Source: Patescibacteria group bacterium
GTDB taxonomy: Bacteria; Patescibacteriota; CPR2; UBA1875; CAIMLA01
DNA length: 50,871 bases
Assembly: GCA_028718325.1 (NCBI GenBank)
Contig: JAQUMB010000002.1
Location: 1-50,871, forward strand
Direction: 5' to 3'
The translations under genes and the position numbers were made by a program. The notes under the pieces were generated by a model. That model did not search any database, was not told the origin of the DNA, and saw nothing but the letters and a program-made list of their open reading frames with translations. Below are positions 1 through 50,871 of the stretch, one piece after another (position 1 is the first letter of the stretch; each line of letters starts with the position of its first letter).

Positions 1-1
1 T

Positions 2-919
2 AAAGGATTATCAGATCTTGAAAAAGAAAAAATAGCTCGTGGCTATGTAAGAGGGGTCAAAGATAACATTGGGCCAAATCATGACATCCCAGCTCCAGAT
101 GTAAACACCACACCACAAATAATGGCCTGGATGATGGATGAATATTCTCAACTATCCGGTAAGTATGAACCAGCCTCATTTACAGGGAAGCCAGTTGAAG
201 TGGGGGGCATGACTGATCGAGAGCCTGCGACCGGCCAAGGTGGAGCCTATGTTTTGGATGAATATGTAAAAAATTTGAAACCAGGGAAAAAGGAATACAC
301 CATAGCAATCCAAGGGTTTGGCAATGTCGGTCGATTTTTTGCCGAAGTTATCCATTATATGGGCGCGCCGTACAAGATCGTGGCAGTTAGTGACTCAAGT
401 GGCGCAATATATAATAAGGATGGTTTGGATATACCTTTTGTTATCTCTCACAAAAAAGAAACGGGATCAGTCGGTAAATATGATAAGGCAACAGACATTA
501 GCGAGGATGAATTATTTGCACTCGATGTTGATGTTTTGGTGCCTGCTGCGTTAGAAAATGCGATTGACCAAGACAGAGCGAAAAACTTGAAAGCTCAAAC
601 TATATTAGAGTTAGCTAATGGACCTATAACGGCCGAGGCAGAGGAAATTCTCTTGAAAAAGAAGGTAAGTATTATCCCAGACGTTTTAGCAAATGCCGGA
701 GGAGTAACCGTCAGCTATTTCGAGTGGGTTCTCGGCAAATCAGGGGACCAGTGGGACTCCAACAAAACTCAAGAAAAACTAAAATCTATCCTGATAAAAT
801 CATGTCGAGATATCGATAAAATTCAGAAGCAATATAAAACTGACATGCGAAAAGCAGCATATATCCTAGCAATCTCACGAATTGCAGAAGCTATAACTGT
901 CCGCGGTATAGAAAATTGA
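2..919 (+). CDS. gdhA: Glu/Leu/Phe/Val-family (glutamate) dehydrogenase, C-terminal part; 5' end lies outside the window
   Basis: The frame is open from nt 2 ([36 protein letters not shown]...). It has the [10 protein letters not shown] Rossmann motif and a typical GDH C-terminal half. Confidence 0.85.
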
Positions 920-947
920 TAACTATTACGATTGGACATTTAAATAG

Positions 948-1454
948 ATGAAGCATATTTTAGAAGTTCCACATCTTGTACAGTATTACAATATAGACGA
1001 TGAAAAATGGCAAAGTTGTTCTTGCGGTATTGTTTCTTTGGCAATGATCTTTGATTATTATTCGATTCCATTTGATCTTGATGACATGATCAACAGAGCC
1101 TTAAAGGATGATGGTTACATAAAGGGGGTGGGTTGGAAGCACCAGACTATAGTTGATTTAGCAATAAAATATGGGCTTAAGGCCTATCGAACGGAGAATG
1201 ATACTATTGAAAAGTTGATGGAGTCTCTAGAAAAAGATGAACCAGTAATAATCTCAATATATAAGGACTTCGATCTATCAAACGGTGGTCATCTAGCCGT
1301 ATTAAACGGTTATTATATAGCAAATCAGGAACTCATAGGGTTTTATGTAAACGACCCCGTAGGTGCTTCTTATAAGCATCAAAATCAGTTTATTAAGCTA
1401 GATAAGTTTCTCGAAGGCTGGAAAAAGCGGGCTATTTATGTTACAAAAGCATAA
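948..1454 (+). CDS. Stand-alone papain-like C39-family (Peptidase_C39_2-like) cysteine peptidase domain protein
   Basis: 168 aa. A candidate catalytic Cys lies in QSCSCGIVSLAMIFDYY and a His in GGHLAVLNGYY. There is no ABC-transporter fusion and no obvious signal peptide. Confidence 0.6.
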   Translation: MKHILEVPHLVQYYNIDDEKWQSCSCGIVSLAMIFDYYSIPFDLDDMINRALKDDGYIKGVGWKHQTIVDLAIKYGLKAYRTENDTIEKLMESLEKDEPVIISIYKDFDLSNGGHLAVLNGYYIANQELIGFYVNDPVGASYKHQNQFIKLDKFLEGWKKRAIYVTKA

Positions 1455-1456
1455 GA

Positions 1457-4312
1457 ATGAACAATAAATATAATCACAAAAAAATAGAGAAAAAGTGGCA
1501 AGAGATTTGGGCCAAGACAAAGCTTTATCAAGTTGATTTACACAAATCGGAGAATCCTTTTTATAATTTGATGATGTTTCCATACCCGAGCGGTGAATAT
1601 CTCCATCTCGGTCATGGCTATTCGTATAGTGGCGCAGACGTTTATGGCCGATTCATGCGATTATCAGGAAAGAATGTTTTTGAACCAATCGGTTACGATT
1701 CGTTTGGCTTGCCGGCTGAAAATTACGCTATCAAAGCAGGGGTACATCCGAAAGTTAGCATTGCTAAGAATATCGAAATTGCGAGAGAACAGCTAAAATC
1801 TTTCGGCTGTATGTTTGATTTTGAAAAAGAAGTGGTAACAAGCGACCCATCATATTACAAATGGACCCAATGGGTATTTCTGAAACTCTATGAGCACGGT
1901 TTGGCCTATCAGAAAGAGTCGCCGGTCAACTGGTGTCCGAATTGCAAGACCGTGCTTGCAAACGAACAGGTAATCAATGGGAAGTGTGAACGATGTGAAA
2001 CAGAAGTAATTCAGAAAAAGCTAAATCAATGGTTTTTCAAAATCACTGATTATGCGGAAAAACTTCTTAAAGGTTTAGATGATATTGACTGGCCGGAATC
2101 ATCAAAGATAAAGCAAAAAAACTGGATTGGCAAATCCACAGGTGTCGAATTTGAAATGGAGATTGATGGAAACAGGGAAAAATTGGGAGTATTTACTACT
2201 CGAATAGACACTGTCTATGGAATGACTTATGTAGTTATTGCACCGGAACACCCCCTGGTTGAGAAAATCACAACAGATAAGCAGAAAAAAGAAATCGAGA
2301 AATATCAAAGGAACACTCAAAAGTTAGCTGAAATTGAGCGTCAATCGACCGAAAAAGAAAAAACAGGTGTCTTTACCGGGGCATATGCCATAAATCCTTT
2401 TAATAATAAAAAAATTCCAATTTGGGTCGCCGACTATGTCATCTATTCCTATGGAACAGGGGCAGTTATGGCTGTGCCGGCTCATGATGAAAGAGATTTT
2501 GAGTTTGCTAAGAAATATGATCTGCCCATAAAAGAATCTATTATACCTAAGGTGATTGATAAGCATGATCCCCCAAAAGACGGTGCTGAAACAATATTCC
2601 GCCACGCAATCCAAGTTATTTTAATAAATCCAAAAAACAACAAAGTTTTGTGCCTCAAATGGAAAAAATTCCCTTGGACGACATTTATTACTGGTGGGGT
2701 TGAGGGGGATGAAGATACAATAGCCGCCTCGAAAAGAGAAACAATCGAGGAAACTGGCTATATTGATATTGAGTACGTTAAAACTTTAGGTGGGCCAGTA
2801 GAATCACATTTCTATGCAAACCATAAAGGGGTAAATCGTAAGGCTCTATTTACTGCGCTGGTTTTCCATCTCAAAAGTGAAAAAAAGGAAAAAATATCAG
2901 AAGAGGAGGCCGAAATCCATGAACTAGCCTGGGTTACTTGGGATGAACTTCACAAGGACAATAACGTAAAATGCGCCGAATATGATATTTGGCTTGATCG
3001 ATATTTCAACCAAGAGCATGCTTTTGCTGAAAAAGGAGTTTTGACTGACTCTGATAAATATACCGGCCTTACTTCCGAAGAAGCAATTAATAAAATAGCC
3101 GAATGGTTGGAAGAAAAAGGAATTGGGGGGACAAAGACGACTTATCGACTCCGTGATTGGTCATTTTCACGTCAAAGGTATTGGGGAGCACCGATCCCAA
3201 TTATTTATTGCGACAAATGTGGGGCTATCCCTGTCCCTGAAGAAGATTTACCCGTTGAGCTACCTGAAATTAAAGATTTTCGACCGGCAGGCTTGGGCGA
3301 AGGTCCTCTGGCCAGTGCTCCTGATTTTGTAAACACAAAATGTCCAAAATGTGGCGGGTCAGCAAAGAGGGAGACGGATACGATGGATACTTTTGTTGAT
3401 TCAAGTTTTTACTTTATGAGATATCCAAATGTTGGTGACGATACCCAAATGATGAACAAAAAAATTACTCAGAAATGGTTACCAGTTGATATGTATGTTG
3501 GTGGAGCAGAACATGTCACCATGCATCTTTTATATGCTAGATTTGTAACCAAAGCTTTTTATGATATCGGTCTTATCGGCTTTGACGAACCATTTATAAG
3601 ACTTCGACATCAGGGAATGATCCTAGGCCCGGATGGCAAGAAAATGAGTAAATCTAAAGGGAATATTGTTATTCCTGATGAAGTGATGAAAAAAGTCGGA
3701 GCAGATGCTTTCCGAACCTATATTTTGTTTATGGGGCAGTTCGAGGATGGTGGTCCATGGAATCCAAACGGGATTGCTGGTATCTCCAGATTTTTAGAAA
3801 AAATATGGCGATTATTTGATAGAGAAATTATTGATTCAGACACAGAGATTGAGGTTGATAGACTTTTAAACAAAGCGATTAAAAAGGTAGGCCAAGATAT
3901 TGCTGATTTCAAATTTAATACAGCCATCTCCTCGTTGATGATTTTGGTCAATGGCCTTTCTGAGGCAAAAAAAATTGATAAGAGAGTACTCGGAATACTG
4001 GCAATCTTGCTTTCGCCGTTTGCTCCACATCTTGCTGAGGAGGTATGGGAAAAGCTGGGCAATACTGATAGCGTTCATAACCAGACCTGGCCACGGTATG
4101 ATAAAAAATTAATTGAAGACGAAATGGGAATTATCGCTGTCCAGATAAATGGAAAAGTTCGTGACCAGATTTTGGTAGTCAAGGGGACAAAGGAAAATGA
4201 TATTTTAAAATTGGCCAAGGACTCGGAAAAAATAAAAAAATATCTACAAAATACAGATATTATTAAGGTTATTTACATCCCGGACAAGCTTTTGAGCCTT
4301 GTCACAAAGTAA
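1457..4312 (+). CDS. leuS: Leucyl-tRNA synthetase carrying an inserted Nudix domain
   Basis: PYPSGEYLHLGHGYSY (HIGH region), KMSKSKGN, the CP1 motif GTGAVMAVPAHDERDFEFAKKY and YRLRDWSFSRQRYWGAPIP. It is 951 aa. Confidence 0.97.
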   Translation: MNNKYNHKKIEKKWQEIWAKTKLYQVDLHKSENPFYNLMMFPYPSGEYLHLGHGYSYSGADVYGRFMRLSGKNVFEPIGYDSFGLPAENYAIKAGVHPKVSIAKNIEIAREQLKSFGCMFDFEKEVVTSDPSYYKWTQWVFLKLYEHGLAYQKESPVNWCPNCKTVLANEQVINGKCERCETEVIQKKLNQWFFKITDYAEKLLKGLDDIDWPESSKIKQKNWIGKSTGVEFEMEIDGNREKLGVFTTRIDTVYGMTYVVIAPEHPLVEKITTDKQKKEIEKYQRNTQKLAEIERQSTEKEKTGVFTGAYAINPFNNKKIPIWVADYVIYSYGTGAVMAVPAHDERDFEFAKKYDLPIKESIIPKVIDKHDPPKDGAETIFRHAIQVILINPKNNKVLCLKWKKFPWTTFITGGVEGDEDTIAASKRETIEETGYIDIEYVKTLGGPVESHFYANHKGVNRKALFTALVFHLKSEKKEKISEEEAEIHELAWVTWDELHKDNNVKCAEYDIWLDRYFNQEHAFAEKGVLTDSDKYTGLTSEEAINKIAEWLEEKGIGGTKTTYRLRDWSFSRQRYWGAPIPIIYCDKCGAIPVPEEDLPVELPEIKDFRPAGLGEGPLASAPDFVNTKCPKCGGSAKRETDTMDTFVDSSFYFMRYPNVGDDTQMMNKKITQKWLPVDMYVGGAEHVTMHLLYARFVTKAFYDIGLIGFDEPFIRLRHQGMILGPDGKKMSKSKGNIVIPDEVMKKVGADAFRTYILFMGQFEDGGPWNPNGIAGISRFLEKIWRLFDREIIDSDTEIEVDRLLNKAIKKVGQDIADFKFNTAISSLMILVNGLSEAKKIDKRVLGILAILLSPFAPHLAEEVWEKLGNTDSVHNQTWPRYDKKLIEDEMGIIAVQINGKVRDQILVVKGTKENDILKLAKDSEKIKKYLQNTDIIKVIYIPDKLLSLVTK
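2546..3028 (+). other. Nudix hydrolase domain inserted in-frame within the LeuRS CP1/editing region (Nudix box at nt 2693-2761)
   Basis: GGVEGDEDTIAASKRETIEETGY fits GX5EX7REUXEEXGU exactly. This position holds 161 codons where E. coli LeuRS has about 16 residues (between KYGLNIKPVI and EKGVLFNSGEF). Confidence 0.8.
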
Positions 4313-4353
4313 AATTTATGATACAATCGCAAGCGTTTTGTGTCGTTTGAAAT

Positions 4354-4824
4354 ATGGAAAATATTAGCATAAAAAAATTACTCAATTCAGACCTCGGTAC
4401 TAAACTTTTTTTTGAAGTGGACGAGCCTATTCATAATATAGATCTACCGCCTGAAATCTTGGGGAAAAAAGTTGTAGGCAAAATAACCGCTACCAAGCTT
4501 GACGAAACAATTATATTAACGGGAGATTTGGTTGCCGGGACTATTTTGATTTGTGACAGATGCCTTGAGAATTTTAAGGGGCATATTCCATTTCACCTGG
4601 AACGTGAGTATAATTTAAATCGAATGGTAAAGTCAGAAGAAGGATTATTTATCGATAAATATGGTGAGATTGATCTGACGATACCAATAAGGGAAGAAAT
4701 CATCTTAGCTCTACCGATCAAGAACATTTGCAAATCCGATTGTTCTGGTATTTGTTCTGGATGTGGAGTAAATTTAAACCACGAAAAATGTTCTTGTAAA
4801 AAAAGTAAAAAGGAAAGGAAATAA
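4354..4824 (+). CDS. yceD: YceD/DUF177 family protein (large-subunit rRNA accumulation protein)
   Basis: C-terminal Cys cluster CKSDCSGICSGCGVNLNHEKCSC. It sits in the conserved position immediately upstream of rpmF. Confidence 0.8.
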   Translation: MENISIKKLLNSDLGTKLFFEVDEPIHNIDLPPEILGKKVVGKITATKLDETIILTGDLVAGTILICDRCLENFKGHIPFHLEREYNLNRMVKSEEGLFIDKYGEIDLTIPIREEIILALPIKNICKSDCSGICSGCGVNLNHEKCSCKKSKKERK

Positions 4825-5058
4825 ATGGCAGTACCGAAAAAAAGAAAAACTTCAACTCGGGGGAAACAGGGCCGAAGCCATGATGGCCTAGAAGCAATCA
4901 GTTTGTCGAAATGTCCGAAATGCGGCGATCCGATTTTGCCTCATACCGTTTGTCAGACCTGTGGTCATTATCGTGGCAAAGAACTAATCCATGTTGAAAC
5001 AAAGTTGGACAAAAAGATTAAGAAGGAAGCTAAGAAGAAAGAACAACAAGAGGAATAA
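4825..5058 (+). CDS. rpmF: 50S ribosomal protein L32 with a Lys-rich C-terminal tail
   Basis: MAVPKKRKTSTRGKQGRSHD plus a CxxC...CxxC zinc ribbon. It abuts the yceD stop codon. Confidence 0.93.
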   Translation: MAVPKKRKTSTRGKQGRSHDGLEAISLSKCPKCGDPILPHTVCQTCGHYRGKELIHVETKLDKKIKKEAKKKEQQEE

Positions 5059-5550
5059 ATGGCATCCAACCGGCATCTCTCACGAATTATTGCGTTTCAG
5101 ACCATGTATGAATGGGAATTTTTGACTAATAAAATCCCTACACATGAAAGCAATATTAATAAAATTCGTCAGACTATTGAGCCGATTTTAGAAAGAAATT
5201 ACCAAGAATTTTCCTCTAGTGTTGAAAATAGGGATTTTATTGATCAGTTAGTTTGGGGGGTTGTAGATAACAAGGAAAAAATTGACTCTATCATCACCCC
5301 TGCTGCTCCAGAATGGCCGATTGAACAGATTGCTTTGATAGACCTTATTATCTTAAGGATGGGGATATACGAATTATTATTTGCGAGGGAAGTTCCACCA
5401 AAAGTTGCCATCAATGAAGCTGTAGAATTGGCTAAAGCGTTTGGTGGACAAAATTCTTCCAAGTTTATTAATGGAGTTCTTGGTACTGTTTATCGAGCCA
5501 GCGATATATATAATCCAGATGATGACAAAAAAATTGAAGGCAAAAAATGA
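5059..5550 (+). CDS. nusB: Transcription antitermination factor NusB
   Basis: [13 protein letters not shown] at the N-terminus and [26 protein letters not shown]. Confidence 0.9.
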
Positions 5551-6239
5551 AAGATTTTGAAAAATTTTCGAAAGAGTTGGGAATTAAGTTTAAGAATATC
5601 AATTTATTAATAACAGCTTTGACCCATCGTTCCTATCTAAATGAACATCAAAATGTGGAAGAACACAATGAACGTCTTGAGTTTTTGGGTGATGCCGTTT
5701 TGGAATTGGTCGTCACAGAGTATTTATATAGGAATTTTAAGAATCCAGAAGGCGATCTAACGAATTGGCGAAGTGCTTTAGTCAAAACTGAGACAATTTC
5801 TGAAGTTTCGAAAGATCTGGATGCAGAGGACTATATTTTAATGAGCAAGGGCGAATCAAGGAGCCTTGGACGAAGCCGTCAACTTATTCTTGCAAATGCC
5901 TTTGAAGCAATAATCGGGGCAATTTTTTTAGACCAAGGTATAGAGACGGCCAAAGAATTTATAGAAAAAAATCTGATAATAAAATTAGACAAAATTTTGC
6001 AAGAAAAACTATATGTTGATCCGAAAAGCTTATTTCAGGAACTTGTTCAAGACAAAGATGGAGTAACACCAACTTACGAGGTTTTGGAAGAGGTTGGCCC
6101 AGATCATGATAAGACATTTACGATTGGAGTATTTGTCGGTGATAAGGTATGGGGCAAGGGGGTTGGTCCATCAAAACAAGCAGCTCAACAGTCAGCAGCA
6201 ATCGATGCTGTCGAGAAATATCAAAAAAATAACAATTAA
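5547..6239 (+). CDS. rnc: Ribonuclease III
   Basis: RNase III signature [15 protein letters not shown] and a C-terminal dsRBD ([14 protein letters not shown]...[12 protein letters not shown]). ATGA overlap with nusB. Confidence 0.95.
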
Positions 6240-6375
6240 CAAATCTGTTTTTACCTATATCTAAAAATAATAGTTATCTAAGTCTCTTCCTCATATTCTC
6301 AAAATAATCATCAAATATTCTACCGAATTAAGACATTGCTTAAGTTCAGTTTTTTCTAGTACAATGGATAATGTT

Positions 6376-9300
6376 ATGTATCTGAAAAGATTAGAAATAT
6401 ATGGGTTTAAATCATTTGGCTCAAAATGTGTTCTGGATTTCAGTTCTGATGGCGGATCAACCATAACTGCGATTGTCGGTCCAAATGGCTCTGGCAAAAG
6501 CAACGTAGCAGATGCAATTCGTTGGGTATTAGGCGAACAAAGCAATAGTTTACTCCGTAGCAAAAAAAGTGACGACATAATTTTTGTGGGAAGTCAAAAT
6601 AAGGGCAGAAGTTCATATGCTGAGGCAAGCCTTATTTTGGCAGATGACCACCTGATAAGATTTGAAATAAACAATAAAAAGCATGAATTGCCAGAGATTG
6701 AGGTTACCAGAAAACTTTATCGATCAGGTGAAAGCGAATATTTGTTAAACAAAAAGAAGGTTCGTTTGATAGATATACAGCAGCTTTTGGCTTCTTTGGG
6801 TTTTGGTCAGTCAACCTACTCAGTTATTGGTCAAGGTATGGTTGATCGACTATTATTTTTTAATGCTTCAGAAAGACGAGTTTTGTTTGACGAGGCTGCC
6901 GGAATAAAGCAATACAAAATAAAGCGCGAGCATGCAACAAAGAAACTTTTAAGCACTGAAGATAATCTGGTTCGTTTGAAAGACATATTAAGTGAGCTAG
7001 AACCAAGAGTTATCAATTTGCGTCGTTTAGTCAAAAGGGCCGAGGGTCGAGTGGACATAGAAAGAGAACTAAGCAAAGCAGGGGAGTATTATTATGGTTC
7101 GATCAAGACAGAATTAGCCAAAGAATTGAATGGTTTTGGGCAAAAGAAAAAAGAGATAGAGTCTCATAATCTCGAAATCAATCAGAAAATTAGTTTATTA
7201 GATAAAAAAACGCACGGGATGCAAGATGTTGCAGATTTAAGTGATAAGGAAAATCGCATAAAGCAGGAAATTGACAAATTATTATTTGCAAGAGACTCAC
7301 TAATCAGAGAAATCTCTTATACCCAAGGAAAAATCGAAGCAAAAAAACTAGAAGCTGATTCGGCTATGAATCAAAACGTTGAGTTAAAAAAAGAAGAAAA
7401 ACTATTAAATGAAAAGGTGACTTTTTTAAAGGAAAAAATTGAAGAACACCAAATTGATATTAACCGAAGGACTATAGAAAAAACTAAAATAGAGACAAGC
7501 CTCAAGCAATTGAGCTTGAAAGAAATAGAGAATGAAGAAAAGTTCCTTAAAATAAAAAGCGGACAAAAAGAAAAAGAACTTCAGAGGATTGAGTCCGAGA
7601 TTGAAGAATTATCAAAAGATAAAGAAAAGCTATCGGTAGAGATTTATTCGCTTGAGCAAAAAATCAGCCAAAATAAAACAAGGTTGGAGCAAGGTAATGC
7701 GGAGACAATGCGTTTAACGGCCTCATTGACAGAGATAAAAGTGGAAATTGATAAACAGAAGGTTGAAAAAAAAGGTTTAGAGCGATTGGCAAAAACCCTG
7801 GAGGAACGCAAAATTAATTTAGATGAGTCAGTCAGAAACCTTACCTTAAAAATTACAAAAATTGAACAAGAAATTAGAACAAAAATTTCTATCATCAGTT
7901 CCGATGAATTATCAAAATTAGAAAGAAGCATTTATGAACTTAGAGGCGATCATCAGAAACTTGCTGACGCACTGATATCGGTAAAAACCTCAAATCAATT
8001 GGTAGATATAAAGAACAATTTTGAGGTGTTCTCGGAAAAATTCAAAGAAATATTCAAAAAAATATCACTTTTAACAGAGTTTGCTGACCCGACAACCAGA
8101 GAAAAACTTGAGAACAAGCAGCTGTCTTTGAGAGAAGAACTCGAAAAAGAATCTAGAAACCTAACAGAAACCTTGATAGCGCTAAGTGAGAATAAAGCTA
8201 GTCTAGGCCAGATAAACGGCGAAATTAACAAATCAGAACAGGCTTACAGAGTGACTGAAAGAAAAATTTCTGAAGGTAACAGTTTAAAAGGTAATCTGAA
8301 TATTGATGATACCGAAATCCAGAATTTAAGAGAAAAGGCCGAAATTATTAACAGAAAGATACTGTCTCTAGAGGAAAGAAAAAAGCCCTTTAGTAACTTA
8401 GAAAGTGAAAGAGAGAATGCATTTTTAATGGAAAAAGATAAGAATAATCGGGAGATTTCATCATTAAACCATGCTCTCTACGAAAAAAAGCTGGATCTGG
8501 CGAAAAGTATCAATATCTTAGAAAATCAAAAAAATGAAATAAAGTTGACAGGAGAGAGACTAGCAAAAATCAGAGAGATGTTCTCGACTCCTCATGCCGA
8601 TAGAGGTCTAATGGATGAGGCTTCTCTAAATATGTTATCTGAGCAAAAAAAACAATTAGCCGAAATAGAAAGCAATGTTTCGGATTTGAAAAAAGAAGCT
8701 AGTCTTTTATTAAAAGACAAATATTTGATCGAAGAAAAAGCGCTAGATGCGATTCGTGATAAACATGAATTAGAGAATCAGGTTTCGACTCTGTCCCATG
8801 AAATAAATCAAATTGATTTGATGAGTGCTCGTTTAGAAACAAAGTTAGAAGATTTGGAAGAGGAAATGAAAATTATGGGGGTGACTCTATCAGAAAAAAC
8901 TGACTATGAGATTTTTGCCCAGGAAAAGAAGGATCTGCTAAGAGCAAAAATTGAAAACATGAAGAGAAAAAAAGATTCGATTGGAGAAGTAGATCCGGAA
9001 ACATTGGTTGAATATCAAGAGCTGGAGTTGAGAGTGACTGAGATGAAAGATCAAATAGACGATTTGTCTAAAGCCAAAGAAGATCTTGAAAAAATTATTC
9101 GAGAACTCGATACTCGAATAAAAAATCAATTCTCTAAAACTTTTACTCAAATTGCTCATGAGTTTAACCGATATTTTATAATGTTATTTAACGGTGGAAA
9201 GGCAGAACTAAAACTTGGAGAGGATGAAACGGGAAGCCTTGGGATTGAAATTACGGCTAACCCACCTGGGAAAAAACTGCAAAGTTTAAATGTCCTCTCT

Positions 9301-9591
9301 GGTGGCGAGAGAACGCTAACTTCTTTATCTTTGCTCTTTGCGATATTATCGATCAACCCAAGCCCATTTTGTGTTTTGGATGAAGTTGATGCTGCCCTTG
9401 ATGAATCAAATACACTTCGTTTCTCGAGGATTTTAAAAGACTTAGCTGTCAAGACACAATTCGTAGTCATTTCCCATAACCGAGAAACTATGAAATCCGC
9501 CAACATCCTGTATGGGGTAACTATGGGAGAGAACCATATCTCGAAGTTAATTTCAGTCAAATTAGGAGAAGCGCAGAAGTTGGCATCGTAG
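6376..9591 (+). CDS. smc: Chromosome partition protein SMC
   Basis: [14 protein letters not shown], Walker [10 protein letters not shown], a long coiled coil, the signature [16 protein letters not shown] and Walker [13 protein letters not shown]. The ORF opens at 6364, but the ATG at 6376 matches the canonical SMC N-terminus. Confidence 0.93.
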
Positions 9592-9599
9592 TCTTTTTA

Positions 9600-9628
9600 T
9601 TGACAAAATTAAATTTTAGTTCTAAAAT
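9600..9628 (+). promoter_or_regulatory. Sigma70-type promoter for the rpsP operon
   Basis: TTGACA (9600-9605), 17-nt spacer, TAAAT-like TAAAAT (9623-9628). An AAGGAGAG Shine-Dalgarno sequence precedes rpsP. Confidence 0.55.
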
Positions 9629-9667
9629 CAAGCTTAGATTTAACAGTTAAAACCGCAAGGAGAGTTA

Positions 9668-10099
9668 ATGGTAGTAATCAGGCTTGCCCGAGTTGGGAAG
9701 AAAAAACAAGCATTTTATCGAGTGGTCGTGGCAGACTCAAGACGTCCGGTCACAGCAAAGTTTATAAAAATATTAGGCTGGTACAATCCTCACAGTAAAG
9801 AACTAAACATTAAAACTGATGATTTAACAGAGTGGATGAAAAAAGGCGCTCAGCCTTCGAATTCTTTAGCAGTTATTTTGGAAAAGAACAATATTAAGTT
9901 GCCAAAATGGGTGGAAATCACAAAAAAGGCCAAAAAACCAAAGAAGGTGGTAGAAGCAGCTGCACCGAAGCCTGTCGAAACAGAAAGAACCGATAAAGAA
10001 GAGAATTCAGAGGAACGACCTAGTGAACCCAGTGAGAACGAAACCGAAATTGTCGATCAACCGGTAGAAGAAACTCCGGTTGATGATAATAATAATTAA
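9668..10099 (+). CDS. rpsP: 30S ribosomal protein S16 with an acidic C-terminal extension of about 60 aa
   Basis: MVVIRLARVGKKKQAFYRVVVADSRRPV...GWYNP. The tail is rich in E/P/K. Confidence 0.93.
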   Translation: MVVIRLARVGKKKQAFYRVVVADSRRPVTAKFIKILGWYNPHSKELNIKTDDLTEWMKKGAQPSNSLAVILEKNNIKLPKWVEITKKAKKPKKVVEAAAPKPVETERTDKEENSEERPSEPSENETEIVDQPVEETPVDDNNN

Positions 10100-10111
10100 A
10101 AAGGAGTAAAA

Positions 10112-10486
10112 ATGCCAGAAAAAGAAGTTGATCAGCAGTTTGTTGAGTACATTGTAAAACAACTGGTGACTAAGCCAGACAAGGTTCACACAGAACGAAA
10201 GATTGATGAACTTGGGGTTTTGATCGAATTGGTCGTCGATAGAGAGGATATGGGTGTCATCATCGGCAAAGAAGGCAAAACGGCCAAAGCGGTGAGGACT
10301 TTGCTTAGGGTTTTAGGCGCCAAAAATGATGCCAGAATCAATCTAAAAATCGTTGAGCCTGAGGGAGAGAGTGGAAAAAAAGTAGAAAAATCTGAAGAAA
10401 TAGAAGAAGTTGAAGAAGAAGCAAAAGAGGAAACAGCGGCAGAACCAGAGGAGGATGAAGCTCCAATGGCAGACTTAGAACTTTAA
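10112..10486 (+). CDS. KH-domain RNA-binding protein (YlqC/KhpA-like) with an acidic tail
   Basis: VVDREDMGVIIGKEGKTAKAVRTLL contains the GxxG KH motif. It occupies the conserved position after rpsP. Confidence 0.8.
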   Translation: MPEKEVDQQFVEYIVKQLVTKPDKVHTERKIDELGVLIELVVDREDMGVIIGKEGKTAKAVRTLLRVLGAKNDARINLKIVEPEGESGKKVEKSEEIEEVEEEAKEETAAEPEEDEAPMADLEL

Positions 10487-10512
10487 TTACTTAGAAGAAA
10501 AGAGTAAAATTT

Positions 10513-10535
10513 ATGGAGCCACAGCGTGGCTCCAT
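10513..10535 (+). promoter_or_regulatory. Perfect 10-bp GC-rich hairpin between the KH gene and trmD (possible intra-operon attenuator or processing site)
   Basis: ATGGAGCCAC-agc-GTGGCTCCAT followed by TTGT. It lies inside the 5' extension of the ORF-track trmD model. Confidence 0.5.
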
Positions 10536-10545
10536 TTGTATAAAA

Positions 10546-11229
10546 ATGAAATTTATTATTATCACGTTATTTCCAGAAATGTTTGAAGGTTTTTTGTCTT
10601 GTAGTATTTTAAAGAGAGCACAAGAAAAAGGACACATTGAAGTTGAATTTATAAATTTGAGAGATTTTGGTCTTGGGAAAAGAAAACAAGTTGATGACAC
10701 GCCATATGGTGGTGGAGCTGGCATGGTTTTGAGGGTTGATGTGGTGGCCAAAGCAATTGAATCTGCTAAGAGTATCTATCCTAACGCTAAAACGATCTTG
10801 CTAACGCCTCAAGGAGAGACGTTTGATCAACAATTAGCGGGAAAGTTGACCAAAGAAAAAGGGCTAATTTTAATTTGTGGTCATTATGAGGGATTTGATG
10901 AAAGAATAAGAGCACTAGTTGACCAAGAATTATCAATAGGACAGTATATATTAACTGGTGGAGAGCTAGCAGCTGGGGTTGTTATCGATACTGTTGCGAG
11001 ATTAATCCCTGGTACTTTAGGCAAAGTGGAATCAATAGGTGAAGAAACTTATATGTGTAAGGGCCAGATTGAGTATCCTCAATACACCAAACCCGAGGAA
11101 TGGAAGGGACAAAAAGTTCCCGATGTTTTACTTTCCGGTCACCATCAAAAAATTAGTGAATGGCGTAAAGCGCAGTCAGATCTAAAAACAAAAAAAACGA
11201 AAAAAATAAAATTAGTAGATGGACATTAA
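10546..11229 (+). CDS. trmD: tRNA (guanine37-N1)-methyltransferase
   Basis: MKFIIITLFPEMFEGF, DDTPYGGGAGMVL and ICGHYEGFDERI. The start is placed at the ATG downstream of the hairpin. Confidence 0.93.
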   Translation: MKFIIITLFPEMFEGFLSCSILKRAQEKGHIEVEFINLRDFGLGKRKQVDDTPYGGGAGMVLRVDVVAKAIESAKSIYPNAKTILLTPQGETFDQQLAGKLTKEKGLILICGHYEGFDERIRALVDQELSIGQYILTGGELAAGVVIDTVARLIPGTLGKVESIGEETYMCKGQIEYPQYTKPEEWKGQKVPDVLLSGHHQKISEWRKAQSDLKTKKTKKIKLVDGH

Positions 11230-11268
11230 ATTTTTTGTTATTATATGTAGGTAATGTAGGAGCTTCCG

Positions 11269-11457
11269 GTGTCTAAATTTCATGTGAATAAAGAAGTTTG
11301 TATAGGTTGCGGTACTTGTATTAGTACCTGTCCAGAATGTTTTGAATTTGATGAGGAGGGAAAATCACAAGTGAAAACTGAAGAAACTGAATGCAATTGT
11401 GATGCCCATGAAATTATTGATGATTGTCCGGTTAGAGCTATTTCATTGGAGGGATAA
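11269..11457 (+). CDS. Small single-cluster 4Fe-4S ferredoxin
   Basis: CIGCGTCISTCP plus a distal C...CP. 62 aa with a GTG start preceded by TAGGAG. Confidence 0.75.
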   Translation: MSKFHVNKEVCIGCGTCISTCPECFEFDEEGKSQVKTEETECNCDAHEIIDDCPVRAISLEG

Positions 11458-12092
11458 TGGATGATAGACTTTGGAAGGTAATAACAATTGTCCTAGGGGC
11501 GATAGTTTTTGTTTGCTTAATCCTGATTATTATTTTTGGAGTTCGTTTATCAAACAATACGAAAATAATAGAAAAACAAACCTTAATTCGGCTAGCTGCA
11601 CAGGAGAAAAAGCTTAAGGACGACTTTCAAAAAGAAAAAGAAACGGAAGATTTTCAATACACAGCTGATCCAGAATTTGGCTCTTTTCAGTTCTCTTACC
11701 CAAAGGTTTGGTCGACAAACATTACAAAAGAACTAGGAGCAAAGGAAGAATTTATTTTTTTAGCTGATCCTAGCCTAATCAATATTGATAACAAGGGTTT
11801 AGGAATGTCGGTACCGGTTGCCTTGAGAGTCACGTTGTATACTGAAAAATATGAAGATATGGTGATTAAACTTGAAAAAGATAACAAGAAAAAAACTATG
11901 ACTGAGACAGATGTCGAGGTATCAGGGTTACCAGGGAAAAAGTTTAAAGGGATCCCACCAAAAGCAAAATTAGAGATAACGTATACTGTTGTCAAATTTC
12001 GAGATAAAACACTTTATATTGGCACTGATGACAGCGCTAAATACGAAGACCAATATAATAAAATATTATCTTCTTTTTACTTAAATCGATAA
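11457..12092 (+). CDS. Hypothetical membrane-anchored protein
   Basis: One N-terminal TM helix (VITIVLGAIVFVCLILIIIFGV). TAATG overlap with the ferredoxin gene. I recognised no motif. Confidence 0.55.
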   Translation: MDDRLWKVITIVLGAIVFVCLILIIIFGVRLSNNTKIIEKQTLIRLAAQEKKLKDDFQKEKETEDFQYTADPEFGSFQFSYPKVWSTNITKELGAKEEFIFLADPSLINIDNKGLGMSVPVALRVTLYTEKYEDMVIKLEKDNKKKTMTETDVEVSGLPGKKFKGIPPKAKLEITYTVVKFRDKTLYIGTDDSAKYEDQYNKILSSFYLNR

Positions 12093-12142
12093 GATTCTGA
12101 ATAGGTTGAATATAAATGGAGGGGATCCTCTAAAGGTTTGTT

Positions 12143-14212
12143 ATGGAAAAAAATAAATTTGTTTTAAGAGCGAATTATAGTCCTCAGGGCGATCAGCCTG
12201 AGGCCATAAAAAAGCTAAAATCAGGACTTGATAAAGGGTTGGACCATCAAACGTTGTTGGGGGTTACTGGGTCTGGCAAAACTTTTACGATGGCCAAAAT
12301 AATTGAGTACTCCCAAAAGCCTACCTTGGTCATATCTCATAACAAAACACTTGCCGCCCAACTGTATGATGAATTTAAGGGGTACTTCCCTGACAACGCT
12401 GTAAACTATTTTGTCAGTTATTATGATTATTATCAGCCAGAAGCCTATGTTCCTCGCACAGACACATATATCGAAAAGGACGCTTCTGTAAACGAGGAAA
12501 TCGATCGACTGCGAAATGCCGCAACTAGTGCTCTGTTATCACGAAGTGACACCTTAATTATTGCAAGTGTTTCCTGCATCTATGGTTTAGGTGAGCCTGA
12601 GATATATGAAAATATGTCTGTGGAATTAAGCGTTGGGGAAGAGAGAAAAAGAGACAAAATTTTACGCCATTTGACTGATATTCAATATGATCGAAATGAT
12701 AAGGGCTTCGAAAGAGGAAAAATTCGTGTTAGAGGCGATGTCTTGGATATATTTCCTTCGTATGAAGAGAATGCAGTTCGTTTGGAATTTTTTGGTGACA
12801 AAATTGACAAAATAAAAATAATTAATCCTTTGACAGGGGAAATAACCAGGACATTGAAAACAATTACAATTTTCCCAGCCAAACATTTTGTAACTCCCAA
12901 AGAAAGGCTCAAAGAAGCGATCTCGGAAATAAAAGAAGAGTTGGAAATGAGTGTCAGCGATTTCAAAAGAGTAGGAAAGCATTTAGAGGCAGAAAGACTG
13001 GAACAAAGAACCAACTATGACATGGAAATGCTAGAAGAAATAGGCTACTGTTCAGGTGTCGAGAATTATTCACGATATTTATCAAATCGTCGTCCAGGAG
13101 AACAGCCGGCGACTTTAATTGATTATTTTCCGGATGACTTCTTGGTCTTGATAGATGAGTCACATATGACAATTCCTCAAATTCGTGGTATGTACCGAGG
13201 GGATAGGTCTCGTAAAGAAACATTGGTTAACTACGGATTTCGACTACCAAGTGCCTTAGATAATCGACCGTTGAGATTTCACGAATTTGAGGAACATATT
13301 AAACAGGCGATTTATGTTTCGGCAACACCGGGCGAGTATGAGTTATCAAATAGTACCAAAGGACTTATTACATCATCGTCTCAGTACTATGAAGAAAGAA
13401 GACGTGGGCTTGATTTCCCTGGCGTCTCAGAGCAGGTAATACGTCCTACAGGACTGGTTGATCCCAAAGTAGAGATTTGCCAGACAGAAGGACAAATAGA
13501 TAATCTAATAGAGCAAATTAGGTTAACTACTAAAAAGAAACAACGTGTTTTAGTCACCACCCTGACCAAAAGGATGGCCGAGGAATTAGCCCAATATCTG
13601 TCAGAATTGGACATTCGAGTAAAATACCTTCATTCAGAAATCCATACATTAGAACGGCCGGAGATTTTAAGAGAATTAAGGTTGGGGCTCTATGATGTAC
13701 TAGTCGGAATTAATCTTTTGAGAGAAGGGATTGACTTGCCAGAGGTATCATTGGTAGCGATTTTGGATGCTGACAAAGAAGGGTTTTTAAGAAGTGAACA
13801 AGCCTTGATCCAAACCATTGGTCGTGCTGCTCGGCATGTTGAAGGTAGAGTTATTATGTATGCAGATAATACTACAGATTCAATGAAAAGGGCGATCTCT
13901 GAAACAGAAAGGAGAAGGACAATCCAAACTCATTACAATGAGAAACACGGGATAACCCCTACAACGATTAAGAAGAAAATTGCTGAATCGATGAGGGCTA
14001 AAATCGAAAATGATAAAGAAGAACATGGATTTGATATATCTCAGATACCAAAGGATGAGGTAGAAAGATTGATAAGGGAATTAGAAAGAAAAATGGACTT
14101 ATCAGCAAAAAACTTTGAGTTTGAGAAAGCTGCCGGATTTCGTGATCAAATTAAAGAAATTCGAGCAGAGATTGAGCAAAAAAACTTTAAAAATAAATTA
14201 AAGAAATCGTAA
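12143..14212 (+). CDS. uvrB: Excinuclease ABC subunit B
   Basis: [12 protein letters not shown], the [10 protein letters not shown] beta-hairpin region, helicase motifs and a C-terminal UVR domain ([16 protein letters not shown]). Confidence 0.97.
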
Positions 14213-14226
14213 ATTTTGAGATAGAG

Positions 14227-14259
14227 AACTGCCAGGATCAAGTAGATCAACTGGCAGTT
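14227..14259. terminator. Hairpin between the convergent uvrB and GC-rich orphan genes (candidate bidirectional terminator)
   Basis: AACTGCCAG...CTGGCAGTT (9 bp) with an inner GATC/GATC pairing. It overlaps the orphan gene's stop codon. The flanking T-tracts are weak. Confidence 0.4.
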
Positions 14260-14698
14260 AGGGTTTGGTTTGTTTGGTTGCTACCTCGATGATAGCGACG
14301 ATTGTTTTACCGTTTTTGATAAGACGTAAAGCGCCACCGATAGGCTCAAGAAGAGCTTTAGCTATCTGTAAACCTCGGTGGTGACAGAGGAGGTCGTCAT
14401 CTGGTTCATCTTCACCTCTGGAGCTATCGAAGTCACGATTACTGGGGAATCTTGAGTTTGCAACTTCGATCACCAGCTTCTTATGATCGTGCTTGATGGT
14501 TCCAGTGACATTGCTGCCGTGAAGAATGCCGTTGCTGGTAGTCTCAGAGACTGCGACCACAAGGTCACAAACTTCATTGTGGCTGAGGGCCTTTGGGGCC
14601 TCTTTTCTTGCCGCATCTCTCAGGACGCCGATTGGACTTGCTCCGTTGTCATTTAGATCGGGGAGCTCATCGAGCCTCTCTTCCCAGACAGTTAGCAT
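14258..14698 (-). CDS. Orphan RsbW/SpoIIAB-like HATPase_c (anti-sigma-factor-type Ser kinase fold) protein with GC-rich foreign composition
   Basis: N-box-like VAVSETTSNGILHG, LVIEVANS and G-box-like HHRGLQIAKALLEPIGG. A strong GGGAGGTGA Shine-Dalgarno sequence lies upstream. C/G-ending codons dominate, unlike the neighbouring genes. Confidence 0.6.
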   Translation of the reverse strand: MLTVWEERLDELPDLNDNGASPIGVLRDAARKEAPKALSHNEVCDLVVAVSETTSNGILHGSNVTGTIKHDHKKLVIEVANSRFPSNRDFDSSRGEDEPDDDLLCHHRGLQIAKALLEPIGGALRLIKNGKTIVAIIEVATKQTKP

Positions 14699-14775
14699 TT
14701 TTCACCTCCCACGTTGTCAATGTCCAAACCCATATATATTGTCTCTCAATAATTTTTTTTGTCAAATCTAAACCC

Positions 14776-14804
14776 TTGAAAAAACTTGACAAAAAGCGTA
14801 CAAT
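14776..14804 (+). promoter_or_regulatory. Sigma70-type promoter for uvrA
   Basis: TTGAAA (14776-14781), 17 nt, TACAAT (14799-14804). A GAGG Shine-Dalgarno sequence precedes the ATG at 14837. Confidence 0.5.
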
Positions 14805-14836
14805 GGTGAAGTTTCTGAGGCTAATCTGAGGTAAAA

Positions 14837-17650
14837 ATGAGCGATAACATCATTATAAATGGTGCACGTGAGCACAATTTAAAAAATATTAATGTCACCA
14901 TCCCACGTGACAAGTTGGTTGTAATTACCGGCTTATCTGGTTCTGGCAAATCGTCTTTGGCTTTTGACACAATCTATGCTGAAGGTCAGAGACGATATGT
15001 GGAGAGCTTATCAAGCTACGCTCGTCAGTTCTTAGGCTTGATGGAAAAACCGGATGTAGACCAAATAGAGGGTCTTTCTCCGGCCATTTCGATTGACCAA
15101 AAATCAACAACTAAAAATCCTCGATCTACCGTGGGGACAGTTACAGAAATATACGATTATCTCAGATTACTTTATGCGAGGATTGGTATTCCGCATTGTC
15201 CAATTTGCGGCAGAGAAATTACCAAGCAAACTATTCCACAAATAGTAGAACAAATCTTAGAGAAGCCAAAAGAAACGAAGTTTATGATACTCGCTCCGAT
15301 CATCAAGGACAAAAAAGGGGTTCACAAGTATGTTTTTGAGGGATTAAAAAAGGCTGGCTATGTAAGAGTTCGAATTGATGGAAAAATCTATGATATAGAC
15401 GAAGAAATTACTCTAGATCGGAATAAAAAACATAGTATTGAAGCGGTTGTTGATCGCCTGATTGTCGACAGTGAGATAAGGAAGAGACTAACGGAATCTG
15501 TCGAAACGGCAATTAATCTTGGTGAAGGCATGATTATTTATCTTGATAACGAAACTGGTAAAGAAGAAATTTTTTCACAAAATTTCGCCTGTCCGAACTG
15601 CCACATCAATTTACCGGAAATATCACCGAGAAGTTTTTCTTTTAACAGTCCGCATGGGGCTTGTCCGCTTTGTACAGGGTTAGGGACCCGTTTGGAAATT
15701 GATCCAAGTTTAGTTATTCCGAACACTAAATTAAGCATTGCCGAGGGAGCAATACGATACTGGAACAGAACGACTGATAAATTGAATTGGTATACCAAGC
15801 TTTTGAAAGAAGTTGGGAAGAAATATGATTTTACAGTTGACCAACCCATATCAACAATTTCAAAAAAGGCTTTTGAACTTATTATGTATGGTACAAATGA
15901 TGAAATATTTTCTTTTCAGCTAGGAACTCGAATTTATGAATCAACCTATGAGGGGGTAGTTGCAAACCTGGAGAGACGTTATCACGAAACAGACTCAGAT
16001 TATATTAGGACAGAGATAAGAAAATACATGACTGAAAGAACCTGCCCAAAATGTCACGGCAAGAGGTTAAAACCAGAATTTTTGGCAGTAACCATAGGCA
16101 AAACTTCTATAGTTGATGTTACTAATTTGTCGATTGATGACTGTTTGATCTTTTTCCAGAAAATCTCCTTATCAGAAAAAGACCAAAAAATTGCCAAACA
16201 AATCTTGAAAGAAATAAAGGAGCGCTTAACCTTTTTGTTGAATGTTGGGTTAGAATATCTTACCCTTGATCGAACGGCGAGCACTTTATCCGGTGGAGAA
16301 GCACAGAGAATTAGGCTGGCAACGCAGATTGGGTCATCTCTAATGGGAGTAATCTATATTCTGGACGAACCCTCAATTGGTCTACACCAACGAGATAATT
16401 ATCGTTTGATAAACACCTTAAAGAACTTAAGAGATCTAGGGAATACAGTAATAGTTGTTGAACATGATAAAGATACGATGGAAGAAGCAGACTGGCTGAT
16501 AGACGTAGGACCCGGAGCTGGGGAAAAAGGCGGCGAAATTGTTGCCGAAGGAACACCGGCACAGGTTAAGAGTAATCCCTTGTCTCTCACGGGACAATAT
16601 TTAAGTAATAAAAAACAAATTAATTGTCCAAAAAAGAGGCGACCAGGCAATGGTCAAAATATCACAATTGTTGGGGCAGAAGAAAATAATTTGAAGAAAA
16701 TAAATGTTTCAATACCATTGGGTAAGTTAACTTTAGTCACGGGAGTTTCGGGATCAGGCAAGTCCAGTTTAATTAACGATATTTTAGCAAAGAAGTTGTC
16801 GCAAGTCTTCCACCGATCCCAAGAAAAAGCAGGTGAACATAAAGAGATCACCGGCTTAAAGAATCTAGATAAAGTGATAGATATTGACCAATCACCTATT
16901 GGGCGAACTCCCAGGTCGAACCCGGCGACTTATACAAAAGTTTTTGATGATATTAGGGAGCTTTTTTCGACAGTGCCAGAAGCTAGGATTAGGGGCTACA
17001 AAAAAGGACGTTTCAGCTTTAATGCCAAGGGTGGTGGTCGATGCGAGGTTTGTCGAGGCGAAGGGATCTTAAAAATTGAAATGCATTTTTTGCCTGATGT
17101 TTATATTACATGTGAAGAATGTGGGGGGAAGAGGTACAACAAAGAAGCACTCGAAATACATTATAAAGGAAAAAACATCTCGGATGTTCTAGATATGACA
17201 GTAGGGGAAGCTCATGGATTCTTTCAAAATATTCCCCAAATCAAGAGGAAATTAGAAACTCTGGTTGAAGTGGGTTTAGGATACATCAGACTTGGCCAAT
17301 CAGCTACCACGCTCTCTGGTGGTGAAGCACAGAGAGTAAAATTAGCAAGTGAACTTTCCAGACGGTCAACAGGCAAAACTTTATATATATTAGATGAGCC
17401 TACGACCGGCTTGCATTTTGATGATGTTAACCGTTTGATGTTTGTCCTTAATAAATTAGTCGACCTGGGTAATACAGTTTTGGTAATTGAGCATAATTTA
17501 GAAGTTATCAAGTGTGCTGATTGGATTATCGATCTTGGTCCTGATGGCGGGAATAAGGGCGGTGAAATAGTCGCAACGGGAACGCCAGAGCAAATATCTC
17601 AAAATAAAAAATCTTATACCGGACAATATCTTTCTAAAATATTGAGTTAA
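14837..17650 (+). CDS. uvrA: Excinuclease ABC subunit A
   Basis: Two ABC modules ([14 protein letters not shown] and [13 protein letters not shown]), zinc-finger Cys pairs and two LSGGEAQR signatures. Confidence 0.98.
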
Positions 17651-17654
17651 CAAA

Positions 17655-19088
17655 GTGGAAATATTGAACAAAAATATTGTTCAAAAAATTAGAAACCTAC
17701 CGAAAGATCCAGGTGTTTATATTTACCGCGATATTAATCGACGAGTTATTTATGTTGGTAAAGCCATAAATCTGAAGAACAGAGTAAATACTTATTTTAA
17801 AGGGAAAAATCTAGATCCAAAGACTGCTAAGTTGGTGGAGAATATTGATAACCTCGAATATATTGTTTGCGGTTCAGAGATCGAAGCTCTTCTGCTTGAA
17901 TCAGAATTGATAAAACGCTATAAGCCGAAATACAACATTGACTGGAAAGATGATAAAAACTACTGCTACATAAAGATAACAAAGGATGACTATCCAAAAA
18001 TATTTGTTATGCGACAATTAAGCGATACCAAAAGCCAATATTTTGGACCGTTTGTTGATGTTAAAGCCGTCAAAAATTCTTTAAAAGTTTTAAGAAAAAT
18101 TTTCCCGTATTGTACCTGTGGATTGTCTCCTGACAAGGTTTGCTTGTACTATCATTTGGGGCTTTGCAATGGCCACGGCCAAAAATACATTAGCTCGCTC
18201 GAATATCAGAAGACAGTAAATAATTTAATAGCTTTTTTGAGTGGAAAAAAAGAAAAAATAATGAAAGACATGCGAAAAGAAATGCTGAATCTTTCCCGCC
18301 AACAAGAATACGAAAAAGCAGCGGTGATGAGGAACAGACTATTATCTCTTGATAAAATAAAGCTAATGCACATTTTAGAAAGCCAGCGTGATTTGAATTT
18401 GGATAAAGCACTGTCGGGTATAAAAAAAATGTTAGGATTATCCAAAATTCCGGAAAGAATTGAATGCTACGATATCTCAAATATTTCAGGAAAATTTGCT
18501 GTGGGTTCCATGATTGTTTTTGAAAAAGGGGTTCCTAAAAAAAAGGATTATCGGAGATTTGAAATAAAAAATGTCAAACAAATTAATGATTTTGCCATGC
18601 TCCAAGAAGTCTTGCATCGTAGGTTTATTGCAAATAGAAAAGGAAATGATCAATCATTCAAAAGTACCCCTGATCTGATAATAATCGATGGTGGAAAGGG
18701 CCAACTTTCGGCAGTCAAAAAAGAGCTTAAAACGATGGGTATCGCTGTTATTACTATTGGACTTGCCAAGAAAAAGGAAGAAATTTTCTATTTAGATCAA
18801 AAAGACCATTTTTACAAGATAGAAACAACTAAAGATACTGAAGTTCGTTTTCTATTGCAGAGAATTCGAGATGAGGCCCATAGGTTCGCCATTACTTATC
18901 ATCGAAACCTAAGGTCAAAAGTGTTAACAGAATCAGTCCTAGACACAATTGTCGGTATCGGGCCGATTTCTAAACGCCTTTTGGTAAAAAACTTTGGTAC
19001 AATAAAAAATATCAAAGAAGCAAAGGAAGAGGATATTGCCAAAATAGTTGGTCCTAAAATTGCTGCTAAAATTAAAAAAGAATTATGA
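17655..19088 (+). CDS. uvrC: Excinuclease ABC subunit C (compact, 477 aa)
   Basis: GIY-YIG (GVYIYRD...IYVGKAINLKNRV), UVR motif (QQEYEKAAVMRNRLLSL), RIECYDISN endonuclease domain and a C-terminal HhH. GTG start. Confidence 0.92.
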   Translation: MEILNKNIVQKIRNLPKDPGVYIYRDINRRVIYVGKAINLKNRVNTYFKGKNLDPKTAKLVENIDNLEYIVCGSEIEALLLESELIKRYKPKYNIDWKDDKNYCYIKITKDDYPKIFVMRQLSDTKSQYFGPFVDVKAVKNSLKVLRKIFPYCTCGLSPDKVCLYYHLGLCNGHGQKYISSLEYQKTVNNLIAFLSGKKEKIMKDMRKEMLNLSRQQEYEKAAVMRNRLLSLDKIKLMHILESQRDLNLDKALSGIKKMLGLSKIPERIECYDISNISGKFAVGSMIVFEKGVPKKKDYRRFEIKNVKQINDFAMLQEVLHRRFIANRKGNDQSFKSTPDLIIIDGGKGQLSAVKKELKTMGIAVITIGLAKKKEEIFYLDQKDHFYKIETTKDTEVRFLLQRIRDEAHRFAITYHRNLRSKVLTESVLDTIVGIGPISKRLLVKNFGTIKNIKEAKEEDIAKIVGPKIAAKIKKEL

Positions 19089-20029
19089 AAAAAATTGTAG
19101 TTATTGGCGGAGGAACTGGTTTATCAACACTTCTTAGGTCGATTAGAGACTATCCAATTGAAATTACCGCAATTGTTACCATGGTTGATGATGGGAAAAG
19201 TACTGGTCAGCTCCGTCGAGAATTTGACATTTTGCCCCCAGGGGATATTCGCAAGTGTATAGCTGCGCTATCTGATAATGAAGATTTGCTATTGGAACTC
19301 TTTCAGTATCGTTTTAACAAAGGGATGGGGTTAAAGGGTCACTCATTGGGGAATTTATTTATAAGTGCTGCTCAAGACATCTGTGGTGATTTTGAGTCAG
19401 CTATAGAGGGAATCTGTGGAACGTTATCAATAAGAGGTCGAATACTGCCATCAACTTTAGAGCAAGTTCATTTGCATGCAATATTTGATAACAAGAAAGT
19501 AATTCGAGGAGAATCAAAAATTACTAAATATGGTTACAGTCACAGAATAGAAAAGGTATATTTAAGTAAGAAAAAAGCTCTAGCAAACAAAAAGACCTTG
19601 GAAGCCATCGATGAAGCAGACTACATATTTGTTGGACCGGGCAGCCTTTATACTAGTGTTATCACTAACTTCTTATTAACAAGTATTCTAACGCATTATC
19701 AAAAAAGCAAAGCGGTCAAAATTTATATTTGCAACGTTTCTACAGAACGCGGTGAAACAGATAAATTTACCTTATGTGAGCACATAGATACGTTGAAAAA
19801 ATACGGCCTCAATTTTGATATAGTTTTAGCGAATAGCAAAAAATTTAGAAAGGGTTGTGGAGATGGTTTTGTCAATCCAGTAATCATTGATCAAATGGAA
19901 AATATTAAACATCAACCCGTTTTGGTAGCCAAAGACTTGATTAACCCTAGAATCCCGCTCTATCACGATATAGACAAAATTGGAAAAGAAGTTTGGTCAA
20001 TAATATTGAAGAATAAAAAAAGGAAGTAA
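19085..20029 (+). CDS. yvcK: YvcK/CofD-family (UPF0052, gluconeogenesis factor-like) protein
   Basis: VVIGGGTGLSTLLRS, MVDDGKSTG and GDIRKC. ATGA overlap with uvrC. Confidence 0.85.
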   Translation: MKKIVVIGGGTGLSTLLRSIRDYPIEITAIVTMVDDGKSTGQLRREFDILPPGDIRKCIAALSDNEDLLLELFQYRFNKGMGLKGHSLGNLFISAAQDICGDFESAIEGICGTLSIRGRILPSTLEQVHLHAIFDNKKVIRGESKITKYGYSHRIEKVYLSKKKALANKKTLEAIDEADYIFVGPGSLYTSVITNFLLTSILTHYQKSKAVKIYICNVSTERGETDKFTLCEHIDTLKKYGLNFDIVLANSKKFRKGCGDGFVNPVIIDQMENIKHQPVLVAKDLINPRIPLYHDIDKIGKEVWSIILKNKKRK

Positions 20030-20097
20030 GATAATCTTTATTTAATGTTTGTTTTATGCTAAAGTTATCTATGATTTAATGAAAAGATAAAGAAGAA

Positions 20098-20316
20098 ATG
20101 CAAAAAATATTAATAATTATATTATTGGTCGACTCGGTGTTACTAATTGCTTCAATCCTTTTACAACAAAAGGGGACAGGACTTTCTGGAGTTTTTGGAG
20201 GTTCAAGCACCTCGTATCTAACGAGAAGAGGTGCAGAAAAATTCCTAGTAATATTTACAGTTTTTGCTGGTGCTGTGTTTGTGATATCGGCGTTTTTGAT
20301 GTTATTTCTTAAATAA
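20098..20316 (+). CDS. secG: Preprotein translocase subunit SecG
   Basis: 72 aa with two TM segments and LLQQKGTGLSGVFGG. Confidence 0.85.
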   Translation: MQKILIIILLVDSVLLIASILLQQKGTGLSGVFGGSSTSYLTRRGAEKFLVIFTVFAGAVFVISAFLMLFLK

Positions 20317-22076
20317 TGAAGATTAAACGTTTTGGTATTAAATCTCGTTTAATACTGAAAAAATTTGTACTTGATATTAAACGCTCACATCTAAAGGATC
20401 TGCGAAATAGAATTTTAGTATACTTCAAAAAACTTCCTGACGTGGTTCATCTAAGGAATCTTATTTTATTTAGTGCTATTCTTTCCTTCATAATTATGGT
20501 CATGTTTTTTCAGCGATTTTCTGCTTTGCATGATTATTATCAAGTTAAATCTCCTGATTACGGAGGGATTTATACAGAAGGAGTGGTGGGTGATATTGAG
20601 AAAATAAACCCACTATTTGTCAAAAACTATGCAGAGGCATCAGCCAATAGATTAGTTTTTTCTGGTTTGACAAGGGTCATGCCAGACAATAAAATCATCC
20701 CTGATCTAGCCGAGAAGTGGGATATAAAAGACAATGGGAAAACCTATGTCTTTACTCTTAGAAAAAACGCTAAATGGCATGACAACCAAGCATTAACAGT
20801 TGATGATGTTATTTTTACGATAAATCTAATACAAAACCCAGATACAAGAACAAGTCAATCAGCAGTCTGGCAAAATATAAAGGCTGAGAAAATTGATAAT
20901 CAAAAGCTGAAAATTACTTTGCCTAATGTTTACAGTAACTTTTTAGAAGTGGCTTCCCAACCAATATTGCCGGAGCACCTTCTCAAAGAAACTGACCCAA
21001 GCAGCATAAAAATATCTGAGTTTAATCTAAAACCAATAGGTTCGGGACCGTATAAATTTGTCCGTTTTGATCAAGCAGGAAATGAGGTCAAGATTATTTT
21101 CAAAGCAAATGAAAATTTTCAGCCGCATAAGCCGTATATTGATCAAGTGAATCTTCGTCTTTACGATAATTTTAACAATTTATACAATGGAATCTTAAGA
21201 AAACAAGTAAATAGTGTAACTCAAATTCCGAGCAACAAGGCATCAGAAATTAGGAAAATTGGATCAATGAAGCTTTATGATTTTTATTTACCTCGTTATA
21301 AGTTAATCGACCTAAACCTCAAAAATAGTTTACTAGCGCAAAAGGAGATTAGGAAAGCAATCAGCCAAGCCATCAACCGAACGGATGTAATAGACAAGGT
21401 ATTAAATGGCCAAGCAATGCCAGCATATGCACCTATTCTGCCCGGGCAAGAAGGCTACAATCCGGCCTTGAATAAAAATTCTTATAATTTAGCATCAGCA
21501 AATGATGTCCTTGAAAAGCTTGGCTGGATAAAAGAAAAAGATGGGATCAGGGTCAAGGATGGAAAAAGATTGTCATTACGTTTCGTAGCGGCAAATGAAA
21601 CAGAAAACAGGAATGTAATGGAGGTTGTCAAAAAACAACTAAACAGTATCGGAGTGGAAGTAAATACTTCATTAGTTGAGAGCGATTTGCTTCAAGCTGA
21701 ATATATAAGACCTAGAAATTTTGATTTGATTTTGTTTGGTCAGAACACGGGATCAGAATCAGACCTATACAGTTTTTGGCATTCGAGCCAAATAAATGAT
21801 CCTGGTCTAAATCTAAGTGGCTTTAATGACAGGAGAGTTGACAAACTCATAGAGTTGGGTCGTAAGAGTAACAACACTAAAATAAAAAATGATAAATATA
21901 ATCAAGCCCAGGAGATAATTGTAGAGGAAACTCCAGCGATTTATCTTTATAATCCCGTTTATACGATGGCAGTCACTGGTAACATTAAGAACTTTTTCCA
22001 GGGCAAAATTTTTGACCCAGTTGATCATTTGAACAATATTTTCGATTGGTATATCAACGAAAAAGCTAAATTATAA
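20316..22076 (+). CDS. ABC-transporter family-5 (peptide/nickel type) substrate-binding protein with an N-terminal TM anchor
   Basis: SBP_bac_5-like features (PDLAEKWDIKDNGKTYVFTLRKNAKWHD, GSGPYKF). There are about 45 basic residues ahead of the TM helix. No permease or ATPase gene is adjacent. Confidence 0.8.
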   Translation: MKIKRFGIKSRLILKKFVLDIKRSHLKDLRNRILVYFKKLPDVVHLRNLILFSAILSFIIMVMFFQRFSALHDYYQVKSPDYGGIYTEGVVGDIEKINPLFVKNYAEASANRLVFSGLTRVMPDNKIIPDLAEKWDIKDNGKTYVFTLRKNAKWHDNQALTVDDVIFTINLIQNPDTRTSQSAVWQNIKAEKIDNQKLKITLPNVYSNFLEVASQPILPEHLLKETDPSSIKISEFNLKPIGSGPYKFVRFDQAGNEVKIIFKANENFQPHKPYIDQVNLRLYDNFNNLYNGILRKQVNSVTQIPSNKASEIRKIGSMKLYDFYLPRYKLIDLNLKNSLLAQKEIRKAISQAINRTDVIDKVLNGQAMPAYAPILPGQEGYNPALNKNSYNLASANDVLEKLGWIKEKDGIRVKDGKRLSLRFVAANETENRNVMEVVKKQLNSIGVEVNTSLVESDLLQAEYIRPRNFDLILFGQNTGSESDLYSFWHSSQINDPGLNLSGFNDRRVDKLIELGRKSNNTKIKNDKYNQAQEIIVEETPAIYLYNPVYTMAVTGNIKNFFQGKIFDPVDHLNNIFDWYINEKAKL

Positions 22077-22098
22077 AAAATTGATTCTTAACTGACTT

Positions 22099-22185
22099 TG
22101 GTGCCCGAGGCGGGACTCGAACCCGCAAGATGTTGCCATCAACGGATTTTAAGTCCGTCGCGTATACCAATTCCGCCACCCGGGC
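22099..22185 (-). tRNA. tRNA-Leu (anticodon UAA), CCA encoded
   Basis: Hand-folded from the reverse complement GCCCGGGTGGCGGAATTGGTATACGCGACGGACTTAAAATCCGT...GGGCACCA. The anticodon loop is CTTAAAA and the variable arm is long. Confidence 0.93.
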
Positions 22186-22253
22186 CTTTCACTGTATTCA
22201 GGGTGAACTGTACTAAAGCAAGCTTACATTGAGACCAAATTAATCGGTCGAAA

Positions 22254-22327
22254 TGGAGGCGTCGCCGGGATTCGCACCCGGGTAGACGGTTTTGCAGACC
22301 GTTGCCTAACTCCTCGGCCACGACGCC
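22254..22327 (-). tRNA. tRNA-Cys (anticodon GCA), CCA encoded
   Basis: Reverse complement GGCGTCGTGGCCGAGGAGTTAGGCAACGGTCTGCAAAACCGT...CGACGCCTCCA. The anticodon loop is CTGCAAA and the discriminator is U73. Confidence 0.93.
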
Positions 22328-22383
22328 TTATTATGTGTACTTGGCTCGAGTTTAAGCGTTATGTAGCACTTCGTCATTGAAAA

Positions 22384-22459
22384 TGGAGCGAGAGACGGGG
22401 TTCGAACCCGCGACCTCAACCTTGGCAAGGTTGCGCTCTACCAGCTAAGCTACTCTCGC
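22384..22459 (-). tRNA. tRNA-Gly (anticodon GCC), CCA encoded
   Basis: Reverse complement GCGAGAGTAGCTTAGCTGGTAGAGCGCAACCTTGCCAAGGTTG...CTCTCGCTCCA. The anticodon loop is TTGCCAA. Confidence 0.93.
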
Positions 22460-22573
22460 ACGTCAGCATTTGCTGACGTATTTCGTAGGTTGACTAGCAT
22501 CAACTACTTCATACTTTCGCAAAGCTTCCTTTTTCTCAAAAATCCTTCGATTTTTTGGGAGCCAAAATATATT

Positions 22574-22649
<76 letters not shown>

Positions 22650-22791
22650 ACGTCAGAATTCTCTTTATGTTCTCGCAAGTTTTCAACTTACTGTGGTTCT
22701 TCCTTTTCCGACAAAATCAGAAGCATTTTGTCGGGTAATCTAATTTTAAAGGATTTCTTTGAAATTCTCAAAAACTATTTACAAGAAACAA

Positions 22792-22868
22792 TGGTGGGCG
22801 ATGAGGGATTCGAACCCCCGACCCTCTCGGTGTAAACGAGATGCTCTAGCCAGCTGAGCTAATCGCCC
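22792..22868 (-). tRNA. tRNA-Val (anticodon UAC), CCA encoded
   Basis: Reverse complement GGGCGATTAGCTCAGCTGGCTAGAGCATCTCGTTTACACCGAGA...ATCGCCCACCA. The anticodon loop is TTTACAC. Confidence 0.93.
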
Positions 22869-22912
22869 GAAACTTTCATTATTTAGGAGATAAACGATGT
22901 AGGTTTGCGAAA

Positions 22913-22999
22913 TGGTGCGGACGAGAGGACTCGAACCTCCAAGACCTTACGGCCACTAGCCCCTCATGCTAGCGCGTATACCAATTCCGCCACGTCCGC
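22913..22999 (-). tRNA. tRNA-Leu (anticodon GAG), CCA encoded
   Basis: Reverse complement GCGGACGTGGCGGAATTGGTATACGCGCTAGCATGAGGGGCTAG...CGTCCGCACCA. The anticodon loop is ATGAGGG and the variable arm is long. Confidence 0.92.
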
Positions 23000-23039
23000 T
23001 TATGACTTTTTTACAAAAAAAGCGCTTAAACGCTAGAAC

Positions 23040-23068
23040 ATTATAAAAGTTAAACTTGGTTTAGTCAA
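23040..23068 (-). promoter_or_regulatory. Consensus sigma70 promoter driving the six-tRNA cluster
   Basis: The minus strand reads TTGACT (23068-23063), 17 nt, TATAAT (23045-23040), about 40 nt upstream of tRNA-Leu(GAG). Confidence 0.6.
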
Positions 23069-23118
23069 TCTTAACTTTACTGTTAATTATCAAGTTTTGG
23101 TTGTATAATGTATGAGCT

Positions 23119-23583
23119 ATGGAAGAGAAAGAAAAAAAGAGCAAAGAAGTAACAAATCTTTCAAACGAATTCCAGAAAGAGATTAAAGAGCGGAAAAAAA
23201 CAAGCAACTGGCTTGCCATAAGTTCAGTAGCAATCATTAGCTTGATTGTTCTGGGCTCGCTTGCTATCGGAGCTTATGAAATCTTCCTCAAACCCGAGAA
23301 GATAGTCAACAAAAACAATACCGAAAAAATTGAATCTAGGCCGACAGAGGATAAGGGGAAGGTCGATGACAAGAAAGTCCAAACAACCGCACCAGCTGCA
23401 ACCGCTCCCTCAACACCGACACCAACGGCAGTAGGGACAGAAGAATACACAATTGTTGATGGCGATAATCTAGGTTCGATTGCTACAAAATATGGGACAA
23501 CAGTAGAAAAACTTAAGTCAGCTAATAACATTCAAGACGAAACATTGCTTCAAATAGGGCAGAAAATTAAAATAGTTAAGTAA
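23119..23583 (+). CDS. LysM-domain protein with an N-terminal TM anchor
   Basis: C-terminal LysM (YTIVDGDNLGSIATKYGTTVEKLKSANNIQDETLLQIGQKIKI), a TM helix (LAISSVAIISLIVLGSLAIGAY) and a Pro/Thr/Ala linker. Confidence 0.85.
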   Translation: MEEKEKKSKEVTNLSNEFQKEIKERKKTSNWLAISSVAIISLIVLGSLAIGAYEIFLKPEKIVNKNNTEKIESRPTEDKGKVDDKKVQTTAPAATAPSTPTPTAVGTEEYTIVDGDNLGSIATKYGTTVEKLKSANNIQDETLLQIGQKIKIVK

Positions 23584-23596
23584 GAAAGGAGAAAAT

Positions 23597-24142
23597 ATGT
23601 TTTTATGGATTATCTTAGGAATAGTAGTAATAATAGCCATCTTTGTGATAGCTACCTATAATGGTTTAATCAGACTGAAAAATCGAGTCCAAGAAGCAGA
23701 GAGTGATATCGATGTCCAGCTAAAGCGTCGATATGAATTAATTCCTAACCTTGTAGAAACCGTGAAGGGCTATGCCAAGCATGAAAAAGAATTGTTTGAA
23801 AAAGTAACCAGGGAGAGAGCTAATCTAGTCAAAGGTTCAACAGGTGATAAAATAGAAGCCAGCAACCAATTAACTGATACACTAAAATCTATTTTTGCCG
23901 TCGCTGAAAATTACCCTGATCTGAAGGCTAATCAGAATTTCTTACAACTTCAGAGCGATTTAACAGATACCCAAGATAAGATTATGGCAGCACAAAGATT
24001 TTATAACGGTAATGTCCGTGACTTTAACACAAAAATCCAGGTCTTTCCAACTAATCTTTATGCAAAGATGCTCGGCTTTAGTCAATTTGCCTTTATCGAA
24101 GCAGAAGAAACAGAAAAGGCCAACGTTGACGTAAAATTCTAA
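23597..24142 (+). CDS. lemA: LemA family protein
   Basis: N-terminal TM helix followed by YNGLIRLKNRVQEAESDIDVQLKRRYELIPNLVETVKGYAKHE. Confidence 0.9.
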   Translation: MFLWIILGIVVIIAIFVIATYNGLIRLKNRVQEAESDIDVQLKRRYELIPNLVETVKGYAKHEKELFEKVTRERANLVKGSTGDKIEASNQLTDTLKSIFAVAENYPDLKANQNFLQLQSDLTDTQDKIMAAQRFYNGNVRDFNTKIQVFPTNLYAKMLGFSQFAFIEAEETEKANVDVKF

Positions 24143-24148
24143 TTGATT

Positions 24149-25042
24149 ATGGCAACTGCTTATACGTATGCCAGCTCTAATAAGTTAAAATCTTGGCTTT
24201 GGCTAGTTGCTTTTGTTGTTTTTATTGTCCTTCTTGGCTATGTTTTTGCAAAAGCTTTCAACCTTCAGTGGCTGCTACCTCTTGCTGTAACAATAGCCAT
24301 TGTCCAATCGATATCTTCTTATTGGTGGAGCGATAAAATCGTTTTATCGATCTCTAGGGCGAAAGAAATCGATAAAAAAACCAATCAACAACTCTATAGA
24401 CTAGTTGAAAATTTGTCGATTACTGCTGGGCTGCCAATGCCGAGACTATATATTATCACTGACACAGCTCCAAATGCCTTTGCTACTGGCCGCGATCCAA
24501 ATCATGCTGTAATTTGTGTGACCCAGGGACTTTTAGACAAGCTTGATAAACAAGAGCTTGAGGGAGTCTTGGCTCACGAATTCTCCCATATTGGCAATTA
24601 TGACATTCGCCTCCAAACAATCATTGTTGTTTTAGTAGGCTTGGTTGCACTTCTCTCTGACTGGTTTATCTATTTGAATTTCTTTAGTGACGATGACAAT
24701 GGCGGGAATAGCGTTTTTGCACTCATTGGCATAGTTTTGGCAATTCTTTCACCATTAATTGCCGGTTTGATCCAAATGGCTATCTCAAGAAAAAGAGAAT
24801 TTTTAGCTGATGCCAGTGGAGCACTTTTAACTAGAAACCCTGATGGGTTAGCTAGGGCGCTTGAAGATATCTCAAAGGATAAGGAGCCGCTTGAGGTTGC
24901 TAATAAAGCAACTGCTCATATGTATATTACGAACCCGTTGAAGGATCATAAGGAATCTAGGCGTAATAAGTTCTCTAGTCTTTTTGATACTCATCCAGCC
25001 GTAGAAGAAAGAATAGATGCTCTACGAAACATGGCATTATAA
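24149..25042 (+). CDS. htpX: M48-family zinc metalloprotease HtpX-like
   Basis: HEFSHIGNYD (HExxH), multiple TM segments and the usual pairing with lemA. The ORF track starts at TTG 24143; the ATG at 24149 is more likely. Confidence 0.88.
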   Translation: MATAYTYASSNKLKSWLWLVAFVVFIVLLGYVFAKAFNLQWLLPLAVTIAIVQSISSYWWSDKIVLSISRAKEIDKKTNQQLYRLVENLSITAGLPMPRLYIITDTAPNAFATGRDPNHAVICVTQGLLDKLDKQELEGVLAHEFSHIGNYDIRLQTIIVVLVGLVALLSDWFIYLNFFSDDDNGGNSVFALIGIVLAILSPLIAGLIQMAISRKREFLADASGALLTRNPDGLARALEDISKDKEPLEVANKATAHMYITNPLKDHKESRRNKFSSLFDTHPAVEERIDALRNMAL

Positions 25043-25053
25043 ATCAACGTAAA

Positions 25054-25078
25054 AGAAGCCTCTTCGGGCTTCTTTTTT
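25054..25078 (+). terminator. Rho-independent terminator after htpX
   Basis: GAAGCC-tcttcg-GGCTTC followed by TTTTTT. Confidence 0.7.
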
Positions 25079-25089
25079 GGTATAATTAA

Positions 25090-27081
<1,992 letters not shown>

Positions 27082-27125
27082 TTCTTGGCTAAATCAAGCA
27101 TAAATGTTATACTATGAGCATTATT

Positions 27126-27419
27126 ATGAAAGAAATTTCGATACAGCAGGTGGAAGATCTCGCTAAGTTGGCTCGGTTGGGGTTAACCGAGCAAGAAAAA
27201 ACGTCAATCGCAAAAGAAATGACGGAAATTTTGAATTACGCTCAATCTCTTAATGAGGTGAATACAGAAAATGTACAACCAACAAACCAAGTGACGGGGC
27301 TAGATAATGTTTTTAGAATTGATCAAAAGATTGATTCTGATATTCCTATTGAATCAAGACTTGGTAACACCCCAAGCGTAGAAGACAATTTTATTAAAGT
27401 AAAAAAAGTACTGGATTAG
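27126..27419 (+). CDS. gatC: Asp/Glu-tRNA amidotransferase subunit C
   Basis: MKEISIQQVEDLAKLARLGLTEQE is a typical GatC N-terminus. The ORF opens at 27114, directly after a TATACT box. Confidence 0.88.
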   Translation: MKEISIQQVEDLAKLARLGLTEQEKTSIAKEMTEILNYAQSLNEVNTENVQPTNQVTGLDNVFRIDQKIDSDIPIESRLGNTPSVEDNFIKVKKVLD

Positions 27420-27426
27420 GAAAGTT

Positions 27427-28893
27427 GTGACTGAAAACACTATAATTAAATTGAATAAAAAAATTGTACAAAACGAAGGATCACCAGTTCGTTTGTACCA
27501 GCAAGTTTTAAAAAAAATAGATAATATAGAGGATAGTCTAAATGCTTTTGTCACGATTACTCCGAAAGAGGGGCTAGCGCAGGCTCGAGAGTCAGAGAAA
27601 AGAGCTAAAGAAGGCAAATTGAAAAGTAAACTTGATGGTATTCCTGTTGGTATCAAAGACGTTTTTTGCACGAGACATATAAGGACAACCGCTTCCAGTA
27701 AAATGTTGGACGATTTTACTCCTGCTTATGATGCAACTGTGGTGAAAAAGTTAAAGGATGCCGGGATAGCAATCGTTGGGAAAAACAATTGTGATGCTTG
27801 GGCACATGGTGCTTCAACGGAAAACTCAGATTATGGGGTAACAAAAAATCCTTGGGATTTGACTAGAGTCTCTGGCGGTTCATCAGGTGGATCTGCTGCT
27901 GCTGTCGCGGCCGAGGAATGTATATTTTCGATAGGAAGTGATACGGGAGGCTCAATCCGTCAACCAGCTGCCTTTTGTGGGGTTGTCGGCCTTAAACCGA
28001 CCTATGGTCGAGTCTCTAGATATGGATTGATAGCAATGGGCTCATCATTAGATTGTGTAGGACCAATTACAAATACGACAGAAGATGCTGCTTTGGTGAT
28101 GGAAACTATTGCTGGCCGAGACGAAAAGGACGCCACAACTGTTGAGATTGAGGTTCCAAAATATACTGAAAAAATACAAAATTCTATCAGGGGTAAAAAA
28201 ATTGGTTGGGTTAAAGAATTTTTCCAAATGGGGGTTGATAAAGATATAACTGAGGCTATAGAAAAAGCTAAAAAAATATTTGAAATTTTGGGAGCTAAGT
28301 TTGTTGAGGTTGAATTACCGTATGCAAAGTACGGAATCCCTACCTATTATATTATTCAGACTGCTGAGGTAAGCTCAAACCTGGGACGTTATGATGGCAT
28401 AAAGTATGGATTTAATGCGAAAAACAGCGATAATCTGATTGAACATTATTTCAAATCTCGTGATGAGGGTTTTGGAGCAGAAGCAAAGCGGCGTATAATG
28501 CTCGGAACATTTGTCTTGTCTGCCGGTTATTATGATGCATATTATAATAAAGCAATGAAGGTGAGAACGTTGATTAAGAAAGACTTCAACAAAGCTTTAG
28601 ATAAAGTCGATGTGATATTATCACCGGTCACGCCGACAACGGCCTTTAAAATTGGAGAGAAGTCACAAGATCCCTTGCAAATGTATCTTGCAGATGTTTT
28701 TACGGCTTCAATAAATTTGGCCGGGAACCCGTCACTATCTTTACCATGCGGTTTTGATAAAAACAGACTACCGATCGGAATGCAAATAATCGGCAAACAC
28801 TTTGATGAGGAAAGTGTTTTAAATTTTGGATACCAATACGAAAAAGCTACAGAAAAAGAAATATGGAGACAATATAAGCCTGTAACCAGTTAA
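27427..28893 (+). CDS. gatA: Asp/Glu-tRNA amidotransferase subunit A
   Basis: Amidase signature GGSSGGSAAAVAA...GSDTGGSIRQPAAFCG. GTG start. Confidence 0.95.
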   Translation: MTENTIIKLNKKIVQNEGSPVRLYQQVLKKIDNIEDSLNAFVTITPKEGLAQARESEKRAKEGKLKSKLDGIPVGIKDVFCTRHIRTTASSKMLDDFTPAYDATVVKKLKDAGIAIVGKNNCDAWAHGASTENSDYGVTKNPWDLTRVSGGSSGGSAAAVAAEECIFSIGSDTGGSIRQPAAFCGVVGLKPTYGRVSRYGLIAMGSSLDCVGPITNTTEDAALVMETIAGRDEKDATTVEIEVPKYTEKIQNSIRGKKIGWVKEFFQMGVDKDITEAIEKAKKIFEILGAKFVEVELPYAKYGIPTYYIIQTAEVSSNLGRYDGIKYGFNAKNSDNLIEHYFKSRDEGFGAEAKRRIMLGTFVLSAGYYDAYYNKAMKVRTLIKKDFNKALDKVDVILSPVTPTTAFKIGEKSQDPLQMYLADVFTASINLAGNPSLSLPCGFDKNRLPIGMQIIGKHFDEESVLNFGYQYEKATEKEIWRQYKPVTS

Positions 28894-28929
28894 CAGCACG
28901 TTAGTAGAATGTTGTGATGAAAGGAACCA

Positions 28930-29688
28930 ATGGGAAAAGCACAAAAGCTGAAAGAACAGCGAAAAATTGTGAAATTGGAAAAAGAAAAACGCAAGAAAAA
29001 CCGCCGAAAGCTAATTTATCGAGGAATATTAGGACTATTTTTTGTGATTATTATTACTTCTGGGGTCTTCTTTGCAGCAACTTATGCAAAAACGAACTGG
29101 TTCAATCAAAAGAAGTCAGCGAACAATTCCGATCTGAAGGTTGACAAGGTAGCTAATTCACGGAAAACATATTCAAAAGTACCTGAGATGAAGATTGATT
29201 CAAATAAAAAATATATAGCACAAATTGAAACGAATAAAGGTTCTTTCAAGGCAGAACTCGATGCAAAAAATACGCCGATTACTGTTAACAATTTTGTTTT
29301 TCTTTCAAAAGAGAAGTTCTATGATGGCCTTACTTTTCATCGCATTGTTAAAGGCTTTATGATACAGGGAGGTGACCCGAAGGGAAATGGAACCGGGGAT
29401 CCAGGCTACAAATTTAACGACGAAAAAATCGTTGGTGATTACACGCCAGGGACATTAGCAATGGCAAACTCTGGCACGAACACAAACGGCTCACAATTTT
29501 TTGTTATGACCGGTGATTATTCTAGCGGGAAATTACCCAAAAATTATGTTATCTTTGGTAAAGTTATATCTGGGATGGAGGTGGTTCAAAAAATAGCGGC
29601 TATTCCTACCAACGATAACGGGCAAGGGGAACAATCAAAGCCCAAAGAAACAGTCACGATTAATAAGATATCTATCGAGGAAAGCTAA
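28930..29688 (+). CDS. Cyclophilin-type peptidyl-prolyl cis-trans isomerase, membrane-anchored
   Basis: FHRIVKGFMIQGGDP, GTLAMANSGTNTNGSQFF and an N-terminal basic segment plus TM helix. Confidence 0.92.
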   Translation: MGKAQKLKEQRKIVKLEKEKRKKNRRKLIYRGILGLFFVIIITSGVFFAATYAKTNWFNQKKSANNSDLKVDKVANSRKTYSKVPEMKIDSNKKYIAQIETNKGSFKAELDAKNTPITVNNFVFLSKEKFYDGLTFHRIVKGFMIQGGDPKGNGTGDPGYKFNDEKIVGDYTPGTLAMANSGTNTNGSQFFVMTGDYSSGKLPKNYVIFGKVISGMEVVQKIAAIPTNDNGQGEQSKPKETVTINKISIEES

Positions 29689-30135
29689 ATGTTCCAAACA
29701 ATCGTTGTCGTTTTTGCCGCATTTATCCTAGCATATATTCTAGCCTTGGCTGTTTTACGAAATAAGAATAAAAAGTTTTCGTTAGACAACCAATCAGTAA
29801 AATTGGATAAAATGTTTGTTCAAAATAAATGGACAGAAATTGAGCAAACATTTAGCCTTGGTGGCCCAAACCATTTCAAAACAAGTATTATGGAAGCAGA
29901 TAAACTGGTTGATTATGTTTTAAAATCAAAGAGAATCAAGGGTGAAACGTTTGGAGAAAGGTTAAAAAATGCCAAATCAAGATTTTCCAATTATTCTGAT
30001 TACAATAATCTTTGGTTTGCCCATAAGGTACGAAATAATATTGCTCATGAGACGACACATGATTTAAATTCAGCTGAAGCCAAAAGGGCAATGGAATATT
30101 ATAAGAAAGCTTTAAAAGAATTAGGGACAATGTAA
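29689..30135 (+). CDS. Membrane-anchored hypothetical protein with an Rx4H motif (HEPN/DUF4145-like); paralogue of 32142-32774
   Basis: N-terminal TM helix (IVVVFAAFILAYILALAVL) and a C-terminal helical domain containing LWFAHKVRNNIAHE. Confidence 0.55.
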   Translation: MFQTIVVVFAAFILAYILALAVLRNKNKKFSLDNQSVKLDKMFVQNKWTEIEQTFSLGGPNHFKTSIMEADKLVDYVLKSKRIKGETFGERLKNAKSRFSNYSDYNNLWFAHKVRNNIAHETTHDLNSAEAKRAMEYYKKALKELGTM

Positions 30136-31616
30136 TGGATAAATATGATATTGTTATTGGCCTAGAGATACATGCTCAGCTGCGAACAGAGAGTAAAATG
30201 TTTTGTACCTGCGATAATTATTCAGTGGGAGCTGGACCAAATAAAAATACCTGTCCAATTTGTCTTGGCATGCCGGGGATGTTGCCTGTACCGAATAAAA
30301 AAGCAATTGAATGGACTTATCTATTGGGAATGGCTTTAGGTGCGAAGGTGGCTGAGAAGTTTTGTTTTGAAAGAAAAAACTATTTTTATCCTGATTTGCC
30401 AAAAGCATATCAAATAACCTCGAGTACGATGCCTCCGATTATTGGGGGTAGCGTCGAGATCGACGATAACGATGTATTAAAAAAAATCAGGATCAATCAT
30501 GTTCATTTAGAGGAAGATGCGGGGAAATTGATTCATCCAAAAATAGGCGAATACAGTCTAGTTGATTTGAACCGAGCGGGAACTCCATTGCTTGAAATAG
30601 TTACTGAACCAGATTTAAGATCGCCGCGGGAAGCACGAATATTTGTCCAGGATTTACGGTCAATTTTACGTTATTTGGGAATTTCTGATGCTAACATGGA
30701 GCAAGGAAACTTAAGGTGTGATGCTAATATTTCTCTCAAGCCTCAAGGTCAAAAAGAGCTCGGTACAAAAGTGGAAGTTAAAAATATGAATTCGTTCAAA
30801 ATGATTGAACGGGCGCTGGAACATGAGGTTAAAAGGCAAGAGGAAATATTATCAGAGAACAAAAAAATTGTTCAAGAAACTCGGGGCTGGGATGACGCAA
30901 AGGGCAAAACCTTAGGACAGAGAAGCAAGGAAGAGGCTAATGATTATCGTTATTTCCCTGAACCTGATATCCCTTCGATTGAACCAAATAAAGATAACTC
31001 AATTGATTTGAAGGAGATCAAAAATTGGTTACCAGAGCTCCCTAAAGAGAAGCGAATTCGGTTTGAAACAGAATACTCTTTGTCCAAACAGGATGCTGAT
31101 AATTTGACTAGTGATCTTGACTTGGCTCGTTATTTTGAACAAACTCTGGCAGAAATACCACAAGTAGCGGGAAACGATGAGATCAAAAAACAAAAAGCAA
31201 AAAAGTTGGCAAATTGGCTTATCACCGAACTCTTGGCAAAGCTAAATGGTCAGGGTATAAGCATTTTGGATTGTAAAATAAAACATCAAAATTTCGCAGT
31301 ACTGATTGAAAAAATCGACTCGGGCAAGATCAGCGGTAAAATCGCCAAAGAAATTTTCTCTGAGATGTTTGTCTCTGGCAGGGGAGTTGAAGAAATTATC
31401 AAAGAAAAGGGTCTATCTCTAATCAGTGACGAGAAGGAAATTGAAACAATAATAAGAGCAGTCATTAGCGAAAACACAGCTTCGGTCCAAGATTATAAGT
31501 CAGGAAAAGAGAAAGCCTTTGGCTACTTGGTTGGCCAGGTCATGGCTAAAACAAAAGGCCAGGCCAATCCGCAGATTGTAAACAAGCTCTTAAAAGAATT
31601 TTTAGATAAGGAGTAG
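30135..31616 (+). CDS. gatB: Asp/Glu-tRNA amidotransferase subunit B
   Basis: IGLEIHAQL, NRAGTPLLEIVTEPD and a C-terminal YqeY-like tail. TAATG overlap with the upstream gene. Confidence 0.96.
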   Translation: MDKYDIVIGLEIHAQLRTESKMFCTCDNYSVGAGPNKNTCPICLGMPGMLPVPNKKAIEWTYLLGMALGAKVAEKFCFERKNYFYPDLPKAYQITSSTMPPIIGGSVEIDDNDVLKKIRINHVHLEEDAGKLIHPKIGEYSLVDLNRAGTPLLEIVTEPDLRSPREARIFVQDLRSILRYLGISDANMEQGNLRCDANISLKPQGQKELGTKVEVKNMNSFKMIERALEHEVKRQEEILSENKKIVQETRGWDDAKGKTLGQRSKEEANDYRYFPEPDIPSIEPNKDNSIDLKEIKNWLPELPKEKRIRFETEYSLSKQDADNLTSDLDLARYFEQTLAEIPQVAGNDEIKKQKAKKLANWLITELLAKLNGQGISILDCKIKHQNFAVLIEKIDSGKISGKIAKEIFSEMFVSGRGVEEIIKEKGLSLISDEKEIETIIRAVISENTASVQDYKSGKEKAFGYLVGQVMAKTKGQANPQIVNKLLKEFLDKE

Positions 31617-31618
31617 AA

Positions 31619-32167
31619 ATGGACATATTTAATGCATTTATTCAACCATTTATAACGTTAGCCCCGAAACTACCAAATGCGATCATAAATTTTATCATTG
31701 GATTTTTAATTATAAAAATTGCTATTTTTGTTCTCAAAAGGTCAATAAAATATCTCAGGTTGACAAAAGCAGTCAGGGGATTAATAGTAGCTTGTGCAAG
31801 TGCTTTTCTTTGGGCATTCTTGGTAATACACCTTCTTGACATTTTAGGGTTGGGGAATCTAATCGTCCTGATATCCGGTTCGGCAATTTTCTTAGGATTT
31901 ATCTTGAACCAAGGGCTGGCACAGACGATAAGCGATATCGTCTCAAGTATTGCGTTGGCTCAAGACAAAGACTTTAAAATAGGGACGAAAATCTCAATCA
32001 ACGAAGGGAAAACAGTCGGAGAAATAGTCTCATTAAGTATGCGAAAAGTGAGAATTTTAGACAAAAACGGTACGCTACATGTTGTACCAAACTCGGTTAT
32101 AGATAAAGCAGAGTGGGTGCTTATAGAAGGGCCGATAAAAAATGAAAGTCATAAATCAAAAAAATGA
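31619..32167 (+). CDS. Small MscS-family mechanosensitive channel-like protein
   Basis: Three TM segments followed by IGTKISINEGKTVGEIVSLSMRKVRILDKNGTLHVVPNSVI (MscS beta-domain pattern). Confidence 0.65.
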   Translation: MDIFNAFIQPFITLAPKLPNAIINFIIGFLIIKIAIFVLKRSIKYLRLTKAVRGLIVACASAFLWAFLVIHLLDILGLGNLIVLISGSAIFLGFILNQGLAQTISDIVSSIALAQDKDFKIGTKISINEGKTVGEIVSLSMRKVRILDKNGTLHVVPNSVIDKAEWVLIEGPIKNESHKSKK

Positions 32168-32774
32168 TAATCTTTGGGATGAGGTAGAGCGTTCGATCGA
32201 AGAACACTCACCATCAGGCTACAAAATATCTTGTATCGAAGCCGAAAAAGTTTTCATTTATGTTTTGAAAAGTAAAGGTTATCCGACCAAGGATATCAAC
32301 CAAACGCTAGCACTTTTTAGCTGGCGTCTAACTGATAAGGAAGGACTCAAAAAAGCTCTTAGAAAAACGGAACAAATAAAAACTACCTTTGACTATCAGA
32401 TGACAAGTTTTGAAGCCGAAGATATTGTTGAGTCATTCAAACAGGCAATAAAAGATTTTTCTGAAGCTAAATCCTTGTCTTGGCAGCGCAAGATGGTGTT
32501 TCTCTGGCAGAACTATTTATCACTTAAAACCTCTTTTGCGAAAAGGACAATAATTGGATTTTTGGGATTCTTCCTCATAATCAAACTTTTATCAAGTACC
32601 AAAGTTGGTCAGTCAATTGTTGTTTTTTTTGTAAGAATTTCCAATGTTATTTATTCATGGTTTGTCCTTTTGGGGTTAGTATCCATATCTTTATTAATAA
32701 TGGTTATTGTTATTTTTGCTTATCTAGAGAGAAAGAAAACTAGGATAAAGAGCATTGATGAAAAAAGGACTTGA
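32142..32774 (+). CDS. Hypothetical membrane protein; its N-terminal domain is paralogous to the 29689-30135 product and it has C-terminal TM helices
   Basis: KISCIEAEKVFIYVLKSKGY aligns with KTSIMEADKLVDYVLKSKRI, and AEDIVESFKQAIKDF aligns with AKRAMEYYKKALKEL. It has two or three C-terminal TM helices and overlaps the mscS-like gene by 26 nt. Confidence 0.5.
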   Translation: MKVINQKNDNLWDEVERSIEEHSPSGYKISCIEAEKVFIYVLKSKGYPTKDINQTLALFSWRLTDKEGLKKALRKTEQIKTTFDYQMTSFEAEDIVESFKQAIKDFSEAKSLSWQRKMVFLWQNYLSLKTSFAKRTIIGFLGFFLIIKLLSSTKVGQSIVVFFVRISNVIYSWFVLLGLVSISLLIMVIVIFAYLERKKTRIKSIDEKRT

Positions 32775-32892
32775 GCGAGAGGCCACAGATAGCTTAGAAT
32801 AGTCTTAGTTGGGTAGTCGGAACTTTACAAAAAGGCCGTATCTGTGTGTGGTCTTTTTAAAAATTAAAAAAACAAATGAGGGGATTGATACT

Positions 32893-35800
32893 TTGTCTAA
32901 AACAAAAACAAATTTTGTCCATTTACATGTTCATACGCATTATTCTTTGCTTGACGGCATGGGCAAAATACCTGACTACTTAGATAAGGCCAAAGAAATG
33001 GGTTTACCAGCCCTAGCCATTACTGATCATGGGGTAATGTATGGAGCAATCGAATTTTACAAAGAAGCAAAAAAACGTGATATTAAACCAATAATCGGAT
33101 GCGAATGCTATATTGCCCCGCGCAAATTAACCGATAAGACAGGAAAGATTGACACAAAACCATATCATCTAGTTCTTTTGGCAAAAACCTTAATTGGCTA
33201 TAAAAACTTGATGAAATTAGTAACTATCGCTCATTTGGAAGGTTACTACTATAAACCGAGGATTGATAAAGAACTTTTGGCTGCAAACTCGGAAGGACTG
33301 ATCGCTCTTTCCGCCTGTATTCACGGAGAAGTTGCTAATCAAATTATTAATGTCAACCGGGAAGCAGCAAAAAAAGCAGCATTAGAGTACAACAAAATGT
33401 TTGGTCAAGGCGGATTCTATTTGGAGCTTCAGGATCACCCAGATCTTGCTGAACAAAAACTAGTTAATGCTGAACTGATAAAGCTTTCAAGGGAAACGGG
33501 AATTCCTTTGGTGGTAACTAATGATGTCCATTATGCTAACTTGGAAGATGCGGAAGCTCAGGATGTATTGATTTGTGTCCAGACGGGCAAACTTGTCAGC
33601 GATGAAGATCGGATGAGAATGACTTCCGATAACAGCATGCGTGACCCGGATGAATTAGCTAGTGTTTTCTCTGAGGTGCCGGAAGCTTTGGAAAATACGG
33701 TAAAGATAGCTGAAATGTGTGACCTGGAACTAGATTTAGGCAAAATTCTAATCCCTGACTTTCCTGTTCCAAAGTCATTTACCTTGAAATCATATCTAGA
33801 AAAGTTAGTCAAAGAGGGATTAGAGAGAAGATATGGTAAACCAAGCCAGGAGATAATGGACAGAGTAAATTATGAACTATCCGTTATCGAAAGAATGGGG
33901 TACGAAGGCTACTTTTTAATTGTCGCTGACTATGTTAATTGGGCAAAAGATAATGGTATTGTTGTTGGCCCTGGACGTGGGTCTGGGGCAGGTTCAGTGG
34001 TTGCTTATGCAATGAGAATCGTAGATATCGATCCGATAAAATATGACTTACTTTTTGAGCGATTTTTGAACCCGGATCGTATCTCTATGCCAGACTTTGA
34101 TATTGACTTTGCTGATGACCGTCGTCATGAGGTTATTCAGTATGTGACAGAAAAATATGGCAAAGACCATGTTGCTCAAATTATAACTTTTGGGACGATG
34201 GCAGCTCGTAATGCAATTAGGGATGTCGGACGAGTCATGGGGATTAGTTATGGGGAAGTAGATAAAATTGCCAAAGCTGTACCAGAGAAGATGCATCTGA
34301 AAGAAGCGATAGTTGATTCCCCAGAATTTGCAGCCTTGACAAGGGAGAACGAGGCATATCACAAATTGATTAATCTTGCGACGAAACTTGAAGGGGTCGC
34401 GAGGCATTCCTCAACTCATGCAGCAGGGGTGGTAATCTCAAAGGAGTCATTGGTCGAATATGCACCGTTACAAAAAGCCACAAAAGGAGAACTCTCAACA
34501 AACACCCAGTATGATATGGGGAGTTTAGAAAGCATTGGTCTTTTAAAAATGGATTTTTTGGGTCTATCTAACTTAACAACAATCAAGAATACAACCAGAA
34601 TTATCAAAAAAGTCTATGGTGAAGAAATCGATATTTATAATATTCCTATGGATGACAAAAAAACTTACAGTCTATTAGCAAAGGGAGACACTACGGGAGT
34701 GTTTCAGCTGGAATCTGCTGGGATGAAACGATATATCAAGGAACTAAAACCCACTGTATTTGAAGATATTGTGGCAATGGTTGCTCTCTATAGGCCGGGC
34801 CCTATGCAGTTTATTGATGACTTCATTGCTAGAAAACATGGTAAGAAAAAAATAAATTATGATCATCCCTTGATGGAAAATGCTCTTTCGAACACTTATG
34901 GCATTATTGTATACCAAGAACAATTAATGCAAGTAGCAAAAGACATGGCAGGCTTTTCTGGCGGAGATGCCGACACTCTAAGAAAGGCTATGGGTAAAAA
35001 AATTGCCGCCCTTATGGGGAAAATGCGTGAGAAATTTATATCTGGAGCGATAGCGAATGGGGTAGAAGAGCGTATAGCTACCAAAATATTTAATGATTTT
35101 GAAAATTTTGCTCAGTATGCATTCAATAAATCACACTCAGCTTGTTACGCCATGATTTCGTATTGGACAGCTTATCTAAAAGCCCACTACCCAAATGCTT
35201 TTATGGCAGCACTTTTAACAAGTGATTATGGCAACATAGATCGGATCGCGATTGAAATAGCAGAGTGCCAAAGAATGAAAATAGAGGTCTTGCCTCCAGA
35301 TGTTAATGAATCATTTGATGAGTTTGGTATTGTCAAGGAAAGTGGAAAAATCCGTTTTGGTTTGTCTGCTGTAAAGAATGTCGGGAAAGGAGTGATAGAG
35401 GCAATAATCGAGGCTCGCAAGAAAGACGGTAAATTTGCTTCAATTGAAGACTTTGCTCGTCGAGTAGAGGCAGCTGAGCTAAATAAAAAGGTTTTAGAAA
35501 GCCTGATAAAATGCGGAGCCTTTGATTCACTAGGAGATCGTGCAACCCTTCTCAGCAATATTGAAAGGATTTGTGTCTTTGCAGCCAGATCGCAAGGGAA
35601 CACAGCAAACGGTCAAATCGATCTGTTTGGCGGGACTAACATTGAATTGCCACCGCTAAAACTAGAAGAACCAAGTGAAAAAGTGACAACCGGGGATAAG
35701 CTAAATTGGGAAAAAGAACTGCTTGGTATTTATGTGTCCGAACATCCAACTTTGGCGTACAAAGATACATTTATAAGAGCGGGTTCAAAGAATATTTCTG

Positions 35801-36357
35801 ATATTACAGAAGAGCTGGCTGGTAAAAATGTTGTGGTTGGTGGTGTTATCACTCAACTGCAAAAAATACAAACCCGAACCAAGGAACAGATGTTTTTTGC
35901 TACATTTGAAGATAGCAGTGCTCGAACAGAGTTAATTGTTTTTCCGAAAATAATCAAACAATTTCCTGATCTTTGGTCAGTTGGAAAAATTCTTTTAGTT
36001 TTCGGCAAAGTGAATACAAAAGATAACCAAATAAAAATTATTTGCGAACGTGCAAAAGAGGTGGAGGAACAAATGTCAGAAATGGAAGAACAAAGTATAA
36101 AAATTACCGATCCTTTGATTACTCAGTCAGTTAAACAGGATAGTTCAGGTTCGGTTAATATCTTTATTCCTCGAGGAACTTCAGCCGAGGCCCTAAATGA
36201 TATCAAGCTAAAGCTATCTTTGAACAAAGGAGAAACTCCCGTAGTTGTATATGTTCCAAATGGTGCAAGTGGACCCAAAAAAGTAAAGCTACCTTTTGGA
36301 ATCGACTATACTTCAAAATTAGCCGATGAAATTTGCAAAAGGCTGGCGAAAAATTAA
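32893..36357 (+). CDS. dnaE: DNA polymerase III alpha subunit
   Basis: PHP domain FVHLHVHTHYSLLDG, the polymerase core (GPGRGSGAGSVVAY, PDFDIDF), HhH and an OB fold. A TTG start at 32893, preceded by GAGGGG, is preferred over the ORF-track 32809. Confidence 0.95.
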   Translation: MSKTKTNFVHLHVHTHYSLLDGMGKIPDYLDKAKEMGLPALAITDHGVMYGAIEFYKEAKKRDIKPIIGCECYIAPRKLTDKTGKIDTKPYHLVLLAKTLIGYKNLMKLVTIAHLEGYYYKPRIDKELLAANSEGLIALSACIHGEVANQIINVNREAAKKAALEYNKMFGQGGFYLELQDHPDLAEQKLVNAELIKLSRETGIPLVVTNDVHYANLEDAEAQDVLICVQTGKLVSDEDRMRMTSDNSMRDPDELASVFSEVPEALENTVKIAEMCDLELDLGKILIPDFPVPKSFTLKSYLEKLVKEGLERRYGKPSQEIMDRVNYELSVIERMGYEGYFLIVADYVNWAKDNGIVVGPGRGSGAGSVVAYAMRIVDIDPIKYDLLFERFLNPDRISMPDFDIDFADDRRHEVIQYVTEKYGKDHVAQIITFGTMAARNAIRDVGRVMGISYGEVDKIAKAVPEKMHLKEAIVDSPEFAALTRENEAYHKLINLATKLEGVARHSSTHAAGVVISKESLVEYAPLQKATKGELSTNTQYDMGSLESIGLLKMDFLGLSNLTTIKNTTRIIKKVYGEEIDIYNIPMDDKKTYSLLAKGDTTGVFQLESAGMKRYIKELKPTVFEDIVAMVALYRPGPMQFIDDFIARKHGKKKINYDHPLMENALSNTYGIIVYQEQLMQVAKDMAGFSGGDADTLRKAMGKKIAALMGKMREKFISGAIANGVEERIATKIFNDFENFAQYAFNKSHSACYAMISYWTAYLKAHYPNAFMAALLTSDYGNIDRIAIEIAECQRMKIEVLPPDVNESFDEFGIVKESGKIRFGLSAVKNVGKGVIEAIIEARKKDGKFASIEDFARRVEAAELNKKVLESLIKCGAFDSLGDRATLLSNIERICVFAARSQGNTANGQIDLFGGTNIELPPLKLEEPSEKVTTGDKLNWEKELLGIYVSEHPTLAYKDTFIRAGSKNISDITEELAGKNVVVGGVITQLQKIQTRTKEQMFFATFEDSSARTELIVFPKIIKQFPDLWSVGKILLVFGKVNTKDNQIKIICERAKEVEEQMSEMEEQSIKITDPLITQSVKQDSSGSVNIFIPRGTSAEALNDIKLKLSLNKGETPVVVYVPNGASGPKKVKLPFGIDYTSKLADEICKRLAKN

Positions 36358-36375
36358 ATCAAAGAAGATATATTA

Positions 36376-36404
36376 TTGACTTCAGGTCACTTTTTTATTA
36401 CAAT
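36376..36404 (+). promoter_or_regulatory. Sigma70-type promoter for rplS
   Basis: TTGACT (36376-36381), 17 nt, TACAAT (36399-36404). Confidence 0.55.
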
Positions 36405-36450
36405 TAACCTCGCGTTTACATAATTTATGCCGATATTTATAGGGAACCAG

Positions 36451-37116
36451 ATGAAAACAATAGAAAGAATAAATGAAAAGCAGTTAAAAAATGTCCCGGA
36501 TCTAGCCCCTGGTGACACCGTCAAGGTGTATGCCAAAATTGTTGAGGGGAACAAGGAACGTATCCAAATCTTTGAGGGAGTGGTTTTGAGGATAAAGGGT
36601 AGTGGTATCGGAGCAACCTTCACAGTTCGAAAGATTTCTTACGGGACTGGCGTCGAGCGGACTTTTCTTTTACACTCACCAAAACTAACTAAAATTCAAA
36701 TTGCTAAAAGAGCAAAGGTTCGTCGAGCATACTTAACTTACCTTCGGGAACTGCGTGGCAAAAGCGCTAAATTGCATGACAAACAATTTGACTCGCTAGC
36801 AGTTAATATAAAAGAAGAAGAGCTAAAGCCTGAAGAACTGGCTCCCCCAACAACTGAATCAGACAACTTGGACAAAGAGATTACAGAGATGACCGAAGAG
36901 GCTTCGGATATCAAAGAAGGAGAGACTAACATTGAGGAAGTAGCAGAAGCGGAATTAGCAGAAGATAAGCAGACGATGAATGAAATTGATAAAGACGAGA
37001 CATTGGCTCCAAGTGCGGAGATAGCAGAAGGGCTAGAGAAAGCAGAAATTGATCTTGAAAAAGCCGAAACACACGAGGGGGAACAATCTGAAAAAAAATC
37101 TGAGGAAAAAATTTAA
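36451..37116 (+). CDS. rplS: 50S ribosomal protein L19 with an acidic C-terminal extension of about 110 aa
   Basis: [25 protein letters not shown]...[22 protein letters not shown]...[11 protein letters not shown]. The tail is E/D/K-rich. Confidence 0.92.
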
Positions 37117-37141
37117 CAAAAAACAAATCGGATTTAATTTT

Positions 37142-37170
37142 AAAGAGGCCAAGATGCCTCTTTTTGTTTT
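37142..37170 (+). terminator. Rho-independent terminator after rplS
   Basis: AAGAGGC-caagat-GCCTCTT followed by TTTGTTTTG. Confidence 0.7.
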
Positions 37171-37186
37171 GATGTATAATAGCAAC

Positions 37187-37804
37187 ATGGTAATTGAACC
37201 GACACTTGAAGAGGAACAAAGGCTTTGGTCAGAAGGACTTAGCCTGATTGGGGGAATCGATGAAGCCGGGCGGGGGTCTTGGGCCGGTCCCGTAGTAGCT
37301 GCTGTAGTTGTTTTGCCTAAAACGGTTAAGAAAGCGAAATTCGTCAGGGATTCAAAGCTTTTGTCTCCAAAAAAAAGAGGAGAACTATACGGGACTATTA
37401 TCGAACAATGCAGTGATTTTGGGGTAGGGATCATCGGCCATAAAGTTATTGATAAAGTAGGTATCAACGAAGCAACAAAAATGGCAGCCAATGATGCCAT
37501 CAATATGTTGAAAACTTCACCAGAGTATCTATTGATTGATGCAATTGATTTGTCCAAACATTGCAGTATCAATCAAAAATCAATAATCAAAGGTGACCAA
37601 AAAATTTATTCCATTTCATGTGCTTCAATAATCGCAAAAGTAACTAGGGACAATCTGATGTCAAACTTATGCGAAGAATACAAAAAATATGAATTTTATT
37701 CGCATAAAGGTTATGGGACCAAAAGACATCAAGAGCTTTTGGCTGAATATGGTCCATGCAATATTCATCGTTTCTCGTATGCGCCCATAAGGAAATATCT
37801 GTGA
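37187..37804 (+). CDS. rnhB: Ribonuclease HII
   Basis: GGIDEAGRGSWAGPVVAAVVV plus the SKLLS and DSK-type motifs. The start is placed after the rplS terminator; the ORF-track start at 37049 overlaps rplS. Confidence 0.9.
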   Translation: MVIEPTLEEEQRLWSEGLSLIGGIDEAGRGSWAGPVVAAVVVLPKTVKKAKFVRDSKLLSPKKRGELYGTIIEQCSDFGVGIIGHKVIDKVGINEATKMAANDAINMLKTSPEYLLIDAIDLSKHCSINQKSIIKGDQKIYSISCASIIAKVTRDNLMSNLCEEYKKYEFYSHKGYGTKRHQELLAEYGPCNIHRFSYAPIRKYL

Positions 37805-38157
37805 GTCGGGAAATAGGAATTATCGGGGAAGATATTGCCTGCAAGATACTAATTGATATGGGCTATGTGATTGTCGAGAGAAACTATCATTCAAAATTTG
37901 GCGAGATTGACATTATTGCTAGATTGGATACAAAAATTATTTTTGTTGAAGTCAAGTATAAAGAAGATCAGGGGTACGGCTTACCTCAAGAAGCAGTAAC
38001 CAGACAAAAAATACGAAAAATAATAAAGACAGCCCGATATTATTTACATGAAAGCGAGCTTAGTGAAACTGATTGGCAGATTGACGTTTTAGCAATTGCC
38101 AAGGAAAAAGGATCGTACAATCTAATAGAAAATATCTATATTGAAGGTCTAAGCTAA
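37801..38157 (+). CDS. yraN: YraN/UPF0102 family endonuclease-like protein
   Basis: GEDIACKILIDMGYVIVERNYHSKFGEIDIIA...IFVEVKYK. The GTG start overlaps the rnhB stop (GTGA). Confidence 0.85.
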   Translation: MSREIGIIGEDIACKILIDMGYVIVERNYHSKFGEIDIIARLDTKIIFVEVKYKEDQGYGLPQEAVTRQKIRKIIKTARYYLHESELSETDWQIDVLAIAKEKGSYNLIENIYIEGLS

Positions 38158-38165
38158 AGGTATCC

Positions 38166-38194
38166 TTGACACACAGTATCTTAGGGAGTATAAT
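38166..38194 (+). promoter_or_regulatory. Perfect-consensus sigma70 promoter upstream of nusA
   Basis: TTGACA (38166-38171), 17 nt, TATAAT (38189-38194). Confidence 0.65.
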
Positions 38195-38202
38195 TAACAT
38201 GC

Positions 38203-38238
38203 AGTCGGATTTCGTGTCAGAAATGCGACTTTTTTGTT
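38203..38238 (+). terminator. Intrinsic terminator/attenuator hairpin at the very start of the nusA leader
   Basis: AGTCGgATTTC-gtgtca-GAAATgCGACT (10 bp with one G.G mismatch) followed by TTTTTGTT. It begins about 9 nt after the -10 box. Confidence 0.55.
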
Positions 38239-38367
38239 CGAAACGGCGTATTAAGCCGATTCTAAGTAAATTATTAGATAATATAAAAGACAATTAAATA
38301 ACAAAAGAATAGTCCTACTTCTAAAGCAGAGTTTATCAGCCTTAGGCGGGGACGACAAAGGGGAAAA

Positions 38368-39756
38368 ATGGATAAACAGTTTGCTTCGGCAATAAACCAA
38401 ATTTGTACTGAAAAAAATATCTCTAAGGAAGTAGTAATAGCCACGATTGAAGATGCTTTAGCAGCTGCTTATAAAAAAGATTACGGTAATAAAAAGCAAG
38501 AAGTTAGAGTGGAGCTAAGCGAAGATGGAGAAACCCTTGTTTTTGTGTCAAAAGAGGTGGTTGAAGAAGTTGAGGATAAATTTACTCAAATCAGTTTGAC
38601 AGATGCATATAAATTGAAAAAAAGTGCCAAGGTCGGGGATATTATTGAAATAAAAGATTTTCCTAGTGATTTCGGGCGAATAGCAGCCCAAACAGCCAAG
38701 CAGGTCATTATCCAGAGGATAAGAGAAGCAGAAAGAGATATGGTTTTTGGAGAATACAAAGACAAAGAAGGAGAGGTCATTAATGGAACTATCCAACGGA
38801 TTGAAGGCAGCAATGTTATCGTTGATATCGGCAAAGCTTCGGGAATTTTATTTCCAAATGAACAGATCAAAGAAGAGCGATATTATGTTGGCCAGAGGCT
38901 AAAATTCTTTGTTGTCAGAGTAGAACAAAACGCTCGCGGTCCACAAATTGTTATTTCCAGATCTCACCCGGGCCTAGTTAAAAGACTTTTTGAACTTGAA
39001 GTGCCTGAAATACTGTCTGGTGTAGTCGAGATAAAATCAATCGCAAGAGAAGCTGGAGAGAGAACCAAGATCGCTGTCCAAAGCACACAAGAAGGAGTAG
39101 ATCCCGTAGGGTCTTGTGTCGGTCAGAGGGGAGTTAGAGTGCAGGCTGTAATGTCAGAAATTGGTGAAGAAAAGATTGACATTATCCTTTGGGACGAAGA
39201 CCCGAAAGTCTTTATCTCGAACTCTTTATCCCCAGCCAAGGTTAGCGAAATCATTTTGAATGAAGGCGAACAAAAAGCAGAAGTTCGGGTTGCTGAGGAC
39301 CAATTATCTTTGGCAATTGGTAGGCAAGGACAAAATGTTCGGTTGGCAGCAAAATTAACTGGCTGGAATGTTGATATTCAAGGTGGCGACGAATCAGGAG
39401 TTGAAGCAGCTACAAAAATGGTTCATCCGGTCGAAGATAAAAGAGATTTGGAAGAAGAGATTTTGAAAGCGGTTGAGTCTACGGAGCCCGAGGCTCTGGA
39501 AGGTGCAGAAAAAAAGGAAAAGACAGATGTTGTCGACAAGGGCAATGAGCCAATTCAACAAGAAACGGCCGAAGATAAAACATCTGATCCGGACGCAAAA
39601 AAAGCATTAGATACACCAGTAAAGGCTGGCCAGGCTGATGTTACAGATGTCAGCTCTGATACAGCAAAAGACGAAGCAAAACCTGCAAAAGATGAGCAAA
39701 AAACAGACGAAGTTTCAAAAGTTTTAGAGGAAGAATCGGCCCAGAAAACTTCCTGA
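38368..39756 (+). CDS. nusA: Transcription termination/antitermination factor NusA with a low-complexity acidic C-terminal tail
   Basis: N-terminal domain, S1 (GEVINGTIQRIEGSNVIVDIG) and KH1/KH2 (GVDPVGSCVGQRGVRVQAV; LSLAIGRQGQNVRLAAKLTGW). Confidence 0.95.
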   Translation: MDKQFASAINQICTEKNISKEVVIATIEDALAAAYKKDYGNKKQEVRVELSEDGETLVFVSKEVVEEVEDKFTQISLTDAYKLKKSAKVGDIIEIKDFPSDFGRIAAQTAKQVIIQRIREAERDMVFGEYKDKEGEVINGTIQRIEGSNVIVDIGKASGILFPNEQIKEERYYVGQRLKFFVVRVEQNARGPQIVISRSHPGLVKRLFELEVPEILSGVVEIKSIAREAGERTKIAVQSTQEGVDPVGSCVGQRGVRVQAVMSEIGEEKIDIILWDEDPKVFISNSLSPAKVSEIILNEGEQKAEVRVAEDQLSLAIGRQGQNVRLAAKLTGWNVDIQGGDESGVEAATKMVHPVEDKRDLEEEILKAVESTEPEALEGAEKKEKTDVVDKGNEPIQQETAEDKTSDPDAKKALDTPVKAGQADVTDVSSDTAKDEAKPAKDEQKTDEVSKVLEEESAQKTS

Positions 39757-39773
39757 TAATAAGGAGGTAAGTC

Positions 39774-42266
39774 ATGGACAACCAATTTGAACGCTTTAGC
39801 GAAGATGCTAAAAAAAGCTTAATATATGCGCAAGAAATAGCTGCTCATAGTGGGAGTGTTATAGACACGGCTATGATTATTTATGGTTTTCTAAAAACCC
39901 CAGATTCAGTTGCTGGGGAGCTGTTGCTTGAAGCGGGGATGACTGCCGAAGAAGCCCAAAAATTGTTGGTCCCTGGGCAGAAAGTAGTCTCATTACAAGA
40001 AGCAAAGTCCGGCCTCAGTAATTCAGCCCAAAAAGCTCTTGAGGCGGCGCTTGCCCTTGCTTACCGGTCTGGTGACAGTTATGTTGGTACAGAACATATT
40101 TTGATAGCAATCCTGAGTCAAAAAGACTCGGAAGGGGCTGAACTTCTTAAAAAAAGTAAAATTTCTATACCGGAATTAAATGAAAAATTAGAAGAATCTT
40201 TCAAAGAAGATGTCGGCAACCTGAGTGATTATCCAGGGGTAGAATTTGGTGGAACCAGTTTGCGCCATAGTAAAAATGGGGCAAAGGAATCTCTACTTGA
40301 AAAATTTAGCACTAATATTACGAAGCTGGCGAAAGAAGGTAACCTTGATCCCGTTATTGGTCGAGATAAAGAAACTTCCCGAATTATTTCAATATTGAAT
40401 CGCCGAACGAAGAATAACCCTGTTTTGATAGGCGAGCCCGGAGTTGGGAAAACAGCGATCGTTGAAGGCCTAGCTCAAAAAATTGTCAGCGAAGAAGTCC
40501 CGGAGATGCTATTGAACAAACAAGTCTTAATCTTAGATTTACCGTCGGTGGTGGCAGGGACAAAATATCGAGGCGAATTTGAAGAACGACTGATGAACAT
40601 AATTAGGGAAGTTAAAAATAATAAAAATATTATTTTATTTATTGATGAAATCCACAATTTAGTTGGGGCAGGGGCGGCAGAAGGGGCAATTGATGCCGCA
40701 AATATCCTTAAGCCAGCCTTATCTAGAGCAGAAATGCAAGTGATTGGGGCGACAACTTTAGACGAATATAGAAAATATATTGAAAAGGACGCGGCGCTGG
40801 AGAGAAGGTTTCAGTCAATCTTGGTAGCTGAACCAAGCGTTGAAGAAACTATAAATATCTTAAAAGGGCTAAGATCTAAATTTGATGATTATCATAACGT
40901 GAAAATCACAGATGAAGCGCTGGAAGCTGCTGCCAGACTTTCAAGTAGATACATTCCTGACCGTTTCCTTCCGGATAAAGCAATTGACCTAATTGATGAA
41001 GCGGCAAGCCTTCGTCGGGTCAAAAGAAAGGGGACATCAAAAGGGATTGCCTCTTTAAATAAGCAAATCAAAGAGATTATTAATAAAAAAGAAGACGCAG
41101 TCTTAGAAGAAAACTTTGAACATGCTGCCGAATTGAAGCAGAAAGAAGATATCCTTGCTACAAAATTAAAAAACTTAAAAAGGAGTGAAGGTCTGGATGA
41201 GGACTCTTTTCCTATAATAGACGGCGAAAGTATTGCCGAAGTCATTTCGATTTCAACTGGAGTGCCAACGACTAGGTTGGTGCAGAAAGAAACAGAGAGC
41301 CTACTGAATTTGGAAAATCTGTTAAAGAAAAAAATAGTAGGTCAGGATGAAGCAGTTGAAATCGTTGCTAGCGCGATCAGACGGTCAAGAACAGGAGTAT
41401 CTGATACTAGAAAACCAATTGGCTCATTTATGTTTTTAGGCCCTACAGGCGTAGGTAAAACAGAGTTAGCTAAAATACTTGCGAGTGAAGTCTATGGTGA
41501 TCCAGAAGCTTTAGTCAAAGTCGACATGTCTGAATTTATGGAAAAGCATAATGTTTCAAGATTAGTTGGCGCCCCAGCTGGTTATGTCGGTTTTGAAGAA
41601 AGCGGTCAGCTGACAGAAACAATTCGTCGTAGACCATATTCAGTAGTCTTACTGGATGAAATAGAAAAGGCTCACCCAGATGTTTTTAATATATTGCTGC
41701 AAATCTTTGAGGATGGCTACTTGACTGACGCCAAAGGCCTAAAAATCGATTTTCGAAACACCATCATTATTATGACATCCAATGTGGGGGCAGCTCGATT
41801 GAACAAAGAAGTAAAACTCGGTTTCTCAGCCAGCACGCATGATGACGAAAGGTTTTTGGAGGAAGAACATCAAAAAAATACGGAATTTATTATGGAAGAT
41901 TTGAAAAAACAATTTAAGCCAGAATTTTTGAACCGTTTGGATAAAATCGTCATTTTTCGAGCACTCACTAGACCGAATATCAAAAAAATTGTTAACTTAC
42001 AGATTAACGAATTAGCAAAAAGGTTAGCAGAGAAATCGATTAGTATAAACATCACAGAAGGAGCTAAGTCATTAATTGTTGAAAAGGGTTATGACATAAA
42101 TAATGGAGCAAGGCCGATTAAGAGGGTTATCCAAAATTTGATAGAAGATCCGCTTGCAAACGGGATTCTTTCAAAAAAATTTGAAGATGGGGATAAAATA
42201 TCAGTATTAAAGGAAGGCAGTGAGCTTAAACTTTATGTATTAGAGCCGGCAAACCAAACAAAGTAA
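39774..42266 (+). CDS. clpC: Class III Hsp100 AAA+ chaperone ClpC-type (two AAA modules, short middle domain)
   Basis: Clp_N repeats, Walker A GEPGVGKT and GPTGVGKT, a short UVR-like linker ([14 protein letters not shown]) and an LGF loop (KLGFSAS). Confidence 0.88.
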
Positions 42267-42323
42267 TCTTGCTATTATTTACGATAGTATTATTATTTTA
42301 TGTAGCACCTAAAATAAATTATT

Positions 42324-43253
42324 ATGAACAATTCAATTGTCTTTATTGCTGTGGTACTTGTTATCATGGCCATTATCTTCGAGCTAATCGAACGGGTTGC
42401 TAAACTCTCTATGAGAAATTTCTTTATATTACTCTCAGGAGCTTTTGTTGGCCTGATGATTGGCGCTTTATTAACTATTCCGTTATCAAAAACACCAGGA
42501 AACTATGGTGAGTGGCTTCCTATTACGATTACGGTGATTTTGGTATTCGGGTTTATTACATTTTTCTGGCAGCAAAGAGAGGCAGTTAATCAATGGCTTG
42601 ATACAATCAATAAATACCTTTCATATATAAAGAATCTAAGTGGTAATGTCACACATCTATCTGGAGAAGCAGTCGTTGATACATCAGTTTTGATAGACGG
42701 GAGGATTCTCGATATTGCCAAGACCGGCTTTCTACAATATAAAATAATCATTCCACGTTTTATTTTACAAGAGCTCCAAAACATTGCTGATTCTGATGAC
42801 CCCGATCGACGAGCGAAAGGACGCAGAGGTCTGGACGTTGTTGAAAAATTAAAAAAACCCAAAGGGATGAAAATCGAAATATCTAACGATGACATATCGG
42901 AAATCGAACAAGTTGATGCTAAATTGGTTGCAATCGCAAAAAAAAGAAACCTTTCGTTACTGACTACTGATTTTAATCTGAATAAGGTAGCCAAAGCAGA
43001 CAATGTTAATGTTTTGAATATAAATGAATTATCACAAAGCATCAGGCCGGTTATCTTGCCGGGGGAAGAGATGGAACTCAAAGTTATTCATGAAGGGAAA
43101 GAAAAAAATCAAGGAGTAGGCTACCTACCAGACGGGACAATGATTGTCGTTGAGCAAGGAAATAAATATTTGAATAAAACCGTTAAAGTTAAAATAACTC
43201 GAGTTCTACAAACTGCAGCTGGCAAAATGTTTTTTTCAAAAAAGATTGATTAA
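42324..43253 (+). CDS. yacL: Membrane-anchored PIN + TRAM domain protein (YacL-like)
   Basis: N-terminal TM helices, PIN domain (VVDTSVLIDGRILDI...PRFILQELQNIADS) and C-terminal TRAM (GYLPDGTMIVVEQGNKYLNKTVKVKITRVLQTAAG). Confidence 0.82.
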   Translation: MNNSIVFIAVVLVIMAIIFELIERVAKLSMRNFFILLSGAFVGLMIGALLTIPLSKTPGNYGEWLPITITVILVFGFITFFWQQREAVNQWLDTINKYLSYIKNLSGNVTHLSGEAVVDTSVLIDGRILDIAKTGFLQYKIIIPRFILQELQNIADSDDPDRRAKGRRGLDVVEKLKKPKGMKIEISNDDISEIEQVDAKLVAIAKKRNLSLLTTDFNLNKVAKADNVNVLNINELSQSIRPVILPGEEMELKVIHEGKEKNQGVGYLPDGTMIVVEQGNKYLNKTVKVKITRVLQTAAGKMFFSKKID

Positions 43254-43255
43254 AT

Positions 43256-43927
43256 TTGGCATATCTTGTGTCTGAAATTACAAAATTGGAAGATTCCAAA
43301 CTATCAAAGAAATTTTTTGAAAGAGAAACTCATAAAGTTTGTCGTGATTTACTCGGCAAATATTTAGTTTTTCAAAATAGAGATAACTTCAAGATTGGCC
43401 GAATTGTAGAAGTCGAAGCATACCAAGGGTTTGAAGATAAGGCCTCACATGCATCTAAAAAGAAAACGTCAAGAAACGAAGTTATGTATGGAGCTGGTGG
43501 CTATTATTACATATATCTGATATACGGTATGTATTATTGTTTGAATATTGTGACTGAAAAAGAAAGTTATCCAGCCGCCATATTAATCAGAGCCATAGAA
43601 CCAACTTATGATTCCACTCGAGATTTAGACAAAATGAGTGTCAAAGAAAAGAGAGTTTTGGGTAGCGGTCCTGGGAGACTTTGCCGATGGCTTGATATTG
43701 ATAAAAGTTACAATGGGAAATCGGTGGAAGACGAAAGTTTGTTTATTACGAGCTCTAACGTTGTCATTTCTGACATGTTCAGGGACTTGGATTCCCGAAA
43801 TAAATTCGAGAATGACAACAAGAACATCGTCCGAGCCAAAAGAGTCGGTGTCGATTATGCGGGCAAGAGTGCTAACTACGAATGGCGGTATTATATTAAA
43901 GATAATAAATTTATTTCTAGGTTATAA
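43256..43927 (+). CDS. mpg: 3-methyladenine DNA glycosylase (MPG/AAG family)
   Basis: FFERETHKVCRDLLGKYLV, GRIVEVEAYQG..DKASHA, YGMYYCLNIV and AILIRAIEP. The start is uncertain (TTG 43256 or GTG 43268). Confidence 0.88.
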   Translation: MAYLVSEITKLEDSKLSKKFFERETHKVCRDLLGKYLVFQNRDNFKIGRIVEVEAYQGFEDKASHASKKKTSRNEVMYGAGGYYYIYLIYGMYYCLNIVTEKESYPAAILIRAIEPTYDSTRDLDKMSVKEKRVLGSGPGRLCRWLDIDKSYNGKSVEDESLFITSSNVVISDMFRDLDSRNKFENDNKNIVRAKRVGVDYAGKSANYEWRYYIKDNKFISRL

Positions 43928-43936
43928 AAATGAAGC

Positions 43937-43966
43937 GCCCGGGTGCAGCATTTGCTGCACCCGGGC
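43937..43966. terminator. Perfect 13-bp GC-rich palindrome between the convergent mpg and GC-rich orphan genes
   Basis: GCCCGGGTGCAGC-attt-GCTGCACCCGGGC. On the minus strand it is followed by GCTTCATTTTTAT. Confidence 0.6.
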
Positions 43967-43971
43967 AATGA

Positions 43972-44295
43972 TCATGACGGCCAGCCGAGGACGAGGCGAT
44001 CCTTGTTGTAGGGCTGTCTTCCTTCCGGCATGATACCGAAGTCTTCCAACAGCTGGCAACCCACAACCCAAGTGCCGCCACAGCGCTGTCTGACGTCAAC
44101 GACGAGCCGACCCCGGAACGCTGAGCTGAACTTGTTGTAGGGTTCCGGTTCGGAAAGGATCTCCATCTTGACCCCGTCTTCAGGACCGTCACAAGCGAAG
44201 AAGCCAGTTACTTTGACGCCTGGCTTGAGCTGATCCGGTGAGGTGACCACGGGTTGAGTGGCGTAGAATTCATCGATTGCTTGGTCATCATTCAT
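43972..44295 (-). CDS. GC-rich orphan hypothetical protein (107 aa from the ATG; 109 aa from the upstream TTG)
   Basis: A GGAGAG Shine-Dalgarno sequence lies 6 nt before the ATG. GC3 bias is strong (GGC, GTC, CTC, AAG, GAC codons). Hand counts give 58-60% G+C over 43981-44100. I recognised no family. Confidence 0.6.
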   Translation of the reverse strand: MNDDQAIDEFYATQPVVTSPDQLKPGVKVTGFFACDGPEDGVKMEILSEPEPYNKFSSAFRGRLVVDVRQRCGGTWVVGCQLLEDFGIMPEGRQPYNKDRLVLGWPS

Positions 44296-44344
44296 GATCA
44301 ACTCTCCTTTGTTGGAGGGTACTCTTCTAACTTGAAGTTATATT

Positions 44345-44373
44345 ATAATAGCATATAAAAGTAAAAAAGTCAA
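44345..44373 (-). promoter_or_regulatory. Sigma70-type promoter for the GC-rich orphan gene
   Basis: The minus strand reads TTGACT (44373-44368), 17 nt, TATTAT (44350-44345), with an overlapping TATAAT at 44347-44342. Confidence 0.5.
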
Positions 44374-44384
44374 GATTATTGTGT

Positions 44385-44443
44385 AAAAAACAAGGAGCCG
44401 ATCTGTCGTTCTGTTCGCGAAAACAGTACTTCGTCACGGCTCC
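44385..44443 (-). terminator. Intrinsic terminator closing the structured non-coding locus
   Basis: The minus strand reads GGAGCCG...CTGTT-ttcgcg-AACAG...CGGCTCC followed by TTGTTTTTT. Confidence 0.6.
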
Positions 44444-44692
44444 AACCGCAGCTGAACAATATGCCTGCTTTTGGGCAGCTTATTGTTAGTAAACTGCAGC
44501 CACTCCTTTGTTAGACTTTTTGAAATTTAGATGGAGTCCAATAGCTCTAGCAGCTCCAGCTATGGCTTCTTTTATTCACCATAATTTTCACTGTAGTTGA
44601 ACCTAAAGGCTCCAGCCTTGGCACCTAAACCTCGCCAGCTTAACCGGGAGAATAATATCAACCTTTGATTAACACAATCTCACGGTTAAGGG
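44385..44692 (-). ncRNA. Candidate unclassified structured RNA of about 300 nt, or a highly structured 3' UTR of the PBP gene
   Basis: No ORF of 60 aa or more in any frame. An extended -10 (TGaTATAAT, minus strand, 44707-44699) lies just after the PBP stop. There are several long hairpins, for example CTTAACCG...CGGTTAAG at 44639-44690, and a 3' intrinsic terminator. Confidence 0.4.
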
Positions 44693-44712
44693 AACTAAAT
44701 TATATCACGGAA

Positions 44713-47331
44713 TTATTTTACATTGACAGAAATTTTTGCACTGGCGTTTTGGCCAATTTTGTCTGTGACTGTTGCTGTGATATCAACTGTGGAACCACTT
44801 GGTTTAGTAAAACTCACAGTGTATAAACTTCCGTTCAAAACAGCTTCTTTTGTCTGGCTGCCAATCTGTACGATGACAGATTGGACTTCGTTAGGGGCAG
44901 AGATACTCAAATTGACCGTATATGGTGACGAAAAATCATCACCATCCTTAAGGTCAGTGAAAGAGATTGTCGGCGTGCCTTGATTTAAAGGACAAGTATC
45001 TTGTCCAATCTGGCCTGCACCGGTAGTCGAATAGCCACTACTGGCTGCCCAAGCGTTGATAGGGGCAAACCACCTGCTATATGCAGCATCGGTCGAAGGA
45101 ATCTCTGCTGTTACTGAGTTAATCGTTCTAGTTTCAACCTTGCTTTGATCTGGAGGACAGCTATCATTAACTATTTTATTAGTAATAATATTTATTTTTA
45201 CTTCAGTTGCACCGACTGCGTTTTGCAAACTATACCAAGAAGGGAAAATGTCAGTAACAGTTTTACTACCTGTTGCTGGTTTCTTGCCAGTAATTGCATC
45301 TAGAGTAACGGTTTTTATGCCGCTTGGCCGAGTGAACTGTTCACTGGCCGTTCCGGCTAACGCTTTTGTCATGAAATCATGCCAAATTGGGGCGGCAGCA
45401 ATCGATCCACCGGCCTTGGTCATGGGGGTATTATCGTTATTACCGGCCCAGACTCCTGCTACCAAACTTGGGGTGTATCCCATTGTCCAAGCATCCTTAT
45501 AATCATTGGTTGTCCCGGTTTTAGCTGCGGCTGGTCGCCCACGAAGGGTTAATGGGCCTCCGGCACCAAAGACCTCAGCTCTTGCAGAATCATCAGATAA
45601 AACATTATTCATTAGATAAGAGATCTGAGGATCCAAGACTCGCTTGCCTTGTTTGTTTTTGTATTCATCAATTGTCTTGCCCTTAGAATCTTCAATTTTT
45701 ATGTACCAACTAGGATCTTGTTTAACCCCATTATTAGCGAAAACACCATATGCTCCGACCATATCAACGAGCTTAACCTCACCTGCTCCTAAAACCAAGG
45801 ATAGACCATATTGGCTTTTGTCGTTGAGGGTGGTAATTCCCATGGCATGAGCCGTATCTATCACATTATCCAGACCGGCAATATAAAGTGTTTTGACAGC
45901 GGGGATATTTAATGAGTTTTGCAATGCTTTCCTCATGGTTACCGGGCCACGAAAGCGACCGTCATAGTTATTGGGGTTATAACCTCCGCCAAAATCAGTT
46001 TTCAAATCATAAAGCACACTGCCTGGACCCCAATTATTTGTTTTCCAAGCGGTTGCATATGCAAAAGGTTTAAACGAAGAACCGGGCTGTCGGTCCATCA
46101 ATGATACATTCACATTCCCATCAATATCTTGATTGAAAAAATCACGACTACCAACCATCGCTAGTATTTGGCCGGTTTTGGGATCTTCGGCAACCAAAGA
46201 AGCGTTTGAAGCATTATAGGCTTTTCTGTTTTTATCAACGTTAGTAGCAACGGCCTCTTCCGCATATTGTTGTTTTTGGAGGTCTAGCGTGGTATAAACT
46301 TTCAGCCCTCCCTCATTAACGGTTTTCTCACCATATTTTTCGACTAGTTTTTCTTTTACGTACATAACAAAATGTGGGGCAGTAATAGATCCATATGGGT
46401 TATTTGAAAATGCGATTACTTCTTTTTGAGCGTTTTTTGCTTCTTCTTTGGTAATCATTTTTTGATTAGCCATGTCGTCTAGGACAGTGTCTTTTCTTTT
46501 CATCAACTCGGCCTTATTTGAGCCAAATGGAGAATAATAAGTCGGGGCTTGGGGCATAGCAGCTAAAACAGCACATTCTTGTAGATTTAAATTCTTAAGA
46601 TCTTTGTTAAAATAGGTTTTTGCGGCAACCTTTATGCCATAAGCATTTGAACCATACGGAATTTCATTCAAATACATCTTTAGAATGTCATCTTTTTTGT
46701 ACATCTGCTCGATCTCGATGGCCATGATAATCTCTTTGATTTTTCGAGAATAAGATCGCTCATTAGTCAACAGAGCATTCTTTACAAACTGTTGAGTGAT
46801 AGTTGAGCCACCTCCTTTTGATCTATCACCGAGAGCCACACCGGTAAAAGCACGCCCGATACCCATAATGCTAAAACCGCCATGCTTATAAAAGTCTTTA
46901 TCCTCAATGGCAATCGTAGCATTTTTACAATTTTGGGGAATTTCGTTCCAATCAGCTAAAATTCTGTTTTGATCCCCATGTATCTCGTACAAGAGCTTCC
47001 CATTTCGATCAAAAATTTGGGTTGATTGGGCGGAAATACGCGAATTTATTTTATTTGGAGTCGGTAAATCTTTGGCATACCAGGCAAAAAGGGCAAAGAT
47101 AACACCTAAAAAAATGATGGCGGCAAAACCAAGCTTTTTCCAGCCCTCACGAGTAGTAAATAGATTATGTATAAAGATTTTAGTGTTTTCTAAGTTAAAA
47201 CCGGAACCATGACGGACCCTCGGAACTCGTGTAGAACGGTAGCTTTGGGTTCTTCGCTTGGTTGCTTTTGGTTTTGAAAAAGTGTTATACCTCTGTCTTG
47301 AAAAACGTTTCTTCCTTTTTCCTAAAGGCAT
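44713..47331 (-). CDS. Class A penicillin-binding protein (PBP1A-type transglycosylase/transpeptidase) with an extra C-terminal domain
   Basis: GT51 motifs (IAIEDKDFYKHGG, GGSTITQQ) and transpeptidase motifs SSFKPF (SxxK), SLN and KTGTT. It has a basic N-terminal tail plus TM helix and a Cys-containing beta-rich C-terminus of about 200 aa. Confidence 0.93.
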   Translation of the reverse strand: MPLGKRKKRFSRQRYNTFSKPKATKRRTQSYRSTRVPRVRHGSGFNLENTKIFIHNLFTTREGWKKLGFAAIIFLGVIFALFAWYAKDLPTPNKINSRISAQSTQIFDRNGKLLYEIHGDQNRILADWNEIPQNCKNATIAIEDKDFYKHGGFSIMGIGRAFTGVALGDRSKGGGSTITQQFVKNALLTNERSYSRKIKEIIMAIEIEQMYKKDDILKMYLNEIPYGSNAYGIKVAAKTYFNKDLKNLNLQECAVLAAMPQAPTYYSPFGSNKAELMKRKDTVLDDMANQKMITKEEAKNAQKEVIAFSNNPYGSITAPHFVMYVKEKLVEKYGEKTVNEGGLKVYTTLDLQKQQYAEEAVATNVDKNRKAYNASNASLVAEDPKTGQILAMVGSRDFFNQDIDGNVNVSLMDRQPGSSFKPFAYATAWKTNNWGPGSVLYDLKTDFGGGYNPNNYDGRFRGPVTMRKALQNSLNIPAVKTLYIAGLDNVIDTAHAMGITTLNDKSQYGLSLVLGAGEVKLVDMVGAYGVFANNGVKQDPSWYIKIEDSKGKTIDEYKNKQGKRVLDPQISYLMNNVLSDDSARAEVFGAGGPLTLRGRPAAAKTGTTNDYKDAWTMGYTPSLVAGVWAGNNDNTPMTKAGGSIAAAPIWHDFMTKALAGTASEQFTRPSGIKTVTLDAITGKKPATGSKTVTDIFPSWYSLQNAVGATEVKINIITNKIVNDSCPPDQSKVETRTINSVTAEIPSTDAAYSRWFAPINAWAASSGYSTTGAGQIGQDTCPLNQGTPTISFTDLKDGDDFSSPYTVNLSISAPNEVQSVIVQIGSQTKEAVLNGSLYTVSFTKPSGSTVDITATVTDKIGQNASAKISVNVK

Positions 47332-47347
47332 TCTTGCTCCATATATT

Positions 47348-47375
47348 TTGAATTATACCTAAAAAAGTGTATATT
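47348..47375 (+). promoter_or_regulatory. Possible promoter for tyrS
   Basis: TTGAAT (47348-47353), 16 nt, TATATT (47370-47375). A GGCGGAG Shine-Dalgarno sequence precedes the ATG at 47455. Confidence 0.35.
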
Positions 47376-47454
47376 AGTAAGGTCAATTATTAAACAATCA
47401 GCTCAACGGGTAAATTATAAAGATTTTAGCTAAAGATGTCAAGGAAAGGCGGAG

Positions 47455-48639
47455 ATGGAAAAGATCGAAGAAATTTTAAGCCGCGGCGTTACAGATGTAA
47501 TCGTCAAAAGTAATTTACAAAAAGCACTTAAAGAAAAAACAAAATTAAGAATTAAATATGGTATAGACCCAACCGGCGCTCGGGTGCATATCGGTCATGC
47601 TGTTCCAATCTGGAAATTACGGGATTTTCAAGATCTAGGCCATCAAATTGTATTGATATTAGGGGATTTCACGGCTCAAATTGGAGACACCTCAGACAAA
47701 ACTGCAGAAAGAAAACCGCTGACCTTTGAGGAAGTTCAAACTAACATGAGAACTTATTTGGATCAAATCGGAAAAATTTTGGATTTGAAGAAGACTGAAA
47801 TTCGATACAACTCTGAATGGCATGGAAAAGCTTCAAAGCAAGATCTTTTATCCGAAGCAATGAACTTCACCGTAAACCAAATGATCCAACGAGATAATTT
47901 CAAACAAAGATATGAGGCTGATAAACCGATCGGTTTACACGAATTTCTCTATCCATTACTCCAAGGTTATGACTCAGTTGCCGTAAAAGCCGATGTCGAA
48001 ATAGGTGGGAACGACCAATATTTTAATCTCTTGGCTGGCAGAACGCTACAAAAACGGTTCGGTCAAAAGGAGCAAGACATTATGACGTTTGCTTTACTTG
48101 AGGGTAGCGATGGTCGCAAAATGAGCAAATCGTATGGTAACTGCATCTTTATAGATGATGAGCCAAACGAAATTTTTGGTAAAGCTATGGCAGTCGATGA
48201 TAGTTTGATTATCCAATATATGATTTTGGCGACAGATTGTGATATCTCTGAAATTGAAAAAAATCAGAAAGATCTGGAACGGGGGGGTAATCCGAGAGAC
48301 GCCAAAGTGAAACTTGCTTGGAATTTGGTCAAAAGATACTATGGTGAAAAAGAAGCTGATAAAGCCCAAGAAAATTTTGAAAAAACCTTTGTCAAAAAAG
48401 AAACACCTGATGCTGTAGATGAAGTCGCGGTAATCGACAAAAACTGGCCGGTTGCCGATCTACTACATTTTACAAAAATGGTTTCATCGAAATCAGAAGC
48501 GAGACGGTTGATAGATCAGGGTGGAGTAAAAGTTGATGGAGCAGTCATAGGAGACCGAGAAGCAACGATTAGACCACAGGACGATATGATTATCCAGGTC
48601 GGTAAACGTAAATTTATTAAGATCATATTAGATAAATAG
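47455..48639 (+). CDS. tyrS: Tyrosyl-tRNA synthetase
   Basis: GIDPTGARVHIGHAV (HIGH), KMSKS and a C-terminal S4 domain (SKSEARRLIDQGGVKVDG). Confidence 0.93.
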   Translation: MEKIEEILSRGVTDVIVKSNLQKALKEKTKLRIKYGIDPTGARVHIGHAVPIWKLRDFQDLGHQIVLILGDFTAQIGDTSDKTAERKPLTFEEVQTNMRTYLDQIGKILDLKKTEIRYNSEWHGKASKQDLLSEAMNFTVNQMIQRDNFKQRYEADKPIGLHEFLYPLLQGYDSVAVKADVEIGGNDQYFNLLAGRTLQKRFGQKEQDIMTFALLEGSDGRKMSKSYGNCIFIDDEPNEIFGKAMAVDDSLIIQYMILATDCDISEIEKNQKDLERGGNPRDAKVKLAWNLVKRYYGEKEADKAQENFEKTFVKKETPDAVDEVAVIDKNWPVADLLHFTKMVSSKSEARRLIDQGGVKVDGAVIGDREATIRPQDDMIIQVGKRKFIKIILDK

Positions 48640-48666
48640 CTCCATAAATATGAATTAAGATAAAAA

Positions 48667-50733
48667 ATGTCTATTACACTAAATTCGAAGCTAGACGAGA
48701 TCCCTGGAATCGGCCCAGCCTATATTCATAAATTACAGAAGCTAGGGATCGAAACAGTTCGGGACTTTTTGTTATATTTGCCTCGTCGCTGGGACGACTA
48801 TTCTCACATTGTACCAATTAGAGAAATCCGACCCGACGAAATAGTTACTATTAAAGGTAAGATATGGGAAATTAGTAACAAGCGGGCTAGGAGTGGAATA
48901 AATATTACCGAAGCAATCATTGCTGATGATACGGGAACGGTAAAAGCGACTTGGTTCAATCAACCATTTTTGATTAAAAGTTTGAAGACTGGAGATGAAA
49001 TTTGTTTGGCTGGAAAATTAGAATGGAATCACAATTCAGTCGGGATGGTTTCGCCAGCCTTTGAAAAGATTAGCGATGAAGATGAGAGTGGCTTGACCCA
49101 TGTTGGCCGAATTGTCCCAGTCTATGCCGAGACAGAAGGAATCACCTCCAAATGGCTTCGTTCAAAGATAAAACCTTTGATGAAGCTTATCTATTCGATT
49201 CGTGACTATTTGCCAGAGGAAATAAAAAGAGAGCAAAAATTGATTGATCTTCCTGCGGCGATTCGTCAGATGCATTTCCCGGAAAATGCCCTGCAGCTCA
49301 AAAAAGCACGGGAGAGGCTTGATTTCGATGAGATGTTTTTATTACAACTTGCCGTCCTTAATTCAAGAAAGAAACTAAATCAAGAGCGGGCAATTGCCCT
49401 TCCTTTTAATGAAGATTTGATCAAAGGTTTTGTCCACGATTTGCCGTATCAATTGACTAATGCTCAGAGGAAAGCAGCTTGGGAAATTTTACAAGATTTA
49501 GCTCGAATGCAACCAATGAACCGTTTACTTCAGGGAGATGTCGGCAGCGGCAAAACCGTGGTTGCAGCGATTGCCATGCTGAATACAGCGATTTCCAATA
49601 ATCAAGCTGTTTTGCTTTGCCCAACCGAGATTTTGGTCAAGCAGCACTTTACTCTAGTTTCGAAATTGTTAAAACCCTTTGATATTGATTGTGTTATGTT
49701 GGTCGGGTCAACTCCAAAGGCGGAAAAAGAAGAAATATACAGTAAAATCCGTGAGGGGGAAGCTCGAGTAATCATTGGTACACATGCGCTGCTAGAAAAG
49801 GGAGTGGAATTTTGGCGTTTGGGTCTGGCAATTGTTGATGAACAACATCGTTTTGGAGTCGATCAGCGAGCAGCTCTACGCAAAGAAAGTTTGTCGACAA
49901 AAACCTTACCACATTTTCTGACAATGACGGCAACACCAATCCCAAGGACTTTATCACTAACTCTTTTTGGTGATCTAGATTTATCAATATTAGATGAACT
50001 GCCCCCTGGTCGAAAATCGATCATTACACGAATTGTTCCAAGTACGAAAAGACAAGACGGCTATCACTTTATCGAGGAAGAGATAAAGAAGGGTAGACAA
50101 GCCTTTGTTGTTTGTCCCTTGATTGGAGATGTAACAGGCCTAGAAAGCGAAAAGAAATCAGTCATGGTTGAATATCAAAGTCTTTCCAAAAACATTTATC
50201 CAGATTTGAAAATAGCTTATATCCACGGCAAAATGAAGAGTGAAGAAAAAGAGAAAATCATGAGTGATTTTGCTGCCGGAGAAACAAATATTCTCGTCTC
50301 AACTTCGGTAATAGAAGTTGGCATCGACGTACCAAATTCAACGATTATGATTATCGAAGATGCAGATCGTTTTGGTCTTTCTCAGCTTCATCAATTTCGA
50401 GGTCGAGTCGGTCGAGGAGAGCATCAGTCATATTGTTTCCTTTTCACTAAATCGAATAGTGAGCCTGTCTTGAAAAGACTCAATGCTTTAGTGCAAACAA
50501 ATGATGGATTCAAGTTGTCAGAGGTCGACCTTGAAATCAGAGGGCCTGGAGATTTCATCGGAGCTCGTCAACATGGTTTGCCGGATATAAAAATGAAAAA
50601 TCTAATGGATTTGGCTTTAATCAAAAAATGTCGTGATGCAGCCAACAATTTTTTAGCTAAAAATAATTTGGAACACCAAACATTGTTATATGATAAAACC
50701 AAGGTTTTTGACGCAATCCTTTATCTGGAGTAA
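48667..50733 (+). CDS. recG: ATP-dependent DNA helicase RecG
   Basis: N-terminal wedge/OB domain, LTNAQRKA, Walker A GDVGSGKT, DEQHRFG and QLHQFRGRVGRG. Confidence 0.95.
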   Translation: MSITLNSKLDEIPGIGPAYIHKLQKLGIETVRDFLLYLPRRWDDYSHIVPIREIRPDEIVTIKGKIWEISNKRARSGINITEAIIADDTGTVKATWFNQPFLIKSLKTGDEICLAGKLEWNHNSVGMVSPAFEKISDEDESGLTHVGRIVPVYAETEGITSKWLRSKIKPLMKLIYSIRDYLPEEIKREQKLIDLPAAIRQMHFPENALQLKKARERLDFDEMFLLQLAVLNSRKKLNQERAIALPFNEDLIKGFVHDLPYQLTNAQRKAAWEILQDLARMQPMNRLLQGDVGSGKTVVAAIAMLNTAISNNQAVLLCPTEILVKQHFTLVSKLLKPFDIDCVMLVGSTPKAEKEEIYSKIREGEARVIIGTHALLEKGVEFWRLGLAIVDEQHRFGVDQRAALRKESLSTKTLPHFLTMTATPIPRTLSLTLFGDLDLSILDELPPGRKSIITRIVPSTKRQDGYHFIEEEIKKGRQAFVVCPLIGDVTGLESEKKSVMVEYQSLSKNIYPDLKIAYIHGKMKSEEKEKIMSDFAAGETNILVSTSVIEVGIDVPNSTIMIIEDADRFGLSQLHQFRGRVGRGEHQSYCFLFTKSNSEPVLKRLNALVQTNDGFKLSEVDLEIRGPGDFIGARQHGLPDIKMKNLMDLALIKKCRDAANNFLAKNNLEHQTLLYDKTKVFDAILYLE

Positions 50734-50735
50734 TA

Positions 50736-50871
50736 ATGCAAGAAAAAAAAAGCAGATTAAAAGAAAAAATAGGAATATTTTTATTAGCACTGATCTTCCT
50801 TATTTCGGGTTTGATTTTGATAAAAGATAAAGAAAAGCCAATTAAATATGTTCAGGATGATACATCAACGA
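50736..50871 (+). CDS. Start of a hypothetical membrane protein; 3' end lies outside the window
   Basis: The ATG at 50736 is followed by a basic stretch and a TM-like segment (IGIFLLALIFLISGLILI). Only 45 codons are visible. Confidence 0.35.
   Translation, partial: MQEKKSRLKEKIGIFLLALIFLISGLILIKDKEKPIKYVQDDTST

Follow-up and report, generated by a model that had tools for sequence, protein, structure and literature searches.

A Nudix module within the CP1 region of leucyl-tRNA synthetase

The window, that is, the whole stretch of 50,871 nucleotides analyzed here, belongs to an ultra-small bacterium of the candidate phyla radiation (CPR, Patescibacteria) and carries a leuS gene for a leucyl-tRNA synthetase (LeuRS). 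A sequence-only reading of this DNA had claimed that the leuS frame runs uninterrupted through an inserted Nudix hydrolase domain, and this was indeed the case. The features of the synthetase are listed below by window position.

1457..4312, + strand: leuS, stop codon included, 951 aa, bacterial-type leucyl-tRNA synthetase, uninterrupted ORF
1604..1615, + strand: class I HIGH signature, here HLGH, aa 50-53
2117..2560, + strand: CP1 editing domain, part before the insert, aa 221-368, PF13603 E=2.6e-68
2195..2212, + strand: CP1 threonine-rich editing motif TTRIDT, aa 247-252
2483..2497, + strand: CP1 editing motif HDERD, aa 343-347
2546..3028, + strand: Nudix module, aa 364-524; linker PKVIDKHDPP at the N-terminal end, followed by the Nudix fold and a helix at the C-terminal end
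3029..3187, + strand: CP1 return segment and linker to the catalytic core (EKGVL...YRLRDWSFSRQRYWG), aa 525-577
3641..3655, + strand: class I KMSKS signature, aa 729-733

The bacterial LeuRS model TIGR00396 (leuS_bact) matched the product with 1005.7 bits (cut-off 548.4), in two stretches because the Nudix insert splits the protein. Pfam matches were PF00133, PF09334, PF13603 and PF08264, the last of which places the anticodon-binding domain at aa 803-912. Both class I signatures were read from the sequence, and their residues H50, G52 and H53 (HIGH) and K729, S731 and K732 (KMSKS) were invariant in a 64-sequence alignment (A3). The curated models matched by the product also included NCBIfam NF040702, [quoted passage not shown].

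The insert interrupts the editing domain itself. The PF13603 match at aa 221-368 spans profile positions 1-146 of 185, and the Nudix domain splits this model at position 146/185. The editing motifs are nonetheless the same with and without the module: in 42 LeuRS with it, T247, T248, R249, D251 and T252 were conserved at 100%; in 21 LeuRS lacking it, T252 stood at 95% and the other four at 100%; and H343, D344, R346 and D347 were at 100% in both sets. This indicates that the Nudix insert is not a substitute for editing. Judged by its motifs, the LeuRS carrying the insert is a complete bacterial-type enzyme with HIGH, KMSKS and CP1 editing motifs intact.

Comparison with solved LeuRS structures located the insertion point precisely. 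The flanks of the insert, whose motifs were exactly those quoted earlier, match the Thermus thermophilus (1H3N/2V0C) and Escherichia coli (4AQ7/4ARC) enzymes residue for residue, aligning to residues 322-362 and 374-431 of the former and to 340-381 and 392-450 of the chain of the latter. All share HIGH, KMSKS, the threonine-rich motif and HDxRD. However, ~157 residues stand in the CPR enzyme where the solved ones have a CP1 loop of 10-11 residues, which bears out the short loop stated earlier for E. coli LeuRS. No LeuRS chain in the PDB aligned over the insert at E<=1e-5. The AF2 model of the full-length protein (pTM 0.80, pLDDT 89.6) gave pLDDT values of 91-93 for the junction blocks, and the Nudix domain is thus predicted to be rigidly integrated beside the editing domain.

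Fold and catalytic residues of the module

The PF00293 (NUDIX) profile matched aa 384-502 of the full LeuRS (E=1.5e-12, 48.1 bits, gathering score 21.1), and the 161 codons of the insert taken alone scored 52.6 bits (E=6.2e-14). Its AF2 model reached a pLDDT of 93.7 and a pTM of 0.86. Foldseek returned 489 PDB matches at E<=1e-3 for this model; all 50 matches listed were Nudix hydrolases, the best among them being 2AZW (TM 0.70/0.79). The earlier claim of a complete Nudix domain within CP1 is upheld by the profile match and by the model, whose matches assign it the alpha/beta/alpha sandwich of Nudix proteins. The elements of the module are the following.

2600..2602, + strand: R382, subfamily arginine in the first long strand
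2693..2761, + strand: Nudix box GGVEGDEDTIAASKRETIEETGY, G413-Y435, with catalytic R427, E428, E431 and E432
2804..2839, + strand: X-loop and subfamily signature SHFYANHKGVNR, aa 450-461
2906..2932, + strand: E484, H488 and W492, last strand and helix of the Nudix fold

The box had been called letter-perfect. With respect to GX5EX7REUXEEXGU, all fixed letters are present, but the two U positions are occupied by T429 and Y435 rather than by I, L or V; a tyrosine at the position of Y435 is typical of this Nudix subfamily. We measured conservation in 249 modules from all contexts, in which mean column identity was ~40%. Within the box, E428 was conserved at 99%, E431 at 98%, E432 at 100%, R427 at 86% and G413/G414 at 99/98%. 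Outside the box, R382 (98%, and invariant in alignments A1 and A3), E484 (85%), H488 (84%) and W492 (98%) were retained. In the X-loop, F452 and Y453 lie 17 and 18 residues past the box and are followed by K457-x2-N460-R461; K457 was conserved at 99%, N460 at 97% and R461 at 88%, the +17 position was Phe in 71% of modules, and the +18 position was Tyr in 53%.

Such conservation bears on whether the fold might serve without catalysis, as a nucleotide-sensing, structural or tRNA-binding element comparable to the ligand-binding domain of NrtR or to NUDT9-H in TRPM2. Catalytic residues are typically lost from Nudix domains that only bind, whereas here the three glutamates (98-100%), R427 and E484 persist in every context across modules that share only ~40% identity. 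Nudix folds have been reused for binding (PMC5389931), and second copies with a weakened box do exist among the modules at one LeuRS site. On balance, we regard a non-catalytic role as very improbable, and the LeuRS is very probably a working enzyme with an accessory, catalytically active Nudix domain.

The insert as an established part of the gene

We considered whether the insert could be an assembly chimera, or a recent insertion of the mobile-element or intein type. The occurrence of the module at several positions and in several copies superficially resembles mobility. Against this, the reading frame is uninterrupted and the GC content of the insert (0.395) is that of the flanking gene parts (0.385 and 0.393), which agrees with the base composition noted earlier. 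No repeat pair with one copy per junction was found at the insert junctions, where the sole feature was a 19-nt imperfect palindrome at 3004-3033 spanning the 3' junction. By eye, neither Cys/Ser/Thr nor His-Asn splice-junction residues were found at PKVID... / ...HAFA|EKG. An intein or mobile insertion, tried as a candidate, was rejected on three grounds: the composition is not deviant, flanking repeats are missing, and the fold is Nudix, not HINT.

The identical LeuRS protein is recorded in four source collections, on one contig, and the same LeuRS-Nudix architecture was found in independent assemblies and many lineages. We also surveyed orthologues, as had been proposed with the initial observation. 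An orthologue 76% identical to this LeuRS contains the insert in the same gdh-C39-leuS-yceD-rpmF-nusB-rnc-smc neighbourhood, and from another, 75% identical and with the same neighbourhood, the insert is cleanly absent. P0009, an 803-aa LeuRS from this gene neighbourhood, is an orthologue without the module. The module is accessory, since leuS orthologues of ~75% identity do without it in the same neighbourhood, and the existence of such close relatives shows that it is not essential to aminoacylation. Finally, pN was 0.083 in the insert vs 0.125 and 0.191 in the two flanking parts, with synonymous sites saturated; from this lower pN, the insert is under purifying selection. The artefact or recent-insertion reading is effectively refuted, its probability being close to nil, and the earlier view of an established fusion stands.

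Distribution of the Nudix subfamily

The module is of a distinct Nudix subfamily, and 1.8 billion representative proteins gave no more than 352 matches to it, LeuRS accounting for most of the best 150 of these 352. In species-representative genomes, at least 143 matches were confirmed. At least ~180 LeuRS copies with the module were mapped in public databases, where they are named only leucine--tRNA ligase or "class I tRNA ligase family protein". The suspicion that the architecture was undescribed holds in that we found no paper describing a LeuRS-Nudix architecture, but with this many copies it is not rare. No curated NCBIfam model for a LeuRS with Nudix was matched by the leuS product.

In the LeuRS of Patescibacteria, the module occupies at least three sites, with one to three copies per protein. 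At the site that we labelled A, the box of second copies is weakened: A, K or T stands at the position of R427, and GGPE..Q takes the place of the usual start. The module was also found in five class II prolyl-tRNA synthetases (ProRS; P0204, P0276-P0279), between the anticodon-binding and C-terminal domains; the named close relatives of this small ProRS clade are DPANN archaea. Besides a few free-standing proteins, the subfamily includes short proteins in which it is fused to a degenerate half-CP1, the synthetase core being gone. These half-CP1+Nudix mini-proteins adjoin genes that, judged by eye, are a Ham1/ITPase-like gene, a MutT-like Nudix gene, and cmk with a CYTH-like gene. Other domains occupy the same LeuRS sites elsewhere, namely an alpha/beta Ser-hydrolase and ASCH where CP1 begins and HAD in the C-terminal half, and P0037 has an unclassified ~150-aa insert at the same CP1 loop. 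Outside Patescibacteria LeuRS, the small ProRS clade and the few free-standing proteins, the Nudix subfamily hardly occurs, and going by the best 150 of the 352 matches it is nearly confined to synthetases.

A possibility was that the module is a passenger, a house-cleaning or nucleotide-salvage pyrophosphatase of the ordinary kind that is mechanistically unconnected with leucylation and lodged in permissive surface loops of LeuRS because an essential and constitutive host secures its expression in very small genomes. Unrelated hydrolase-type domains at the same sites in other lineages would fit such a carrier, and so would the free-standing versions, the gene neighbours of the mini-proteins and the dispensability of the module in 75%-identical orthologues. 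Its presence at three or more LeuRS positions and in ProRS implies, moreover, that no single geometry is required. Yet one would expect to meet a random passenger in many other hosts, whereas this subfamily is nearly limited to synthetases, entered a class I and a class II enzyme independently, persists in as many as three copies within one LeuRS, stays joined to a CP1 remnant even after loss of the synthetase core, and is predicted to be rigidly packed. We consider the passenger explanation unlikely, though it carries real weight.

Nearest Nudix relatives and substrate class

The Enterococcus faecalis protein 2AZW was the best PDB match both by sequence profile (5.8e-9) and by structure, at 21% identity, with almost the entire length covered and the C-terminal helix included. 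It does not have the K-x2-N-R signature in its alignment to the module, and it is named only "MutT/nudix family protein" in the PDB, so that it brings no substrate information. After 2AZW, the Foldseek matches comprised E. coli RppH, the Chlamydia Ap4A hydrolase CT771, human NUDT2 and the T. thermophilus Ap6A hydrolase Ndx1, at ranks 2-42 of the matches listed (TM 0.5-0.68, 13-21% identity). NudI, MutT1 and ADP-ribose pyrophosphatases were interleaved with them among these matches, and the identity of the module to any solved Nudix protein (13-21%, TM 0.5-0.7) is generic for the fold. Curated models were far from matching: RppH models NF001935, NF001936, NF001937 and NF001938 gave 16.7-18.7 bits, below cut-offs of 116-259, and NudB, NudI and IDI models 16.7-18.6 bits, below cut-offs of 95-127. 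No MutT/8-oxo-dGTPase model was among the curated matches at E<=0.01.

The module shares the Nudix fold and the catalytic box with NUDT2 (3U53/4IJX), CT771 (4MPO), RppH (4S2X) and Ndx1 (1VC8). Unlike these Ap4A hydrolases and RppH, which are free-standing, it is embedded in a synthetase and has a signature of its own, consisting of R382, W..K..W, F[YF]A.HK..NR and E...H...W. An hhalign comparison with human NUDT2 was gapless from the box onward and placed F452 on Y82 and K457 on K87, i.e., both have an ungapped X-loop with an aromatic residue at +17 and Lys at +22. The lupin Ap4A hydrolase was also among the best PDB sequence matches. According to PMC5389931, the X-loop contributes to Nudix substrate specificity, and a Tyr ~17 residues past the box correlates with ApnA activity. 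That most modules (71%) have Phe and not Tyr at +17 is a point against an ApnA substrate. Altogether, the likeness to RppH and to hydrolases of Ap4A is a modest argument for dinucleoside polyphosphates that the synthetase makes, and we tentatively assign ApnA-type compounds as substrates, at clearly less than an even chance.

The same neighbours could point to an enzyme of RNA ends. An activity like that of RppH, NudC or Dcp2 on tRNA(Leu) or on synthetase-bound RNAs would remove a 5' triphosphate, an Np4N cap, an NAD cap or another pyrophosphate-linked group. RppH dominates the Foldseek listing after 2AZW, RNA-bound entries included, and the decapping effector AvrM14 is the second-best PDB sequence match (3e-8), its alignment covering the K..R signature. 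LeuRS and ProRS are both tRNA-binding enzymes, and the LeuRS sites of the module are grouped about CP1, the region that handles the tRNA acceptor end. RppH is itself an ApnA hydrolase, however, so that matches to it do not separate the two readings, and the module lies far under the curated RppH thresholds. RNase P normally leaves 5' monophosphates on bacterial tRNA, and the position of the module in ProRS, as given above, is far from the acceptor-end side. An RNA-end function is accordingly quite unlikely.

Proposed function

Aminoacyl-tRNA synthetases synthesize Ap4A, and cells obtain their Ap4A-type dinucleotides mainly from these enzymes. We propose that an active Nudix domain beside CP1 cleaves a nucleoside-polyphosphate compound arising at LeuRS, compounds of the ApnA type being the best candidates, an explanation that we find plausible while placing it somewhat short of an even chance. 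A Mg2+-dependent Nudix hydrolase would sit rigidly beside the editing domain; the synthetase would make dinucleoside polyphosphates, most likely of the Ap4A, Ap3A or Ap4N type, when the enzyme-bound aminoacyl-adenylate meets ATP or another nucleotide; and the Nudix domain would destroy this by-product or alarmone at its place of production. The earlier idea of clearance of Ap4A-type by-products in cis, or of a new accessory activity, receives modest support from the X-loop, which is like that of Ap4A hydrolases, from the RppH/ApnA-hydrolase structural neighbours and from the occurrence of the module in ProRS, an unrelated synthetase. Why by-product clearance should need one to three copies per protein is not obvious, and the alpha/beta hydrolase, ASCH and HAD domains at the same sites are equally compatible with LeuRS being simply a permissive carrier.

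Two known arrangements come close. In animals, the LysRS/Ap4A/NUDT2 axis consists of a synthetase that makes Ap4A and a Nudix enzyme that removes it; these are separate proteins, whereas in the case proposed here one polypeptide would hold both, and the host is LeuRS or ProRS, not LysRS. NF040702 describes another class I synthetase of the same subclass with an extra enzyme domain, an arrangement frequent enough to have received a curated model, but there the host is IleRS and the domain is GNAT instead of Nudix.

The coupling of production and removal of Ap4A-type alarmones is still debated, and a natural single polypeptide uniting a synthetase with a conserved, probably active Nudix hydrolase offers a direct experimental handle on Ap4A output. 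Identification of the substrate would annotate hundreds of proteins now called only tRNA ligases. The tolerance of the CP1 loop bears on LeuRS-directed antibiotics and on enzyme engineering. Two unrelated classes of synthetase carry the fusion, which occurs in ultra-small bacteria and in a ProRS clade whose named relatives are ultra-small archaea, and the accumulation of hydrolase domains around CP1 in Patescibacteria LeuRS bears on the way in which minimal genomes expand function via insertions into essential enzymes. It is possible, if on the doubtful side, that this portable synthetase-associated module represents a previously unrecognized accessory activity in ultra-small symbionts, with LeuRS as a multi-hydrolase platform. 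If so, the synthetase itself would destroy a nucleotide, be it a product or a signal, that it produces or encounters. Candidate targets are alarmones of the Ap4A type, Np4N caps or a tRNA adduct with a pyrophosphate linkage. Some lineages would then hold one to three Nudix copies together with alpha/beta hydrolase, HAD and ASCH domains around the editing domain, and this would amount to an expanded layer of nucleotide-level quality control or signalling coupled to leucine charging.

A complete Nudix domain lies within the editing domain of the window LeuRS

The leuS gene of the window (1457..4312, + strand) is an unbroken frame encoding 951 aa. Its product scored 1005.7 bits against TIGR00396 (cut-off 548.4), with the match split into two stretches, and showed every feature tested for membership of bacterial LeuRS and of the Nudix superfamily. 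By these profiles the enzyme is of the bacterial type.

Features of the window LeuRS
Class I catalytic domains and anticodon-binding domain (Pfam)
aa 50-53: HIGH motif, in the form HLGH (sequence)
aa 221-368: LeuRS editing domain PF13603, profile positions 1-146 of 185 matched (Pfam)
aa 247-252: CP1 threonine-rich motif TTRIDT (sequence)
aa 343-347: CP1 motif HDERD (sequence)
aa 384-502: NUDIX domain PF00293, E=1.5e-12 in the full protein, located where the editing-domain match is interrupted (Pfam)
G413-Y435, nt 2693-2761: Nudix box
aa 729-733: KMSKS motif (sequence)

The sequence-only reading had proposed that a Nudix domain was inserted in CP1, and this was borne out in every particular: the ORF is continuous, and nt 2546-3028 (161 codons, aa 364-524), scored alone against PF00293, gave E=6.2e-14 and 52.6 bits for a gathering score of 21.1. 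The same reading had described the Nudix box as letter-perfect. Every fixed residue of GX5EX7REUXEEXGU was indeed found, but the hydrophobic 'U' positions are occupied by T429 and Y435, so that the description holds for the fixed residues only. On alignment with solved structures, the flanks of the insert matched residues 322-362 and 374-431 of T. thermophilus LeuRS, and 340-381 and 392-450 of the E. coli LeuRS chain. This located the insertion point in a CP1 loop of 10-11 residues, where the window LeuRS has ~157.

Since the CP1 motifs are 95-100% conserved in enzymes with or without the module, leuS encodes a working LeuRS whose editing site is intact, and the idea that the Nudix domain substitutes for a dead editing site was ruled out. 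The window also contains a cluster of six tRNA genes (22099-22999, - strand: Leu-TAA, Cys-GCA, Gly-GCC, Phe-GAA, Val-TAC, Leu-GAG), two of which encode tRNA(Leu) substrates of this LeuRS.

An AlphaFold2 model of aa 362-528, built from a 43-sequence alignment, displayed the anticipated Nudix fold with a pLDDT of 93.7 and a pTM of 0.86, the N-terminal linker strand and the C-terminal helix being ordered. Among the matches listed by Foldseek against the PDB, only Nudix hydrolases were found. The top one was the uncharacterised E. faecalis protein 2AZW (TM 0.70/0.79, 21% identity), followed by E. coli RppH, the Chlamydia CT771 Ap4A hydrolase, human NUDT2, NudI, the T. thermophilus Ndx1 Ap6A hydrolase and others (TM 0.5-0.68, 13-21% identity). 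A PDB profile search returned 2AZW (5.8e-9), the decapping effector AvrM14 (3e-8) and a lupin Ap4A hydrolase (5e-8). The full-length LeuRS model reached a pLDDT of 89.6 and a pTM of 0.80, and because the junction blocks have a pLDDT of 91-93, it suggests that the Nudix domain is rigidly integrated rather than tethered.

The insert is an established part of the gene

GC content is 0.395 in the insert and much the same, 0.385 and 0.393, in the parts of the gene on either side, in agreement with what had been noted from the sequence. No repeat pair brackets the insert, and the only thing noted at a junction was an imperfect palindrome of 19 nt (3004-3033) that spans the 3' one. Four source collections contain the identical protein (P0007, recorded as 'class I tRNA ligase family protein [Patescibacteria group bacterium]'), on one 281-kb contig. 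In a different assembly, an orthologue with 76% identity (P0008, locus L084) has the insert as well, and its gene neighbourhood is that of the window. Misassembly was ruled out by the four collections holding an identical protein, by independent orthologues and by the continuous frame, and a recent mobile insertion or an intein by the lack of a flanking repeat pair, the equal GC and the Nudix fold. The earlier view of an established fusion, neither recent nor artefactual, was thus upheld.

Comparison of the window with L084 showed saturation at synonymous sites (pS 0.76-0.84) and a pN of 0.083 for the insert, 0.125 for the N-terminal part and 0.191 for the C-terminal part. As the value for the insert is below those of both flanks, these rates indicate that purifying selection on it is at least as strong as on the synthetase.

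The gene order gdh - C39 - leuS - yceD - rpmF - nusB - rnc - smc is common to the window and to L085, an orthologous locus without the insert; L084 has the same gdh-to-smc order without a called C39 gene. The C39 gene of the window is as follows.

948-1454, + strand: Peptidase_C39_2-like cysteine peptidase gene, 168 aa, ending 2 nt ahead of the leuS start codon

The pairing of C39 with leuS is also seen in the insert-less L085. In the window, nusB and rnc overlap at 5547-5550, with no gene between them. Four loci labelled Saccharibacteria have a small Nudix gene at this place (L017 7422-7964, L034 4358-4942, L067 6517-7035, L076 6884-7381). An initial HMM match had made these genes candidates for free-standing copies of the module next to leuS, but their sequences turned out to be of a different Nudix family, which lacks the K-x2-N-R signature, and the candidates were discarded.

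The module has the conservation pattern of an active enzyme

An exhaustive phmmer search with the insert gave 352 matches at E<=1e-3 among 1.84 billion representative proteins, and the best 150 of the 352 were mostly LeuRS. Conservation was computed from 249 near-complete modules aligned to the HMM.

Residue conservation among 249 modules
G413 / G414: 99% / 98%
E419: 84%
R427: 86%
E428: 99%
E431: 98%
E432: 100%
G434: 99%
Y435: 93%
Signature residues of the subfamily
R382: 98%
K457: 99%
N460: 97%
R461: 88%
L472: 97%
E484: 85%
H488: 84%
W492: 98%

These figures hold separately for each LeuRS site and for free-standing copies. Because catalytic and signature residues are kept while mean column identity among modules is only ~40%, the pattern is that expected of an active enzyme, not of a structural relic. 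A non-catalytic role of the Nudix module is very unlikely, as this residue conservation speaks against it.

None of the curated NCBIfam Nudix families was reached by the module: it scored ~18 bits against RppH models with cut-offs of 116-259, failed the NudB, NudI and IDI models, and was matched by no MutT model at all. Since it has the hallmarks of the Nudix superfamily and yet failed the RppH, NudB, NudI and IDI models, it is predicted to act like a Nudix pyrophosphatase that falls outside every characterised subfamily. PHROGs gave generic Nudix matches only, and a link to defence systems was discarded for want of a PADLOC match.

The module occupies several sites in Patescibacteria LeuRS

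PF00293 was found in roughly 100 of the best 120 LeuRS relatives, a sample skewed towards the insert because the query itself contained it; named bearers include Wolfebacteria, Berkelbacteria, Gracilibacteria and 'Patescibacteria group'. With one genome taken for each GTDB species, a scan seeded with 10 closer sequences yielded at least 143 confirmed matches. Eighty loci were kept, almost all from Patescibacteria, with the labels Saccharibacteria, Berkelbacteria, Paceibacterota, Parcubacteria, Moraniibacteriota, Taylor-, Kaiser-, Adler- and Nomurabacteria. The survey of orthologues that the sequence-only reading had suggested thus found the insert, and also orthologues devoid of it. Below, site B denotes the CP1 loop used in the window and site A the very start of CP1.

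Arrangement of the module in the 80 loci
Single copy at site B: 66 (mini-protein L068 counted in)
Copy at site A only: 5
Copies at A and B: 2
Two copies at A plus one at B: 1
Tandem pair at B: 1
Free-standing proteins of ~170 aa: 2
Mini-proteins L073 and L078: 2
Ambiguous: 1

Site A is equivalent to window aa ~223-240. It holds the module alone, in tandem or together with a site-B copy, with up to three per LeuRS (carriers: P0127, P0129, P0130, P0135, P0165; L015, L024, L027, L032, L045, L052, L075, L076, L079). A third site was seen in the LeuRS P0038, whose module (aa 537-693) follows FYF.RYP.VG, that is, window aa ~660 (nt ~3435), just ahead of the KMSKS-bearing core. It is 58% identical to that of the window, IPK(L/V)(V/I)D linker included, and the site-B loop of P0038 is short. 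This position suggests that the module has moved within leuS.

At three loci (L001, L002, L003), four to eight short ORFs stand in place of an intact LeuRS-Nudix gene, and adjacent genes are likewise broken; either the assemblies are rich in errors or the genomes are decaying, and L001 apparently has two Nudix copies. Three others, labelled Woesearchaeota (L042), Pacearchaeota (L049) and Methanosarcinales (L060), encode a bacterial-type LeuRS with the module. They were not taken as evidence for an archaeal LeuRS-Nudix; mis-binning of Patescibacteria contigs, or else horizontal transfer, is the probable explanation.

The module is an accessory element, and LeuRS hosts other domains

In NJ trees, which were built from short sequences and are indicative only, insert-less LeuRS cores were interspersed with insert-bearing ones. 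The window clustered with the insert-less P0015, P0013 and P0009-P0012, which have 'IPKV' and then ~8 residues at the insert site (the P0009 loop reads KVAKKGIKVFV), and second copies at site A formed their own clade, with a weakened box in which R427 is changed to A, K or T. Given this scatter, and given that the insert-less orthologue P0009 shares the gene neighbourhood of the window, the module is best described as an accessory element, repeatedly lost, gained or moved. Compared with the window, P0014 is 65% identical in LeuRS and only 36% in the module, and P0065 is 52% and 62% identical, respectively, which is indicative of module relationships that are not simply those of the host LeuRS.

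Other domains were found in further Patescibacteria LeuRS: ASCH and an alpha/beta Ser-hydrolase at site A, and HAD_2 in the C-terminal half.

LeuRS with other hydrolase-type domains
P0056: aa 256-355
P0092: aa 246-376
P0078: aa 589-752
L024: 3239-8443

The last one, a Taylorbacteria LeuRS of 1735 aa, has, besides three Nudix domains, both an alpha/beta hydrolase and a HAD domain. In P0037, the CP1 loop used in the window holds a different insert of ~150 residues (aa ~375-520), which had no Pfam match. Patescibacteria LeuRS appears to collect hydrolase domains. The presence of these domains and of the P0037 insert at the same sites, as well as the dispensability of the module, speaks for a passenger house-cleaning enzyme lodged in a permissive loop. 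This is the main rival to a function tied to the synthetase, and we consider it possible, if rather doubtful.

The module recurs in ProRS and outside full synthetases

P0204 is a class II ProRS (PF00587, PF03129, PF09180) in which the module separates the anticodon-binding domain from the C-terminal one. Four relatives (P0276-P0279) share this arrangement, and ProRS with the module are 641-674 aa long. About 115 close ProRS of ~480 aa do not have it; their names, where given, are Nanoarchaeota or Woesearchaeota. That synthetases of class I and class II alike have captured the module argues for a substrate connected with what both share (ATP, aminoacyl-adenylate chemistry, tRNA) rather than with a CP1-specific feature.

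MAGs labelled Clostridia contain proteins of ~290 aa in which a degenerate C-terminal half of CP1 precedes the module, the CP1 return segment comes last, and a synthetase core is lacking. Their HD.RD motif is turned into HNQEH, HIQKH or HVKEH.

Half-CP1 + Nudix proteins of ~290 aa
L068: 3626-4525
L073: 3629-4474
L078: 3650-4510
P0163 and P0272 (related proteins)

Judged by eye from ORF translations, the neighbour is Ham1/ITPase-like in L068 and a MutT-like Nudix gene in L073; L078 has cmk and a CYTH-like gene next to it.

Clearance of dinucleoside polyphosphates as a possible function

Synthetases make Ap4A and related dinucleotides, and an embedded Nudix enzyme would clear dinucleoside polyphosphates in cis at the synthetase. 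We favour this possibility because of that source, because RppH and ApnA hydrolases are the nearest characterised relatives of the module (PDB profile search, Foldseek), and because its X-loop aligns to that of NUDT2. Indeed, hhalign gave an ungapped match of the module to human NUDT2 (sequence checked against PDB 3U53) that extends from the box across the X-loop and in which F452 falls on Y82 (+17) and K457, which is invariant, on K87. A Tyr ~17 residues past the Nudix box has been linked to ApnA activity (Nudix clan review, PMC5389931). The resemblance to ApnA hydrolases is weak, with 13-21% identity and Phe, not Tyr, in 71% of copies, and the module failed the curated RppH models. ApnA-type dinucleoside polyphosphates may be the substrate class, a choice that we put forward tentatively. 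An RppH-like activity on RNA ends, to which the closeness of RppH and the failure of its curated models are both relevant, is a second rival that seems improbable.

The closest architectural precedent is the curated 'IleRS with GNAT domain' model, and no curated NCBIfam model for LeuRS with Nudix was matched. In open-access papers and on bioRxiv, the literature that our search covered, neither a LeuRS-Nudix nor any other aaRS-Nudix fusion was found described, and a description may exist elsewhere; the words 'tRNA' and 'synthetase' are both absent from the comprehensive Nudix clan review (PMC5389931). LeuRS-Nudix sequences are already public in large numbers. Specialists would be surprised that the module occurs at several sites and in several copies, that it recurs in ProRS, and that LeuRS can reach 1735 aa with three Nudix domains plus alpha/beta-hydrolase and HAD domains (L024). 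The function of the module is directly testable by standard assays.

Follow-up and report, generated by a model that had tools for sequence, protein, structure and literature searches.

The raiA motif RNA, OLE and ROOL/GOLLD are encoded by stand-alone genes whose G+C content is raised over that of an AT-rich genome, and they combine a junctioned multi-helix fold that covaries extensively and unpaired blocks of high conservation with a gene context that suggests no obvious function. Also stand-alone, and ending in terminators of their own, are the EutX/Rli55 sRNAs with their AdoCbl aptamer and the SreA/SreB sRNAs with their SAM riboswitch, in which a closed junction domain competes with an alternative helix to decide whether a single-stranded element (an ANTAR site or a defined mRNA-pairing site) is exposed. 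Enterobacterial sRNAs derived from 3'UTRs, such as CpxQ, SroC and MicL, lie directly after a same-strand coding gene, have a terminator in common with it, and are short seed-plus-terminator molecules. The genomes of Patescibacteria (CPR) measure roughly 0.7-1 Mb and hold almost no spare DNA; to our knowledge, few non-coding RNAs have been described in this group beyond the universal ones, and no CPR genomes were included in the large bacterial ncRNA surveys that we compared. Among the universal RNAs, CPR genomes carry RNase P RNAs that are missing several helices and score under the Rfam cut-offs (PMC8172020).

Here we describe a locus from a 50,871-nt stretch of Patescibacteria DNA (the window), where a class-A PBP gene is followed by what is probably a separately transcribed, structured non-coding RNA gene of ~305 nt, representing a family absent from Rfam 15. 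The predicted gene resembles raiA motif RNA, OLE and ROOL/GOLLD in standing alone, in its raised G+C, in its covarying, junctioned fold with highly conserved unpaired blocks, and in a gene context without obvious function. It differs from them in lacking sequence or structure homology (no Rfam 15 match), in its Patescibacteria distribution, in its fixed PBP neighbour and in possessing a competing pair of helices, and it is shorter than OLE, ROOL and GOLLD. The predicted stand-alone transcript, its own terminator, and the choice between a closed junction domain and an alternative helix recall EutX/Rli55 and SreA/SreB, but no known aptamer matches the present RNA, the element that would be exposed is Shine-Dalgarno (SD)-like, and the switch is deduced purely from covariation and thermodynamics. 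Like CpxQ, SroC and MicL, the RNA directly follows a same-strand coding gene and may share its terminator, although a complex junction fold of ~300 nt and a conserved promoter of its own set it apart; we know of no Hfq or ProQ context in the Patescibacteria lineages that carry it. With the diverged CPR RNase P RNAs (PMC8172020) it has in common the organism group, a similar length and G+C content, and escape from default Rfam thresholds, but neither the P4, CR-I and CR-V sequences nor the P1-P4 topology.

Locus organization and conserved structure

The PBP ORF and the next ORF on the minus strand, whose start is at 44301 or 44295, are 411-417 nt apart, and the longest ORF between them comprises 36 aa. 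These measurements agree with the original prediction, made from the letters of the window, of a gap of ~410 nt without any ORF of 60 aa or more. The raised G+C that it reported was likewise recovered, at 43.5% for the RNA, as compared with 28.9% for the spacer that follows and 38% for the window as a whole. A TyrRS gene was observed upstream of the PBP gene, on the opposite strand. Sequence comparisons confirmed that the gap holds a conserved, structured RNA and not a gene remnant, the parts of which are listed in Table 1.

Table 1. Features of the PBP-RNA locus, with positions numbered along the window.
Feature	Position	Strand	Description
PBP ORF, class-A PBP	44713-47331	minus	Transgly and Transpeptidase domains
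Extended -10, TGATATAAT	44699-44707	minus	6 nt past the PBP stop codon; no recognisable -35
RNA gene	44385-44694	minus	span of covariance model R1
Predicted transcript	~44692 to ~44387	minus	~305 nt; predicted from sequence
Segment A, CUUAACCGUGAGA	44678-44690	minus	5' arm of local helix P1, partner of segment B
H1	44652-44677	minus	variable hairpin atop P1
Segment B, UUCUCCCGGUUAAGCU	44637-44652	minus	shared strand, pairing with A (P1) or C' (long-range helices P-a, P-b)
Central domain	44518-44636	minus	leads to four-way junction with three hairpins
Helix P-c	44622-44630 with 44525-44533	minus	compensatory changes in 8/9 pairs
Helices P-d and P-e	44614-44621 with 44538-44546	minus	
H3	44599-44612	minus	UNCG-type loop in most homologs
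H4	44562-44582	minus	conserved 11-nt A-rich loop GAAUAAAAGAA; compensatory changes in 5/5 pairs
H5	~44547-44561	minus	variable hairpin
Segment C', AGUCUAAC-AAA-GGAGUG	44501-44517	minus	3' partner of B, closes the central domain
SD-like motif, CAAAGGAG	44503-44510 (inside C')	minus	conserved in nearly all homologs
H6	44446-44499	minus	long hairpin with internal loop; conserved apical motif (U)GCC(C/U)AAA; GCCCAAA loop
H7, predicted intrinsic terminator	44385-44447	minus	outer stem GGAGCCG/CGGCUCC; alternative register GGUUG/CGGCU
H7 inner hairpin	44408-44429	minus	carries GUUUUCGCGAAC, identical in 13/17 homologs
H7 tail	44385-44393	minus	CUUGU, then U-rich tail

The minus strand folds at -102.8 kcal/mol (z = -3.65), with none of 100 shuffles folding as well, and the plus-strand fold has a z-score of -2.64. 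RNAalifold identified compensatory changes in 24 of 52 pairs across nine sequences. When the alignment comprised 16 sequences, 35 of the 52 pairs had changed on both sides, giving 124 doubly changed cells (values reached by 0 of 500 shuffles), and 91.2% of pair cells were paired, as compared with 76.5% in shuffles and ~42% in slid alignments. Covariation was also found on an alignment built with MAFFT only and not fitted to the structure, where it holds for helix P-c and hairpin H4 as well. Many positions are dominated by G-U pairs (e.g. 89/201, 11 GU; 157/172, 13 UG; 339/344, 13 UG), and because the plus strand would have C-A mismatches in their place, the minus strand is identified as the RNA strand. 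The consensus fold comprises the P1/H1 hairpin, a long-range closure, a 9-bp helix and a four-way junction with three hairpins, followed by H6 and H7.

Strong covariation over 16 homologs, with compensatory changes in related loci of the kind that the original prediction had named as a check, thus bears out its structured RNA of ~300 nt. Of the helices it drew, the nested hairpin was recovered, with 13-nt arms at 44639-44651 and 44678-44690 that are 92% complementary, and among the middle helices the hairpin GCAG-AACAATA-TGCC... is supported and corresponds to H6. However, the pairings CCATAGCT...AGCTATtGG and ACTCC...GGAGT are unsupported, because their bases sit in the covarying H4, P-e and B:C' closure. 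The direct repeats TTTAGGT and GCTGGAGC are each present twice in the window, as had been noted, but are unconserved in homologs and look incidental.

Hairpin H1 is formed by all homologs although its sequence changes from one to the next, and H6 folds at -10 to -24 kcal/mol in each, on stems that also differ in sequence. Conservation is found in the apical GCC..AA of H6, which the nine closest homologs share without change and which is mostly invariant or near so over 16, and in three single-stranded blocks of the central domain (UGCCAAGGCU, GGUGAAUAAAAGAAGCC and AGAGCUACGGAC). Also conserved are the near-invariant UCCCGG of segment B, which overlaps both of the competing helices considered below, and CAAAGGA, which is invariant among the nine closest homologs and one base off in a single sequence of the 16 (L151, CUAAGGAG). 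A search of all column pairs for extra covarying helices or pseudoknots returned the known helices and invariant complementarities (e.g. AAGGAG:CUCCUU), and nothing else. Three further candidates checked by eye were neither covarying nor conserved, namely a helix between the terminator loop UCGCG and the 5' CGUGA, another between the A-rich loop of H4 and the run UUUUC, and a GAAA-receptor of 11 nt.

Homologs and distribution

Homologs were identified in at least 17 related lineages, including Saccharibacteria, Howlettbacteria and WS5 MAGs, each directly after an ortholog of the class-A PBP gene, with identities to the window PBP of 57% to 79% across RNA-bearing lineages. Model R1 scores 264.5 bits in the window and 52-293 bits in 16 other lineages. 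Conservation in related genomes, on which the original prediction had staked its claim, was also seen with nhmmer, which matched eight loci at E = 1e-44 to 2e-15. The RNA was not found after the PBP gene in nine related lineages searched at that locus, and a search with filters off gave no match for it in L010, L012, L013 and L014; if the RNA is truly absent from those nine lineages, it is not essential.

Metagenomes were scanned with the pattern TCCCGG-N(16-26)-GCCNNGGCT-N(92-122)-CAAAGGA, which returned at least 120 stretches, nearly all of them chance occurrences; among the matches listed, the covariance model upheld only L022, L105 and L107. The same pattern (TCCCGG...CAAAGGA) gave 11 matches in viral contigs, of which none was real by that model. 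As judged from these sequences, some but not all Saccharibacteria-related Patescibacteria retain the RNA family, in every case immediately 3' of a class-A PBP gene.

Promoter, terminator and relation to the PBP transcript

The extended -10 element, which had been placed directly after the PBP stop, is present at 44707-44699, and a transcription start is predicted near 44692. The motif TGnTAnAAT occurs 1-8 times per 5-10 kb locus over both strands, and in the window alone 11 instances were found against 9 expected, representing no enrichment over chance. Since this frequency is at chance level, evidence for the promoter comes from conserved position and not from presence of the motif: in 11 of the 16 homologs, TGnTAnAAT begins 8-15 nt upstream of the model start. 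At the other end of the RNA, the predicted terminator (the stem GGAGCCG...CGGCTCC plus TTGTTTTTT, 44443-44385) was recovered as H7. This hairpin is kept in all homologs, folding at -17 to -29 kcal/mol with CUUGU and U/A-rich sequence after it, and compensatory changes were found in 4 of 5 pairs of the outer stem and 7 of 9 pairs of the inner hairpin. The RNA would appear to possess both a promoter of its own and, with a covarying stem and U-rich tract in all homologs, an intrinsic terminator of its own, two of the attributes looked for in an independent ncRNA gene, alongside covarying secondary structure and the lack of a coding signal.

The original prediction left open whether the locus is an independent ncRNA or a 3'UTR element of the PBP mRNA. 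Under the latter explanation, the RNA would be a structured 3'UTR, or an sRNA processed from it, that comes chiefly from read-through transcripts begun at the PBP promoter and either affects the stability of the PBP mRNA or serves as a regulator derived from its 3'UTR. Its strand is that of the PBP gene and its place right after that gene is invariant in 17 lineages; furthermore, no terminator intervenes between the PBP stop and the RNA in the window, L001-L004, L006, L008 and L151, so that in those loci the RNA's terminator doubles as the PBP terminator. In the window, where the -10 lies so close to the stop without a terminator between them, PBP read-through transcripts would also carry the RNA as 3'UTR. 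Against a purely 3'UTR origin stand the conserved offset of the -10 described above, a dedicated terminator hairpin that in L005 and L007 follows the PBP stop and precedes the -10, and AT-rich spacers of 285-363 nt ahead of the RNA in L009 and L156. These upstream terminators and spacers tip the balance towards an independent gene and away from a 3'UTR alone. We regard the 3'UTR explanation as unlikely, although it is compatible with an independent gene, and both transcripts may exist.

Competing helices and a possible switch

Strand B is complementary to both A and C', and compensatory changes back each pairing. Helix P1 (A:B) has an ensemble probability of 0.8-1.0 in 13 of 16 homologs, and its covariation support from the alignments can be considered moderate. 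At pair 9/63, for example, we observed AU in 8 sequences, GC in 4 and GU in 4 with none unpaired, and at pair 13/59 GC in 6 and AU in 1. Six pairs changed on both sides on the sequence-only alignment, a number reached by 5 of 500 shuffles; 77% of cells were paired, 18-49 of 500 shuffles matched some measures, and the outer pairs are broken in many sequences. Despite the high thermodynamic probability of P1, covariation is stronger for B:C', for which 90.5% of cells are paired on the CM alignment. On a structure-independent alignment, 86.2% of B:C' cells are paired, compared with 78% in shuffles and 38-55% when slid, and 20 cells have changed on both sides (0 of 500 shuffles). Part of the complementarity comes cheaply, since A, B and C' are purine- or pyrimidine-rich and of low complexity.

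From covariation and thermodynamics only, it is possible that the RNA toggles between A:B and B:C' states. In the first, pairing of A with B would leave the SD-like CAAAGGAG exposed; in the second, B:C' would close the junction domain, conceal the motif and release A. Most likely, the RNA works in trans by binding a protein or a ligand, and it would be neither a leader nor a 3'UTR element. A more specific reading, which we consider speculative and on balance doubtful, is that of a trans-acting sensor RNA of a new class in ultra-small Patescibacteria. Here, binding of a ligand or protein at the four-way junction would stabilise B:C' against the default A:B, and hiding or exposing the Shine-Dalgarno mimic or the freed 5' strand might tune 30S/anti-SD availability or a set of mRNAs; alternatively, the junction domain could be a catalytic or RNP core.

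The same helices might instead operate in cis, as a riboswitch or attenuator in which the junction serves as aptamer and the A/B/C' competition sets termination versus read-through downstream, possibly with a contribution from pairing of C' (AAGGAG) with the terminator 3' arm (CUCCUU). Consistent with this are the mutually exclusive, covarying helices, the terminator that ends the element, the co-oriented gene that follows in the window, L003 and L158, and the complementarity of AAGGAG (columns 242-247) to CUCCUU (364-369) in 97% of cells. Nevertheless, the ensemble probability of this last pairing (C':T2) is ~0 in every homolog and, being invariant, the pairing lies outside the reach of covariation. 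The co-oriented downstream genes are unrelated to one another, and that of the window has its own promoter, starting at 44373. Convergent genes begin within 0-130 nt after the RNA in L006, L151, L155 and L156, leaving nothing there for an attenuator to regulate. The 5'-leader position and gene association of a cis-acting riboswitch are lacking, and no Rfam riboswitch matched; we therefore view regulation in cis as improbable. A T-box leader was also considered and rejected, as RF00230 gave no match, the TyrRS gene precedes the PBP gene in opposite orientation instead of following the RNA, and the downstream genes are convergent or unrelated.

Comparison with known RNA families

The RNA finds no counterpart in the catalogued families. 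The locus had been described as not assignable to a known RNA, and Rfam 15 indeed gave no match at E<=10 in four divergent homologs (the window, L156, L009 and L151), scans in which scores below ~11 bits would escape notice. Literature searches found no description of the present RNA. On these searches the RNA family is new, in the sense of being uncatalogued in Rfam 15.

A diverged housekeeping RNA missed by the Rfam models (RNase P RNA, 6S, SRP RNA or tmRNA) has some precedent, as CPR RNase P RNAs below Rfam cut-offs are reported (PMC8172020). The size of ~305 nt, raised G+C and multi-helix fold would fit, and in our reading the 3' motif CGGCU(U/C)CUUG loosely resembles the P4 3' strand CGGCUUA. 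However, the relevant models (RF00010, RF00011, RF00013, RF00023 and RF00169) gave no match at E<=10 in the four homologs, and GAAAGUC, AAAGUCC and GGAAGCA occur in 0 of 16 homolog sequences. For RNase P RNA, the P4 sequences GAGGAAAGUCC (CR-I) and ACAGAA...GGCUUA (CR-V) are lacking: ACAGAA and GGCUUA appear sporadically, in one or two of 16 sequences and at non-homologous positions, consistent with chance. The candidate P4 strands lie ~40 nt apart, not split by a whole specificity domain, and topology and model scores also fail. As for tmRNA, ARAGORN reported six tRNAs only, and the conserved GUUCRA T-loop/T-arm and a 3' CCA were not found. The 5' and 3' ends are unpaired, unlike those of 6S RNA, and the consensus has four independent domains; for SRP RNA, RF01854 also gave no match and the domain IV motif GGAAGCA is the one absent above. 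Together with the nine related lineages in which this locus is without the RNA, these results make a housekeeping identity very improbable.

Neighbouring gene and coding potential

The original prediction further suggested that the RNA might have arrived with its compositionally foreign neighbour gene. This is largely refuted by comparison of loci, since the RNA is syntenic in L006, L151, L155 and L156 without that gene. RNA genes are classic integration targets, and the slot directly 3' of this one is variable, being occupied in the window and L003 by an orphan ORF of 55.8% GC and in L158 and L165 by other genes. Yet the RNA is vertically syntenic over the full range of PBP identities and is present where the slot is empty; no viral contig yielded a real match, no integrase lies nearby, and the RNA 3' end was not found duplicated in the window or flanking the insert, so that it is highly improbable that the RNA was carried in by a mobile element or serves such elements as an attachment site. 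The neighbour protein itself (107 residues, ATG at 44295) has no Pfam match and no relative among 5.8 billion proteins.

That the locus is a protein-coding gene overlooked or in decay, or that the SD-like motif inside it directs translation of a small ORF, is scarcely credible: the motif is perfect in nearly all homologs, a 79-aa ORF has been called over the region in L155, and an ATG lies two bases past the motif in L005 and L007, but variability by codon phase (0.278, 0.264 and 0.266) shows no period-3, indels are mostly 1-2 nt, no frame is open across homologs (the longest stop-free frames vary in frame and strand), no conserved start codon lies at a workable spacing from the motif, and the sequence past it forms hairpin H6, which covaries and contains indels of 9-13 nt. 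The lack of codon periodicity, the presence of which the original prediction had named as grounds for rejection, thus points to a non-coding locus.

A junction-rich RNA of ~305 nt with invariant single-stranded blocks, a promoter and competing helices is unlikely to be retained functionless in such tiny genomes, and its boundaries, structure model and mutually exclusive helix pair provide a concrete testable target. Model R1 and the 17 homologs also constitute a seed alignment for a possible new RNA family entry, which would aid the annotation of MAGs such as that of L155, where the homolog currently stands as the 79-aa ORF.

Conservation and distribution of the RNA locus

The 872-aa ORF ending on the minus strand at stop codon 44713-44715 was assigned as a class-A PBP on the basis of its Pfam Transgly and Transpeptidase domains. 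Within the ~310 nt that follow the extended -10 element TGATATAAT, the longest ORF spans 36 aa. G+C content is 43.5% in this RNA region, 28.9% in the spacer 3' of it and 38% across the whole window, and the minus-strand fold (-102.8 kcal/mol, z = -3.65; none of 100 shuffles as stable) is stronger than that of the plus strand (z = -2.64). The sequence contains the hairpin arms, the two direct repeats and the terminal stem with U-tract that the original prediction listed. On comparison with homologs, the two repeats were not conserved, and the proposed middle helices (CCATAGCT/AGCTATtGG and ACTCC/GGAGT) received no support.

A protein search of species-representative genomes with the PBP returned Saccharibacteria and other Patescibacteria MAGs (closest eleven, 57-79% identity), sharing a neighbourhood in which the PBP gene is flanked by RecG and TyrRS to one side and by convergent MPG glycosylase, PIN/TRAM and ClpC to the other. 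An nhmmer search with the intergenic region recovered homologs at eight loci (E = 1e-44 to 2e-15), each directly 3' of PBP. R1, a covariance model based on nine sequences, added loci L009 and L011, two metagenome contigs and one duplicate among the matches listed, and five loci reached via PBP homologs (L151, L155 from a WS5 MAG, L156 from Howlettbacteria, L158 and L165). The RNA thus occurs in at least 17 distinct lineages, in each of which it immediately follows the PBP gene on the same strand; in the window and in the eight homolog loci examined downstream, the conserved gene that comes next encodes MPG glycosylase. At the PBP locus of nine other related lineages the RNA was not found, and viral contigs held no copy. 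In RNA-less loci (L152-L154, L159-L164, L010, L014) a gene lies within 1-40 nt 3' of PBP, either convergent (MurB, PIN/TRAM or ABC) or co-oriented (a VTT/DedA-domain gene in L160, a 230-aa ORF in L010). Also, in the public assembly of L155 a 79-aa ORF is called over the RNA homolog (5671-5910), probably a false gene call due to the unannotated RNA.

Covariation and comparison with known RNA families

Checks of covariation and codon periodicity revealed compensatory pairs and no coding signal. From nine sequences, RNAalifold predicted 52 pairs, 24 with compensatory changes. Standard pairs make up 91.2% of pair cells in a 16-sequence model alignment fitted to the structure, compared with 76.5% after column shuffling and ~42% with partners offset by 1-3 columns; both-side changes affect 35 of 52 pairs (124 cells), and none of 500 shuffles attained any of these measures. 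Because of this fitting, the counts were repeated on a plain MAFFT alignment (A5), where core helices scored 81.6% versus 72.7% when shuffled, with 61 doubly changed cells (0/500 shuffles). G-U predominates at many pairs of the model alignment, which identifies the minus (PBP) strand as the one transcribed.

Consistent with the original prediction that the RNA is not assignable to a known class, Rfam 15 at gathering thresholds identified six tRNAs and nothing else across the whole 50.9-kb window, while at E<=10 both the RNA region and three divergent homologs gave only scattered snoRNA/miRNA noise, with no family recurrent. Since diverged RNase P RNAs scoring under Rfam cut-offs have been reported from complete CPR genomes (PMC8172020), this option was checked by hand, and was rejected: universal P4 sequences are missing in 16/16 homologs, the helix topology does not fit, and RF00010 was unmatched even at a lax threshold. 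No tmRNA was found by ARAGORN. A coding remnant is ruled out by flat variability across codon phases (0.278, 0.264, 0.266; no period of three), longest stop-free frames that switch frame and strand from homolog to homolog, and indels of mostly 1-2 nt. By these comparative measures, the locus is shown to encode, on the strand of the PBP gene, a non-coding RNA that is conserved and covaries, has a terminator and a promoter of conserved position, and resembles no Rfam 15 family, which upholds the core of what was first predicted.

Transcription and architecture

The extended -10 promoter originally proposed is kept in position: in 11 of 16 homologs a perfect TGnTAnAAT begins 8-15 nt ahead of the model start. 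Counting both strands, a locus of 5-10 kb contains the motif only 1-8 times. As it is not enriched in the window alone (11 found, 9 expected), the evidence for a promoter is this conserved position. No -35 element is apparent, the usual situation for extended -10 promoters. In L005 and L007 a distinct terminator hairpin follows the PBP stop and precedes the -10, and in L009 and L156 a spacer of 285-363 nt lies ahead of the RNA. In the window, the -10 starts only 6 nt 3' of the PBP stop, such that PBP read-through must also enter the RNA; the two origins are mutually compatible.

Features of the RNA and of the region downstream
Feature	Position	Strand	Remarks
TGATATAAT (extended -10)	44707-44699	minus	3' of PBP stop
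P1	A 44690-44678 : B 44651-44639	minus	capped by variable hairpin H1
P-a + P-b	B 44652-44637 : C' 44517-44501	minus	long-range closure
P-c		minus	9-bp helix; compensatory at 8/9 pairs
P-d, P-e		minus	two short helices, from conserved UGCCAAGGCU and AGAGCUACGG
Four-way junction		minus	carries hairpins H3, H4, H5
H3		minus	loop UACG or CACG in most homologs
H4		minus	5/5 stem pairs covary; conserved 11-nt loop GAAUAAAAGAA
H5		minus	small, variable
H6		minus	long hairpin; stems differ per lineage, tip GCC(C/U)AAA kept
H7 terminator		minus	covarying outer stem; inner hairpin with GUUUUCGCGAAC; then CUUGU + U-rich tail
Slot after RNA	window 43928-44384; L158 6182-6814; L165 5535-5915		empty in L006, L151, L155, L156
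Sigma-70-like promoter	44373-44345	minus	in AT-rich spacer after RNA; serves 109-aa ORF
109-aa ORF	43972-44301 (flanks 43930-44384)	minus	55.8% G+C

The predicted intrinsic terminator corresponds to H7, whose GUUUUCGCGAAC is identical in 13 of 17 sequences. The tip of its inner hairpin (44412-44419) is an 8-nt palindrome in both family sequence variants (UUCGCGAA in 13 sequences; UUCUAGAA or UUCUAGAG in L158, L165, L155 and L009), which may be coincidental or could serve in dimerisation or protein recognition. The terminator 5' arm is also duplicated in the core clade (44437-44447; GGUUG then GGAGCCG), so that CGGCUCC, the 3' arm, can pair in two alternative registers, of which lineages whose arm is shorter use only the first.

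Competing helices

Segment B is complementary to both A (local P1) and C' (long-range closure). In the unfitted alignment, 86.2% of B:C' cells are paired and 20 are doubly changed (0/500 shuffles); for example, UUUAAC in L005 becomes UUUGAC in L007 within B, with U to C in C'. For P1, 77% of cells are paired, with both-side change in six pairs, attained by 5 of 500 shuffles; pair 9/63 is AU in eight sequences, GC in four and GU in four, with none unpaired, and pair 13/59 is GC in six, plus one A-U seen solely in L156, whose B segment reads CUCUC. Judged from the alignments, comparative support is stronger for B:C' and moderate for P1. Conversely, P1 has an ensemble probability of 0.8-1.0 in 13 of 16 homologs, with B:C' prevailing in L011 only, so that thermodynamics and covariation express opposite preferences. 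P1 would be the locally favoured helix, forming first, and B:C' its covarying long-range alternative: the signature of a conformational switch or, minimally, of a fold whose conserved state is attained only with tertiary contacts, a protein or a ligand. With P1 formed, the invariant SD-like CAAAGGAG would be mostly unpaired; with B:C' formed, it would be hidden. The terminator CUCCUU, too, is complementary to CAAAGGAG, a putative pairing that is invariant and has negligible predicted probability. We infer that the RNA is independent and trans-acting, with two alternative conformations.

Downstream slot and neighbouring genes

A role as 5' leader of the following gene was rejected, given that the next gene is convergent in four lineages (L006, L151, L155, L156), starting ~0-130 nt past the RNA end, and that co-oriented followers (window, L003, L158) are unrelated to one another or orphan. 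The slot that separates the RNA terminator from the convergent MPG gene differs in content by lineage, comprising an orphan ORF, a 210-aa ORF, dCMP deaminase, or nothing. In the window it holds the 109-aa ORF, which ends in its own strong GC-rich hairpin terminator and has no Pfam domain and no relative among 5.8 billion proteins searched; a 47%-identical counterpart occupies the same place in L003 only. This ORF looks like a horizontally acquired gene. No RNA 3'-end repeat flanks the insert in the window. The slot is thus an insertion point of variable content whose occupants are younger than the RNA, and the earlier suggestion that the RNA arrived together with the foreign gene is rejected.

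Elsewhere in the window, a ribosomal protein L19-like ORF of 229 aa (36427-37116, plus strand) was read from translation only; an extended acidic tail, rich in E/D/K and ~2x the usual length, makes up its second half. Six tRNA genes (Leu-TAA, Cys, Gly-GCC, Phe, Val-TAC and Leu-GAG) lie within 900 nt at 22099-22999 on the minus strand.
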